From: an uncultured delta proteobacterium
GTDB lineage: Bacteria; Myxococcota_A; Polyangia; Fen-1088
DNA: 64,000 nt
Assembly (NCBI GenBank): GCA_963767925.1
Contig: CAVYGB010000002.1
Location: 1,568,001 to 1,632,000, forward strand
Direction of reading: 5' to 3'
This document shows, piece after piece, positions 1 to 64,000 of the stretch. The position numbers were made by a program, and so were the translations under genes. Position 1 is the stretch's first letter; each line of letters opens with the position of its first letter. The notes under the pieces were generated by a model, which ran no database searches, was not told where the DNA came from, and was given only the letters and a program-made list of their open reading frames with translations.

Positions 1-330
1 ACGCGCTACGACCAGAATCCGGGACAACTGCCTCTGGGAACCGCGTCGCTATCCGGTACGGAACAGGCGGTGGAGCAAGCGGCGGCGGCGCTGCAGGAGA
101 AGCGGCGAGCCCTCAAGGAACGCCTCGGCGAACTCTACCGTGAGAAAGAGGAGATCCTCGGAGCTGACCGGGCCCGTCGGGGGCCGTGGCGCTGGTGGTG
201 CCCTCCTGGTGATGGGTTTGTCGTCAACGTGCGCCCGGGGCGAAAACAGCCGCCTGCGCGGTTTGATCGTGCCGCCCTGAAGCTGATCCATGTGTGCAGT
301 GCGAGAAAATCGCGACGGCGGTCGCCGTAG
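1..330 (+). CDS. hypothetical protein, 5' partial
   Basis: Frame 1 is open from the window edge to the stop at 330; coiled-coil-like stretch EQAAAALQEKRRALKERLGELY; no family recognised. Confidence 0.35.
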   Translation, partial: TRYDQNPGQLPLGTASLSGTEQAVEQAAAALQEKRRALKERLGELYREKEEILGADRARRGPWRWWCPPGDGFVVNVRPGRKQPPARFDRAALKLIHVCSARKSRRRSP

Positions 331-702
331 TGACACCGCAGGCAGACGTGGAAAGGGCGCCTGCAAATCGCCGGACCCGCGATCAACCAGACCATCAATC
401 GAGCTGTCGATCCGCTCGCGGGGAGCGGATTGGAAGGCAGGCTCAGGGCATCCATCGGTCGGACAGGGGCCAGGTCGCTAGAGCTCCGGTCCCGAAACCC
501 TCTCCCTCACGCGGCTCGGACGTCGACCGCTCACATCATTGCGACTCTCCTCCCGATCCCACCTCGTACGTTAGATCGCGGCGGATTCTAGGCTTCGGCT
601 GACGCCACCCCCTCCCGCCGTCCTCCCACTCGGGTTCATGGGGCAGGGCCTATCCGCTTGGCCGCCTTGCCAGCCGGAGTCAGCCCGGAGCGGCGCGCGG
701 GC

Positions 703-2115
703 TCAGGCTTCGATGGGGGCGCAGCCGGTGTTGGTCAGCGCGTTGTTGAGGCCGTACGAGGGGCGCTCGATCCCCATGGCCCGCAACATGGTCAGCAGGA
801 CCTGGTTGGGGTTCTGCTGCGGCCCCCGGAAGTGGATGCCGGGGAACTTCAGCTTGCCGCCGGCGCTGCCCGCCACGACGATGGGGTAGTCGCGGTTCGA
901 GTGGCTCTTGCCCTCGGCGCAGTCGCTGCTGGCGAGGATGGCGCAGCTATCGAGCAGGTTGCCGGGGCCCTCCGGGCTGGCCTTCAGCTTCTGCAGCAGC
1001 AGGCTGAACATCTTCATGGTGAAGACGGTGGTGGCGTGGATCTGCGGCTGATCCCCCGCCTCGTCGTGGCTGAGCTGGTGGTGCCCGCGCATCACGTTCA
1101 CCTGCCAGAACACCGTGGTGGCGGTGCTGCCCGAGAACATGATGGAGAACACCCGGGTCTGGTCGCAGGCCAGGGCCAGCGCGATGAGGTCGCTCATCGC
1201 GCCCATGATCGGCTCGAGCTGCTCGCCCGCGGGGGTGTCGGGGAAGGCGGCGGGCGCCATCGGGGCGGCGCAGCCGGCCACTCCGGCGACGGGGTTGAGG
1301 CCGCCGGTGGCGCCGTCGGGCGTGCCCTGCAGGCGGCGCTCGATGGCCCGGATGTTCTCCAGGTGCTGGTCGAGGCGGGTGCGGTCACCGGTGCTGACCC
1401 GCGGCTTGAGGCCGGCGATGTCGCGCGAGACGGCGTCGAGGATGCTCCGCCGCAGGGCGGTTGCCTTCTCCAGCGCGCCGGGGCCGCCGCCGGCGGCAGG
1501 ACCCCCGGTGGGGGGCTTGAAGTCGCCGCCGAACAGCCGGTTGAACACCGCGCCCGGATCGTAGATCGGCGGGTTGGCGCTGTCCGGGCCGTTGTGCGAG
1601 ATGAACTGCAAGGTGGTCCCCTCGCGCGTGTTCACCCGGCGAGAGATCCCCACCTCCAGCGAGCGGAAGCGGGTGCCCTTGCCCAGCTCGGCCGCCGCCA
1701 CCTGGTCGATGCTTGGCGCGCTGAAGGTCGAGCGGAAGGCGGCGCCCCCCTTGGGCTGCGAGACCAGCGGATAGCCCGACAGGATGCCGACCTCGCCGGT
1801 GTGGTGCCCCTGCGAGGCGGGGATCTTGATGTCCATCCCCGAGACGAGGTTGATGTAGTCCTTGACCGGGGCCAGCGGCTCGAGCGCCGGCGACAGCGCC
1901 CAGCCGGGACCCTGGACGGCGGGGTTCCAGGACTTCAGGCGCACGCCGTTGCCCCAGAAGAACACCCCCAGCCGGCGGGGCAGGGGGGCGCCCTGGGCGA
2001 AGGCGGTTCCGTTTCCGTTGAGCATCACCTCCAGGGTGGGCAGCCCGACCGACACCGCGGTCCCGCCCAGCAACCCCCGGAGCAACGTCCTGCGTTTGAT
2101 GGCGTATTTCGACAT
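703..2115 (-). CDS. DUF1552 domain protein (Tat-like leader)
   Basis: KRRTLLRG leader, SIDQ motif, LDQHLENIRAIERRL, ALACDQTRV, HHQLSH; directly downstream of a DUF1592 gene; GGAG upstream of ATG 2115. Confidence 0.9.
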   Translation of the reverse strand: MSKYAIKRRTLLRGLLGGTAVSVGLPTLEVMLNGNGTAFAQGAPLPRRLGVFFWGNGVRLKSWNPAVQGPGWALSPALEPLAPVKDYINLVSGMDIKIPASQGHHTGEVGILSGYPLVSQPKGGAAFRSTFSAPSIDQVAAAELGKGTRFRSLEVGISRRVNTREGTTLQFISHNGPDSANPPIYDPGAVFNRLFGGDFKPPTGGPAAGGGPGALEKATALRRSILDAVSRDIAGLKPRVSTGDRTRLDQHLENIRAIERRLQGTPDGATGGLNPVAGVAGCAAPMAPAAFPDTPAGEQLEPIMGAMSDLIALALACDQTRVFSIMFSGSTATTVFWQVNVMRGHHQLSHDEAGDQPQIHATTVFTMKMFSLLLQKLKASPEGPGNLLDSCAILASSDCAEGKSHSNRDYPIVVAGSAGGKLKFPGIHFRGPQQNPNQVLLTMLRAMGIERPSYGLNNALTNTGCAPIEA

Positions 2116-2126
2116 GGGCAACTCCG

Positions 2127-3797
2127 TTACGGCAGGTCGGCGGCCAGACGAAACCCGTCCGATTCGATGATCCCGAGCAGGGCGGCCCGGAACCGGTTGC
2201 CGGTCATGCCGGCGGTGATCCGCTTGATGAGCACCTCTTCCCCCGCGGTCTCCAGGTGGCCGAGGGCGTAGCGGTACAGGCCCCGCACCAGGCAGGTCTC
2301 GACGTCGGGGTGGCTGCGCAGCAAGGCGGCCAGCTCGCGCGGGCCGGCGAAGGCCTGGCCGTCGAGGTCGCCGCTGGCGTCGATCGCCTGGCCGGCGTCG
2401 CGGGCCCGGAAGGTGCCGAGGGCGTCGAAGTTCTCGAAGGCCAGCCCGATGGGATCCATGCGGGCGTGGCAGGCGGTGCAGGCGGGGGCGTTGTGGCCGG
2501 CGAGCCGCTCGCGCATGGTGCGGGGGCCGGCGCCCGGCCGCTCCTCGGGCAAGCTGGCGTCGACGTCGGGCGGGGGCGCGGGGATCTCGTGGCAGAGGAG
2601 CACCTCGCGCATGAACTTGCCCCGGCGGGTGGGCGAGGTGGTGGCCTCGTGGGCGTTGGTGGCGAGGAAGGAGGCGTGCCCCAGCAGGCCGAGGCGCAGG
2701 CCGTCGGCGGGCAGGTCGGCGCGCGCGAAGCCGTCGCCCGGCGCGGGCAGGCCGTAGAGCTGCCCCAGCTCCCGGTTGACGAAGGTGAAGGGGGCGTCGA
2801 ACACCCGGCGGTAGTCGCCGTCGGGGGCGAGCGCGATCTCCTCCAGCAGGCGCAGGGTCTCCTCGCGCATGGCGGGGCCGATGGTGCGGGTCGCCCGGGG
2901 GAAGTTGGCGGGGCTCTGCTCGAGGTCGTCGAGCCCATCGAGGCGCATCAGCTCGTAAAAGAAGCTGCGCACCACCTCGCGGCCGCGCGGCGAGGCCAGC
3001 AGGCGGTCGGCCTCCTGGCGCAGCCCGCCCGCCTTGCCGAGGGCGCCGCTGCGGGCGGCGTCGAGGAGGGCGTCGTCGGGGGTGCTGTTCCAGAGGAAGA
3101 ACGACAGGCGCGAGGCGAGCTCCCAGCCGTCGAACACCCGCTGCCCGGCCACCACCCCGGGGCGGCCGATCTCGACCCGGTAGAGGAAGTGGGGCGACTG
3201 CAGCAGGCCGGCGGCGGCGTAGCCGAGCCCCTGCCAGAAGTCGCCGAGCATCGAGCCCCCCTGGGTGGCGATGGCGGTGTAGCGGGCGATCTCCTCGCCA
3301 TCGAGCGGCCGGCGCCAGGCGCGCTGGCCGAAGGCGGTGACGAAGCTGCGGGCGCAGGCCTCGTCGACCGGGCCGGCGGGGGTGCAGGTGACCAGGCGGG
3401 CCCGGCGGGCGGGGTCGGCGAAGGCCTGGGTGGCGATGCTGCTGGCCGCGCTCTCGAACTTCTCGGCGGCGGTGGCCGACACGGTGGTCAGCGACGAGCC
3501 GATCGAGGCGAAGCCGCTCAGCACGGTGTCGGGCTCGAAGTCGCCGGGGACGGTCACGTCGGCTCCGAGGAGATCCCGGATGGCGTTGGCGTACTGGACC
3601 CGGGTCAGCCGGCGCAACGTCGCCGGCGCCGGGGCGAACCCGGCCACCGGCGGCCCCTGATTTCCCGCGCCCGACCCACCCGGATTACCGGCCCCGGCCC
3701 CCGCCCCACCCGGACCGCCCGCGGGCGCCTCGAGGATGGAGCCGGAGCATCCGGAGCCCAGCAGGAGGGCGACGGCGAGCGCCCGCGTCTTCGACAT
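2127..3797 (-). CDS. DUF1592/DUF1588/DUF1595-type lipoprotein with CxxCH motif
   Basis: Lipobox LLLGSGC; LRRLTRVQYANAIRDLLG, LLQSPHFLYRVE, ELASRLSFFLW, TSPTRRG, CTACH, FENFDALG; GGAGG RBS before ATG 3797. Confidence 0.9.
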   Translation of the reverse strand: MSKTRALAVALLLGSGCSGSILEAPAGGPGGAGAGAGNPGGSGAGNQGPPVAGFAPAPATLRRLTRVQYANAIRDLLGADVTVPGDFEPDTVLSGFASIGSSLTTVSATAAEKFESAASSIATQAFADPARRARLVTCTPAGPVDEACARSFVTAFGQRAWRRPLDGEEIARYTAIATQGGSMLGDFWQGLGYAAAGLLQSPHFLYRVEIGRPGVVAGQRVFDGWELASRLSFFLWNSTPDDALLDAARSGALGKAGGLRQEADRLLASPRGREVVRSFFYELMRLDGLDDLEQSPANFPRATRTIGPAMREETLRLLEEIALAPDGDYRRVFDAPFTFVNRELGQLYGLPAPGDGFARADLPADGLRLGLLGHASFLATNAHEATTSPTRRGKFMREVLLCHEIPAPPPDVDASLPEERPGAGPRTMRERLAGHNAPACTACHARMDPIGLAFENFDALGTFRARDAGQAIDASGDLDGQAFAGPRELAALLRSHPDVETCLVRGLYRYALGHLETAGEEVLIKRITAGMTGNRFRAALLGIIESDGFRLAADLP

Positions 3798-4046
3798 GGC
3801 TGAAACCTCCGAGCCAGAGTGAACGAGGCCGCGACCCGAGAAACGTTCTCTCCTCGTGTATATCCAACTCCCCCACCCCCCGCGGTAAAAACTGCGCGAT
3901 CCCGCGAACCCCCGGGAAGAACGCCGAACCCCGCGATTTTCCCTAGCTTCCTCCGCGGTTTCCACAGCCGTCTCCGGCCCTGCCCCCCGTGACGACCACC
4001 CCCACCCTTCACGCACCCCCAACGCCCCGCCCCCTCCCCCCGCATC

Positions 4047-4093
4047 CCCCGTCCCCGTATGCGTCCCGTCCCCGTCCCCGTCCCCGTCCCCGC
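4047..4093. repeat. imperfect (CCCCGT)n hexamer tract
   Basis: About 8 hexamer-periodic units in a C-rich divergent intergenic region. Confidence 0.75.
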
Positions 4094-4112
4094 TCCCCCC
4101 AGCGCGAGCGAC

Positions 4113-4152
4113 CAACTAACGAATTAGTTGTAAACAACTAAGAAATTAGTTA
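4113..4152. promoter_or_regulatory. tandem pair of palindromic operator-like sites
   Basis: CAACTAA-CGAA-TTAGTTG (4113-4130) and CAACTAA-GAAA-TTAGTTA (4135-4152), 22 bp period, AT-rich island ending 10 bp before ATG 4163. Confidence 0.7.
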
Positions 4153-4162
4153 CCACCAACCC

Positions 4163-5618
4163 ATGCGGGCCCTCCTCCGCGATCTCTCCCTCGCCCTCCG
4201 CGCCCACCGCCGCGCACCCGGCGCCGCGCTCCTCGCCACCTTCACCCTCGCCCTCGGCCTCGCGCTGGTCACGGTGCAATACACCCCCGTCCACCACCTG
4301 CTCCTGCAACCCCTCCCGATCGACCCGGCCGGACGGATGGCCAGCGTGCGCTGGCGGGGCCCAGCCCCCCACAGCCGGGCGGCGCGGCCGCGCGATCCGG
4401 ATCTGCAAGCGCTCACCCGCGCCCAGCACGCATTTTCGACCGTGACCGGCTCCGGCAGCGAGGCCATCGGCCACTCGCTGCGGCTGGGCGACGGGCGCTG
4501 GATCCAGGCGGTCGGGCTGGCGGTGCTCCCCGGCTTCCTCGAGGCGACCGGCATCGCCGTCGCCCGCGGGCGGCTGCTGGGGCTGGCCGATCACGCGCCG
4601 GGCGCGCCGCCGGTGCTGGTCGCCTCGCACGCCTTGTGGCTGCGGCTGGGCGCTGACCCGGCGCTGCTCGGCCAGAGCATCTACTTCGACCGGCAAGCGC
4701 GCACCATCGTGGGCGTGGCCGGGCCCCACCCGGGGGTCGACGGCGAGGCCTTCTGGGCGCCGATGGCCCGGCCGGCCGCCGCCGCGCTCCGGGAGACCGC
4801 CGCGCCCCTGCACCTGCTGGCGCCGCTCCGCCCCGGGGTCACGCTGGCCCAGGCCAACCAGGACGTCGCCCGCCTGACCGCGCCAGGGGGCGAGCTGCCG
4901 CCCGAGCTGCTCGCCGAGCTCGGGGGGCTTGAGGTGGTATCGGCCCGGGAGGGCCTGGTGCGGGGCGAGGTGGTGGCGTTTTACCGGCTGCTGCTCGCGG
5001 TGAGCCTGCTGGTCTTGCTATGCGCCTGCGCGAACGTGACCAACCTGCTGCTGGCCCGGGCGGCAGGGCGGGCGCACGCCCTGGCGGTGCGGGTCGCGCT
5101 CGGCGCCTCGCGCGCGGCGCTGGTCCGCCAGCTCCTCGCCGAGGCGATCCCGCTGGGCCTGGCCGCCGCGGCGCTGGGCCTGGCGCTGGCCTGGGGGCTG
5201 ACCGACCTGGCGGCGGCCCAGGCCGCGCTCACCCCGCTGCCGGCGTGGGTCTCCTTCCGGCTCGACGGGCGCGTCGCTTTGGTCGTCACGGGGCTCTCGC
5301 TCGCCACCACCGCGCTGGCCGCGCTGTTGCCCGCCCTGCGCGCCTCGCGGCTCGACCCGCGCGCGGCGCTCCAGGACGGGGCCCGGACGGCGTCGGGCCT
5401 GGGACCGGGGCGGGCCAGCGCGGTCCTCCTGGTCGGGCAGGTGGCGGTGTCGACGGCCGTGCTCCTGGTGGCGCTGTCCGCCGGGCTGACCGCGCGCGAG
5501 CGCGCCGCCCGCCTTCGCCCTCGTCGCCACCACCCTCCTGCTGATCGGCGTCCTCGCCACCGCCATCCCCGCCTGGCGCGCCACCCACCTCCCTCCCACC
5601 GTGGCCCTGCGCCGCTGA
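4163..5618 (+). pseudogene. MacB/FtsX-type (ADOP-like) ABC permease with internal deletion
   Basis: First half intact (LLCACANVTNLLLARA, AVRVALGASR, PALRASRLDP). Near 5505 it jumps out of frame to the family C-terminus AFALVATTLLLIGVLATAIPAWRATHLPPTVALRR* (stop 5618); most of the second repeat is missing. Confidence 0.7.
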
Positions 5619-5670
5619 TTCCTCTCAGGCGAAGCCGACCCATGTTGTGGCGCCGGCAACCGCGCTGCCC

Positions 5671-5715
5671 GTTCGCCGTCGCCCCGCGGCAGCGGGGAGA
5701 AGGAGGGGTGAGGGG
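5671..5715 (-). repeat. BoxC/REP-like palindromic element, single copy
   Basis: GTTCGCCGTCGCCCCGCGGCAGCGGGGAGAAGGAGGGGTGAGGGG, a near reverse complement of the copies at 18973, 35667 and 50934. Confidence 0.85.
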
Positions 5716-5780
5716 TCTGCGCGGCAAACCTTCGGTGATCTAGTGCCTTATTCAAGTGGGCGCCCGCGCGGGCCTGTCGT

Positions 5781-7004
5781 TCACCTCGGCTCGGCGCGTT
5801 CGGCGGGGCGGAGGCCGTCGAGGATTGCGTCGGCGTACTCACGCACCCGCCGGGGGTAGTGGCGGCCGTCGAGCTCGACCTCGCTGCCCTGCAACCTCCG
5901 ATACTCGGCGCTCTGATTCACGCATGGGCCTTCCAGCAACAGCACCAGCCCGGGCGTGCGGCGCAGGATCGCGAGGTCGCGGGCGTAGACCCCGCGCGCG
6001 GGATCGACCGCCCGCCAGAACGCCCCGGTCTCCGCGTCGTGCTCGGGCGCCAGGACCGGCAGGTCCAGCCGGCGGGAGAGGGAGGCGCCGAAGCGGCTCG
6101 CCAGCGTGCGGGCCTCCGCCAGCGTGCCGTCGAGGACGCGGCGGAACGCCCAGAACCGCTGTGACGGCGAGGCCAGGTCGCCGCCGCTGGCGTTGCCGGG
6201 CATGAAGACGAGGACGCCGTTGTCGTCGGCCTCGGTGTAATCGTAGTGGATCGACAGCGTCAGGTCGGGGGCGAACGCCGCCGCCGCGGCCGCCCGCCGC
6301 CGCAGGTCGTGGCGGACGTACAGCTCGAAGGGGGTCTCCCGCAGCAGCCGCCGCCGGGCCCACCAGAGCCGCAGCGCCCGCCACACCGTCAGCCAGGCCC
6401 CGGTCTCGGGGTGCTGCTCGGCCAGCCGGTAGCTGGCCTCCCGGACCGGATCGAAGGCCGGATCGGCCTGCCCGGGATAGGCGCCTTCGGGCGGCGGACC
6501 CCGCAGCAGCCGCGTCTCCGCGCCCGCGGCCCGCAGGTCGCGCTCGACCAGCCGGGCGGTGGCCCAGGCCAGATCCCCCTCGCGCACCGGCACCCCGCCC
6601 GCCCGGGCCACGTGCCGCTTCTCGAGCCGGGACCAGGCCCCCCCGAAGTGTCCCGGATCGAGGGCGATCCGCCGGAGCGGCCGCAGCGGCGCGGGCCCCG
6701 CGGCCCCCTCCGCGCGCAGGGGAATCACCACCGCCGGCCGGCGCTCGCCAGCCTGGCGGCGCACCTCGAAGCCGCCAGCGCCGAAGGTGAAATAGGGCCG
6801 CAGCCGCCCCTCGGGATCGACGAGGCCGAGGTCGGCCTCGATCTCGGCCCGCGTCCGCGTCCCGGCGAATCCCTCCAGCTCCCGGTACCGCTCGCCCGCC
6901 ACCTCGTCGCCCCGCGGATCGCACCCGCCCGGCAGCGGCAGAAAGGGGAGGGCGGCAACGGCCGCGCCGAGCGCCAGCCAGGCAAGCCGAGATCGACGGC
7001 GCAT
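5781..7004 (-). CDS. N-acetylmuramoyl-L-alanine amidase (Amidase_3 family)
   Basis: IALDPGHFGG, conserved E in EGDL, LSIHYD, LAILR..VLLLEG zinc-amidase motifs; N-terminal hydrophobic anchor. Confidence 0.75.
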   Translation of the reverse strand: MRRRSRLAWLALGAAVAALPFLPLPGGCDPRGDEVAGERYRELEGFAGTRTRAEIEADLGLVDPEGRLRPYFTFGAGGFEVRRQAGERRPAVVIPLRAEGAAGPAPLRPLRRIALDPGHFGGAWSRLEKRHVARAGGVPVREGDLAWATARLVERDLRAAGAETRLLRGPPPEGAYPGQADPAFDPVREASYRLAEQHPETGAWLTVWRALRLWWARRRLLRETPFELYVRHDLRRRAAAAAAFAPDLTLSIHYDYTEADDNGVLVFMPGNASGGDLASPSQRFWAFRRVLDGTLAEARTLASRFGASLSRRLDLPVLAPEHDAETGAFWRAVDPARGVYARDLAILRRTPGLVLLLEGPCVNQSAEYRRLQGSEVELDGRHYPRRVREYADAILDGLRPAERAEPR

Positions 7005-7131
7005 GCAGCGCCCACCGATACCCCCTCCCGACCCCCCAGGCGAGATCAAAAGGGCCGATCGGGCGGGCGCCCGCCGCCCCCGGAGACTCAGGGTCAGAAG
7101 CCGACGGCGCCCGCTGCCGCCCCCCGGTGAC

Positions 7132-8845
7132 TCACGGGCAGAAGACGATGGCGTAGTCCTCGCCCTTGCACACGAAGGTGCTGGTGGGGTCGTCGTAGGC
7201 GTAGGAGTAGGCGCTGGGGCAGGCGACCTTGAAGAAGCGGGCGTAGTCGGTGGGAGGGCAGGTGGTCTCGGTGCCGAAGGCGTTCCGGCAGCAGAAGGCG
7301 TCCGTTTCGAAGGCGGTGCAGGCGCTCATGCAGCCCACCACCTTGCCGGCCGAATTGTTGAAGCGAATCTGGGCCGGGCAGATGGCGTTGAAGTCCTTGC
7401 GGCAGGTGGGGGCGCCGCAGTCGTACTGGTCCTGGCGCGCGCCCCGGGTGAAGGTGCCGGCCATCGGCACGATGGCCATCGGCAGGTTGAAGCCGTCGAC
7501 GAGGCTCACGTCGTAGGTGTCGTTGCCCGCGCCGTCGCCGAGGGTGAACTCGGCCAGGGTGACGGGCGGCTTGCCGGTCGAGCCGGGGCATCTCTCGACC
7601 GACCCGCAGGTGCCGCTCTCGCACGACCCGACCCCCGCGGCGTCGAAGCGGCAGCCGGTGCGGCCCCAGAAGCGCCCGGTCCAGCGCCCGCCCGGGACCA
7701 GCTCGGTCCGGCGCTGGCCGGCGTCGAGCCGGAAGCCGCCCCCGGCCGGGACCGGGTCGCCGTAGGCGGCTACCCAGACCGTCTCGGCGCAGCGGTTCTC
7801 GAACAGGAACTCCCGCACGCCGTTGCGCTGCCCGCCCGGCACGGTGGGCGGCGCCGGGTTCTCCGCCGCCGGCAACATCGGCGGCGGGACGTCGGGGCGG
7901 GGTGGCTGCGGGTAGCTCGGCGGGCCGCCGCTGCCCTCCCAGACCACGCCGTCGATGAAGAAGCGGGCCGGCTTGCTGGTGTCCTTCAGCGTCCAGGAGA
8001 AGGCCCCGAACACGTTGGTCCCGTAGCTGGCCCCCGCGAGCGAGATGGAATAGGGCTGCCAGGTCGGGGTGAGGGTGTGGGTCACCTCGGGCACCTGGAA
8101 CTGGTCCCGCCCCACGCCCGCGCCGAAGGTGACGGCGACCGGCTCGGGCGCGGCGGCGTAAAACGAGATGTGGGTCGCGCCGGGTGGCAAGGCCACTGCC
8201 GGCTCGTAGCCCCAGTTGGCCTCCCCCTTGTGGGGGGTGGGCGAGGCCTCGGGGTGGGGCAGCGCCAGCGTGGTCAGCAGGAAGTCGCCCACGTAGCCAC
8301 CCTCCGGGGGCAACATCCGCGCCGCCGGCGGCCGGAAGGAGAACTCCAGGCACTTGCCCCGCGCCCCGGGCGTACGCCCGCTGGTGCACAGGGCTGCCGT
8401 CGACGTGCCCGCCTCGGCGATCATCCCCGAGCCGGAGAACCGGCCGGTGATGTCGGCGTCGCCGAACCAGCCCCGGTTCTCATAGTTGTCGGTCACCACC
8501 ATGGGCAGGCCGACCGGCTTGCCGGGGGCGACGCGCGCGCCGGCCATCCGCTCCTCGGTGGGGGCGGCCGGCGGCACGACCACCGGCGGGGCGGTGCCCC
8601 CGTCGGCCACCCCGGCTGGCGGCGTGCCCGCAGATGGGCCGACCGGCGACGCCCCCGGCGATCCCCCCGGGCCCATGGTCATCGTCCCGGGCGAGCCGCC
8701 CGGCCCCGGCCCCGGCTCGTTGCCCCCGGATTCCGCCCAGCCCGACCGGGGGCGGGGGCGGGGCCTCCCGGTCCCCGGTGCGGTTGCAGCCAGCCAGGCA
8801 AACCCAGGACAGAGCGACGACGATCGAGCCCGCGCGCTTCTTCAT
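7132..8845 (-). CDS. thaumatin-like (PR-5/GH152) lipoprotein with N-terminal carbohydrate-binding-like domain; 1-nt frameshift near 8731
   Basis: GRFWGRTGC, PPVTLAEFTL, YDVSLVDGFNLPM, FKVACPSAYSYAYDDPTSTFVC, IVFCP; lipoprotein signal MKKR..CLAGC lies in the adjacent frame (ORF 8480..8845). Confidence 0.88.
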
Positions 8846-8917
8846 GCCCCCTTGGGGGCCGGACGCTGGCTCGAACTTCCCGGGCCCGCGCGCGTCAGCC
8901 CGCGCCCGGCGCGCGGT

Positions 8918-9694
8918 CTACTGGTTCACGCCGCTGGCCAGGAAGCCGCCGTCGACGACGATGACCTCGCCGGTCACGAAGCTGGCGGCCTCCGAGGCGA
9001 GGAACACCGCCGCGCCGGCCAGCTCCTCGACCTTGCCGAAGCGGCCCATGGGGGTGCGCAGCTTGAACTCCTGCCCCCGGGGCGTCTCGTCGAGCAGCTT
9101 CTGGTTGAGGGCGGTGCGGAACACGCCGGGGGCGATGGCGTTGACGTTGACCCCGTGTTTGGCCCACTCGATGGCCAGCGACTTGGTCAAGGAGGCCACC
9201 GCCGCCTTGCTGGCGGCGTAGGCCGCCACCTCGTAGAGGGCCACGAAGGTGGACAGCGAGGCGATGTTGATGATGCGGCCGTAGCGGCGCTCGATCATCG
9301 ACCGGGCGAACACCTGGCAGGCGCGCAGGGTGCCGAGCAGGTTCGTGTCGATGATGCCGGCGAACTCCTCCTCGCTGACGTCGAGGCTGGGGGTGCGCTT
9401 GGTGCGGCCGGCGCAGTTGATGAGGATGTCGACCTTGCCGAGGGACTTGATCACCTCGTCGTGCAGCTTCTGCAGCGAGGCCCGGCTGCTGACGTCGCAG
9501 GTCGCGCGCACCGTCTTGCGGCCGGCGGCCTCGATGGCCTTGGCGGTCGCCTCGACCTCGGCCTCGCGGCGGGCGCTCGCCACCACGTCCGCGCCCGAAT
9601 CGCACAGGCCGTCGACAAGGGCGCGGCCGATGCCGGTCGTCCCGCCGATGACCACCGCGACCTTCCCGGAGAGATCGAACGCTTTGAAAGGCAT
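8918..9694 (-). CDS. SDR oxidoreductase (KduD/gluconate 5-dehydrogenase-like)
   Basis: GGTTGIG Rossmann motif, NCAG, YAASK catalytic motif, NAIAPG, VDGG. Confidence 0.9.
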   Translation of the reverse strand: MPFKAFDLSGKVAVVIGGTTGIGRALVDGLCDSGADVVASARREAEVEATAKAIEAAGRKTVRATCDVSSRASLQKLHDEVIKSLGKVDILINCAGRTKRTPSLDVSEEEFAGIIDTNLLGTLRACQVFARSMIERRYGRIINIASLSTFVALYEVAAYAASKAAVASLTKSLAIEWAKHGVNVNAIAPGVFRTALNQKLLDETPRGQEFKLRTPMGRFGKVEELAGAAVFLASEAASFVTGEVIVVDGGFLASGVNQ

Positions 9695-9837
9695 GGGGTT
9701 TTCATCGGCGATGAGGCGCCTCCTGGCAAGCGAAAAGCCGGCCGTGGCCCGCGGCCGCGGCCAGCGCCATCCCGTGGCGCAGGGGGGCTGCGGCGTTCCG
9801 GTCTGCTGCGCGGCGTGCAACATGTTATAGGGGCTCG

Positions 9838-10524
9838 GTGGGCCCTGGCCGTACCCTCGTCCCCGCGACCCTCCTCCTGCTGGCCGCCGCCGCCTGCGCT
9901 CCCCTGCGCGAGCGCCCCCTCCCCGCGACCGGCAACGCCGGCGGGGGCGGGACGGGCGGCGGGGCCGGGATGGCGGGAGCGGGGGGCAGCGACCCGGGCG
10001 GCATCGGCGCCGCCGGCACCTCGGGCGCGAGTGGCACCGGCGGGATACCAGGCGCCGGGGGAGCCGGTCCGGCCCCGATCGACGCCAGCCCGCCCCCGCC
10101 TCCCGTCATGCTCCCCCCGCCGCCGCCCGGCTCGTTCGACTTCCGCCCCTACCTGGGCGACTGGACCTACCTCGACGGCACCCTCGACGTGAGCTGCCCC
10201 GGCCGGGCGCCCCTCGCCGACCTGCTGGCCGGCAAGGGCTTCGGCCTGCAGCGCTCGACCGACGGTTCGCTGCTCTTCATCGACGGCGGCTGCGGCTGGA
10301 AGCTCGACACCCGCAACCCCGACGCCGCCCGCTTCGGCCGCAACGACGTCTGCACCGACACGAACCCGGACGGCACCACCATCACCTTGATCGTGATCGC
10401 CGGGGAGGTCGTCCCCGCGGGCGACCGGCTGATCCTGAACCTCGAGGCGAACATCACCTCTGCGACGCTGCCCGCCGGCTGCATCCTCAAGGCGCTCGGC
10501 ACCGCCGCCCGCGACGCCTACTGA
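9838..10524 (+). CDS. hypothetical lipoprotein
   Basis: Lipobox AAAAC, Gly/Pro-rich linker, small Cys-containing globular domain; GC3-rich codons. Confidence 0.7.
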   Translation: MGPGRTLVPATLLLLAAAACAPLRERPLPATGNAGGGGTGGGAGMAGAGGSDPGGIGAAGTSGASGTGGIPGAGGAGPAPIDASPPPPPVMLPPPPPGSFDFRPYLGDWTYLDGTLDVSCPGRAPLADLLAGKGFGLQRSTDGSLLFIDGGCGWKLDTRNPDAARFGRNDVCTDTNPDGTTITLIVIAGEVVPAGDRLILNLEANITSATLPAGCILKALGTAARDAY

Positions 10525-10844
10525 GGCTGGCCAGGGACTGTTTTCGAGTAGTCGGGTTCCCTCGCTTCGCTCGGCCCCGACTGGCCCCATTGGCGCTTGC
10601 GGGCCTTCTTGCGCGCTGGCACCGGTCAGACTCCGCCCACCTCCGCGCTCGTCCCGTCGCTGACGAGCCACCGCTGCTCCTGGCGTGATGGCCATGTGGG
10701 TCCTGGAGGCTCCGATGGGGGGTTGGTCCACCTTTGACGACCTTGGCGCGGGCTCGGCCTGGCCTGGCCAGGCCTATTGGGCCGTTCAATTTAGGTGTTT
10801 TTTGTTACATCCGATTGAAATGGGTATTGACCGAGGGAAGGGGA

Positions 10845-12506
10845 ATGCGGCGGAAACTACTCGGCTTACTGGGACTCCTGGCGGCGGGCGCTGCGTGCGC
10901 CGTGGGAGAGATCGAACCCAGCGCGAACCTCGGCGTTTCACTCGCCGGCGGGACCGGCGGAAACCTCGGGAACGGGGGGGCGGGCGGCGACGTCGCCATG
11001 GACACCAATCCGCCGGTGGCCGAGCCAGCTCGATGTGCGGCCAAGGGGCGCGCGACCCTCTCGGTGGAGGAACAGGATCAGCTCGTCGCGGCCATCACCT
11101 GCGAACCGCCCCTGGCCATGGGGCAGGCGCTGCAGCTCGCTGCCCTGCCGCGCGGGCCGACGTTCGACGCCGCTACCGGCGAGCTGCGCTGGAGGCCGGC
11201 GCTGGATCAGGCCGGATCGTACCACCTGTTGCTGTCGGTGGCTGGCGCCGAGATGGGCGCGGTGGACGTGGCAGTGATCGATCGCTTCGACCATGTCGAC
11301 AACGTCGCCATCGCCGACCCGACCATTTACCACGAGGAGATGGGAGTTCCGGTCTTCCACCTGACCATCAGCGATGGCATCCACGACGATGACTACACCC
11401 CGGCGACGGTTGTCTATCGCGGCCACACCTACAGCGCCGAGGCCAAATACCGAGGTAGGTCTTCGAGCGAATATCCCAAGCGCAGCTATACCCTGAAATT
11501 TTCCAAGGAGGACAAGTTCCACGAACCGGCGCTGGTCAGCGGTTTCAAGTCCAAGCGCAAGCTGGTGCTGATCGCCGACTTCGACGACAACTCGCACGTG
11601 CGGCAGCGTCTGGCCTTCGCGCTGTGGAACCGGCTGGGCGCCGGGCGGATCAAGATCCAGACCTTCAGCGCGGCGATCTACGTCAACGGCAACTATGCTG
11701 GATTGTACACGGTCACCGACCTCATCGACGGCAACCTCATGGAGGAGCACGGTCTGGACGAGGACGGCAACCTCTACAAGGGCGTCACGCCCGAGGCGAA
11801 CTTCTTCCCCGGTGACTCGCTCGGTGCGCAATACGAGAAGAAGGAGGGCCTCCCGCTCGCCGGCGATCCCGGTGCCTTCGACGACTTGGCCGCCTTGGAC
11901 TTCATGGTGAACGCCCCCAACGAGGAGTTCCAGAGTCGGCTCCCCGAGCTGCTGGACCTGGCCGACTACCGGGCCTGGCTGACCCTGGTGACCTTGATTC
12001 AGGCGCGGGACACGCTGGGAAAGAACACCTATCACTACCACAGTCCCGCTGCCGGTCTCTGGCGCACGGTTCCCTGGGACTTCAATCATTCCTTCGGGCA
12101 GAGCTGGCTTACCACCCGGACGAGCCCGATCTTCTTCGGCGTCGGCGACATGGTCGACTACAACCGCTTGCTACAGCGTCTGTTCCGCGACCCGTTGTTC
12201 GGCCCCGTCACGGTCGCCCGCTACCAGATGGCCATGGCCACCGAGATCCCGGTGGCCACGGTGCTGTCCCTGGTCGACTCCCTCACCGCCGAGGTGGCCC
12301 CCGCCGCCCGCCGCGACCAGCGCAAATGGCGTCAGGCCTACGAGGAGTTCGAGCGCTGGTTCGGCCGCGCCGACTTCACTGACTTCGATGGCGAGATCGC
12401 CTACCTGAAGTCGTGGATTCCCCAGCGCTGGTCCACCCTCACGCGTGAGCTGGAGGCGGCGGCCGAGGCGTGGGTCGCATCCGCCCCCGTCGAGCTCGCT
12501 CCCTGA
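10845..12506 (+). CDS. CotH kinase family lipoprotein with Ig-like domain
   Basis: Lipobox AGAAC; LPRGPTFDAATGELRWRP Ig-like motif; RGRSS, KRSYTLKF, YVNGNYAGLY, GNLYK, KNTYHY, PWDFNHSFG. Confidence 0.85.
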   Translation: MRRKLLGLLGLLAAGAACAVGEIEPSANLGVSLAGGTGGNLGNGGAGGDVAMDTNPPVAEPARCAAKGRATLSVEEQDQLVAAITCEPPLAMGQALQLAALPRGPTFDAATGELRWRPALDQAGSYHLLLSVAGAEMGAVDVAVIDRFDHVDNVAIADPTIYHEEMGVPVFHLTISDGIHDDDYTPATVVYRGHTYSAEAKYRGRSSSEYPKRSYTLKFSKEDKFHEPALVSGFKSKRKLVLIADFDDNSHVRQRLAFALWNRLGAGRIKIQTFSAAIYVNGNYAGLYTVTDLIDGNLMEEHGLDEDGNLYKGVTPEANFFPGDSLGAQYEKKEGLPLAGDPGAFDDLAALDFMVNAPNEEFQSRLPELLDLADYRAWLTLVTLIQARDTLGKNTYHYHSPAAGLWRTVPWDFNHSFGQSWLTTRTSPIFFGVGDMVDYNRLLQRLFRDPLFGPVTVARYQMAMATEIPVATVLSLVDSLTAEVAPAARRDQRKWRQAYEEFERWFGRADFTDFDGEIAYLKSWIPQRWSTLTRELEAAAEAWVASAPVELAP

Positions 12507-12519
12507 CCGCGCGGCGCAA

Positions 12520-12689
12520 CCCCCCCCGAACACAGCCGACCAGTGGTGGTTCGCCTCGCCGGCGGACGTGAGGAACGATTCGACGGCGGCGAACCTCCTG
12601 CTCACAGTCGGCGTAGTCGTAGCCTTGGGAATCCAAACGCGCGTGCGCTCCCAAACCTCTTCGGGGATGTCTTCGAATTGTGCCGTCAT
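12520..12689 (-). mobile_element. IS5-family transposase remnant (internally deleted)
   Basis: N-terminus MTAQFEDIPEEVWERTRVWIPK joined out of frame to GYDYADCEQEVRRRRIVPHVRRRGEPPLVGCVRG, which resembles the DKGYD..RRW region of IS5 DDE enzymes. No terminal IRs identified. Confidence 0.55.
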
Positions 12690-12834
12690 GGACAGTAGAG
12701 ATCACGACCTGACGGGCTCGGCAAATTTTCGCTTGAATTGGCACTCGCGCACCGTCGGCTGCAGCCACTGCGATGTCCCGGTCGCTGGTCTGGTCGGGCG
12801 CAACCAAGCCCCAACCGCCGCCGATAACCTGGTC

Positions 12835-13173
12835 ATGTCGCCGGGCCCCGCACTTTTGACCATCATCGGCTCGACGCTTTCTGCGTGGCCCGCGATGCTC
12901 TACGCTTGGGCGACGCTCTTGCGCGGAGAATGCCACGCGGGTATGCGACGTTGCAGGACCAGCTTCGGCGCGCGCTGTTGTCGGCATACCTGGGCATCGC
13001 CGAGGCATCCAGCCGAACGGGCGCCGACAGGATCTCACGGTTCCGCACCGCCAGAGGCGGTTGCAATCCTGGGACTTGCTCCCGATGCCGAGATCGAAGC
13101 GGTGATGTCTCTGCTCGACCGGCTGTGCGCGATGCTCACTCGGCTCGCCGGCATGCACCGCCACCAACCCTGA
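12835..13173 (+). pseudogene. four-helix-bundle protein (IVS/bAvd-like family), two frame disruptions
   Basis: MSPGPAL/FDHHRLDAFCVARDALRLGD..LQDQLRRALLSAYLGIAEASSR..RFRTARG/EAVAILGL..LLDRLCAMLTRL. One T is missing in the T-run near 12855 and there is an apparent short deletion near 13055. Confidence 0.75.
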
Positions 13174-13190
13174 TGACTGCCGAGGCTGCC

Positions 13191-13367
13191 GTGGTCGTGC
13201 TCGTGTGCGAGCGCGTGTTCGAGTTCGTGTCCGTGTGTGGTGAGCGTGTTCGGCCCGCGGGCCTCGGCTCGCGTGATTTACGCGCACCGAGAGCCGCCTG
13301 GCCGCTCAACGCTCGCCCCACACGAACTCGAAACACGAACACGGGCTCGAACACGCCCACGAGCACG
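13191..13367. repeat. imperfect inverted repeat built from hexamer-periodic units
   Basis: GTGTTCGAGTTCGTGT (13215-13230) pairs with ACACGAACTCGAAACAC (13320-13336); CGTGCTCGTG (from 13196) pairs with CACGAGCACG (ending 13367). Confidence 0.65.
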
Positions 13368-13434
13368 CGTCCCGGCCTCGATACCTCGTTTCGCCCATCG
13401 GCGCAAATTCTCCACAGGTTTCAGCGGCTGGCTC

Positions 13435-14388
13435 TTAGCCGGGCTGGCGGGCCCGGACCTTGGCCTCGAGGCGCTCGAGGATGTTGGTCTCGTGGTGGGC
13501 GTTGTACAGGGTGTTGGCCTCGAGGATGCCGGTCGGGCTGGTGACGTTGATCTCCGTGAGCCAGCCGCCGATGACGTCGAGCCCGACCAGGAAAAAGCCG
13601 TTGTCCCGCAGGTGGGGGGCCACCACGTCGATGATGGCCTTGTCGCGATCGTCGAGCGTGGTCGGCATGGGGCGGGCGCCCACGTGCAGGTTGCCGCGGG
13701 CGTCGTCGGGGGCGGGCACGCGCAGCACCGCGCACAGGGGCTCGCCGTCCACCAGGAAGATGCGCTTGTCGCCCTTGCGCACCTCGGGCAGGTAGCGCTG
13801 GGCGACGGTCCAGCGGCGCCCCAGGTTGGTGGCCTGCTCGAGGATCGATCCGGTGTTGGGGTCGCCCTGCCGGACGTGGAACACCCCGAAGCCGCCCGAG
13901 GCGTCGAGCGGCTTGATCACCATCTCGCCCCCCTGCTCGGCCAGGAACGAGCGCAGCCGGCTCGCCTCCCGGGTCACGATCATGGGGGGTGTCAGCTTGG
14001 GGAAGCTCAGCACCGCGAGCTTCTCGTTCGATTCGCGCAGGCCGCGCGGATCGTTGATGAGCAGGGTCTTGCCCCGCGCCCGCTCGAGCAGCAGCGTCCC
14101 GAAGTAGTAGTCGAGATCGAACGGGGGGTCCTTGCGCATCAGGACCGCGTCGAAGTCGTCGAGGTACACCTGGGCCTGGGGCCCCAGCAGGAAGTGGTCG
14201 CCCGGGATGGGCCGCACCGTGACCTGCCAGGCCGCTGCTCCGGCCCGATCGTGCTCGAGCCCCAGGTGGCGGGGCTCGCAGAACCAGTTCTCGTGCCCGC
14301 GGCTCTGGGCCTCGAGCATGATCGCGAAGGTGGTGTCCCCGGCGATCTGAATCCGGGAGAGCGGATCCATCACGAACAGCAGCTTCAT
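13435..14388 (-). CDS. gshB: glutathione synthetase
   Basis: FVMDP, DTT, MRKDPPFD, NEKL, KPLD..GG, GDKRI, RGNLHVG, GLDVIG, EINVTSPTG. Confidence 0.97.
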   Translation of the reverse strand: MKLLFVMDPLSRIQIAGDTTFAIMLEAQSRGHENWFCEPRHLGLEHDRAGAAAWQVTVRPIPGDHFLLGPQAQVYLDDFDAVLMRKDPPFDLDYYFGTLLLERARGKTLLINDPRGLRESNEKLAVLSFPKLTPPMIVTREASRLRSFLAEQGGEMVIKPLDASGGFGVFHVRQGDPNTGSILEQATNLGRRWTVAQRYLPEVRKGDKRIFLVDGEPLCAVLRVPAPDDARGNLHVGARPMPTTLDDRDKAIIDVVAPHLRDNGFFLVGLDVIGGWLTEINVTSPTGILEANTLYNAHHETNILERLEAKVRARQPG

Positions 14389-14595
14389 GTTGCGATCTTA
14401 CCCGGATTTTCCCGGTCGGCGACAGGCGCGCGCGCATTCTCCGCTCAGGGGCGAACCGCCCGCGCGACCGGCGCGTCCGGGCATCGTCACCGGCATGGTC
14501 CGGGCGCCAGCAGGTTCCGTGCCGCTGATCGCGCCCGGGTGTGCGATTCGCTCGGGCGCCGGGCCATCACCTCTCCCGCAAGGCGCCAGCCATTC

Positions 14596-14721
14596 ACCTC
14601 TCCCCGCGGTCTGCCGTGGGGAGAGGTCGGCGCGTCTGCGCGCCGGGTGAGGGGCCTCCGGCGTGGCAACCGCCCCTCACCCTCCCCTCTCCCCACGGCA
14701 GACTGCGGGGAGAGGGCAAAC
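14596..14721. repeat. composite BoxC/REP-like element (subtype B plus head-to-head partner)
   Basis: 14596-14654 ACCTCTCCCCGCGGTCTGCCGTGGGGAGAGGTCGGCGCGTCTGCGCGCCGGGTGAGGGG, then 14673-14721 CCCCTCACCCTCCCCTCTCCCCACGGCAGACTGCGGGGAGAGGGCAAAC. Confidence 0.85.
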
Positions 14722-14753
14722 AGGCAGCGGGGCGCTGACGGAACAGGCGCCGT

Positions 14754-16317
<1,564 letters not shown>

Positions 16318-16408
16318 GCCAGGCACGGTACCACGGATGACCGCGCTGTCAGAGTCCGGTCAAGGAACCGGCGGCGGCCTCCGATGAACCGGTCGGGGGT
16401 CCATCTCC

Positions 16409-17191
16409 ATGAAGCGAAGGCAACTCCGCGCATCCCTGCTGCCTCTGTCGGTCGCCTTCGCGCTGGGGGCCTGCGCGAAGAACAACGCGCACGGGGTGTG
16501 GGACTCGGCCGCCATGACCTGGGAGGCGGCGCCTCCCCGCGAGATCATCGACGGCGGAGGGGAGGGCGGCGGCGGCACCGTCGATCCCGGTGGGATGATG
16601 CGCAGCTTCACCAAGGTGTGCAAGGAGACCGACGAGCCCTGGTGCTGTTACGACGGCGAGACCCTCTATGGGATCCCGCTCTGCTCCTGGAAGGGGATGG
16701 TGACCGGCAGCTCGGTGACCTTCGACACCGCCTACCGGGAGGACGAGAAGGTGACCCTGCCCGACCCGGTCACCCTCATCAGCCCCACGCCCGACCGCTG
16801 GACGTCGGCGGAGGATTGCGCCGACAAGGCGGTCGGCTTCGTGCTCCAGGGCAAGGGCATGCGCGAAGGGTCCCTGGGGAGCACCATCTCCTATTATTAC
16901 GTCAGAGCCAGCGGCAACTGGCGCGCGGGGGGGGGCGGGGCCACCGCCGGCCTCGTCGTCGGCAGCAACAGCGATCCCGCCGCTCGGGGGGACGCTGCCC
17001 CCGGCTCGCTCCCGCCGCTCGTGGACAAGCTCGACGCCGAAAAGTGCGCGGGCGACGCCGAGTACATCGCCAACGTCGTGATGTTCGACTCGGTCAGCTT
17101 CGAGCTCGACGGGGTGAAATACGAGGCCGATTTCAGGCGCGACGAAGGCGCGACCAAGGCCTACTACGTCCGCATCGACCGCGGGTATTGA
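16409..17191 (+). CDS. hypothetical lipoprotein
   Basis: MKRR leader, lipobox LGAC, GC3-rich coding frame. Confidence 0.75.
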   Translation: MKRRQLRASLLPLSVAFALGACAKNNAHGVWDSAAMTWEAAPPREIIDGGGEGGGGTVDPGGMMRSFTKVCKETDEPWCCYDGETLYGIPLCSWKGMVTGSSVTFDTAYREDEKVTLPDPVTLISPTPDRWTSAEDCADKAVGFVLQGKGMREGSLGSTISYYYVRASGNWRAGGGGATAGLVVGSNSDPAARGDAAPGSLPPLVDKLDAEKCAGDAEYIANVVMFDSVSFELDGVKYEADFRRDEGATKAYYVRIDRGY

Positions 17192-17351
17192 GGGCAGGGC
17201 GCCCGGCCCGGGTCCCCTTCACGGAAACAGGAGCGGGAACGGGGATGGGACTATCTCCTCGAGCGATCCAGGTCGGGGGGGCCTGAAGCCGGGCAATGCT
17301 GATTTGAGGACCCCCGAGAGCGGCGCTAGGATGGGGCTTCAGGAGGTTGGC

Positions 17352-17744
17352 GTGACAGAAAGACACGGGCTCGTATTCGTCGTGGACGACGACGACGACA
17401 TTCGGGAGAGCCTCGAGGTGCTGCTGCGGCTCCACGGCTACCACGTGGCGACCGCGGCCGACGGGGCCGAGGCGCTGCAACGCTTGCGGGCCCTCTCGAC
17501 GTTGCCTTGTTTGATCCTGCTCGACCTGATGATGCCCGGCATGAACGGCTTCGAGCTGCGCACCGCCATGGACGAGAGCCAGGAGCTGGCCCGCATCCCC
17601 GTCGTCGTGATCACCGGCGCGGGCGCGCTGGTGGCCGAGCGCGCGACGGCGATGCGGCTCGATGTCCTCCGCAAGCCGTTCGAGCCGCTGACCCTGCTGC
17701 AGACCGTGCGCCGGTTCTGCGCCGGCCAGACCGCGAGCGCCTGA
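17352..17744 (+). CDS. single-domain response regulator
   Basis: VFVVDDDDD, LILLDLMMPGMNG, VVITG, KP; AGGAGG RBS before GTG 17352. Confidence 0.9.
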   Translation: MTERHGLVFVVDDDDDIRESLEVLLRLHGYHVATAADGAEALQRLRALSTLPCLILLDLMMPGMNGFELRTAMDESQELARIPVVVITGAGALVAERATAMRLDVLRKPFEPLTLLQTVRRFCAGQTASA

Positions 17745-17800
17745 AGCCTCCTTCACCCGACATGTCGGATGCGCGGCAGTCGCGCGAGGCCGCGTGATTT

Positions 17801-18943
17801 TTGCGCTCGGTCGTGGAGAGGATGCGACAATCGCCCTCTGACGATCGCCGTCTGATAATCGCCGTTTCGACACTTGTCGTTTGTCTGGGGCCGCGCGCGC
17901 TCGGCGGCTGCGCCGCGATCACCCCTCGGAGGTCGACGTTGAATGGCTTAGGTTGTTCCGGGCGCAAGTTGCCCGCGCTGGTTGCCTGTCTGTATCTGAT
18001 CACGCCCGCTGCCTGCCGGAAGGAGCTGGTCTACACCGGCGCCTACAGCGAGCCGAACGGCCCCGGTGATCCCGGCCCGGGCGGCGCCAGCGTGCCGAGC
18101 GGCAGCGCGGGCGCGGGCGGCGGAATGGCGGGCGCGGCGCCCCCGCCGATGGGGGGCGCTGCTCCGCCCGACGCCCGTCCGGGTGGCAGCGGCGGCGGTG
18201 GCCGCGGCGGAACCGCCGGGGTGCCGCCGGGCACGGGCGGGGTGGGGGGCGCCGCAGGCGCCGGTCCGACCCCGATCCCTGCCGACGCCGCCGTCGACGT
18301 CGATCCGCCCCCACCCGCCGACGCCGCGCCGGCGGCCCGGCAGGCCCTGCTGGTGGTGGGGCAGGCGCAGCTCATCGCCACCGACAGCGCCGTGCTGGCC
18401 CGGCTGCGCGCCCGGCTGATGGACGTGCAGGTCCTCCCCGAAGCCGACGGCGACGCCGAAGACGCCGCCGGCAAGGCGCTTGTCGTGATCACCTCCAGCG
18501 CGAGCACGGCCGGCACCAGCAGCAAGTTCCGCGACGTGACCGTCCCGGTGATCCTGCTCGAGCCCAACCTGATGGGCCTCATGCGCATGACCGCCGACCC
18601 CGCGACCGCCCACGGCGCCACCGACCGCACCGAGACCGAGGTCGACCTCATCGACGCCACCCACCCGCTGGCTGCCGGCCTCAGCGGCGCGGTCCGGGTC
18701 TACCAGAACCCCTGGCGCCTCACCTGGGGCATCCCCGCCAGCGCCGCCATCCGCGTCGCCACCGTCGTCGACGACCCCACCCGCACGGTCATCTTCGCGT
18801 ACCCCGCCGGCGCCCCCATGGTCACCGGCACCGCACCCGCCAAGCGCGTCGCCTTCTTCCTCCACGACAACCCCACCGCCAACCTCACCCCCCAGGCCGA
18901 ATCCCTCCTCGACGCCGCCATCGACTGGTCGACCGCCCCCTGA
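17801..18943 (+). CDS. hypothetical exported protein, probable lipoprotein; start uncertain
   Basis: Possible lipobox PAAC, Gly/Pro linker, globular C-terminal domain (ALLVVG..HPLAAGLSG..AKRVAFF). Confidence 0.65.
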   Translation: MRSVVERMRQSPSDDRRLIIAVSTLVVCLGPRALGGCAAITPRRSTLNGLGCSGRKLPALVACLYLITPAACRKELVYTGAYSEPNGPGDPGPGGASVPSGSAGAGGGMAGAAPPPMGGAAPPDARPGGSGGGGRGGTAGVPPGTGGVGGAAGAGPTPIPADAAVDVDPPPPADAAPAARQALLVVGQAQLIATDSAVLARLRARLMDVQVLPEADGDAEDAAGKALVVITSSASTAGTSSKFRDVTVPVILLEPNLMGLMRMTADPATAHGATDRTETEVDLIDATHPLAAGLSGAVRVYQNPWRLTWGIPASAAIRVATVVDDPTRTVIFAYPAGAPMVTGTAPAKRVAFFLHDNPTANLTPQAESLLDAAIDWSTAP

Positions 18944-18972
18944 CCGCGTTCAGGCCAGCGGCACGCCGGAGC

Positions 18973-19187
18973 CCCCTCACCCCTCCCTCTCCCCGCTGCC
19001 GCGGGGCGAGGGCGAACACCTTGCGAGTCCACGACCAGCGTCCGAGCGGGGGCCGGTTGTCCGGACACTTGCGAGTGGCTTCGACTTTCCCAGCGGGGAT
19101 CCTCCGGCGCTCGAGGGAGGTTTCGGCTCCCCGCTGCCCGTTCGCCCTCGCCCCGCGGCAGCGGGGAGAGGGATAGGGGTGAGGGGG
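18973..19187. repeat. inverted pair of BoxC/REP-like elements
   Basis: 18973-19017 forward and 19140-19187 reverse, about 120 bp spacer, between convergent genes. Confidence 0.9.
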
Positions 19188-19221
19188 CTGCCTCGGAGGT
19201 CGGCTCCCGCTCGGGGGAGGG

Positions 19222-21700
19222 CTAGGACCGGGGTTTTTTCCGCTGGGCTTCGTCGTCGGCGCGGATGGCCTCGACGGTCTTGCGCAGGTCGCCGCCCTTG
19301 TCGCCGGGGCGGACGCCGGGGGGGCGTTCCCAGGGGATCTCTTTCAGCGGCTGCGAGGCGGCCACCTCCCAGATGTAGCGGGCGAACATCGGGACGTTGA
19401 GCATGAAGGCGGCGTCCTTGTAGCCGAGGGGACGCTCGCGCTTGTCGTCGCCGATCCAGGCGGTGGTCATCCAGCGCGAGGTGTAGCCGACGAACCAGGT
19501 GTCCATCGTGGCGCTGGAGGTGCCGGTCTTGCCGGCGGCGGGGAAGCCGATGGCGCGCAGGGCCTGCGAGTGGCCCTTGGTCACCACCCGGCGCAGGAGC
19601 TGCGAGGTCAGCCAGGCGGTGCGCGGGGGGATCGACGGCTTGGCCTGCTGGCCGGCCAGGGCGACCATCCGGTCGAGGCGCAGGGTCGGCGAGCTCATCG
19701 GGTCGGAGGGGACGGTGTTGTCCTCCAGGATCTGGCCGTTGCGGTCGCGCACCCGCCGCACGTAGGTCGGGTTGACCACCACGCCGTTCCGGGCGAACGC
19801 GGAGAAGGAGCGGGTCAGCTCGTCGGCCTTCACGCAGGAGGCGCCCAGGGCCAGCGCCTGGTCGGGGATGATCTGGCGTCGTCATGCCGAGCTTGCGGGC
19901 CCAGCCTTCCACCTCGCGCCCGCCGACCAGCTTGAAGAGCTGCACGCTGGGGACGTTCTTGGACCAGGTCAGCGAATACTCCAGGGTGACCTGGTACTCG
20001 ATGGTGTTGTTGAGGTTGGTGGGGACCCAGACCTCACCGGTGATGGGATCGACCTCGGCGCGCGGGATGTCGTTGAGCAGCGACTCGTACCCGTAGCCCC
20101 TCTGCAGGGCCAGCGAGTAGTAGATCGGCTTGTAGGTCGAACCGGGCTGGCGGCAGGCCTGCGACACCCGGTTGAACTCCGAGCGGTCGAAGTCGCCGCC
20201 GCCCACCATCGCCACCACGTACCCGGTCTCGTGGTCGTAGCTGAAGATGGCCCCCTGCACCCGGGGCGTCTGCTCCAGCCGGAGCTGGGGGCGGCCGCCC
20301 TGCAGCGGCCGGTCCTGGTAGGCCTGCAGCCAGCGCGGCTCGTTCTTGCTGTCGTACTCCCAGTCGGAGAAGCGCCGCCGGTTGGTGAGGTGGGCGTTGG
20401 AGACCCAGATCACGTCCCCCGCCCGCACGACCCCGGTCGTGTTCTGGATGGTCCGGCCGTTGCTGGAGTCCCGCATGCTGAAGGGGAACGCCCAGGTCAT
20501 GTTGCCGGAGGGCAGAAAGTAGCTCTCGCCCCCACCCGCACCCGGGCGCCCGCCGCCTCGTTGGACTCGACCAGGCCGAGGTACAGGCGCCCCTCCTGGA
20601 GCTGGTTGCCGTAACGCTCGACCGAGCGCTGCTTGAATTGCGCGATGGCGTCGCCGGTCAGCCGCGCCACCGGGCCGCGCCAGCCCTGCCGCTTGTCCAG
20701 CTTGCGCAGGGAGAAGTCGACGTTCTCCTGAGCGGACAGGTCGATCCAGGGCACCACGGTGGTCTCGATCTCGAGGCCACCTTCGTAGAGCATCTTCTCG
20801 CCGTAGCGCTTGCCGATGTCCCGGCGCACGTGCTCGGCGAAGTAGGGCGAACGCTCGCGGAAGAAGTCGGGCGGCTGGCGCAGGACCAGCGGCCGGCCGC
20901 GCCAGCGCGACTCGTCCTCGGCGCTGATGTAGCCGGCGGCGGCCATGGCGGCCAGCACCTGGTCGCGCCGGTTCTGGGCCCGCTGCAGGTTGGAGGTGGG
21001 GGCGAACCGGCTGGGCGCCCGGGCGATCCCGGCGATGGTGGCGATCTCGCCGAGGTCGAGGGTGTCGACCGTCTTGTTGAAGTAGCGCCGGGCCGCGGCG
21101 GCGACGCCGTAGGCGGTCTGCCCCAGGAAGATCTGGTTGAGGTAGAGGGTGAGGATGTCCTGCTTGGAGTAGCGGGACTCCAGCCGGCGGGCCAGGATGG
21201 CCTCGGGGATCTTGCGAATCAGGCTGCGCGAGAAGAACAGGTCGCGAGCGAAGAAGGTCTTGGCCACCTGCTGGGTGATGGTCGACCCGCCCTGGGCCAC
21301 CTCACCGGCGCGCAGGTTGGCCAGTGCCGCCCGGAGGATGCCCCGGAAGTCGAGCCCCGTGTGCTCGTAGAAGCGCCGGTCCTCGATGGCCAGGAAGGCC
21401 TGGATCAGCCGGGGCGGCACCTGGCGGGCGGTCAGCACCTCCCGGCGCTCGGTGGCCCAGTCGGCGAGAACGGTGCCGTCCCAGCCGCGCAGCACGGTCG
21501 ACTCGGCCGCCTCGTGCTCGTATCTGATCGATGTCGGGCAGGACCGGCAGGCGGGCGTTGAAGTAGCCGTAGATGCCGAGGCCCGTCAGGCCGAGCAAGC
21601 CGATTCCACAGAGCGCCCCGAACGCGTAGAACTTCAGCAGCCAGTGCAGAAAGTTCCCGTCCGAGGGGTTGACGACCTCCACGCGGTCAAAGGGAGGCAT
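19222..21700 (-). CDS. class A penicillin-binding protein (PBP1A family), split by three frameshifts
   Basis: TM anchor; EDRRF and GGSTITQQ transglycosylase motifs; GSTYKP (SxxK), SKN and KTG transpeptidase motifs; frame breaks near 21520, 20520 and 19880. Confidence 0.9.
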
Positions 21701-21856
21701 GGGATCAGATAGTCGCCACCACACGAGCGTCACTTTACAACGGCTGGGGCTCCGGGCCATCGCCCTGATCGAAGTTCGATAGATGATAGCGCGGCCTCGT
21801 GGGCTTGACCGGCCAGCCGGCCCGGCCCACGCTGGCGAGCCGCGACAAGACCACCC

Positions 21857-24084
21857 ATGGACCTTTTCGAGCGCGCTGCGGCCAAGCCGGGCACCGGCGA
21901 CGAGGAGACCTTCGAGGGCACCCTCTCGCGGGTGGTGTTCGCCGGGCGCGGGGGCGAATACACGGTCGCCCGCCTCGAGGTGGAGGGCGTCCCGAGGGGC
22001 CCTGACCGTGGTGGGGACGCTGCTCGGCGTGCCGGTCGGCGCCCGGCTGCGGGTGCGCGGGCGGCGGGAGGTCGACCCGCGCTACGGGCCGCAGCTCCGT
22101 CTGACCGGCTACACCGAGGTCGCGCCCGCAAACCATCGAGGGATTGCGGCGTTACCTCGGCTCGGGCCTCATCAAGGGCATCGGCCCCGAGTTCGCCGGC
22201 CGCATCGTCGATGCCTTCGGGGTACGCACGCTGGAGGTGCTCGACACCGCGCCCGAGCGGATCGCCGAGGTCCCGGGCATCGGGCGGGTGCGCGCGCAGT
22301 CGGTCAAGGAGGCGTGGGCCCGCCAGCGCGAGATCGCGCCGCGTGATGGTTTTCCTGCAGGGTTACGGCGTCTCGCCCGCCTTCGCCGCCCGCGTCTACC
22401 GCGATACGGCGCGTCAGCCATCGCCCGGGTGCGCGAGAACCCGTACCGGCTCGCCTTCGACGTGTGGGGCATCGGCTTCCTGTCGGCCGACCGGCTGGCG
22501 ATGGCGCTGGGGGTGGCCCGGGACGCCGACGTCCGGCTGGAGGCGGGGGTGCGCCACGCCCTCGGCGAGGCCGTCGCTCGAGCGGCCACTGCTACGTGCC
22601 CCGCACGCCGGCTCGTCGAGCTGGCGGCCCAGCGCCTGGAGGTCGACCCCGACGCTGATCATTGCCGGCCATCGAGCGGCTGGCCCGGGCGGGGGACGTG
22701 GCGCTCGAGCCGCTCGACGACGACACCGGGGTGTTCGATGCGGCGCTGTACCGGGCCGAGCGGACGGTGGCGGCGGGCATCGTGCGCCTGGCCGACGCGC
22801 CCGCCACGGTGACCCTGCCCGACGACGTTGTCGAGGCGGCCCTGCGGGCCTACGAGGCGCGAGGCCAAGCTCGAGCTGGCCCGCCAGCAGGCGGAGGCGA
22901 TCCGCGCAGGTGCTGCGCAGCCAGGTGGTGGTCATCACGGGCGGGCCCGGCGTGGGCAAGACCACCATCGTGCGCGGCATCGTCGGCATCCTGGCGCCGG
23001 GCCGGGCTGGAGGTGGCGCTGTCGGCGCCGACCGGGCGGGCGGCCAAGCGGCTGTCCGAGACGACCGGCCGCCCGGCCGGCACCCTGCACCGGCTGCTCG
23101 AGTGGCGCCCGACCGACGCCAGCTTCGCCCGCAACGTCAAGCGCCCCATCGAGGCCGACGTGCTGGTCGTCGACGAGGCGTCGATGCTCGACGTGCGGCT
23201 GGCCGCCGACCTGGTCGAGGCGCTGACCACCGGGACCAAGCTGGTGCTGGTGGGCGACGTCGATCAGCTGCCCTCGGTGGGGCCGGGGGCGGTGCTGGCC
23301 GACCTGATCGCCTCGGGCCGGGTGCCCACGGTGCGCCTGACCGAGGTCTTCCGGCAGGCGCCAGCAGAGCCTGATCATCACGCAACGCCCACCGGATCCA
23401 CGACGGCGTGCTGCCCGAGGTGGGGGCGCCGCCGCCGGGCGGCCCGGCCGCCGACACGCGCGACTTCTTCTTCCTCGAGGAGAACGACCCGCAGCGGGCG
23501 GCCGAGCTGGTGCGCGACCTGGTGGTGACCCGCCTGCCGCGCCGCTACGGGTTCGCCGCCGCTCGACGTGCAGGTGCTGGCGCCGATGCACCGGGGCGAG
23601 CTGGGGGCGGGCAACCTGAACCAGCTGCTGCAGGAGGCGCTGACCGCCGGGGCCGAGGAGGTGCGCCGGGGCGGCCGCCTGTTCCGCAGCGGCGACCGGG
23701 TCATGCAGCTGCGCAACAACTACGACAAGGACGTGTTCAACGGCGACGTCGGCCGCATCGAGCGCCTCGACGCCGAGGCCGGGACCGCTGGTCCTGCGCT
23801 TCGACGACCGGGAGGTGGTCTACGAGGACGACGACCTCGACGAGCTGGGGCTGGCCTACGCCGCCACCGTCCACAAGTCCCAGGGCTCGGAGTACCCCGC
23901 GGTGGTCATCCCCCTGCACACCCAGCACTACGTGATGCTGCAGCGGAACCTCCTTTATACGGCCGTCACCCGGGGCAAACGCCTGGTGGTCCTGGTCGGC
24001 TCGCGCAAGGCCCTCGGCATCGCCGTCCGCAACGGCCAGGTCGCCACCCGCGCCACCCACCTGCGCGCCCGCCTCGCCCCCTGA
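21857..24084 (+). CDS. recD2: RecD2-type ATP-dependent helicase, multiple frameshifts
   Basis: [87 protein letters not shown], collinear across frames. Confidence 0.92.
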
Positions 24085-24100
24085 CCTCCCCCCATCCAAC

Positions 24101-24167
24101 ACCTCTCCCCGCGGCTGCCGTGGGGAGAGGTCGGCGCGTCTGCGCGCCGGGTGAGGGGCCTCCGGCG
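24101..24167. repeat. BoxC/REP-like element, subtype B
   Basis: Near-identical to 14596-14662; fills the gap between convergent stops. Confidence 0.88.
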
Positions 24168-24168
24168 C

Positions 24169-26085
24169 TCAGTTGCCGCGGGCGCGGTGGCGGCTGCGGT
24201 CGAGGCGGTCCTCGAAGCTGTAGCGGCGGGCGACCTTGATCGAGGTGTCCGGATCGGTCACCTCGGGCAGCACCAGCCAGCCGTTCTGACCGGGCGCCAC
24301 CGGGACGCCGAGCTCCTCGGCGGCGGTGCGCGTCCGTTCGAACCCCAGGCGGGCGTGGTCGAAGGTGGCGGCGTAGTCGTGGTCCTGCAGGGCCACCCGG
24401 GCGAGCTTGAACTGCAGGGCGGCGGCCACGAGGTTGCGGGCGGCCTGCTGGGGCCCCAGGCGGGCGAGGATCTCCTTCACGATGGCCCGGGCGTTGGTCA
24501 GATAGGCGGCGGCCTGGAAGCGGTTCTGGTTGTCCCGGTCGAACTGGCTGAAGTCCCAGTTGAGGTCGATGTAGCTCATGATCGAGTTGACCTCGTCGCC
24601 CGAGTTGGCAAAGTAAAACGCCCCCTCGGCGTTGTACTCGACGCCGGTCGCGCTGTCGTAGCCGTCGTGGGGGTGGCTCATGCCGAGGTGATGCCCGAAC
24701 TCGTGGATCTGGGTGGTGGTGAGGCCGTAGCCCGCTTCGACGATCGCCGGCGAGACGAAGCTGAAGACGAAGCTCTGGGTGCCGTCGATGGCGTTGTCGT
24801 CGGCGTAGCCGAGCAGGTCGGATCTCCCGTCGGCGGTCGCGTAGTTGACGAGGATGGCCTCGTATTCGCCGCCGCCGTCGAGCAGCAGGGTGCGGTTGAG
24901 GGCGGTGTAGAGGAACGGGTTGGAGAAGGCGGGGTAGGGGCGCGCGGGGAAGCAGCGCACGTTGGCCAGCCAGAGCCGGTGGCATTCGCGGCCCTGGCCC
25001 TCGTAGGCGAGATCCTGCTGGTCCTGCTGGTAGGGCAGGCGATGCAGGTCGCGGATCGCGCCCAGCAAGCGGGCCGGCTTCTGGTATTGCACGGAGGCGT
25101 CGACGCCGGGCCAGCCCTCGAAGGTGTTGCTGTCGAGGTTGACGGTGGCGGGCAGGCCCAGGGGGGTGAGGGCGGGCGGGTAGAGCGGCGAGGGGGTGAA
25201 CAGCAGGTTGATCCCCACGTAGCGGGCCACCTTGCCGAGGTCGGCGGCCAGCGCCGCGCGCGGGCGGAAGCCGCCGGCCAGCCCGTACTCCCAGCTCGGC
25301 GGCATGCGGTATTCGACCTCGCCGTCCCCGTCGAGGTCGGGGCTGTCCACGTTCCAGTTGTCGGTCCAGGCCTCGGGGCCGGCCGACAGGTCGTAAAACC
25401 AGATCCGGTGCTCGCCGCGGGCGCCGAGGCCGGTCTCCCCGTCGTCGGCCGTGGTGCCGCCCCAGGCGATGATCTTGCGCGTCTCGCGCCCCCCGAAGTC
25501 GTGGCCGGTGTCGGGGTCGACCTCGCCGGTCTTCGTGTAGACGTGGAAGCGGAAGTCGGGGCGGCCGTGCCAGTTGATGAAGAAGATCGTGTTGCGGCGG
25601 GTGTCGACCCCGGGCGGCGGGTGATCGATCAGCCACCTTTCCACGGCGGGGGCGTCGATGAAGTGGTTGTCCACCACCTCGAGCAGGTTGCGCTCCTGGG
25701 CGTTGTAGAGCCGCTGGTATTCCGTCGGCGGGGCGGGGCGGGCCAGGGCCGCCAGGGCGGCGAAGAAGGCATCCTGGTAGTCGGGCGGAGCGAACGAGAC
25801 CCGGTGGTCGTAGCCGTAGTGCAGGCCGACCTCCTCGTTGACGTTGTACCAGAGGCGCGAGCGGACCACCGGCCGGGCCTGCGCCGGGAGCTGGGCCAGG
25901 AAGGCGGCGGCGTCGATCTCCTCGGCCGCGTACCCCAGAAAGACGTACTGGACCGGCACCTGTTCGGCCAGCGCCGGCGCGAAGACGGCCAGCTCTGCCT
26001 CCGCCTCTGCCCCCGCGGGCTGGGCGGCGGCGGCCGCGGGGAGAAGGAGGAGGGCGAAGGTGGCCGGGAAGATCCGCGACGTCAT
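24169..26085 (-). CDS. secreted metzincin-like zinc metallopeptidase
   Basis: Sec signal; HEFGHHLGMSH (HExxHxxGxxH) plus downstream SIMSY Met-turn. Confidence 0.75.
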   Translation of the reverse strand: MTSRIFPATFALLLLPAAAAAQPAGAEAEAELAVFAPALAEQVPVQYVFLGYAAEEIDAAAFLAQLPAQARPVVRSRLWYNVNEEVGLHYGYDHRVSFAPPDYQDAFFAALAALARPAPPTEYQRLYNAQERNLLEVVDNHFIDAPAVERWLIDHPPPGVDTRRNTIFFINWHGRPDFRFHVYTKTGEVDPDTGHDFGGRETRKIIAWGGTTADDGETGLGARGEHRIWFYDLSAGPEAWTDNWNVDSPDLDGDGEVEYRMPPSWEYGLAGGFRPRAALAADLGKVARYVGINLLFTPSPLYPPALTPLGLPATVNLDSNTFEGWPGVDASVQYQKPARLLGAIRDLHRLPYQQDQQDLAYEGQGRECHRLWLANVRCFPARPYPAFSNPFLYTALNRTLLLDGGGEYEAILVNYATADGRSDLLGYADDNAIDGTQSFVFSFVSPAIVEAGYGLTTTQIHEFGHHLGMSHPHDGYDSATGVEYNAEGAFYFANSGDEVNSIMSYIDLNWDFSQFDRDNQNRFQAAAYLTNARAIVKEILARLGPQQAARNLVAAALQFKLARVALQDHDYAATFDHARLGFERTRTAAEELGVPVAPGQNGWLVLPEVTDPDTSIKVARRYSFEDRLDRSRHRARGN

Positions 26086-26163
26086 CGTGGAAACAACGTA
26101 TCCGCCGGGAGATATTCGCGGCTGGCCTGTCGCGTTTTGCGACGGCCGGCGGTTTCGCGCAGA

Positions 26164-26330
26164 CCCCTCACCCCTGCGCTCCCCGCTTCGCGGGGCGAGG
26201 GCGAACGGACAGGTGGGGGCGGCGTATCGGGCGAAATCCGCGCGGTCCGTCCGCCAGGAAGGTTGTCGATGCCATGGCGATCGTTCGCCCTCGCCCCGCG
26301 GTCTGCCGCGGGGAGAGGGGGGGTGAGGGG
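26164..26330. repeat. inverted pair of BoxC/REP-like elements
   Basis: 26164-26206 forward (degenerate) and 26283-26330 reverse. Confidence 0.85.
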
Positions 26331-26339
26331 TCTGCCCTC

Positions 26340-27161
26340 TCAGAGGTGGTGTTCGCCGCCGGCGTCGTGGGTGGCGGCGAGGCGCTCGCGCAGCCAGGAC
26401 CGGGCGGCGGCCACCGCCCCGGCGAGCGGGCGCCCGGAGGCCAGGCCGACGGCGATGGCGGTGGCCAGCGCGCAGCCGGTGCCACGCGCGCCGGGGCCGG
26501 GGATCCGCGCGCCGGTGAACACCTGCTCGGGCAGCGCCCCGCCGGGACCGGCCGGGCCGACCAGGACGTCGTCGGCCCGATCGGGCAGGTGGCCGCCCTT
26601 GACCAGGGCCGCCCGGGCGCCCAGCCCGACCAGCGCGCGCGCCGCCGCCACCGCCTCGCCCGCGTCCCGGACCGGCAGCGCCGTGAAGGCGGCCGCCTCG
26701 GCGAGGTTGGGGGTGACGAGGGTCGCCCGCGCCAGCAGCGGCAGCAGCCGCGCCGGCTCGCCCGCGAACAGGCGCCCCCCGCTGGAGGCCGCCAGCACGG
26801 GGTCGAAGACCACCGCCCCGCCGAACCCGGCGAGGGCGACCAGCAGGGCCGCCGCCTGGGCCTCGTTCGCCACCATGCCGATCTTCACCGCCACCGCGCG
26901 GCCTGCCGCCGCAGCCAGCACGCCGGCGAGATCCTGCTGCAGCCGGTCAGCCGCCCGCGGGTCGATGCCGCTGACGCCGGTGGGGGACTGCTGGGTAAAA
27001 GCTGTCCCCACCAGCACGATCTGCGCGCCGAGCGCCCGGCCGGTGAGGTGATCCCGGACCAGCCCCGCGCCCCCGCCCGGATCGAGGCCACCCACCGCCA
27101 CCACCAGCGGTCGGGAGGCGTCGGACGGAGCGGGCGGTGATTGATGCGTCGTTTCTTGCAC
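26340..27161 (-). CDS. thiD: hydroxymethylpyrimidine/phosphomethylpyrimidine kinase
   Basis: GGLDPGGGAG, KIGM, FDPV, TPNLAEA, KGGH, RGTGCALATA; start approximate. Confidence 0.85.
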   Translation of the reverse strand: MQETTHQSPPAPSDASRPLVVAVGGLDPGGGAGLVRDHLTGRALGAQIVLVGTAFTQQSPTGVSGIDPRAADRLQQDLAGVLAAAAGRAVAVKIGMVANEAQAAALLVALAGFGGAVVFDPVLAASSGGRLFAGEPARLLPLLARATLVTPNLAEAAAFTALPVRDAGEAVAAARALVGLGARAALVKGGHLPDRADDVLVGPAGPGGALPEQVFTGARIPGPGARGTGCALATAIAVGLASGRPLAGAVAAARSWLRERLAATHDAGGEHHL

Positions 27162-27314
27162 CCGATTGTATTCGTTCGTCGCCGTCCGTTGCGTTTCTCA
27201 CGAAAGCCGGCGGGGGGGGGCGGATAATCAGGCGTTTGCCGCTGCCGGTGGCCACCTGCAAAAAACTCCATAAACGCGTAGCCTGCCGACGAGCTAGGCT
27301 AGTATTCACGCGCC

Positions 27315-29025
<1,711 letters not shown>

Positions 29026-29151
29026 TTGCCTCCGCCGGGGCCTGCACGATCGGCACGGCCGCGGTTTTCCGGCTGGTTTCGCCGCCAGAAAAGGCGAAGC
29101 AACCGTCGCTCGGCGTTTGAGCCGGCGCCGCCATTGAGGCAGGATGCGCCG

Positions 29152-29918
29152 ATGTTTCGTGGCCAGCGCATCGCCGTCGTCGTCCCCGCCTTCAACGAGG
29201 CCGACAAGATCGCGCGCACCGTCCGCTCGGTGCCCGGTTACGTCGACCACGTGCTGGTGATCGACGACGCCAGCGGCGACGCCACCGGCAAGCGCGCCCG
29301 CCGCAGCCAGCGGCGCGGGCTCGAGGTGATCCGCCACCCGGAGAACCGGGGGGTGGGGGCGGCCATCGCCACCGGCTACGGGCGGGCCCTCGAGCTGGGG
29401 GCCGACGTCACCGCGGTGATGGCGGGCGACTCGCAGATGGATCCCGCCGACCTGGCCGGGCTGCTGGGGGCGGTGGTCGAGGGGCGGGCCGACTACGCCA
29501 AGGGCAACCGTTTCCTGTGGCCGCAGGGCTGGCGGGTCATGCCGCCCTCGCGCCTGTTCGGCAACCTGGCTGCTCTCGTTCATCACCCGGCTGGCCTCGG
29601 GCTACCGGGAGGTGTTCGACTCGCAGTGCGGGTACACGGCGGCCAACCGGCGCGCGCTGGCCACCATCGTGGCCGGGCCGATGTTCCCCCGCTACGGCTA
29701 CCCCAACGACGTGCTGGTCCGGCTGGGCCGCGACGATCTGCAAGGTGCGCGACGTGCCGGTGCGCCCGGTGTACGGCCGCGACTGGCGCTCGGGTATCCG
29801 GATCCACAAGGTGGTCCTGCCGCTGACCCGCCTGCTGTCGCGGGCCCTGCTGCAGCGGCTGCTGCGGCCGCTGCTGCGCCCGAGCCCGCTGGCCACCCGC
29901 CCGATCCCGCCGCTGTGA
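29152..29918 (+). CDS. glycosyltransferase family 2 (DPM1-like), two frameshifts
   Basis: VVVPAFNE, VIDDASGD, NRGVGAAI, AGDSQMD, KGNRF, then DSQCGY and YGYPND in the next frame. Confidence 0.88.
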
Positions 29919-31051
29919 GCGGGCCGACCCGGCTCTACGTCACCACCTCCTACCCGCGCTTCGAGGGCGATCCCGCCGGCTGCTTCGTGCAGGAGCGGGT
30001 GCAGGCCTTCGTCGCCGGCGGGCTGGGGCGGTCGGCGCGGGTGCTGGCCGCGGGCGAGCCGCCCGGTTCGGACGCCGGCAGCGGACCGGGTCTGCGGGTC
30101 GAGCGGGTGGGCTACGCCCTGCCCGGGGCGCCGCCGCTGTTCTACGGCGGGGGCGCGCCCGAGCTGCTGGAGGCGGCGGGCGGGGCGGCGCTGCTGCAGG
30201 CGGTCCGGCTGTGGGCCGGGCTGCTCGCCGCGCTCCGCAGCGGTCCGCCGCCCTCGGACATCGAGAGCCACTGGCTGGTGCCGAGCGCGCTGGCGGTGGC
30301 CTGCGCCGGGCCGCCCGGGGTGGCCCATCGGGCCTACGCCCACTCCGGCGACGTGGCGCTGCTCGAGCGGCTGCCGGGAGGGGGCACCTTCGCGCGCCGC
30401 TTGCTGGCGGCGGCGTCGCTGGTGTTCGTCAGCGCCGACCTGCGCGCGCGGTTCGGCCGGCTGCTCGGCCCGGGTGGGCAGGCGCAGGTGGCGGCCTGCC
30501 TGGTCGAGCCCGCGGGCGCCTCCGGGGTGGGGCCTTCGCCGGCGCGGCCGGTGCCGGCGGCGGTGCGGCGGGCGCTGCGCGTGCGCCTGGGCCTGCAGGG
30601 GATGGTGGTGATCGGCGTCGGCCGCCTGGTGCCGATCAAGGGCTACGACGTGCTGGTGCGGGCGGTCGGGCGCCAGCCCGCGGCCCGGCGCCCCACCCTG
30701 GTGCTGCTGGGTGAGGGCCCTGAGCGGCCCCACCTGGTCCGGCTGGCGGCCGAGCGGCGGGTCGATCTCCGGATGCCGGGCGAGGTGCCGCGGCCGGAGG
30801 TCGGGCCCTGGCTGACCGCCGCCGATCTGTTCGTGCATCCGAGCCGCCGCCTGCCGAGCGGCCGCACCGAGGGGCAACCGCTGGCGGTGCGCGAGGCGCT
30901 GGCTGCGGGCTTGCCGGTGGTGGCCTCGGCCGCCGGGGGGATCGAGGAGCTGGTCACCACCGAGGGGACCACCCTCCAGCTCGTCCCGCCCGACGATCCC
31001 GCTGCCCTCGCCGCCTGGCTCGCCCGATACAGATTGGAAACGGGCGTGTAA
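29915..31051 (+). CDS. glycosyltransferase family 4
   Basis: GTGA overlap with upstream gene; TSYPRF, SHWLVP, GRLVPIKG, EGQPLAVREALAAGLPVVAS. Confidence 0.88.
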   Translation: MSGPTRLYVTTSYPRFEGDPAGCFVQERVQAFVAGGLGRSARVLAAGEPPGSDAGSGPGLRVERVGYALPGAPPLFYGGGAPELLEAAGGAALLQAVRLWAGLLAALRSGPPPSDIESHWLVPSALAVACAGPPGVAHRAYAHSGDVALLERLPGGGTFARRLLAAASLVFVSADLRARFGRLLGPGGQAQVAACLVEPAGASGVGPSPARPVPAAVRRALRVRLGLQGMVVIGVGRLVPIKGYDVLVRAVGRQPAARRPTLVLLGEGPERPHLVRLAAERRVDLRMPGEVPRPEVGPWLTAADLFVHPSRRLPSGRTEGQPLAVREALAAGLPVVASAAGGIEELVTTEGTTLQLVPPDDPAALAAWLARYRLETGV

Positions 31052-31101
31052 CGTCAACCGGATTCGTGTGGGGTCGCGGAGGCTTACCGGACGTAGCGCG
31101 T

Positions 31102-31117
31102 GCGAAACATGTTTCGC
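31102..31117. promoter_or_regulatory. perfect 16-bp palindrome, candidate upstream activator site
   Basis: GCGAAACATGTTTCGC, about 100 bp upstream of a sigma54-like promoter. Confidence 0.55.
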
Positions 31118-31214
31118 GGTAATGGGGACAACTGCGTAACGGAGGAACCAATGACGCGCTGGTTTTGCGCTGTGCGATCCCGGAAAACCGTGGAGATCGC
31201 GGGGTCGCCCCGGT

Positions 31215-31230
31215 AGGCACGGCCCATGCT
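31215..31230 (+). promoter_or_regulatory. putative sigma54 -24/-12 promoter
   Basis: AGGCACGGCCCATGCT versus consensus TGGCACG-N4-TTGCW; GG-N10-GC spacing exact; 40 bp before ATG 31270. Confidence 0.55.
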
Positions 31231-31269
31231 GTGGAAATGCCTCGGCCCGCGGTGGCCCGGGGAAACGGC

Positions 31270-31828
31270 ATGACGCCAGGCAAAAAGCTTCCTGACATTT
31301 CGGTGGTTCTGGCCGTGCGCAACTCCGAGGACGTCATCGGGGGCGGCACCCGGCGCGTGGTCGAGCACCTGCGCGAGCTGGATCGGCCCTTCGAGATCGT
31401 CGGGGTCAACGCCGGGTCCTGGGACACCAGCTTCAAGGTGTTGCAGCTGCTGGCCGGGCAGGTCCCGGAGCTGCGCCTGATCGAGAAGGACATGACCGGC
31501 CGGGCCTTCATCCGCGGCGTGTCCGAAGCGCGCGGGAGCACGGTGGTGCTGATGGACGCGGCCCGGCTGCCGGGCTCGCTGTCGCCGCTCGGCTGGACGC
31601 TGTCACGGCTGGACCAGGGGACCGAGGCGGTCGTCGTGCGCGGCCGCTGCGATCACCGCCCGTCGCCTGCCCGCTCTGCCGGCCATCGCCCGGGCGCGTG
31701 GCCGCGGCGAAGCCTTCGAGCGGAGCTTCGAGCGCGAGGCCCGCGACCTGTCGGTCGAGGTGGTGGGCACCGCCCGCCGCGCTCCGTCCGGCCTGCTCGC
31801 TCCGGTCTGGCGCCTGCTCGCAGCCTGA
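31270..31828 (+). CDS. short GT2-fold-like protein; frameshift near 31650
   Basis: ISVVLAVRNSE, VNAGSWD, EARG..VLMDA resemble a degenerate GT2 N-terminal domain; continues in another frame to VWRLLAA*. Confidence 0.6.
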
Positions 31829-31919
31829 CGGTCGCAGCGCAGCATCGGCTGCTTTCACTGCGTAACCGGCGACGCGGTCGGGACCTCGGGACCGGGCAGA
31901 ACCTGCTAGAGTTTGGGCA

Positions 31920-32960
31920 ATGTTATCGATCCTGGTCGCGATCGTCGGGCTCGCCCTGCTGATCGTCGTTCACGAGTGGGGCCACTTCATCGTGGCGCGG
32001 CTGTGCGGGATGCGCGTGGAGCGCTTCTCGATCGGCTTCGGCAAGCCCCTCGTGTCGGTCAAGAGGGGCGACACGACGTTCCAGGTGTCCCCCATCCCGC
32101 TGGGTGGCTTCGTCCAGATCACCGGGCTCAACCCCCACGAGGAGTTCGACCACAAGGACCCCTACGTCTACCCGAATCGCCCGCGCTGGATGCGGTTCGC
32201 GGTGCTGGTGGCCGGCCCGGGCGCGAACTACATGGCGGCCGTCCTGCTGGCGATCGGCATCCTGGTGGGCTTCGGCAAGCGGATGCCCACCCACGACGTC
32301 GAGCAGGTGATCGCCAACTCGCCGGCCCAGGCCGCCGGGCTGAAGGCGGGCGACGTGCTGCTCGAGGCCAACGGCAAGCCGCTGACCCCGACCGTGACCA
32401 TCCGGACCGTGGTGGGTGAGTCGCAGGGCGCGTCCATGATGCTGAAGGTGAAGCGCCAGAACGAGACGCTCACCATCCCCGTCACCCCCAAGCGCGACTC
32501 GGCCGAGGGCGTCTTTCGCATCGGCATCCAGACCGGCACCGCCTTCGCGCCGGTCCCGTTCGGACAGGCGCTCCGCGAGGCGGTGATCTTACCCGCCGTC
32601 GTGTCGGGTGAGATGCTCAAGGGCATGTGGGACATGATCGCCGGCAGGCAGCCGGCCAACCTGAGCGGCCCGGTCGGGATCGCCCGGGAGATGGCCAACG
32701 CGGCCGAGCAGGGCATGGTGCAGTTCCTGCACCTCATGATGTTGCTCTCGATCTACCTCGGCCTGTTCAACCTGCTGCCGCTGCCGGCGCTGGACGGCGG
32801 GCGGGTGCTGTTCCTGGGGATCAACGCGCTCCCCATCCGACAGGTGAGCGCGAAGACCGAGGCGGCGGTCCACATGGTGGGTCTGCTGCTCCTGCTCGGC
32901 GTGTTCGTCCTGGTCACCTTCAAGGACATCAAGGACATCGTCGTCCGGATGGTGAACTGA
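31920..32960 (+). CDS. rseP: RseP-like site-2 (M50) zinc metalloprotease with PDZ domain
   Basis: HEWGH, FSIGFG, PLGG, AGP..N, SPAQAAGLKAGD, GPVGI, NLLPLPALDGG. Confidence 0.93.
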   Translation: MLSILVAIVGLALLIVVHEWGHFIVARLCGMRVERFSIGFGKPLVSVKRGDTTFQVSPIPLGGFVQITGLNPHEEFDHKDPYVYPNRPRWMRFAVLVAGPGANYMAAVLLAIGILVGFGKRMPTHDVEQVIANSPAQAAGLKAGDVLLEANGKPLTPTVTIRTVVGESQGASMMLKVKRQNETLTIPVTPKRDSAEGVFRIGIQTGTAFAPVPFGQALREAVILPAVVSGEMLKGMWDMIAGRQPANLSGPVGIAREMANAAEQGMVQFLHLMMLLSIYLGLFNLLPLPALDGGRVLFLGINALPIRQVSAKTEAAVHMVGLLLLLGVFVLVTFKDIKDIVVRMVN

Positions 32961-33934
32961 CAAGGCCCCGTCCTCCCCGCGCCCGGCGGATCCACGACGG
33001 GCTGGTGGGGCAACGCGCGCTGATCGGTCAGGCGTACCTGGCCGACCCGGAGCTGCGGCGACAGTACGAGGCGGAGATCGCCCCCCGCACGCGGGCGGCG
33101 CTGGGACGCATCCTCGACGACCTCGGGTGGGGTCCGGAGGCGGGCCCGTCCGGGGCGGGCAGCGTGCTGCGGGCGCTGGACCTGGGCGCGGGCACCGGGG
33201 CGGCCGGGGCCCTGCTGCGCGAGCGGCTGGGCCCGATCGACCTGGTCTCGGTCGACCGGGTGGCGGCGCTGCCCGGGGTGGTGGTGGCCGACCTGCGACA
33301 GAAGGGGCGGCCGCCCGGGGTGAGCGGCCAGTTCGACCTGATCGTGGCGGCCCACCTGCTCAACGAGCTGGGGGCCACGCTGGACGTGACGGCCCGGGCG
33401 GCGCTGGTCTTCGCCTGGGCCCGGGAGCTGCTGGCCGAGGGGGGCAAGGTGGTCCTGATCGAGCCGGCGCTGCGCGAGACCTCGCGCGACCTGCTGGCCA
33501 TCCGGGACCGGCTGGTGCCGGCGGGGTTCTTCGTCGTGGCGCCTTGCCTGCTGCAGGGGCCCTGTCCGGCGCTGGTCAACGAGCGCGACTGGTGCCACGC
33601 CAGCGCCCCCTGGCCTCCCGAGCAGGCGGCGGCGCGCGCCGGCCAGTCGCGGGTGGACTACAGCTACCTGGTGCTGGCCCGGGCGGGCGAGCCGAGCCCG
33701 GAGCGGCGGCTGTTCCGGGTCGTGAGCGACCCCATCGTCGAGAAGGGCCGCCTGCGGATGTGGGGCTGCGGCCCCGCGGGGCGCCACCCCCTGGTCCGGC
33801 TCGACCGGGACCGCACGGAGGCCAACGGGGCCTTCGATCGCACGGGGCGGGGCGATCTCCTCATCGCCGCCGACACCAATCGGGCGGGGGACGGCCTGCG
33901 CATCGGCCCCCACAGCCGGGTCGAGCGGCGTTAG
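32957..33934 (+). CDS. Rsm22-family-like SAM methyltransferase; start uncertain
   Basis: LDLGAGTG, HLLNE, LIEP, APC..CP..WCH, YSYL. Confidence 0.75.
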   Translation: MTRPRPPRARRIHDGLVGQRALIGQAYLADPELRRQYEAEIAPRTRAALGRILDDLGWGPEAGPSGAGSVLRALDLGAGTGAAGALLRERLGPIDLVSVDRVAALPGVVVADLRQKGRPPGVSGQFDLIVAAHLLNELGATLDVTARAALVFAWARELLAEGGKVVLIEPALRETSRDLLAIRDRLVPAGFFVVAPCLLQGPCPALVNERDWCHASAPWPPEQAAARAGQSRVDYSYLVLARAGEPSPERRLFRVVSDPIVEKGRLRMWGCGPAGRHPLVRLDRDRTEANGAFDRTGRGDLLIAADTNRAGDGLRIGPHSRVERR

Positions 33935-33997
33935 GTTCCGTGTACGATGCGGGGGTCGGGGCCCGGTGGGGGACCCCCCCCGGGGCAGGGGAGATTC

Positions 33998-34609
33998 ATG
34001 AGCAAGGCTTCCAGAGCGGAGACGGAGTCGTTTCGCACGCGCGCCCGGGGCGTGGCGGTGCGGCTGTTTTCACGCAAGGGGTTCGAGGGGACGTCGGTGC
34101 AGGAGGTGGCGGACGATCTCGGCGTGACAAAGCAGGCGCTCCTGTATCACTTCGCCTCGAAGGAAGGCCTGCGGCAGGCGGTGTTCGAGGAGCTGGTGGG
34201 GAGGTGGCGCGACGTCTTGCCCCGGCTGCTCTCGGCCCTGACCCGGCAGGAGGCCGGGTTCGAGGACGCGATGGCCGAGATCGTCGAGTTCTCGCGGGCC
34301 GAGCCGGCCTACGCCCGCTTCCTCATGCACGAGCTGCTGCGCGGGGTGCACGATCCGGTGCTGACCGACACGGGCTCCTGGCTCAAGGTCGCGGCCGACA
34401 TCATCCGCCGGGCCCAGAAGGAGGAGAAGGTCGACGCCGCCGTCGATCCGGAGGCCTGGGTGGTCAACGTCGGCACCCAGATCCTCGCCACCCTCTGTTT
34501 CCTCGACCGCGACCGCCCCGACCACCCCGGCTCGGACCGGGTGGTGCGGGAGCTGGCCCGGGCGATGGGCGCCAGCCTGCTCTGTCCGCCCCGCCCAACT
34601 CAGGGCTGA
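33998..34609 (+). CDS. TetR/AcrR family transcriptional regulator
   Basis: LFSRKGFEGTSVQEVADDLGVTKQALLYHFASKEGL HTH; GGAG RBS. Confidence 0.93.
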   Translation: MSKASRAETESFRTRARGVAVRLFSRKGFEGTSVQEVADDLGVTKQALLYHFASKEGLRQAVFEELVGRWRDVLPRLLSALTRQEAGFEDAMAEIVEFSRAEPAYARFLMHELLRGVHDPVLTDTGSWLKVAADIIRRAQKEEKVDAAVDPEAWVVNVGTQILATLCFLDRDRPDHPGSDRVVRELARAMGASLLCPPRPTQG

Positions 34610-34625
34610 CGCGGACTGGCCGATT

Positions 34626-34643
34626 ACTTACCACGTGGTAAGT
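34626..34643. promoter_or_regulatory. perfect 18-bp palindromic operator (likely TetR site)
   Basis: ACTTACCACGTGGTAAGT is its own reverse complement; lies between the TetR gene and the next gene. Confidence 0.75.
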
Positions 34644-34670
34644 TTTCTGGCGAAGGGAGGGCCCGCGCCA

Positions 34671-35642
34671 ATGACCACGACGGAGCCAACGACGGAGCCA
34701 ACGAAGACGTCCACGACGACGACCGCCGGAACGTCCGCGACGACATTCACGAAGGCGTCCACGAAATTCCCGGAGGGATCGAGAGCCACGCCGAGCTTTT
34801 ACCAGCCGGTGGACGAAGGGGAGCGCGAGGCGCTGTACGCCAGCTACGTCGAGTTCCTCGGCCGCCGCAACGGCGAGATGGACTTCGAGCGGCGCCGTTA
34901 CAGCAAGCGGGAGGCGCACCTGCAGGCGCTCGACGGGGCCAGCCTGGCCTTCCGGGGCCCCTTCGATCCGGAGGCCTTCCGCCGGCAATACGCCCACTAC
35001 GACAAGGGGGAGGCCACCCCGGCCGCCACCCAGCTCCTGCTGATGTTCTGCAAGGTCAACGCCGGCGAGGCCTTCGGCGTGGAGGTGATGCGCGAGGCGC
35101 GCAAGGCCTACTTCGAGCGGCCCGAGGCGCAGTACCAGGCCGAGAAGATCATCGCCAACGAGGAGGAGTACCACACCAAGCTGCTGGTGGGCGCCACCGG
35201 CTACTTCGGGGTGAAGATGGATCAGTCGTTCGTGCCCCCGCTGCCGCTGAAGATTTTGATCCACGGCCTGGCCGGCATGCCCCAGCGCTTCTTTCACTCG
35301 GTGCTGCTGGCAGCAGAGCTGGCCGGCATCTACACGTTCAACACGCTGCTCGACATCACCCGGGTCGTGCTGCGCGACCAGCCCGAGGTGCGCGACGCCA
35401 TGGAGGAGCGCCTGTGCGCCGTGCTGGTCGACGAGATCGGCCACGTCAGCTACAACCGCCTCGCCCTCGGCACCTGGGGCCTGTCCCTGGCCCGCCGCCT
35501 GTACCCCCTGGTGCAAAAGAGCGTCGCCGCCAGCCCCGAGTTCCGCGCCCTGCGCGAAAAGGTAGGCGGCGGCCTCCCCCTGCACGCCCTCGACTACCGC
35601 CACCTCCCCGAGGCCGTGCGCGCCCAAGCATTCTTCGTGTGA
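34671..35642 (+). CDS. ferritin-like diiron-domain protein
   Basis: E..EEYH / E..DEIGH paired ExxH pattern; Thr-rich N-terminal extension; GGAGG RBS. Confidence 0.65.
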   Translation: MTTTEPTTEPTKTSTTTTAGTSATTFTKASTKFPEGSRATPSFYQPVDEGEREALYASYVEFLGRRNGEMDFERRRYSKREAHLQALDGASLAFRGPFDPEAFRRQYAHYDKGEATPAATQLLLMFCKVNAGEAFGVEVMREARKAYFERPEAQYQAEKIIANEEEYHTKLLVGATGYFGVKMDQSFVPPLPLKILIHGLAGMPQRFFHSVLLAAELAGIYTFNTLLDITRVVLRDQPEVRDAMEERLCAVLVDEIGHVSYNRLALGTWGLSLARRLYPLVQKSVAASPEFRALREKVGGGLPLHALDYRHLPEAVRAQAFFV

Positions 35643-35666
35643 CCCCTCCGCCCCCCACCCGCGGAG

Positions 35667-36300
35667 CCCCCTCACCCCACCCTCTCCCCGCTGCCGCGGG
35701 GCGAGGGCGAACGCACAACGGGACAGCCAAAATCCCGGCCCATCCGCCGCTGATCCTTGCTTTTGGCGCTGCCGGTGGCACCCGGCCGAGTGGGGTGAGG
35801 GGTCCGCGGGGAAAGTGATGGTGGCCCGGGGCTGAGCGGGGTGAGGGGTCCGCCGGGAAAGTGATGGTGGCCCGGGGCTGAGTGGGGTGAGGGGTCCGCG
35901 GGGAAAGTGATGGTGGCCCGGGGCTGAGTGGGGTGAGGGGTCCGCGGGGAAAGTGATGGTGGCCCGGGGCCGAGTGGGGTGAGGGGTCCGCGGGGAAAGT
36001 GATGGTGGCCCGGGGCCGAGTGGGGTGAGGGGTCCGCGGGGAAAGTGATGGTGGCCCGGGGCCGAGTGGGGTGAGGGGTCCGCGGGGAAAGTGATGGTGG
36101 CCCGGGGCCGAGTGGGGTGAGGGGTCCGCGGGGAAAGTGATGGTGGCCCGGGGCTGAGTGTGGTGAGGGGGGTCCGCGGGGAAAGTGATGGTGGCCCGGG
36201 GCTGAGTGTGGTGAGGGGTCCGCCGGGAAAGTGATGGTGGCCCGCGGCTGAGTGTTCGCCCTCGCCCCGCGGCAGCGGGGAGAGGGTCGGGGGTGAGGGG
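35667..36300. repeat. inverted BoxC/REP-like pair enclosing a 46-bp tandem array (10 units)
   Basis: Elements at 35667-35712 and 36254-36300; units GAGTGGGGTGAGGGGTCCGCGGGGAAAGTGATGGTGGCCCGGGGC(T/C) span 35788-36249. Confidence 0.95.
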
Positions 36301-36334
36301 TCCGCCGGCCGTGGTCAACACGGTTCGACGCATC

Positions 36335-36368
36335 TAGGACCGATCCTGTCCGCAGGGGCGGGCATACT
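36335..36368 (+). promoter_or_regulatory. candidate WYL-regulator site and -10 element
   Basis: TAGGAC-CGATCCT-GTCC (GGAC-N7-GTCC), then CATACT 9 nt before ATG 36378 with no SD, suggesting a leaderless transcript. Confidence 0.4.
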
Positions 36369-36377
36369 CCGCGGGGC

Positions 36378-37346
36378 ATGCTCGAGACCTCCGCCCGCCT
36401 GCTGCGCCTGCTCTCGCTGCTACAAACGCGGGCGGTCTGGACCGGGGTCGAGCTGGCCCGCCGGCTGGAGGTCACCGGGCGGACCCTCCGGCGCGACGTG
36501 GATCGCCTGCGCCGGCTGGGGTACCAGGTGCAGGCCACGGTGGGCACCGGCGGCGGCTACCGGCTGGGCGCGGGCAGCGCCCTGCCGCCGTTGTTGCTCG
36601 ACAACGACGAGGCGGTGGCGGTCGTGCTCGGGCTGCGCACGGTCGCCAGCGGCCCGACCAGCAACGTCGAGGAGGCCTCCACCCGGGCCCTGGCCAAGCT
36701 TGAGCAGGTGATGCCGCCCCGGCTGCGCCGGCGCATCGCCGCCCTGCACGCCGCCATCGTGCCTGTCGTTCGCCCCTCGGCCCGGGTCAGCTCGAAGCTG
36801 CTCACCGCCATCGCCGAGGCCTGCCACGAGCACCGCCGGATCGCCTTCACCTACCGGGGTTACGACGACAAGGTCTCGCATCGCGAGATCGAGCCCCAGA
36901 GCCTGGTGCACACCGGCCGGCGCTGGTACCTCGTCGCCTGGGACGTGCGGGCCCGCGACTGGCGCACCTTCCGCGCCGACCGGGTCAGCGCCGTGACCCC
37001 CACCGGCCAGCGCTTCGCCACCCGCCCGGGCCCCGACCCCGACCTCGGCGGCTACGTCTCCCGCGGGGCCTCCACCGCCCCCTACCCCGTCCGCGCCCGC
37101 CTCCTCCTGCACGCCCCCATCGAAGCCGTCGCCGACACCATCACCCCCGAGATCGGCCACCTCGAAGCCGTCGACGCCACCCGCTGCACCATGACCGTCG
37201 GCTCCCGCTCCCTCGAAGAGCTCGCGGTCTGGTCCGGCCTGATCGGCTTCGACTTCCAGATCCTCGACCCCCCCGCCCTCATTCCCCTGGTCCGCGGCCT
37301 CGCCGCCCGCTACCACCGCGCCGCCACCACCAGCCCCCCCACCTGA
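36378..37346 (+). CDS. YafY-family HTH-WYL transcriptional regulator
   Basis: RLLRLLSLLQ..ELARRLEVTGRTLRRDVDRLR..GGY, LPPLLL, RRWYLVAWD..WRTFRADR. Confidence 0.95.
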   Translation: MLETSARLLRLLSLLQTRAVWTGVELARRLEVTGRTLRRDVDRLRRLGYQVQATVGTGGGYRLGAGSALPPLLLDNDEAVAVVLGLRTVASGPTSNVEEASTRALAKLEQVMPPRLRRRIAALHAAIVPVVRPSARVSSKLLTAIAEACHEHRRIAFTYRGYDDKVSHREIEPQSLVHTGRRWYLVAWDVRARDWRTFRADRVSAVTPTGQRFATRPGPDPDLGGYVSRGASTAPYPVRARLLLHAPIEAVADTITPEIGHLEAVDATRCTMTVGSRSLEELAVWSGLIGFDFQILDPPALIPLVRGLAARYHRAATTSPPT

Positions 37347-37362
37347 ACGGGGCACGGGCTCG

Positions 37363-38127
37363 CTACTTCGGGAGGGGGAGGTGTTGCAGGAAGCCGTTGA
37401 GGGCGGTGACGACTTCGGCGGGGATCTCGTGGGCGCCGTCGAAGGGGTACCAGGTGACGGCGAGGCCGGCGGCGAGGAGCTCGTCGCGGAGGCGTTCGGC
37501 GAGGGCGAAGGAGAGGGTCGGGTCGGTGCGGCCGTGGGCCAGGAAGACGGGGAGGCCGCGGCGGCGGGGGAGGGCGTGGACCCAGGTGGCCTCGTCGACG
37601 GGGGTGCCGGAGAGGAGCACGAGGGCGGCGAGGGGCGTGTCGGAGAGGAAGGCCACCTGGGCGGCGACCATCGCGCCCTGCGAGAAGCCGCCGAGGAGCA
37701 GGGGGCCGCCGGGGTTCCAGGCCAGCTCGGCGAGGAGGTCCTCGACCCGGGCGGCGGCGGCGGCGATGCCGGGCGGGCGGGTGGCCGAGAGGTCGGGGAT
37801 CGTGCCGCCGGGCGGGAGGTGGCTGCCCAGGTCGAGCCGCCACCAGCCCCGGCCGTCGACCGGGCCGTCGGGAGGGACGGTGGGGTCGGGCGCCTGGGGG
37901 AACACGAAGCGCCCGCGCGGGGGCAGGCGGATGGTGTCGGTGAAGGCCACCCATTTGCCCGCCGACAATCCATACCCATGCAGCAGCACGAGGGTGGGCG
38001 GGCCGCTGCCGCCGTGGACCAGGGTCACCAGGGGCGGATGCCGGATCTGGCGGACGAGGTAGCTGGCGCCCGCGCCGGCCAGGGCGATCACGACCACCGC
38101 GAGGACCACGAGCTGGCCTCTTCGCAC
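37363..38127 (-). CDS. phospholipase/carboxylesterase (alpha/beta hydrolase)
   Basis: LLHGYG, FPQAP, GFSQG nucleophile, HGRTDP, GAHEI; N-terminal anchor. Confidence 0.9.
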   Translation of the reverse strand: MRRGQLVVLAVVVIALAGAGASYLVRQIRHPPLVTLVHGGSGPPTLVLLHGYGLSAGKWVAFTDTIRLPPRGRFVFPQAPDPTVPPDGPVDGRGWWRLDLGSHLPPGGTIPDLSATRPPGIAAAAARVEDLLAELAWNPGGPLLLGGFSQGAMVAAQVAFLSDTPLAALVLLSGTPVDEATWVHALPRRRGLPVFLAHGRTDPTLSFALAERLRDELLAAGLAVTWYPFDGAHEIPAEVVTALNGFLQHLPLPK

Positions 38128-38159
38128 CGGACGACCTGTCGGCTCTTCGCGCGCGGCGG

Positions 38160-38912
38160 TCAACGGAGCGTAGCTCGATCTCGACCGGGAACGCTCGGCA
38201 GGTCGTGGGGGTCGCGGGCGCTGGATCGCGCGCGCGCGTCGCTCCGGCGGCGGCGGGGCCGGCGCTGCAGCCACGCCAGAGCCAGCACCAGGGCAGCGAG
38301 GGCTGGCGCTCCCGGGGCGCCGGCGCCACCGGCGGCGCAACCGCGGCCGCCCGTCCCGGCGGGTGGGGTGGCGGGGGGCGCGCCGCCGCCGATGGGTGAG
38401 GTGGCGGGGGGAACGGCCGGGCCGCCGGCGGCGCCGTCCGTGTCCGGGGTGGTGCCCGAGACGCCCGCGTCGCCGCTGGCGCCGGGCGGGCGGCCGGGAC
38501 CGAGGGCGGCGAGGTCGGCGGCGGCCTCCTCGCTCGCGCGGGTGCGCGAGCACAGGGTGGCCAGCAGGCCGGGCTTGTTGTCGAGGGCGTAGATGAGATA
38601 GGAGCCGCCGGCGGCGAAGGCGATCCCGCAGGAGGCGTCCGAGCTCGAGGTGAGGACCACCTGCCGGCGGTCGACCGGCCCCTTCCAGACCCGGGCCACG
38701 TCGAGCTCGACCTGCAGCAGCGGGCCGAAAACGGCAGCGGTGGCGGACGGCTCGATCCGGGTGACGGTGCCCTGGAACACCGCCGTCGCGGCGGCGAGCG
38801 CCGCCTCCGGGGGTGGCGGCGGCGCGCAGGAGCAAGCGTGCGCCTGGCTCCGACCGAGCGCCAGCAGGGCCGCCACCACCGTCGCCTGCGTCAACCGTGC
38901 CCGACCCATCAT
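38160..38912 (-). CDS. TIMP/NTR-like domain protein with MYXO-CTERM-like tail
   Basis: Signal ending AHA then CSC; AVFQGTV, VWKG, SCG..F..G.SYLIYA, LCSRT; tail GRGC..hydrophobic helix..RRPRRRR. Confidence 0.75.
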   Translation of the reverse strand: MMGRARLTQATVVAALLALGRSQAHACSCAPPPPPEAALAAATAVFQGTVTRIEPSATAAVFGPLLQVELDVARVWKGPVDRRQVVLTSSSDASCGIAFAAGGSYLIYALDNKPGLLATLCSRTRASEEAAADLAALGPGRPPGASGDAGVSGTTPDTDGAAGGPAVPPATSPIGGGAPPATPPAGTGGRGCAAGGAGAPGAPALAALVLALAWLQRRPRRRRSDARARSSARDPHDLPSVPGRDRATLR

Positions 38913-39094
38913 GGGCGGTAGCTTACGCCCGGTGGCCGCCGCGCGGGAAAGCGCCTGCGAGCGCGACGTGATCGCCCTCGCCCGCGGCGCAACACGCGCG
39001 CCGCATCCCGAGCGCTCGCGCGCACCGCGGACACCTCGAGCCCCGGACGAAACCCTCACGAAACGAGAACTCCCATATACGGATCCTTGTCCCC

Positions 39095-39850
39095 ATGAAG
39101 CTGAGGTCGGCCGACGCGAAGCGCATCCTTTCGTTCTGTCTCGATTGTCCCTACGACGTCGAGCTGTCCGACCAGGGGCCCACCCGCTACATCCGGATCT
39201 CCCCCCTGTCCGAGGGGGCCGGCCCCCCGCACCTGTTCGAGGCCGACACCTTCGAGGAGGCGCTGCGGGCGGCGGCCGAGACGGGGCTGGTCCGCAAGGC
39301 ATGCATCGAGCGGCAGCTCGCCCTGCACGGCCAGACCGGCGAGCGCACCTTCGACGCCCGGCAGGGGCAATGGAGCGGCCCGGCCTTCCCGCCGGTCCCC
39401 GAGATCGACCCCGTCGAGACGCCCGGGCGCGAGCCGTCGCTGGCCCACTACCGCGGCCTGGCCGAGTTCCGCTACCAGATCCGCCGCTTCGTCAGCTTCT
39501 CCGAGCGGGCGGCGCGGGCCGCCGGGCTGGAGCCGCCGCAGCACCAGCTCCTGCTGGCGATCCACGGCCTGCCGCCGAGCAAGCGCCCCATCGTCGCCAC
39601 CCTGGCCGAGCGCATGTGCATCGAGCCCGAGGCCTGCCAGGAGCTGGCCGCCCAGCTCATCGACAAGGGCCTGCTCCGCTGGACCGCCAACCCCGCCGAC
39701 CGCCGGGAAAAGCTCCTGGCCCTCACCGACCCCGGCCAGACCATCCTGCGCACCCTCACCCGCCAGCACCGCAACCAGGTCCTCGCGGTGGGCCCCACCT
39801 TCGTCCACGCCCTCGGCGCCGTCCTCAGCTCCTTCGAGGAGACCGAGTAG
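39095..39850 (+). CDS. MarR-family regulator with extra N-terminal domain
   Basis: LAEFRYQIRRF..GLEPPQHQLLLAI..LAERM..DRRE..LTDPG winged helix; about 110-aa N-terminal region with CLDC. Confidence 0.8.
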   Translation: MKLRSADAKRILSFCLDCPYDVELSDQGPTRYIRISPLSEGAGPPHLFEADTFEEALRAAAETGLVRKACIERQLALHGQTGERTFDARQGQWSGPAFPPVPEIDPVETPGREPSLAHYRGLAEFRYQIRRFVSFSERAARAAGLEPPQHQLLLAIHGLPPSKRPIVATLAERMCIEPEACQELAAQLIDKGLLRWTANPADRREKLLALTDPGQTILRTLTRQHRNQVLAVGPTFVHALGAVLSSFEETE

Positions 39851-39905
39851 AGCGGTGCCCGAGCGTCGAACGGTTTGAACGGGGTTTCCGCCCCGCGGCG
39901 GCCGC

Positions 39906-40307
39906 TCAGGCCACCGGCTCGGGGGCCGGGGTCTCGATGCTGACCACGTCGGGGGCGAAGCGGTAGAGGGCTTCCAGGCTGCGGCGTTGCCAGTGCAGCT
40001 TGGGGTTGCGCAGGAAGCGCACGCCGTAGCGCAGGTCGGAGCTCAGCTTGTTGACGAGGTGGATGTAGGCCACCAGGCATTGCAGGGGCGAGCTCGACAT
40101 GAAGTCGAGGCCGTTCATGTCGAACACGACAAGGCGGAAGCGTTCGCGCAGCACCTCGGCGTGCAGGCGGCGCAGGAAGGGGTCGAAGGCGGGCACGGCG
40201 TCCATGTCGACGCTGCCCGACAGGCGGATCCGCACCTGATCGCCTTGCTCGCCGAGGACCAGGAAGAAGTCCGCCCCGACGAGGGGTTCAATCGTGAGTC
40301 GCGCCAT
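39906..40307 (-). CDS. STAS-like (SiaC/anti-anti-sigma-like) protein
   Basis: RLSGSVD..VVFDMNGLDFMSSS phospho-loop, HWQRRSL. Confidence 0.7.
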   Translation of the reverse strand: MARLTIEPLVGADFFLVLGEQGDQVRIRLSGSVDMDAVPAFDPFLRRLHAEVLRERFRLVVFDMNGLDFMSSSPLQCLVAYIHLVNKLSSDLRYGVRFLRNPKLHWQRRSLEALYRFAPDVVSIETPAPEPVA

Positions 40308-40851
40308 GTCGACCCCAGGAGGGCAGGGCGGCCCGGGGACCACGGGCCTCCTGCTTCACCTGCACGCGCGCCTCGGCGGTGATCGTCACCTCGTCCCCTC
40401 TCAGAGAATAGCTGAGGTTCATCTCCGCTTCCGCCCGAATTCGCGCGAGGCCCAGGCCGGAGCCGGAGGTGCGGGTCGTGCTGCGGGCGATCATGGCATC
40501 GTAGAGCGCCAGCGCGTCGGCGCACCTCACGCTCTCCTCGAAGAACTGCCGCAGATCGCCGAGGCGATCGGCCCGGGCCCGGTTGCTGCTGCAGACGCGG
40601 AGCAGGCCCTGCTCGCCGGGCGACTCGTCGTGCAGCTCGACCTGGAGCTGGCCCGCCCCGTCGCTGGAGTACTTGGCGGCGTTCTCCAGCAGCTCGTGGG
40701 CGGTCAACATCAGGCGGGCGCAGGCGTCGGGCTCGACCAGCAGGTTGCTGAAGAAGTCGCAGATGTATTTGCTGGTGCGGGCGATGAGGCGCGACTCCGG
40801 GTAGAAGTCGAAGCGCAGGGCGGCCCGCACGCGCCGCTGATCGTCGCTCAT
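40288..40851 (-). CDS. GHKL/HATPase kinase (SiaB/anti-sigma-like)
   Basis: HELLENAAKYS N-box, SGSGLGLARI G2 box, no HisKA domain. Confidence 0.75.
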   Translation of the reverse strand: MSDDQRRVRAALRFDFYPESRLIARTSKYICDFFSNLLVEPDACARLMLTAHELLENAAKYSSDGAGQLQVELHDESPGEQGLLRVCSSNRARADRLGDLRQFFEESVRCADALALYDAMIARSTTRTSGSGLGLARIRAEAEMNLSYSLRGDEVTITAEARVQVKQEARGPRAALPSWGRHGATHD

Positions 40852-40870
40852 CGCGCTGGGCGGCCGCCGA

Positions 40871-42067
40871 TCAGCTCAGCACGACGAGCGGGTAGGTGTA
40901 GTTGTGAAACTCGGGCACGCCGCCGCAGGGGGCGATCTCGCCCCAGCCGATCAGCCCCAGCCAGGGGGCCTGGGGGGCCACCACCTTCTGCAAGAGCACG
41001 TTCTCCTCGAGGGTCTCGCTCGCGCCCAGGAAGGGTCCCGTGCGGGCCCCACACTCGAACCCCAGCACCGCCCAGGGCTGCCGGCCCTGCAGCCGGGTGA
41101 CGAGGTCCTGGCCCATGCGGACGGCGCCGTCTTTCACGACCTTGACCGTGCGGTGATGAAACATGATCTTGCTGCCCTCGGGGATCGAGGCCTGCACCAC
41201 GATGGCCCCGCTGGCGCTGTCGAACCCGAAGGCCGCCCGGATGAGGTAGACCGCCTGGGGGCGCCCGTCGACGACGATGCGGCGCTCGATCCCCATGGCC
41301 AGGCCGGAGCTGTGGTCCTGGTTGTAGACCTCGTCCTCGGTGCGGCCCACGCTCTCGCGCCACACGTCGGCCGCCCGCCGGCCGTCGAGCTCGAACAGCT
41401 TGTTGCCCTCGGCCCGGGTCAACGTCATCACGACCCCCGTGGGGGTGGTCCCGTGGGACACGCCGAGATCGAGCTGGAAGTCGCCGTCGAGCCCGAGCGC
41501 CACCCCGCCCCGGCTGAAGGCCTCCGTGCCCTGGTACTGGTAGGTGCAGCCGGCGGGACCGGCCGGCTGCCCGGCGGCCGCCCCCACGATGGTGGCGGTG
41601 TTGTCGTGGCGGACCCCGGCCAGCAGGTCGTTGACGTCGATGCCGCACAGGGGGTCGTAGAAGGTCAACATCACCTTGGGGTCGCGCCCCAGCTCGGTGC
41701 GCAGCGCGCGCGACAGCAGGCGGCCCTTGTGCTCGCTGTCGGTCTGCACGTCGTCGACGCGGGCGGAGGCCACCCGCAGCGAGGTGCCGCCCAGCCCCAT
41801 GGCCCCGGCCACGAAGCCGCTCTCGTCGACGGCGCCGTTGGCCATCACGCCCTGTCCGGAGCACCCCATCACGGTGACGCCGGGTCCGACCGCCTCGCGC
41901 ACGCCCCGCAGCAGCGCGGCCTGATCGTGGTTCACGGTGGCGTAGACGACTACCGCCTTGAGGTGTTCGGACTTGAACCCCTGGGCGATGGCCCGGCCCA
42001 CCGAGAGGCCGGCCCGGTCGGAGTCGGTGTCCTGCGACAAGGAGCTCTGCGCGAAAAAGGCTGCCAC
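40871..42067 (-). CDS. FIST N/C domain sensory protein
   Basis: GCSGQG, VGAAAG, SHG..P.G..MTLTRAEGN..ELDGRRA, FECGAR, GWGEI..FHNYT; GGAGG RBS before GTG 42067. Confidence 0.88.
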   Translation of the reverse strand: MAAFFAQSSLSQDTDSDRAGLSVGRAIAQGFKSEHLKAVVVYATVNHDQAALLRGVREAVGPGVTVMGCSGQGVMANGAVDESGFVAGAMGLGGTSLRVASARVDDVQTDSEHKGRLLSRALRTELGRDPKVMLTFYDPLCGIDVNDLLAGVRHDNTATIVGAAAGQPAGPAGCTYQYQGTEAFSRGGVALGLDGDFQLDLGVSHGTTPTGVVMTLTRAEGNKLFELDGRRAADVWRESVGRTEDEVYNQDHSSGLAMGIERRIVVDGRPQAVYLIRAAFGFDSASGAIVVQASIPEGSKIMFHHRTVKVVKDGAVRMGQDLVTRLQGRQPWAVLGFECGARTGPFLGASETLEENVLLQKVVAPQAPWLGLIGWGEIAPCGGVPEFHNYTYPLVVLS

Positions 42068-42230
42068 GGCTGGTACCTCCAGGCTCTGTCTCCAGGAACG
42101 CCCCTGGATGCTCTTCCCAGTGAAGGACGGCAGATCCCGGGAAAACTTGAAGCGACGGCCTCGCGCTTTGCAGATCGGTCCCGACCGCCCAAGATCGAGG
42201 AGGGGCCCGAGCGGCCGCTGCGCCCCGCGC

Positions 42231-43691
42231 ATGCCGGCCGAGCTGCCGCCGAGCACGATGGACGGCGACTCCGAGCTGCTGAAGGACAAGGTCCTCTTGC
42301 TGCTGGCGCGCGAGCGCGAGCTGCTGACCTTGCGCCGGCGCCACGCCCGGGTCTCGGCCTGGCTCACGGTGGCCCACAACCTCCCCGAGCTGATCTCGCC
42401 CCGCACCCCGGTGGAGGAGACCTACCGCGCGCTGGCCCAGAAGCTGAAGAGCTTCCTCGAGTTCCAGAAGGTCGTCTTCCTGACCCTGGTCCCCGACCAG
42501 CCCGACCTGCGCCGTCTGATCGAGCAGGAGGGGTTCGGCCTGTGCAACGCGCCCGACAGCCCGGCCCTCATCGACCTGGCCCGGGTGGTCGGCATGCAGC
42601 GGTTCATGTGGTGCCGGCTGGTGACCGGTGCGGGAGCACCGACCACCTTGCTCGTCGCCGGCTACGACCGGGAGAAGGCGCTCTGTTACAGCCCCTTCGA
42701 GGAGGCCGACTTCGGGCACTGGAAGAGCATGGGCCAGCACCTCGGCCTGCTGCTGCGCAACGCCGGCCTCATCAAGCAGCTCGAGCAGGAGAAGGGCCGC
42801 CTGCAGGAGCTGAACGAGACGCTGGAGCACCGGGTGGCCGAGCGGACCGACCAGATCGCCCAGGTCAACCGGGGGCTGAACGAGGCCCTGGCGGCGGTGC
42901 GGGACCGCGAGCGCCGCCTGAAGGACGACCTGATTCAGGCCCGCTCCTTCCAGCAGAGCATCTTGCCGCCGCCCACCTGCGCGCCCCACGTCGAGCTGGC
43001 CTCGCTGTACCGCCCGCTCGAGCAGGTGGGCGGCGACATCTTCGACGTCTGCGAGGTGGGGCCGGCCCACCTGCGGGTCTTCCTGGCCGACGCCGCCGGC
43101 CACGGCGTGCAGGCCTCCTTGCGCACCATCGTGCTCAAGTCGGAGTACGACCGGATCAAGGCCCAGCACGGCTCGCCCGACAGCCTGTTCCAGGAGTTCA
43201 ACCGGCGGCTGGCCGCCCAGTACAGCCCCGGCGAGATGGTCTGCACCGCCTGCTGCTTCGACCTCATCGCCGAGCCGGCGGGGGGCGTCCGGCTCCGCTA
43301 CGTCAACGCCGCCCACCCGGCGCTGATCTGGGCGACCGGCGAGGACATGCGCGAGGTCTACCGGGACGGGCCGTTCCTGGGCCTGCGCCCCGACATCGAC
43401 CTGCAGCTCTGGGAGGGGACCATGGCCGATGGCGACATCCTCTTCGTGTACAGCGACGGGCTGTGTGACCAGTTCGACATCGAACGGCGTGCCTTCCCGT
43501 TGCGCCAGGCGACGGCCGAGGCCCTGCAGGACGCGTTGCCCATGGCGGCGGTGGTCGAGCGGCTCGTGGCGGCGTTCGATCGATTTCGCGGGCCGGTGGC
43601 GGCCACCGACGATCTGACCGTCATCGGGATGCGCGTCGGGATGCGCGTCGGGATGTCGATGTCGGACAAATCCCCACGTCCGGTGTTATAA
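42231..43691 (+). CDS. PP2C/SpoIIE-family phosphatase with GAF-like and coiled-coil N-terminus
   Basis: ARSFQQSILP, VGGDIFD, LADAAGHGV, VNAAHP, YSDGL, DDLT; alternative start 42258. Confidence 0.9.
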   Translation: MPAELPPSTMDGDSELLKDKVLLLLARERELLTLRRRHARVSAWLTVAHNLPELISPRTPVEETYRALAQKLKSFLEFQKVVFLTLVPDQPDLRRLIEQEGFGLCNAPDSPALIDLARVVGMQRFMWCRLVTGAGAPTTLLVAGYDREKALCYSPFEEADFGHWKSMGQHLGLLLRNAGLIKQLEQEKGRLQELNETLEHRVAERTDQIAQVNRGLNEALAAVRDRERRLKDDLIQARSFQQSILPPPTCAPHVELASLYRPLEQVGGDIFDVCEVGPAHLRVFLADAAGHGVQASLRTIVLKSEYDRIKAQHGSPDSLFQEFNRRLAAQYSPGEMVCTACCFDLIAEPAGGVRLRYVNAAHPALIWATGEDMREVYRDGPFLGLRPDIDLQLWEGTMADGDILFVYSDGLCDQFDIERRAFPLRQATAEALQDALPMAAVVERLVAAFDRFRGPVAATDDLTVIGMRVGMRVGMSMSDKSPRPVL

Positions 43692-43705
43692 GAAGCGCCT
43701 CTTTC

Positions 43706-44707
43706 ATGACCGCCCCTTTCGTTCGCGCGTTGCTGCTGTTGACGGCGCTCTCGGGGTCCGCGCTGGCCCAGTCGGCGGCGGACGCCGACAGCCTGATCGA
43801 GCAGGCCAAGGCGCTGCGCGGGGCCGGCGACGACGCCGGGGCCTACGACCTGTACGTGCGGGCCTACGGCATGTCCCGCACGCCCCGCGCCGCCGGGCAG
43901 CTCGCGCTGTGCGAGTTCGAGCTGAACCGCTGGGTCGACTCCGAGCTCCACCTGCAGGAGGCGCTGCGGGCGGCTGACGATCCCTGGGTCAAGCGCAACC
44001 GGGCCATCCTCGTCGAGATGATGTCCAAGGTGAAGCTGCGGCTCGCCCGCGTCGAGGTCATCGGCCGCCCCGAGGGGGCCGAGGTCGAGGTGGCGGGCCG
44101 GGCGGTGGGGCGCCTGCCGCTGCCCGGGTCCTTGCGCGTGCCGGCGGGCGAGGTGTTCGTGCGGGTGGCGGCGCCCGGCCACCGCACCTTGCGCCGCACG
44201 GTGGTCGTGCAGGCCGAGGAGCTGGCCCAGGTGACCGTCGAGCTCGAGCCCGGGCAGAGCGAGACCTCGGCGAGCCCCGAGGTGGGCCCGCCCGAGCAGG
44301 ACCCGCGGCGTCTGGGTCAAGGTGGGAACATGTCGGACCTGGCGACCGGCGCGCGCCCGCTGCCCGGGAGCTGGCAGCGGCAGGTGGGCTGGATCGGCGT
44401 GGGCATGGCCGGGGCGCTGGCGGCGGCCGGCGGGGTGGGCCTCCTCGTCCGCTACAACAAGATCGAGACGTTCAACGACTACCGCAGCCCGACGCGGACT
44501 CAGTGCAACTCCGCGCTGCCCAACCGGGGGGGTGGCCCCTGTCCGGGCCTGCTGGATTCGATCGAGCAGGCCAGCACCCTGTCGCTGGTCAGCTTCGTGG
44601 GGGCCGGGCTGGTGGCCATCGTGTCGGGGATCCTGCTGGTGACCTCCCCCGCCGAGCCGACCGTCGACGCTGCCCGACAGGGCGCCCTGCTGAGCTGGCG
44701 CTTCTGA
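43706..44707 (+). CDS. TPR-like plus PEGA domain exported/membrane protein
   Basis: Signal peptide, helical repeat region, GRPEGAEVEVAG..VAAPGH PEGA motif, C-terminal hydrophobic segments. Confidence 0.8.
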   Translation: MTAPFVRALLLLTALSGSALAQSAADADSLIEQAKALRGAGDDAGAYDLYVRAYGMSRTPRAAGQLALCEFELNRWVDSELHLQEALRAADDPWVKRNRAILVEMMSKVKLRLARVEVIGRPEGAEVEVAGRAVGRLPLPGSLRVPAGEVFVRVAAPGHRTLRRTVVVQAEELAQVTVELEPGQSETSASPEVGPPEQDPRRLGQGGNMSDLATGARPLPGSWQRQVGWIGVGMAGALAAAGGVGLLVRYNKIETFNDYRSPTRTQCNSALPNRGGGPCPGLLDSIEQASTLSLVSFVGAGLVAIVSGILLVTSPAEPTVDAARQGALLSWRF

Positions 44708-44874
44708 GCGGCCGTCGCGGGGACGGTTGAACCAACCGTCGGAGTGACGATAAAGTACCGGCGGGGTCCGAGGGACGTGCCCTGCATGTACTTCGGTGGG
44801 ACAGGCAACGAAGTGGTGAGCCGGCGACAGGTTCCGCCGGGCGGGCCAGGGGCTTGCCCGGAGGTGGTCTCTTG

Positions 44875-46177
<1,303 letters not shown>

Positions 46178-46231
46178 CCGCGACCGCCGGGCGAGCTGGT
46201 ACTTCCGTTCGATGGACCGCTGCCCGTCAAA

Positions 46232-46562
46232 GGTGAGGGGCAATTGCCCGCCGGAGGCCCCTCACCCGGCCCACAGACGCGCCGACCGATCCCCACGGCA
46301 GAACGCGGGGAGAGGCGAAAATCCTGATGCCCTGCCAAAGAGGTGACCTCGCGGCGCCAACCGCATCGTGGCCAGAGGGCATCGTGGCCAGAGGGCATCG
46401 TGGCCAGAGGGCATCGTGGCCAGAGGGCATCGTGGCCAGAGGGCATCGTGGCCAGAGGGCATCGTGTGGCTGGCCGACTTACGTTTCCGTTCGACCCCCC
46501 GCCGCCTGTTTGCCCTCGCCCCGCGGCCGTCCGCGGCCGTGGGGAGAGGGAAGGGTGAGGGG
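46232..46562. repeat. BoxC/REP-like elements enclosing a 16-bp tandem array (6.5 units)
   Basis: 46232-46315 resembles the reverse complement of 14596-14682; 46508-46562 resembles that of 14673-14721; GCATCGTGGCCAGAGG repeated at 46363-46466. Confidence 0.9.
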
Positions 46563-46776
46563 CGGTCGCTCCATCGCTGACCAGCGCGGCGCGTGCGCGA
46601 GCACCTGACACATTCCGGGACAGGTGGCGTTGCGGCGTTGCACGCGTACTGCGCCGAGAACGCTTTGTTGTGCGGCGGGTCTCGTGTCCTGCTCGTTTTT
46701 GCGATCAATCCCGCTCAATCGCGTTGGTGGCTTCCGCGCGGGGCCAGTAGGGTGGGGCGCAGGAACCACGCCCGCC

Positions 46777-48156
46777 ATGATCAAACCTCCCCCGAACGTT
46801 TCGTCTCGCGCTCTCGCCACCCGGCTGGCCGCGGTCGCCCTCGCGGTGGCCGGCCTGGCCGCCTGCCCGGGCGCCCGGGACGAGTCCGTGCCCGATCCAC
46901 CCATCGAACCCCCGCCGGCGGGCAATGGCGGCAGCGGCGGCACCGGCGCGATCGCCGGGCCGGTCGGAGGTGGTGGAGGTGGCAGCGGCGGCACGGGGGG
47001 CACCACCGCGGCGGATGGCCCCGCGCCCGCGGAGCCCACCCCGCCCGGTCCGGCCGGCGCCTGTCCGGATGGCTTTCACCGCTGCGGCGAGACCTGCGCC
47101 AGCAACAACTCGCTCACCACCTGCGGGTCGGGCTGCGAGCCGTGCCCCACCATCGCCGACGGCGTCGCCACCTGCGACGGCACCCGCTGCGGGATCTCCT
47201 GCCCGGCCGATCGCCGACCCTGCCTCGACCGGTGCATCTCCGCCAGCCAGCCCTGCGACTCCTCCTGTCCGCCGGGGCGCAACCCCTGCAACGGGATCTG
47301 CGTCGAGCCCACCAGCGTCACCGCCTGCGGCACCGCCTGCACCGCCTGCCCGATGTCCCCCAACGGCAAGACCTCCTGCGACGGCCTCACCTGCGCGCTG
47401 GCCTGCAACGACGGGCACTACCTGTGCGAGCCGACCGGATCGTGCAACCCCTTCGCCCAGGCCTGCCGGCGCGGCGAGGTCGACACCTGCGCCCCGGGCT
47501 ACCGCCTGTGTGGCAGCAAGTGCCTGGTCGAGACCGCCTGCTGCACCGAGGGCCAGGAGGGCTGCTCCGAGTGCCAGACCTGCTCGGGCACCCCCGGCCG
47601 GTGCATGAACCGGCCCGACGGGGCCGGCTGCGGCAGCGATCGCGCCTGCCGCAGCGGGGCCTGCGTCTCCTGTCGCACCAGCGGGAGCTGCGGGGCCAGC
47701 AACGCCTGCCGGACCGGTCAATACCAGTGCAGCGCCGGCGTGGAGAGCTGCCGGGAGAGCAACCAGGCCAACGGGACCCGCTGCGGCGGCCAGAACGCCT
47801 GCTTCAACGGGGCCTGCCGGCAGTGCCGGGACAGCGGGGAATGCAGCGACAACCCCTGCGTGAGCTCCTCCTGGCAATGCAGCAACGGGGTCGAGCGCTG
47901 TGTGGAGATGGGCTCGCGACGGGGGGGCCAGCGGGCCTGCCCCAGCCGCGACGACGTCTGCATCCGCGGCCGCTGCACCCGCTGCCGCAACAGCGGCTCG
48001 TGCACCTTCGAGTTCGAGCCGGAGTGCAAGGCGGCCACCTGGCAGTGCTTCGGAGAGGACGGGGGCGAGCAGTGCACCTTCGCCGGAAATCGCCCGCAGG
48101 GGACCTCCTGCTCCGGGGGTCAGTGCGACAACTTCGGGCTCTGCGTGCGGCCGTGA
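46777..48156 (+). CDS. cysteine-rich repeat lipoprotein
   Basis: Lipobox LAAC, Gly/Pro linker, dense Cys repeats. Confidence 0.85.
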   Translation: MIKPPPNVSSRALATRLAAVALAVAGLAACPGARDESVPDPPIEPPPAGNGGSGGTGAIAGPVGGGGGGSGGTGGTTAADGPAPAEPTPPGPAGACPDGFHRCGETCASNNSLTTCGSGCEPCPTIADGVATCDGTRCGISCPADRRPCLDRCISASQPCDSSCPPGRNPCNGICVEPTSVTACGTACTACPMSPNGKTSCDGLTCALACNDGHYLCEPTGSCNPFAQACRRGEVDTCAPGYRLCGSKCLVETACCTEGQEGCSECQTCSGTPGRCMNRPDGAGCGSDRACRSGACVSCRTSGSCGASNACRTGQYQCSAGVESCRESNQANGTRCGGQNACFNGACRQCRDSGECSDNPCVSSSWQCSNGVERCVEMGSRRGGQRACPSRDDVCIRGRCTRCRNSGSCTFEFEPECKAATWQCFGEDGGEQCTFAGNRPQGTSCSGGQCDNFGLCVRP

Positions 48157-48171
48157 CGCTTCCCGGGTCGC

Positions 48172-48188
48172 TGTCACCAAACGTGACA
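48172..48188. promoter_or_regulatory. operator-like palindrome
   Basis: TGTCAC-N5-GTGACA in an AT-richer intergenic region upstream of the second Cys-rich gene. Confidence 0.3.
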
Positions 48189-48351
48189 ACCAGAAACGGA
48201 GCGCGCGGTATTTGCCAATCCGATTGCCGCTGTTGCGCTTGTCACGGTCGCCCATTGGCGATATCTGCGCAATCCAATCTGGAATAATAGGTGACGGACG
48301 AGGGCGCGCTATTGCAGACCGGATGAAGCGCGTGTTATTCGCCGATCCATC

Positions 48352-50193
48352 ATGGTGTCATATTGGAGGGGTATTCGAGCGATTTTGATCACCTCGACCG
48401 GGCTACGCGGGGCGGTCGCCGTCCTCGCCCTGTCGCTGGCCACGGGCTGCTTGCAGGCCCGGGAGGTCGATCCGCAGCGGCCGGTGACCATCGACGCGCG
48501 GCCAGCGGCCACGCCGGACGCCGCCACGCCGGACGCCGTCGTCGAGCCGGACGGTCCGCCCCGTCCGGAGTGTGTCGAGGGCTCGACCGTGTCGAGCGAG
48601 CAGTGCAGCGCCGGCCTGGCCTGTAACGCGGGCAAGTGCCTGCCCTGCGTGGCGGGCGAGAGCTGCACGCCCGAGGATCGCTGCCACAAGGGGACCCGCG
48701 AATGTGGGGCCGCCATCCGCTGCGTCGACACCGGGGCGCTCGCCGATCCCGGGACGACCTGCGGGGACAACCTGGTCTGCTCCGCCGAGGGCAAGTGCGC
48801 GGCCTGCACGGTGGGCGAGGCCTGCACGCCGACCGACCTGTGCAAGGCCGGCAAGATCGAATGCAAGACCGGGGCGCCCGTCTGCGCCCCCGTGGCCGAC
48901 GCCCCCAACGGCAGCGCCTGCGGCGAAGGTCAGGTCTGCAGCGCGGGGGCCTGCGTGGCCTGCCGCGACGGCATGACCTGCGTGCCCACCAACAAGTGCC
49001 ACACCGGCAGCCTCTCCTGCAGCACCGGCACCCCCCAGTGCATGGACGTCGGCAGCAACCTCGCCAACGGCACCTCCTGCGGCGAGGGTCAGGTCTGCCG
49101 CGACGGCGACTGCACCGCCTGCCTGGAGAAGATGCCCTGCTCGCCCCCCGACGCGCCCTGCAAGGCGGGCGAGATCCGCTGCGCCAGCGGCTCGCCGGTC
49201 TGCGTGGCCACCGCCACCAACGCCCCCGACGGCAAGGAATGTGGGGCCGAGCAGGCCTGCCGGGGCGGCATGTGCCGGCAGTGCCGCACCACTGGCACCT
49301 GCGGCAACAACCCCTGCAAGGACTCGACCTACGCCTGCCAGAACGGGGTCGAGAGCTGCCGCGAGACGAACAAGGCCAACGGCACCCTCTGCCCGGGCAA
49401 CGACAACGCCTGCCTCAACGGAAGCTGCCAGCGCTGCCGCACGAGCGGCGAGTGCGACAACAACGACTGCCGGAGCTCCAGCTACCGCTGCGAGGGCGGC
49501 CGCGAGTCCTGCCAGAACACTGGCAACGCGCGGGACGGCACCGGCTGCGGCAACCAGCAGGCCTGCCGGGGCGGCTCCTGCCAGCAGTGCCGCAACTCCG
49601 GCGAGTGCACCCCCGATGGCAACAACGACGAGCGCTGCCTGGTCGGCCGGCGCCAGTGCGGCAGCGACGGCGTCGAGCGCTGCGTGCCGAACGAGAACCG
49701 CGCCTCCCGGGCGCCCGGGTTCGACTGCGGTGGCGGCCGGGTCTGCGCCCGCAAGGCCAACGAGGACCGCACCCTGACCTGCCGGACCCGCCTGCCCGAC
49801 AGCGCCACCAGCTCCTGCCAGCAGGGCCGCGAGCGCACCCGCGAGTGCGCCAGCAACTACTGCAACGAGAACAGCCAGTGCGACCAGTGCGGCCGCGATC
49901 CCTTCGAGTGCTGCCCCGACGGCTCCAACAACGGCTGCGACGGCAACCACTTCTGCAACGAGGCCCAGAACTGCCAGCCGAAGCTCGGCTCCGGCGAGCC
50001 CTGCGAGCAGGGCTCCCAGTGCCGCAGCGGAACCTGCGCCGTCCCCCCCGCCCCCAACGGCGTCTGCAGCAACGACCGCTCCATCAAATGCACCCCCGGC
50101 CGCTCCAACGGCCCCTGCCCCATGCCCGATCCCCTGAACCCCCCCAACTGCGTCGACGCCCCCGACCCCAACGAACCCCCGTCCTGCCGCTAG
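48352..50193 (+). CDS. cysteine-rich repeat lipoprotein
   Basis: Lipobox ATGC; multiple roughly 45-aa six-Cys repeats (NG..CG..Q.C..G.C..C); start approximate. Confidence 0.85.
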   Translation: MVSYWRGIRAILITSTGLRGAVAVLALSLATGCLQAREVDPQRPVTIDARPAATPDAATPDAVVEPDGPPRPECVEGSTVSSEQCSAGLACNAGKCLPCVAGESCTPEDRCHKGTRECGAAIRCVDTGALADPGTTCGDNLVCSAEGKCAACTVGEACTPTDLCKAGKIECKTGAPVCAPVADAPNGSACGEGQVCSAGACVACRDGMTCVPTNKCHTGSLSCSTGTPQCMDVGSNLANGTSCGEGQVCRDGDCTACLEKMPCSPPDAPCKAGEIRCASGSPVCVATATNAPDGKECGAEQACRGGMCRQCRTTGTCGNNPCKDSTYACQNGVESCRETNKANGTLCPGNDNACLNGSCQRCRTSGECDNNDCRSSSYRCEGGRESCQNTGNARDGTGCGNQQACRGGSCQQCRNSGECTPDGNNDERCLVGRRQCGSDGVERCVPNENRASRAPGFDCGGGRVCARKANEDRTLTCRTRLPDSATSSCQQGRERTRECASNYCNENSQCDQCGRDPFECCPDGSNNGCDGNHFCNEAQNCQPKLGSGEPCEQGSQCRSGTCAVPPAPNGVCSNDRSIKCTPGRSNGPCPMPDPLNPPNCVDAPDPNEPPSCR

Positions 50194-50228
50194 AGCGTCG
50201 AAGCGCCCTGGACCGCAGCCGCCCCGGA

Positions 50229-50487
50229 CCCCTCACCCCTCCCTCTCCCCGCTACCGCGGGGCGAGGGCGAACGACTGCGGGTTGCCAGGATCACCGCCC
50301 GGGCGGGGATCCAGGGTGGATTGTGAGGTTCCCGGGCGGGGATCCAGGGTGGATTGTGAGGTTCCCGGGCGGGGATCCAGGGTGGATTGCGGATCTCCGA
50401 CGCGAGCGTCGCTCGGGAGAGAATCGTGGCACCTTCGCGATCGTTCGCCCTCGCCCCGCGGCAGCGGGGAGAGGGAGGGGTGAGGGG
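50229..50487. repeat. inverted BoxC/REP-like pair enclosing a 33-bp tandem repeat (about 2.8 units)
   Basis: Elements at 50229-50273 and 50443-50487; CCCGGGCGGGGATCCAGGGTGGATTGTGAGGTT starts at 50298, 50331 and 50364 (partial). Confidence 0.92.
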
Positions 50488-50548
50488 TTTCCGGGGATTT
50501 GAGGCTCCCGAGTAACACGTCTCTCGGACGCGCCGATAAGAGCGGGCG

Positions 50549-50908
50549 ATGGAGGTCCCGCTCGCTCGACGCCGACGGCTTCGCCGCCAATCGACCGACG
50601 CTGAGAATGCTCTTTGGCGTCACCTGCGCGGCCGCCGATTTGTCGGTTTCAAGTTTCGCCGACAACACCCATGCGGGCCCTTCATCCTCGACTTCTTCTG
50701 CGCCCGGTCTCTTGTCGCCATCGAGCTCGACGGGGGCCAGCACTTCGAGCCGGAGGCGCAGGCCTACGACGCTCGACGCACCCGCTACCTCGCCGACAGG
50801 GGCATCACGATCGTGCGCTTCGGCGCGGATCTCGTGTTTCGCGAACCCGAGTCGATCCTGATGACCATCGCCGCCGCGCTTGGCGCCTGGGAGGCCTCAC
50901 CCTACTGA
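50549..50908 (+). CDS. DUF559 (YcjD/Vsr-like, restriction-endonuclease fold) endonuclease
   Basis: LRRQSTDAENALWRHLR..KFRRQHP.GPFILDFFC..AIELDGGQH..YDARRT.YL..G..IVRF. Confidence 0.92.
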   Translation: MEVPLARRRRLRRQSTDAENALWRHLRGRRFVGFKFRRQHPCGPFILDFFCARSLVAIELDGGQHFEPEAQAYDARRTRYLADRGITIVRFGADLVFREPESILMTIAAALGAWEASPY

Positions 50909-50933
50909 GCGCACGGATCGGCTCGCCCGGAGA

Positions 50934-51217
50934 CCCCTCACCCCACCCTCTCCCCGCTGCCGCGGGGCGAGGGCGAACGAGTGGTGGAGATGGCTCGTTC
51001 ATCTTGCAGGCGGGCGATGCTGCAAGTGGTGGAGATGGCTCGTTCATCTTGCAGGCGGGCGATGCTGCAAGTGGTGGAGATGGCTCGTTCATCTTGCAGG
51101 CGGGCGATGCTGCAAGTGGTGGAGATGGCTCGTTCATCTTGCAGGCGGGCGATGCTGCAAGTGGTGGAGATGGCTCGTCATCTTGCTGGCGGGCGATCCT
51201 CAGGGAGGGGTGAGGGG
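50934..51217. repeat. BoxC/REP-like element, 45-bp tandem array (4 perfect plus 1 degenerate), hairpin-less inverted remnant
   Basis: Element 50934-50978; AGTGGTGGAGATGGCTCGTTCATCTTGCAGGCGGGCGATGCTGCA at 50980, 51025, 51070, 51115 and (degenerate) 51160; remnant GGGAGGGGTGAGGGG at 51203-51217. Confidence 0.92.
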
Positions 51218-51233
51218 CTCCCGGGGCGGGGGG

Positions 51234-52727
51234 TCAGGGGTCGAGTTTCCAGAGGCGGTCGCCGAGGGCGTAGAGGGCGTCGGGGGCGAGGTCGAGGTTG
51301 AGGACGGAGCCGTCGAGGGGGATCGAGCGGACGTGGGCCCCGGTGTTGGAGTCGTATTTGACCACCACCGCGCGCGCCTGGAAGGTCACCCCCTCGACAA
51401 CCAGCTCACCGGGTGAGGCCAGCGCGAGATAGACCGCGTCGCCGGTCGCCAGCAGGGCGCTGCAGCTCACCCCCAGCGGCGCGCTGATCGAGTTGCCCCA
51501 GATGACGCTGCCGTTGGCGGCGGCCAGCTTGGCCACGAACAGGGCGTTGGCGCCCCCGTTCCGGAAGACCTGGGTCAGGAGCTGGAGCTGGCCGGTGAAG
51601 TTCCCGGCCACCAGCAGATCGCCGCCCGGGTTGGTTGTCGTCCGCTCGATGCGCGCGCCCTTGTCGGCCGGGGAGGTCTGGGCCCAGACGACCGAGCGGT
51701 CGGCCCGCCACCGCGCCACCACCCAGTCTCCCGTCGTCGAGCTCAAGGTCCGGTCCCCCAGCCGCAGCGCCCCCACGAACTGTCCCCCGATGGCCCAGCC
51801 TCCGTCGGCCAGCGAGACGGCGTCCGCGACAAGGAACGGCCGGGCGAGCTGGGTGTTGGGGAGCGCCACCCCCCGGGCATCGAGCATCTCCAGGCCGCCG
51901 TTGTTGGCGCTCATGACCAGGAACCGGGTGCCGAAGTTCCACAGGACGTCGACGTTGGAGCGGTCGACCGCCGCCAGGACCTCCCCCGCGGCGCTCAGCC
52001 GCGCCAGCTTGGCCGTGCGGGGTCCGGTCGTCGCGCTGCCGATGAAGCCGGCGGCGTTGATCTCCCCTTCCACCCGGGAGATGGCGCCGAAGCTGACGCT
52101 GCCGGACGGGTAGGCCTTCAGCTCCTGCACCTTGCCGTCGGCTCCCAGCCGGGCGAGGAAGGGCGTGGTCGCGGCCCCGCCGTCGAAGGATCGGTCCCCG
52201 ATGGTGGCCACCCCGAAGGCGGCGCCGCCCACCAGCACGCCGTCGGGCAGGGCCATCAAGGCCGTGCTCCGGGGGACGCTCTGGGCCCACTGGACGCCCC
52301 GTAGATCGAAGCGCGCCACCACCGAGCGGGCGGCGTCCATGACAACGGTGCACGCGCCCTGGCCGCTGCAGTCGCCCGACCAGCCCCCGAAGACCGCGGG
52401 CGGCGTGGCCCGCGCGGTGAACGACACGGTCTGGCCGCGCGGGTGGGTCGCCGAGCAGCGCCCGGCGCACATTCCGCCGGGCTGGGCGATCACCGCCCCT
52501 GCGCCCGTGCCCTCGGTCGCGACGGAGAGGAGGAAGGGCCCGGCCGGCCCGCCCCCGCCGTCGGGCAACACCGGCTCCGGGCCGCCGCCATCGGGACCGC
52601 GGGCGGAGATGAGCTGTCCGGCGTCGCTGCCCCCGCCCCTGCCCCCGTCGTCCAGCTCACTCGCGTCATACCGGGGGGCGTTGCACCCGAGCACCGCGGC
52701 GGCAGCCAGCAGCCCGCCCGCCGCCAT
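51234..52727 (-). CDS. lipoprotein with InlB-B-like repeat and probable beta-propeller
   Basis: Lipobox VLGC; GTGAGAV..VSFTARA..FGGWSGDC..C.V.M..RSVVARF; propeller-like repeats (FLARL, FVAKL..G.VIW). Confidence 0.75.
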   Translation of the reverse strand: MAAGGLLAAAAVLGCNAPRYDASELDDGGRGGGSDAGQLISARGPDGGGPEPVLPDGGGGPAGPFLLSVATEGTGAGAVIAQPGGMCAGRCSATHPRGQTVSFTARATPPAVFGGWSGDCSGQGACTVVMDAARSVVARFDLRGVQWAQSVPRSTALMALPDGVLVGGAAFGVATIGDRSFDGGAATTPFLARLGADGKVQELKAYPSGSVSFGAISRVEGEINAAGFIGSATTGPRTAKLARLSAAGEVLAAVDRSNVDVLWNFGTRFLVMSANNGGLEMLDARGVALPNTQLARPFLVADAVSLADGGWAIGGQFVGALRLGDRTLSSTTGDWVVARWRADRSVVWAQTSPADKGARIERTTTNPGGDLLVAGNFTGQLQLLTQVFRNGGANALFVAKLAAANGSVIWGNSISAPLGVSCSALLATGDAVYLALASPGELVVEGVTFQARAVVVKYDSNTGAHVRSIPLDGSVLNLDLAPDALYALGDRLWKLDP

Positions 52728-52867
52728 GCGGAACAAAAGCCACGACGAACCAAAGTTTGACGGAAGCACGTGACAACCCCTGAGGGCACACACTCTACTA
52801 CTTCACCCCTCCGGGACAACCCCCGGCCCCCGGGCCCGGCTCCCCCGGAGTGGGCCAGATCGCGGCG

Positions 52868-53086
52868 CGGCCGCGGGCCGTCAGTTGAAGGCGAAGCCGA
52901 CAGTGAGGCCGACGCCGAAGCCGCTGGCCGGGTCGACCCGGCCGCGGGCCGTCAGTTGAAGGCGAAGCCGACAGTGAGGCCGACGCCGAAGCCGCTGGCC
53001 GGGTCGACCCGGCCGCGGGCCGTCAGTTGAAGGCGAAGCCGACGGTGAGGCCGACGCCGAAGCCGCTGGCCGGGTCCACCCGGCCG
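52868..53086. repeat. 71-bp unit x3: tandem triplication of a gene 3' end
   Basis: TCAGTTGAAGGCG at 52881, 52952 and 53023; each unit encodes GRVDPASGFGVGLTVGFAFN* on the minus strand. Confidence 0.95.
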
Positions 53087-53992
53087 TAGAGGATGTCGAG
53101 GCCGGTGGCCAGGCCGAAGCTCTCGGCGAACCACCAGGCGTAGCTCGCGCCCAGGGCGAGGCCGAAGCCACCTTCTCCCTCCCCTTCGAAGCCGACGCCG
53201 TCGCCGTTGAACTGGGCGAACGCGATGGCGCCCTGAAGCCGCAACGTCGGGGCGACGTGGTAGGCGACGCCGGCCGCGAGCTGGCTGAGGTTGATGGAGG
53301 CCCCTTCGAGCGATCCAGAGATGGCGCCTTTGCCGTCCGGACTGGAGACGGTGAGCCCCGTGAAGCTGGCCAGGATCATCAGGTCCGACTCGAGGACGTA
53401 ACCAGCCGACAGGTTCAGCGCGGTGCCGATGCCAGACAGCCCCGAGTCACCGATCGACACCGACAGGTAGCTCGGCCCCACCCCGGCGGAGAGATAGAGG
53501 CCCGAGTCCGGGTGGGCCGCGGCCGGCGCCTGGGCCTGGAGCTGACCGTAGTCCTGCGGATACCCCGGCGGTGGATAGCCGGGCTGGGCAGCGGGATAAC
53601 CGGGCGGAGGCGCGGGCTGCTGCGGGTTCGGGCCCTGCGGATAGGGCTGCTGCGGGTACGGCTGCGGCGGATACGGTTGCTGGGGATAGGGCTGCTGCGG
53701 AGCCGGCTGCTGCGGGGGATAGGGTTGCTGCGGGTACGGCTGCTGCGGCGGTAGCCGGCTGCTGCGGAGCCGGCTGCTGCGGGTACGGCTGCTGCGGGTA
53801 CGGCTGCTGCGGGTACGGCTGCTGCGGGTACGGTTGCTGCGGTTGCGGGGGATACGGCTGCTGGGGCGCCGGCGGATAGGGCTGCTGCTGTGAGGCCGGC
53901 TGGGCCCCCGCCGAGCCCGACAGCAGGGTCAGAGCGAAGGCGAGGCTCACGGCCGTGATCCGCAGCGTCCAGCGTCTCGGGGTGCAATTCAT
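53023..53992 (-). CDS. exported protein with PQQPY repeats and outer-membrane beta-barrel-like C-terminus; frameshift near 53752
   Basis: Signal peptide, (PQQPY)n, alternating beta strands ending GLTVGFAFN; one frame change joins ORFs 53447..54142 and 53023..53481. Confidence 0.7.
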
Positions 53993-54242
53993 CGATCTCG
54001 CTCCAGCAGGGGGACATGCGCTCCGGAGGACGGCGTCCCCGAAGCCGCGACCAGCAAACCCGCGACCGGAACCCGAAACCAGAAATCCGCACCAAGGCGC
54101 CCCCCACCGATCGCGCCACGAAGGCAGGGCGCACCCTAGCATCCGAAAATGTCCCGGCGCGACCGGAAAGATTCTTCAACCTGGAGTCCGGTAGGCTCGC
54201 CTCGAGCAGCCCGCTGGCAGGGCCGGGGGAGGCGCCAGAAAT

Positions 54243-54278
54243 GAAAGAGCCACCGTCCGGAGGGACGGTGGCTCTTTC
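54243..54278 (-). terminator. intrinsic terminator
   Basis: Perfect 16-bp stem GAAAGAGCCACCGTCC/GGACGGTGGCTCTTTC, 4-nt loop; minus strand continues TTTCATTTCT; about 30 bp after the DUF1552 stop. Confidence 0.8.
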
Positions 54279-54306
54279 GGGACTCGGTCTGCTTCGCTGG
54301 CGCCGA

Positions 54307-55737
54307 TCAGGCGTTGACGAGGCCGACCGTGCCGGTGAAGTGCGCCGGCATTTCCTTCACGCCCATGATCCGGCAGATGTCGGCCATGGTGTTGGCGGTG
54401 GACTTGCCGCCGCCGCCCCGGACCGGGGTACCGCCGTCGATGTGCACGCCACTGCGCATGGCCCCGCCGGCCTTGCCGGCGAAGATCCAGGGGATCTGGT
54501 AGGCGCTGTGCGCGCCGCCGTCACCCATGTGGTTGCCCCAGATGACCATGCTGTTGTCGAGGAACGAGCCGCCCGGCTCCTCGACCGCCTTGGCCTTGGT
54601 CAGGAACTCGGCGAAGCGGTCCATGAACCACTTGTCGATCAGCTCCTTGACCTTGACCCCCGCCTGGGTCGGGTTGTGGGCGGCGTCGTGGAAGTTCACG
54701 AACTGACTCTTGTAGCCGGTGCTGTTCCGCTCCGGCACCCCCGGCACGAAGGTGCCGAAGTTGAAGTAGTTGCCGGCCGAGTTGCTGAGCTGCAACGTCG
54801 CCACGCGGGTCACGCCCGAGCTGAGGGCGGCCAGCGCGATGTCGAGCTGGGCCTTCATGAGGTCCGGGAACAGCCGGGGCGTCGAGGCGATGGCCGCGTT
54901 GTCGAAGGGCATCGGCATCGGGGCGGTGAAGCCGCCGCCGTTGGCCCCGGGCCGCGGCCGGCCCAGACCGGAGATCTCGGTCTCCAGCGTGCGGATGGCG
55001 GTGAAGTGGCCCTCGATGGCGCCCCGCTCCTCGCGGCCGACGCGCGTCTTGAACCGCTCCAGGCTCTTGCCCACGTAGTCGAGGATGCTCTTCTGCGTGC
55101 CGAGCAGCTTGGCCGTGGCCGGGTCGGGGCCGGTCGGCTCCGCCATGCCGGGGGCCGGCGCCGGGCGACCGGCGAACAGCTCCCCGTAGACCGTGGCGGG
55201 GTTGCCCTGGGGGTTGATCGGCGCGCCCGCGCCCGTCCAGAAGCAGCGGAAGGCGCCCCGGGTGCCGCTGGCCGGCTTGTTGTCGACCTGGGCCATGAGG
55301 TTGAGCGACAGCCGCTCGCCGGGGTTCAGGGGGACGGCCTTGGCCACCACCTGATCCAGCGTCGCGCCCCGCGGCTCGTGGTACTTCGAGTTGCCCGGCT
55401 TGGTCGAGGGGCCGCCCCAGTAGATGACGCCGTAGCACTCGTGGGCCCAGTTGTACCCTTCCGGGTAGTTCGGCTGGTCCATGTTCGAGACCCAGGTCAG
55501 GTCATTGCGGAACGGCTCGAGGGCCTTGGTGCTGGTCGGGAAGGTGGCGTTGGCCAGCGCGCCCACCGGCGGCTTCCACACGTTGAGGATGTAGCCCTCG
55601 CTGTTGTGGATGAGCAGCATGCGCTTGCTGGCCACCGAGTCCGCCCAGACTTTGCTGGAACGGAGCAGGGGCAGGCAGGCGGCGCCGATGCCGAGCGACT
55701 TCAGCAGATTGCGACGGTCGATATCCCAGTTCTTCAT
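54307..55737 (-). CDS. DUF1552 domain protein (Tat-like leader)
   Basis: DRRNLLKSLG, TLDQ, KSILD, HFTAIRTLE, TRVATLQ, FLDNSMV, GGAHS; ATGA coupling to the upstream gene. Confidence 0.88.
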   Translation of the reverse strand: MKNWDIDRRNLLKSLGIGAACLPLLRSSKVWADSVASKRMLLIHNSEGYILNVWKPPVGALANATFPTSTKALEPFRNDLTWVSNMDQPNYPEGYNWAHECYGVIYWGGPSTKPGNSKYHEPRGATLDQVVAKAVPLNPGERLSLNLMAQVDNKPASGTRGAFRCFWTGAGAPINPQGNPATVYGELFAGRPAPAPGMAEPTGPDPATAKLLGTQKSILDYVGKSLERFKTRVGREERGAIEGHFTAIRTLETEISGLGRPRPGANGGGFTAPMPMPFDNAAIASTPRLFPDLMKAQLDIALAALSSGVTRVATLQLSNSAGNYFNFGTFVPGVPERNSTGYKSQFVNFHDAAHNPTQAGVKVKELIDKWFMDRFAEFLTKAKAVEEPGGSFLDNSMVIWGNHMGDGGAHSAYQIPWIFAGKAGGAMRSGVHIDGGTPVRGGGGKSTANTMADICRIMGVKEMPAHFTGTVGLVNA

Positions 55738-57479
55738 TGCTGTCCCTCTCCGGCCAGGGGCATACGGTGGGTGAAGGCGAGAGTCTTGGTGGTGGCGACG
55801 AGCAGCTCTTTGAGGTCGTAACCCGACGCCGCGAACGCCTCCGACATGGCCTTGACCGACCCCTGCTCGCTGGGGAGCGTGGGGCGGCGCAGGCTGTACT
55901 CGAGGAACTGCTTGGTGAAGCAATCGCGCGCCTCCTGCGAGGTGGCGATGGCCTTGCTGAACTCGACGCCGTTCTTGAAGCTGACGTCGCCGGCCTGGAA
56001 GGGGAAGGTCCCGCTCGAGTTGACCGGCATGTTGGCGTCGGTGTCGCGCCAGGCGCCGACCGCGTCGTAGTTCTCGAAGGCGAAGCCGCTGTTGTTGATG
56101 CGGCCGTGGCAGGCCGAGCAGGAGGCCTCGGTCAGGGTCGACTCCTCGAAGCGCTGCCGGTTCGAGATGTTGGGGGCCACGTCCTTGACCGGCGGCGGGA
56201 CGAAGTCCGGCGGCGGGATGATGGGCGTGCACAGCACCTTGTCGAGGATGAGCAGGCCGCGGCGCACCGGGTGCGGCTCGTCCCCGTCGGCGTGGCCGGC
56301 GAGGAAGCTGCCGTGGGTGAGGATGCCGGCCCGCTGGGTCGGGTTCAGGGTCACCGCCTGCATCCCGGCCCCGGTCACGCTGGTCACGCCGTACAGCTTG
56401 GCCAGCGGTCCGTCGACGAAGCTGGCGCTCGAGGTGAACAGGGCCTCGAGCTTGGACGAGGGGCCCTGCATGATGGAGGCGAAGAAGGTCCCGCTCTCCC
56501 GCAGCATGGCCTCGCCGACGGCGGGCGAGTAGTTGATGTAGGTCTCGTCCTTGCTGAGGGTCGGCAGCGAGCTGACGTTCAGCCACTGGACGATGAACTC
56601 ACCGAGCCCGAGCTTGGCCTTGTCCGAGGCCAGCAGCCGGCGGGCGTGCTCCGCGATCTTCTCGGGGTTGGTGAGCTGGCCGGCCGCCGCGGCCGCGAAC
56701 AGCTCCGGGTCGGGCATGGAGGCCATCACCGTGTACGAGAGCCGCGAGGCCATCGCGTAGTCGTCGAGGCGAACCACGCCGTTGCCGCTGGCGGGCGAGA
56801 GCTCCCAGCGGTAGTGGAACATGGGGCTCTGCAGGATGGCCGAGACCATCGTGCGGGCGGCCTCCGGATAGGTGAGGCCGACCTCGGCCCCCCGCACCCG
56901 GGTGTAGAGGGCGAGCAGGTCGGCCTTCTCGTCGTTGAGGAGGGGACGACGGAAGGCGCGCAGCCCGAACTCCTCGATGAAGCGTTTTGCGCAGGCCTCT
57001 TCGCCGCCGGCGGCCGGGGCGGCACAGCCCTGCGGCATCAGGGTGGCCAGCCGGCCCATCGCCACGGTGGCGATGCCGTCGGAGAGCGTCGAGAACAGCC
57101 GGGCGTCGTTCGAGCTACCGACGGTCGCGCCGTTGAGGAAGCCGTGTTCGAAGGCCTCCACGTCGGACGAGAAGCCGCCGGCCTGTCCGACCGCCGGCGC
57201 GTCCATGCCGATCAGGTCGCGGACGGTGTTGTTGTATTCGTTGAACGTCATCCGTCGCAGCGGCAGCGGGCCGGCCGCGTCGTCCGGAGTCACCGGAGCA
57301 GGCGGGGGGGCGACGGGTGCACCGGTCATCGGGTCGGGTCTGCCCACCGGGCCTGGGTTGCTGGGCCCGGGGCCCTGCATCGGGGCATCGCCGACCGCGC
57401 CCGTGCAGCCGAGACCGGCGAGCGCCGTCCCGGTCATCAGCATGGCCATGGCCAATGGGGATGTTCCTGGTCGAGTCAT
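55734..57479 (-). CDS. DUF1592/DUF1588-type lipoprotein with CxxCH motif
   Basis: Lipobox GLGC; LRRMTFNEYNNTVRDL, LQSPMFHYRWE, ASRLSY, HPVRRG, CSACH, FENYDAVG; GGAGG RBS. Confidence 0.9.
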   Translation of the reverse strand: MTRPGTSPLAMAMLMTGTALAGLGCTGAVGDAPMQGPGPSNPGPVGRPDPMTGAPVAPPPAPVTPDDAAGPLPLRRMTFNEYNNTVRDLIGMDAPAVGQAGGFSSDVEAFEHGFLNGATVGSSNDARLFSTLSDGIATVAMGRLATLMPQGCAAPAAGGEEACAKRFIEEFGLRAFRRPLLNDEKADLLALYTRVRGAEVGLTYPEAARTMVSAILQSPMFHYRWELSPASGNGVVRLDDYAMASRLSYTVMASMPDPELFAAAAAGQLTNPEKIAEHARRLLASDKAKLGLGEFIVQWLNVSSLPTLSKDETYINYSPAVGEAMLRESGTFFASIMQGPSSKLEALFTSSASFVDGPLAKLYGVTSVTGAGMQAVTLNPTQRAGILTHGSFLAGHADGDEPHPVRRGLLILDKVLCTPIIPPPDFVPPPVKDVAPNISNRQRFEESTLTEASCSACHGRINNSGFAFENYDAVGAWRDTDANMPVNSSGTFPFQAGDVSFKNGVEFSKAIATSQEARDCFTKQFLEYSLRRPTLPSEQGSVKAMSEAFAASGYDLKELLVATTKTLAFTHRMPLAGEGQQ

Positions 57480-57637
57480 TCGTGAATCCTCCAAGCGCCC
57501 TCGGCGCAGAGGTCTCCCGGCGGATGTGCCGGGCGACATCAGTAACAAAGTGCCGTGGCCTGACGGTCAGCGTTCTAAAAACGAGCGGAACCAGCACGAA
57601 AAAAGACGCGCGTCATGGTGACGTTTTCGTCTACTCG

Positions 57638-58618
57638 TCACGCGCCCCCGCCGCCTGGCCGCCCTTCCCTGGATACATCCTGCTGACGGCCCAGAACCAG
57701 GGCGTACGTTAGCAGACTCAAGTCGTCTCCGAGGCGCCAGAGCCAGGGCTCGATCACACGGGGCGGGAGCGCCAGCAGGGGGGCCGCCACGGGGTCGCGG
57801 GCGAAAAAGCGGCGGAGCGCGCGGGGCCGGGTGCCAGTGAAAACGTTGTCGGTGGCTTCGAGGTGATCGAGCAGCCGTGACAGCGGCTGGCTAGCAGCCG
57901 TCTCCTCGAGCGGATAGGTCTCCGAGGAGGCCACGTCGGTCACGAGGAGCGCGGTTCCGCCCGGACGAGCGAGCAGGACCAGGGCCCGCAGGTGAGCCGC
58001 GGCGACCGCCTCGGCCAGCTCGTGCAGGTGGGGATGCTCCACCCCGAGGGCGAGCCGGCAGCTCTGGGCGATCTGACTGAGCAGGCAGGCCGAGACGACG
58101 ACATCGAAGGTCCCGGGCAGGGCCCCTTGCAGGTTGGCCAGCGCGGCCGCCGCCACCGCGGCCGGGTCCGGGGGCCGGCGGGCGTTCCGGGCGGCTTCCA
58201 GGAGGGCGAGCCCTCCGGTGAGGTCGACCCCCGCCCGGAGCACGAGCCGGGCGGCCACCTCGGCCGGCTGGCGGTCGCGTGCCCGCTGGAGCGCCTCGTC
58301 ATCGAGATCGACGAGGTGGATGGTCCGGAAGTGTTCGGCCAGCACCATCAGGTCGACGTCGTTGCAGTTGCCGGCCCCAAGAATGGCAAGTGTGCCCGCG
58401 AGCGTGCCGGCCTCGGAGCCGGCGTGGGGGCCCGCAAGGGTGCCGGCGAGGTCGGGGGTGGGGTCCGGAGGGCTGGCCGGATCCGGGCCGGCGGGCCTGG
58501 CCGCGTCGACGAGCAGGGCCATGACGCGCTCCCGGTGGCTGGCGAACCCGTCCCAGCGGTTGGCCGAGCCTCGGTTCACCGTCCGCTGGTAGCGCAGGAG
58601 ATCCGCGGGCGGGCGCAT
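57638..58618 (-). CDS. hypothetical protein, class I SAM methyltransferase-like fold
   Basis: ILGAGNCND, HLVDLD, FDVVVS motifs. Confidence 0.65.
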   Translation of the reverse strand: MRPPADLLRYQRTVNRGSANRWDGFASHRERVMALLVDAARPAGPDPASPPDPTPDLAGTLAGPHAGSEAGTLAGTLAILGAGNCNDVDLMVLAEHFRTIHLVDLDDEALQRARDRQPAEVAARLVLRAGVDLTGGLALLEAARNARRPPDPAAVAAAALANLQGALPGTFDVVVSACLLSQIAQSCRLALGVEHPHLHELAEAVAAAHLRALVLLARPGGTALLVTDVASSETYPLEETAASQPLSRLLDHLEATDNVFTGTRPRALRRFFARDPVAAPLLALPPRVIEPWLWRLGDDLSLLTYALVLGRQQDVSREGRPGGGGA

Positions 58619-58940
58619 CGGACCCGCAGTCTAGCCACGGAGCCGCGCGAGATGGATGGCTCGGGCCCCCGAGCCGTCGCGCGGACCGCTGTCGGATGCC
58701 GCCGTCGGGTTCCGCCGTCGCTGCGCGGGCACTCTCCTCATTTTGTTAGCGTGACGACTTACTTGCTGGATCGACGCCCTCGCGGGGGTAGATTGGATGA
58801 GCCGAGGAGGGGCGGAATGTGGGGGCCAAGACGCGCAAGCACCCGAGAGCCAGTCATAGCGATTCGGTATCATCGGGGTACTTCTCGATGGGTCGGTTCC
58901 GTACCCGCGGCGCAGGCTTTGTCTCACGTCGGGCTTCGGG

Positions 58941-58970
58941 TTGACAGAGCACCGGTGGGTCCAAAACAAT
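58941..58970 (+). promoter_or_regulatory. possible sigma70-type promoter
   Basis: TTGACA-N18-AACAAT upstream of the hybrid kinase. Confidence 0.35.
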
Positions 58971-59012
58971 GAACTGCGCCCCGATCGAACAAGACGCCCG
59001 TAGAAAGTTCGC

Positions 59013-60608
59013 ATGCGTTCCATGCCTTCCCTTCAGCCGGCCATGCCCATGGCGGTCCCATCGTCGCTGATGGCGGGGTGGCCACCCAAGGGGCGCTTCG
59101 AGCTGTCGCGCGGGCGGCGGTCGATCCTGATCGTCGAGGACGACCACGACATCCGCACCTCGCTGGCCGACTTTCTGACCCTCGAGGGGTTCGAGGTGAT
59201 GACGGCCTCCGACGGGGCGGCCGCGCTGGCTCGCCTGCGCCGGGGGGAGCCCCCCGACGTGGTGCTGCTCGATCTGATGATGCCGGTGATGGACGGCTGG
59301 CAGTTCCGGCTCGAGCAGAAGCGCGACCCGCTGCTGGCCCAGGTGCCGGTCATCGCGCTGTCGGCCAACGGGTCGCCCCAGGCCCGGGCGGTCGACGCGG
59401 CAGCGTTCATCGCCAAGCCGCTCGATGTCTCGGTGCTGCTGTCGACCATCGAACGGGTCATCGCCCAGACCATCGCCGAGCGCACGGCCAACGCCGAGCG
59501 GATGGCCGCCCTGGGGACCCTGGCGGCGGGCATCGCCCACGAGATCAACAACCCGCTCTGCTACGTCATCGCCAACCTGCAGCTCACCGCCCGCCAGCTC
59601 CCGGTCGCCCTGCGTGACAGCCAGTCGGAGCTGCCGACCCTGATCGAAGAGGCGATCGAGGGGGCGGGGCGCATCGCCAGCATCGTGCGCGAGATCCAGC
59701 AGGTCAGCCGCCCCTCCCCCGACGAGCCGTCGATCGTCGAGGTGCGGGCGGTGGTGGAGGCGGTGCTGCGCCTGACCTCGCACGAGATCCGCCACCGGGC
59801 CCGGCTGGAGACCGAGTTCGCCCAGTCCCCCGCGGTGCAGATCGACCGGGTGCGCCTCGAGCAGGTGTTGATGAACCTCATCGTCAACGCCATCCACGCC
59901 ATCGAGGAGGGCCGGGCCCACGAGAACATCATCCGGGTCAGCATCGGCACCTCGGCCGACGCCCGGGTGGAGATCCGCATCGCCGACTCGGGCTGCGGCA
60001 TCCCCGACCCGGCCAAGCCGCGGGTGTTCGACCCCTTCTTCACCACCAAGGCCCCCGGCACCGGGACCGGCCTCGGCCTGGCCATCTCGCGGGCCATCGT
60101 CACCGCGGCCGGCGGGGACATCACCTTCGATTCGATGGAGGGCAAGGGCAGCGTGTTCTGCGTGCTGCTGCCGGCGGCCCACCCCGCTCGCATCGAGAAG
60201 GGGCAAAACCCGCCCCCCACCGAGCTGGCCCACCTGCGCATCCTGGCCATCGACGACGAGCCGGCGATCCTGCGCTCGCTCAAGCGGCTGCTCGAGCCGG
60301 CCCACGAGGTCACGGTGGCCGGCACCTCCGCCGAGGTGCTGGGCCTGCTCAACGAGCGGGTGTTCGACGTGGTCCTGTGCGACCTCTCGATGCCCGACAT
60401 CCCCGGGGCGGAGCTGTCGGACCGGATCGTCACCCTGGTCCCCTCGCTCGGCTCGCGCATCGTCTTCATGACCGGCGGGGCCTTCACCCCCCGGGCCCGC
60501 GCCCTGGTCGAGCAGGGCGACCGGCTGCTGCTGGAGAAGCCCTTCAGCTACGACAGCCTGCAGGCCGTGCTCCAGCGCGCGACCGGCGGCGTCCAGATCC
60601 CGGGCTGA
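59013..60608 (+). CDS. hybrid histidine kinase (REC-HisKA-HATPase-REC); start approximate
   Basis: ILIVEDD..LLDLMMP, AHEINNPL, NLIVNA, DSGCGI, GTGLGL, ILAIDDE..LCDLSMP. Confidence 0.93.
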   Translation: MRSMPSLQPAMPMAVPSSLMAGWPPKGRFELSRGRRSILIVEDDHDIRTSLADFLTLEGFEVMTASDGAAALARLRRGEPPDVVLLDLMMPVMDGWQFRLEQKRDPLLAQVPVIALSANGSPQARAVDAAAFIAKPLDVSVLLSTIERVIAQTIAERTANAERMAALGTLAAGIAHEINNPLCYVIANLQLTARQLPVALRDSQSELPTLIEEAIEGAGRIASIVREIQQVSRPSPDEPSIVEVRAVVEAVLRLTSHEIRHRARLETEFAQSPAVQIDRVRLEQVLMNLIVNAIHAIEEGRAHENIIRVSIGTSADARVEIRIADSGCGIPDPAKPRVFDPFFTTKAPGTGTGLGLAISRAIVTAAGGDITFDSMEGKGSVFCVLLPAAHPARIEKGQNPPPTELAHLRILAIDDEPAILRSLKRLLEPAHEVTVAGTSAEVLGLLNERVFDVVLCDLSMPDIPGAELSDRIVTLVPSLGSRIVFMTGGAFTPRARALVEQGDRLLLEKPFSYDSLQAVLQRATGGVQIPG

Positions 60609-60694
60609 GCCACCTGCCGCGCGCGCTGATCACCGAGGTTACGAGCGCCGCCCGCCGCCGCCGCGCCCGCCCGCTCACCTTCGGGCTGTGACGA

Positions 60695-62830
60695 TCACTG
60701 GCCGGGGTCGGGGACGTAGAGCTGGTAACGGCCATCGGGGCCGCTGCTCGTCTCGTCGATGGGGGGCGTGCTGGTGATGTCGGGCGCCTCCGGGTCGATG
60801 CAGGTGGGGGCGCTGCCCACGCAGAACACCTGGATGACGACGCCGGCCGCCGCCACGCCGTTCTCGAGGGCGGCGCCCGACAGGCTCAGGCGGCCGGGAA
60901 GGGCGCGGTCGAGGGTGAGGTCGCTGCTGCGCGCGCGCACCGGCTCGAGGGGGATGCGGGGGACGCGGCGGTCGGCGGGCGGCTCGATGAACAGGCGGTA
61001 GACCCGGTCCGGGTCGGTGGGGAGCTGGTAGCGGCCGTCGCCGCCGACGGTGGTGGTGACGGTGCGGCCGGCGCCGTCCTCGCCGGTGTCGACCGCCTTG
61101 ACGATCAGGCCGGCGGCGACCGCCGCGGGGGTCAGCCGTCCGAGCAGGCGGGTCCGCCGTCCCAGCGTCACCGTGCGCCCGGTGGCGGCGGCCGCGAGCG
61201 ACGTCAGGTCGAGGTTGTTGGCGGTGGTGATGGCGGCGTCGGCGGGCGCGCCCTCGGGCGGGGCCAGCGTGACCCGGTAGCGGGTGCGCGGCAGGGCGGC
61301 GAAGCTGGCCAGGCCGGCCCCGTCGCTGATGGCGAGCCGGCGCACCAGGCCGGCAGCCGGGACCGCGACGCCGCCGAGGGTGAAGCTGCCGACCCGGGGC
61401 AGCGCGCCCGGCTCGCTCTCGATCAGCACGCGCACGCCGGGCAGGGGGGCGCCGGTGGGGGCCAGCACGGTCAGATCGAGGCGGACGGGGGCGGCGGCCG
61501 CGTAGGTGAAGTCGACCGCGGCGCTGCTGTCCCCCTCGCGCAGGATGACCCCGGCCGACTGGGGGAGCTGGGCCTCGGGCAGCCCGCTGCCTTCGGGGGG
61601 CAACACCCGCACCTCGAACTGGCCGGCCCGGGCCTGCAAGGCGTAGCGGCCGCCGTCGCCGGTCTCGCCCACCGTGGACGGCAGGGCGCCGGCGCGCAGG
61701 CGGACGCGCGCTCCCCGCAGCGGCCCCGCGGCGATGGCGACCGCGCCGCTGACGGCGATGCCCCGGTCGACCCGGAAGCTCTGCAGGCCGAACTCCTCGG
61801 CCAGCAGCCCGGCGTGGGCCAGGGGAGCGCGGGCGGGCTGGCCCGGCTCGCCGTCGGGGACCAGCAACACGTCGTAGCGCTGCCCGAGCTCGAGCAGCGC
61901 CCGGAAGCCCATGCGGCGGCTCGGCACCACGTAGCCGTCGAGCCGGGCGGTGGAGCTGCGCCCGGCGATGCGCACGTAGAAGGCGGGCAGCTCGAAGCCG
62001 CGCTCGTCCTGCGGGTCGATGGTGACCGGGTAGCCCCGCTGCAGGTCGATGGTCTTCGTCACCGGGGTGCCGGCGGAGATCTGCAGGTCGGCCTCGAACA
62101 GGGCGAGCGCGCCGGCCGGCGGGGTGGCCCGCACCCGGAACTTGGCGAACAGGCGGTCGGGCACCACCGCGAAGGCGGTGCGGCGGTCCTGGCAGCCCGC
62201 TTCGCCGGCGATCTCGGCCAGGATGGTGTAGCGGCCGGTCATCTCGGTGGGAAACTCGATCACCGCGGGGTCGGCGTCGACGAGGGTGTAGGGGACGGCC
62301 TGGTTGCTCTCGTGGACGATCGACCAGCGCCAGGTCGGCGCGGTGGTGCGGCCGCCGGCGACCCGGGCGGCGAGGCGAAAGCGGTAGCCGGGTCCGGCCG
62401 GGATGTCGGAGAAGCGCTGCGGGGAGAGGGGGTCGATGCTCACCCCGCAGGAAGGCGGCGGATCCACGGCGGGAGGCATGCCGCTCACCGGCGGGGGTGG
62501 GGACGGTGGCGGCGGGGGGGATGCGGCGTCGGCGGCGCCGCCGTCGGTCGGGGGCCTCGATCCTGGGGCGGCGGGCACCGGCGCGGGTGCGGCCGGCGGG
62601 GCGACCGGGCCGGGCGTGGGGTTGAGGGTGGGGGCCGAGCCGCCGGCCCCGCCGGCGCCACCGGGATTGCCGCTGGTCGGTCCGTTCGCGCCGGAGGCGG
62701 GGCCCTCGCTGCTGGCGCCGGGGACGCCGCGGTTCAGGCTCGTCGAACGTTCGGCGGCGCAGGCCGCGGTGAGCGGCAGCAGGGCCAGCAGCGCCAGGCG
62801 CGCGCGACGAGAGGACGCGCGTGGGCTCAC
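60695..62830 (-). CDS. large lipoprotein with carboxypeptidase-regulatory-like beta-sandwich repeats
   Basis: Lipobox TAAC; repeated T..DG.Y.L motifs; GTGA overlap with the upstream gene. Confidence 0.7.
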   Translation of the reverse strand: MSPRASSRRARLALLALLPLTAACAAERSTSLNRGVPGASSEGPASGANGPTSGNPGGAGGAGGSAPTLNPTPGPVAPPAAPAPVPAAPGSRPPTDGGAADAASPPPPPSPPPPVSGMPPAVDPPPSCGVSIDPLSPQRFSDIPAGPGYRFRLAARVAGGRTTAPTWRWSIVHESNQAVPYTLVDADPAVIEFPTEMTGRYTILAEIAGEAGCQDRRTAFAVVPDRLFAKFRVRATPPAGALALFEADLQISAGTPVTKTIDLQRGYPVTIDPQDERGFELPAFYVRIAGRSSTARLDGYVVPSRRMGFRALLELGQRYDVLLVPDGEPGQPARAPLAHAGLLAEEFGLQSFRVDRGIAVSGAVAIAAGPLRGARVRLRAGALPSTVGETGDGGRYALQARAGQFEVRVLPPEGSGLPEAQLPQSAGVILREGDSSAAVDFTYAAAAPVRLDLTVLAPTGAPLPGVRVLIESEPGALPRVGSFTLGGVAVPAAGLVRRLAISDGAGLASFAALPRTRYRVTLAPPEGAPADAAITTANNLDLTSLAAAATGRTVTLGRRTRLLGRLTPAAVAAGLIVKAVDTGEDGAGRTVTTTVGGDGRYQLPTDPDRVYRLFIEPPADRRVPRIPLEPVRARSSDLTLDRALPGRLSLSGAALENGVAAAGVVIQVFCVGSAPTCIDPEAPDITSTPPIDETSSGPDGRYQLYVPDPGQ

Positions 62831-64000
62831 AGGTACTCCACCGTCCAGGTGATCCACTGGTGGCAGCCCGAGCCGGGCACCAGCTCGCACACCGGGTCGT
62901 CGGGCTTGCAGCGGGTCGCGAAGTCGCGCGCCTGCGGATCGGCCAGGTCGAGGCGGTCCCAGTATTCGACCCGCACCTCGATGCGGTCGCCGGGCTGGTA
63001 CTCGCGGGCGGGGATGGTGAAGCTGTCGAAGATGGCGCTCACCCGTCGCTCGAAGCGGGGCATGCCGGGCCCCTGCTTGCGGATCGACCAGCGGAAGGCC
63101 CGCTGGGTGGGGCGGCCCGGGTTGGGCCAGGGGTCGCCGTCGTCCTGGACCTCGCTGACCTTGAGCACCCGGTCGCGGTCGTAAAGCTCGAAGAACTTCG
63201 GGGCCGAGCTGAAGCGGGGCTCGGTGTTGCGGATGCAGGGGGCGCGGTCGACGACCTGCAGCGGGTAGGGCGCGGAGGTGGCGCTCTGGGCGCCGTCGGA
63301 GACGGTCAGCTCGGCCCGGTAGGCCCCGCGCTGCTCGGGGGCGAAGCAGACCTCCCATCCGGCGGGGCGGCTGTCGGGGCAGGCGGGCGGGACCACGCTG
63401 CTGCCGTCGGGGCGGGTCAGCTTCCAGGTGAAGGTCAGCGCCTCCTCGGGATCGAAGTCGCCCTTCTCGCCGGCGGCGAGCCGCACGTCGCTGAAGATGC
63501 CGAGGGGGGTGTCGGCGGTGACGCTGGCCGCACGGGGCCCCGCGATCTGGATGCTGGCCAGCGGGGGGGCGATGAGCTGGGAGGTCACCATGAGGTGGGC
63601 CGGGCGCTCGATCCCGAGCTCGTCGAGCGCGAACACGCCCACGCAGAAGGCAGCCCGCTGGGCCCGTTCGTAGCGGAAGCTGGTGAGGCCGGGCTCGACC
63701 CGGGTCAGGCGGGCGGCCCGCTCGGCGTCCTCGCAACGCCCGTCGAGGGCCAGGGCCCAGGAGAGGCTGGAGCGGGCGATGGCCGCCGGATCTTCGGGCG
63801 TCTCGCCGGGCAGGCCATCGAGCGACCGGCGGCGGTATTCGGCGGTGAAGGTGACCGGCTGGCGGCTCTGCACGACCGGGGGCCCCAGCAAGACGAGGCT
63901 GCGCTCGAACATCGCCACCGGCCGGGTGGCGAACCCGCGCGCCCCGTCGGCGTCGCCGACCACGACCCAGACGCAGAAGCTGGCGGCGGCCCGCTGCACG
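62827..64000 (-). CDS. hypothetical protein with PKD-like domain, 5' partial
   Basis: DFDPEEALTFTWKL..GAYRAELTVSDG; open to the window edge. Confidence 0.65.
   Translation of the reverse strand, partial: VQRAAASFCVWVVVGDADGARGFATRPVAMFERSLVLLGPPVVQSRQPVTFTAEYRRRSLDGLPGETPEDPAAIARSSLSWALALDGRCEDAERAARLTRVEPGLTSFRYERAQRAAFCVGVFALDELGIERPAHLMVTSQLIAPPLASIQIAGPRAASVTADTPLGIFSDVRLAAGEKGDFDPEEALTFTWKLTRPDGSSVVPPACPDSRPAGWEVCFAPEQRGAYRAELTVSDGAQSATSAPYPLQVVDRAPCIRNTEPRFSSAPKFFELYDRDRVLKVSEVQDDGDPWPNPGRPTQRAFRWSIRKQGPGMPRFERRVSAIFDSFTIPAREYQPGDRIEVRVEYWDRLDLADPQARDFATRCKPDDPVCELVPGSGCHQWITWTVEYL

Follow-up and report, generated by a model that had tools for sequence, protein, structure and literature searches.

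Comparison of genomes shows that, in many phyla, YcjD-type DUF559 genes lie between BoxC-type repeats, that the abundance of the repeat tracks the gene, and that the repeat-gene-repeat cassette reaches new places, also in frame within other genes. On these sequence comparisons, the YcjD-type DUF559 protein is the leading candidate for the enzyme behind the spread of BoxC repeats. A functional partnership of some kind between the DUF559 nuclease and BoxC is very probable, and the main reading, in which the nuclease would nick folded BoxC DNA and host repair would copy the repeat, is given a probability of about 0.55.

One such cassette lies in the window (the whole stretch of 64,000 nucleotides that was analysed), which sits on contig C2 of the host genome, G000 (assembly of 9.3 Mb in 13 contigs, 84% complete). 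The YcjD-type gene (50549..50908, plus strand) was recognised by Pfam search, alignment and modelling and encodes a stand-alone protein of 119 amino acids with a predicted Vsr/EDxHD nuclease fold. A BoxC-type element detected by pattern lies on each side with its head facing the gene. The upstream element (50448..50486, minus strand) is the most frequent exact sequence in G000 (48 of 301 copies), and the downstream element (50935..50973, plus strand) lies 26 nt past the stop codon. The two are 96% complementary over 55 nt, which bears out the initial annotation, where a 119-aa DUF559 gene was placed between inverted elements with heads inward. A further head motif announced there was also recovered from the sequence as a relic head, CCTCACCC, inside the last codons of the gene (50895..50902, plus strand). 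Both flanking elements had been taken for halves of array-holding doublets, which holds for the left side and needs correction on the right. On the left, a distal arm (50230..50268, plus strand, found by pattern) completes a tail-to-tail doublet, and its spacer contains a 33-nt tandem array of three copies (50298..50396, plus strand; two exact, one 85%), full-length copies of which are confined to the DUF559 locus. On the right, a 45-nt tandem array (50980..51200, plus strand) of four exact copies and one degenerate copy (93% over 42 nt) is followed by a head-only remnant of the distal element (51202..51217, minus strand) that has lost its hairpin. The 45-nt array is probably a locally amplified piece of spacer, since a standard doublet spacer found elsewhere resembles it weakly (82% over 33 nt, E 0.016). 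Each of the three full elements here contains, on one strand, the tracts CCCTCNCCC, GGGNGAGGG and GGGNGAGGG. The locus has no match in Rfam, and no match to a sigma-70 promoter or an intrinsic terminator was found. The ORF list and Pfam search place two genes that converge on the cassette: a left neighbour encoding a Cys-rich protein without a Pfam match (48352..50193, plus strand) and a right neighbour encoding a divergent InlB B-repeat protein (51234..52793, minus strand). The region 46624-50193 holds a tandem pair of Cys-rich repeat proteins of 510 and 613 amino acids, the 613-aa one without a Pfam match.

All seven further element loci annotated in the window (5676, 14598, 18974, 24103, 26165, 35669 and 46513) were found again, and the element head CCCTCACCC occurs 28 times (shuffled mean 1.8, maximum 6). 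The doublet at 35669-36299 has a spacer with about ten 46-nt units, most of them bearing the CCCTCACCC head, and the amplified unit there takes in part of the element. The loci at 14598-14714 and 24103-24157 belong to a long-linker subtype with an extra hairpin separating head from body; throughout G000, elements of this subtype pair head to head across a spacer fixed at 20 nt.

The host genome contains 301 full elements in 207 clusters, which include 136 single elements, 46 tail-to-tail doublets and 16 head-to-head pairs (15 of them with a 20-nt spacer). A degenerate inverted partner was found within 260 nt of 64 of the 136 single elements. Tandem arrays are present inside 16 of the 46 doublets, so the arrays at the DUF559 locus are a family trait and not specific to the gene. 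The spacers of 25 doublets measure 84-94 nt and are mutually related; in 24 such doublets arm identity is 0.92 and spacer identity 0.60 (shuffled 0.45). No young doublet pair was found in G000, the best spacer pair having an identity of 0.77. The doublet spacers of the window, with arrays collapsed, are weakly related to the spacer family (0.50, against 0.45 for shuffled sequences and 0.60 within the family). Doublet spacers were also considered as decayed DUF559 genes, a possibility that was rejected on a single marginal tblastn match (E 0.006). The elements are dispersed and intergenic, with 1 of 301 in a coding-like frame by a crude test, and inverted pairs of two subtypes are present. A Watson-Crick hairpin of -13 to -14 kcal/mol is predicted for the element (z about -2.4). 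CIR (of Caulobacter) and RIME1 may resemble BoxC.

The BoxC/PIT/TM_ECO family, as described in the main text of Holder et al. 2015 (PMC4666352), likewise has three 9-nt tracts, an intergenic position and inverted two-subtype pairs, whereas the loops of the G000 element exceed the strict TM_ECO limits. The motif with relaxed loops has 194 matches in G000; the strict TM_ECO pattern (first loop 3-6 nt, second 3 nt) has none, and the G000 element is therefore a long-loop variant of the family and not TM_ECO proper. According to the same text, BoxC/PIT repeats were recognised in E. coli as early as the 1990s and have been tied to genome instability. No mobility gene was found there to be associated with the motif, and neither 'ycjD' nor 'endonucle' occurs in its main text. 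No report linking DUF559 or YcjD to BoxC was found in the open literature, subscription papers being outside the scope.

In a Pfam profile search, the ORF at 50549-50908 matches DUF559 (PF04480) with 110.8 bits (cut-off 20.6) and consists of this single domain, with no additional domain for DNA binding. No other stand-alone DUF559 was found in G000; the second PF04480 match is weak and belongs to a 389-aa frame that has no elements. The protein is 49% identical to E. coli YcjD, and some of its close homologues are labelled Polyangia. Its score of 98.1 bits misses the enterobacterial NCBIfam PRK09767 equivalog cut-off (218 bits), so the protein is a YcjD homologue and not the enterobacterial equivalog. 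In many homologues, E. coli YcjD among them, the C-terminus is PSP and is encoded by the element. The residues E19, D48, E59, H65 and D74 are invariant in 74 aligned sequences; D48 and D74 align with D196 and D222 of I-Bth0305I, and H65 falls one column off H213 (profile match of I-Bth0305I to the window protein, E 2e-5). A single-sequence fold (pLDDT 60) gave no usable structural match and was replaced by a model built from the 74-row alignment (pLDDT 88). The top three matches of this model in a structure search were 3hrl, 3r3p and 1cw0. The YcjD/DUF559/COG2852 protein NGO0050 of N. gonorrhoeae (PDB 3hrl) has the same fold (Z 15.5, rmsd 1.7, 92 aligned), and the catalytic domain of I-Bth0305I and Vsr gave Z 11.2 and 9.6, respectively; RAP-domain proteins came next (Z 7-9). 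By this model, the window protein has a Vsr-like fold with E-D-H-D active-site residues and is a putative nuclease. Matches to cholera/heat-labile toxin B in the profile search were weak (E at least 0.15) and were set aside as noise. The passages on YcjD in PMC12817139, PMC1189080 and bioRxiv 10.1101/2021.12.02.470933 go no further than calling the protein hypothetical or Vsr-like.

The proximity of repeat and gene was measured at the best 80 of 587 confirmed relatives in GTDB genomes (about 15 phyla, 53 of the 80 in Pseudomonadota), using a strict pattern that was built from earlier flanks and fixed before the 80 loci were seen. The enrichment within 300 bp of stand-alone DUF559 genes, which had been proposed as a check, was found: the strict pattern was present at 53 of these best 80 loci and in 20 of 480 control windows, which were other gene ends in the same loci by crude ORF calls. 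By side, it was present upstream in 42 of 78 and downstream in 42 of 76 of these loci, about 13-fold per side over neighbouring gene ends, and the reversed pattern was present in 2 of 80. A relaxed detector, written after the flanks had been viewed, matched 71 of the same best 80 loci, 24 of 479 controls and 11 of 80 reversed sequences. It placed elements on both sides at 47 loci, with heads inward in 38 of the 47. The heads-outward geometry occurs at L015, L018, L024 and L096; at L024 (genome G028), the heads-outward cassette lies in frame within a 1576-aa methyltransferase-like ORF. In the host phylum, palindromes were recognised by eye in 10 of 10 other genomes with a best match of E <= 3e-30, and BoxC flanks were found neither at a second DUF559 clade nor at domains fused to the ends of long proteins. 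This second clade (L025-L027 and L031, in G139, G124, G099 and G075) has up to 16-17 matches per genome, and L026 and L031 adjoin fragments that we take to resemble IS91-type transposase ends.

The DUF559 match falls within a long frame at 21 of the best 80 of the 587 loci, and in all 12 of these 21 that were scanned, DUF559 lies within another protein. The in-frame hosts include HrpA (two sites), MetH, HsdM, a class III aminotransferase, ValS and a radical SAM protein, and further hosts are MmeI, Eco57I-like and type ISP enzymes. Element-encoded peptides are present on both flanks of DUF559 in these insertions, and the stop codon of the gene often lies within an element. As the repeat-gene-repeat cassette is found in frame in unrelated genes, it moves. 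The gene neighbourhood differs in each of the related genomes inspected. No empty site for the DUF559 locus was found, as the right neighbour was not found in five relatives, and two soil DNA runs gave scattered pieces only.

The gene ycjD had been placed beside fabI in E. coli in the initial annotation, with similar BoxC repeats described there. This proved correct, and the last codons of ycjD overlap a BoxC hairpin. In K-12, a full BoxC lies about 170 nt beyond this hairpin, and elements are present on one side only, with none upstream. The BoxC pattern gives 23 copies in K-12, which is the figure reported in PMC4666352. In the fabI-ycjD intergenic region of K-12 (L014:5290-5400), the 3' end of ycjD is present a second time in decayed form, with GAATATTCTCCAGCACCGTCTCC shared between the copies, which is a sign of past local duplication. 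The gene is present in 3378 of 5426 E. coli genomes and BoxC in all 5426, at 2-34 places. In a sample of 59 chromosomes, from which one small record had been dropped, the median number of BoxC places was 21 with ycjD (37 strains) and 7.5 without it (22 chromosomes), although 10 of the 22 still hold 10-23 places. According to PMC12817139, strains of phylogroups A, B1 and C have ycjD in place of eefRABCD. The BoxC-ycjD link makes both questions, that of the nuclease and that of the repeat, testable in E. coli K-12 through one deletion and one 14-kDa protein.

Elsewhere, absence of a PF04480 match was read as 'not found', since an E. coli control genome gave no such match, as a ycjD-less strain or a miss. 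Among 151 Enterobacteriaceae genomes, 10 of the 12 whose gene is intact reached at least 12 pattern matches, as did none of the 136 without it (maximum 11); three genomes with broken or partial gene matches (5, 0 and 0 copies) were left out of the 12. None of the 68 gene-less Enterobacteriaceae of at least 3.5 Mb reaches 12 copies. In the family of G000, 7 of 8 genomes with the gene and 3 of 17 without it had at least 20 matches (p 0.0017; because kin genomes are not independent, this and the other p values overstate the case). In the phylum, an excess over control of at least 20 was found in 6 of 15 gene-bearing and 6 of 136 gene-less genomes. Copy number had been expected to track the gene, which agrees with the Enterobacteriaceae and is at odds with some repeat-rich genomes in which no YcjD-type gene was detected (G012, G109, G016, G139, G161 and G162). 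One of these, G012, is a single contig, 93% complete, with 71 matches, and such genomes indicate that the repeats are at least retained where no gene is detectable. Conversely, the gene is present but pattern matches are few in G263 (0), G247 (5), G152 (4), G088 (1) and G138 (1). At L139, in genome G160 with its 25 remaining pattern matches, DUF559 is frameshifted and flanked by a single degenerate hairpin, possibly a decay stage of the cassette.

Most genomes carry one copy of the gene, and a DUF559 match was found in 1 of 72,556 plasmid records and 0 of 50,697 phage records. A single chromosomal copy rarely seen on plasmids or phages would also suit a resolver or repair enzyme kept by the host, which unblocks folded BoxC elements that stall replication; the repeats would then persist and not spread, and the flanking copies would be regulatory or a by-product. 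The main text of PMC4666352 reports that PIT elements block DNA polymerase in vitro, Vsr relatives are treated as repair nickases in the relevant part of PMC3239194, and the link between copy number and gene fits equally. However, in-frame cassettes in unrelated genes and differing neighbourhoods in relatives are not predicted by such a role, and dozens of elements are kept in genomes without a detected gene. A resolver is considered unlikely, though by no means negligible.

Filled and empty sites were compared within E. coli, the direction being unrooted. The junctions comprise an 8-bp repeat (92-bp unit), a 3-bp repeat (186-bp doublet), three replacements removing 15-52 target bases and one partial loss. 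Among the eight K-12 loci tried, one was unmatched in the two strains searched and one had lost the neighbouring gene; at L161 and L174, the element was retained where the alignment covered it. No fixed target duplication was found at the E. coli empty sites, and target duplication around the G000 doublets was not above shuffles (p 0.25). The filled sites are heterogeneous and take in flanking DNA, as they might if another enzyme or homology-driven repair moved BoxC and DUF559 were cargo enclosed once. Elements that persist without the gene and the occurrence of two geometries (mostly heads inward, outward at the four loci named above) are consistent with such cargo. Against it stand the residues of catalytic type that are invariant in 74 sequences, and none of the 136 gene-less Enterobacteriaceae genomes proved to have a high copy number. 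RAYT and Y1 enzymes do not track the repeat either. RAYT (NF047646) is present in 8 of 151 Enterobacteriaceae genomes and in none of the six richest, and Y1_Tnp has no link to the repeat in the family of G000 (5 of 10 versus 5 of 15, p 0.44). Ten of the 11 Y1_Tnp genes of G000 have no nearby element; beside the remaining one there is a degenerate element, on one side only, as could arise by chance. RAYT/Y1 was thus rejected as the mobiliser of BoxC, and a RAYT in repeat-rich genomes lacking DUF559, named beforehand as counter-evidence, has no explanatory role here. That DUF559 is a passenger appears quite improbable.

Under the main reading, the nuclease and its cognate repeat would form a system that works like a REPtron with different chemistry. 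DUF559 would recognise the folded element (a hairpin or triplex in transient single-stranded DNA), its Vsr/EDxHD catalytic core would nick at or near the fold, and host repair (template switching, gene conversion, microhomology joining) would copy elements, doublets or the gene-bearing cassette elsewhere. PD-(D/E)XK nucleases hydrolyse DNA and do not transfer strands through a phosphotyrosine as HUH enzymes do, which leaves insertion to host repair. The outcome would be variable ends and no duplication of fixed size, spacers that drift between near-identical arms, and tandem amplification within doublets, all of which the data show. The earlier proposal that DUF559 is a non-HUH mobiliser or processor of the repeat gains from the genomic tests and loses from the repeat-rich genomes without a detected gene. 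It is a tentative suggestion, at slightly under even odds, that BoxC-DUF559-BoxC represents an undescribed class of mobile element with a lone Vsr-fold nickase and joining by host repair. In such a class, the putative nickase would recognise a triplex- or hairpin-folded end and would move its own cassette, in frame even into essential enzymes, and, in trans, hundreds of gene-less BoxC units, and ycjD of E. coli K-12 would be a resident member. If the nuclease mobilises repeats, the nuclease-plus-repeat design extends beyond HUH enzymes; the nuclease may also prove to recognise a non-B DNA fold, and its role would account for DUF559 within methionine synthases, tRNA synthetases, helicases and methylases.

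Head class matches on both sides in 43 of 47 loci among the best 80 of 587 relatives (shuffled mean 18.7). In the same best 80, protein identity and repeat similarity are correlated with a Mantel rho of 0.26 (p 0.001), which is 0.23 after GC and 0.12 across phyla. The AT-rich subtype is concentrated there in one protein clade (support 88), with hosts among cyanobacteria, candidate phyla and deltaproteobacteria-like organisms. The protein tree is poorly resolved, with 39 of 77 forks open, and the weak co-variation of repeat subtype with nuclease is for this reason suggestive only. The correspondence of repeat and nuclease that had been sought is present but weak, above all across phyla.

Convergent gene ends are favoured by the elements (64 of 117 classified clusters), a preference that would fit a protein cutting or binding transcripts at BoxC hairpins in the manner of the Vsr-like RAP domains of FASTK proteins, as would the place of RAP-domain proteins as next structural neighbours (Z 7-9). 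In tandem-gene contexts, however, no strand bias relative to transcription was found (15 versus 12, crude gene calls). The main text of PMC4666352 describes the repeat as free of strand bias and as active neither as promoter nor as terminator, and states that RNA cannot form purine-motif triplexes. Processing of RNA would also leave the mobility of the cassette unexplained and is regarded as very unlikely.

Three known systems share features with the DUF559-BoxC pair. The REPtron (TnpA-REP/RAYT with REP, BIME or REPIN; Corneloup et al. 2021, PMC8266576, in the part drawn on here) likewise has a single chromosomal nuclease gene with cognate palindromes, a presence that correlates with repeat abundance, rarity on plasmids, and doublets with conserved arms (0.92 here) and divergent spacers (0.60 here). 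In contrast to DUF559 with its Vsr/EDxHD fold, its enzyme is an HUH Y1 tyrosine enzyme, and the GTAG tetranucleotide that precedes its palindrome is absent from the G000 elements and flanks. The same part of PMC8266576 states that evidence for mobility of tnpA-REP is lacking, whereas the DUF559 gene travels with its repeats. The EDxHD homing endonuclease I-Bth0305I has the same catalytic domain as DUF559 (Z 11.2) and is, as treated in the corresponding part of Taylor et al. 2011 (PMC3239194), a selfish nuclease relying on host repair, but it has an N-terminal NUMOD DNA-binding region that the window protein lacks. Homing endonucleases reside in introns or inteins and use one homing site; the DUF559 locus has no intron or intein, and DUF559 cassettes have many unrelated insertion sites and end in repeats. 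In MITEs and insertion sequences with terminal inverted repeats, inverted ends likewise surround a gene and gene-less derivatives are far commoner, but DUF559-BoxC has no DDE transposase, no fixed target duplication and no fixed ends, and mostly one gene copy per genome. DUF559-BoxC fails membership of REPtrons, homing endonucleases and MITEs on these defining features.

Element density in G000 is very uneven, with 79 per Mb on C2 and 3.3 per Mb on contig C8, although the tetranucleotide profiles of the two contigs match; C8 carries 34 of the 64 tRNAs of G000 and no Y1_Tnp match. On C2, elements are mildly concentrated near the DUF559 gene (43 versus 31 expected). The density of C2 could suggest that a common repeat gathers by coincidence in permissive intergenic DNA beside a dispensable small gene, but this is highly improbable given the roughly 13-fold per-side enrichment and oriented bracketing among the best 80 of 587 relatives, the stop codon often inside the element and the matched subtypes. 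Other repeats accompany the Y1_Tnp (RAYT-like) genes of G000. Arrays of (GCAGAG)n were observed near 5 of the 11 (L006, L007, L009, L010 and L011) and are inverted around the gene in L006 and L010, and a different 37-copy repeat lies alongside the Y1_Tnp gene of L004.
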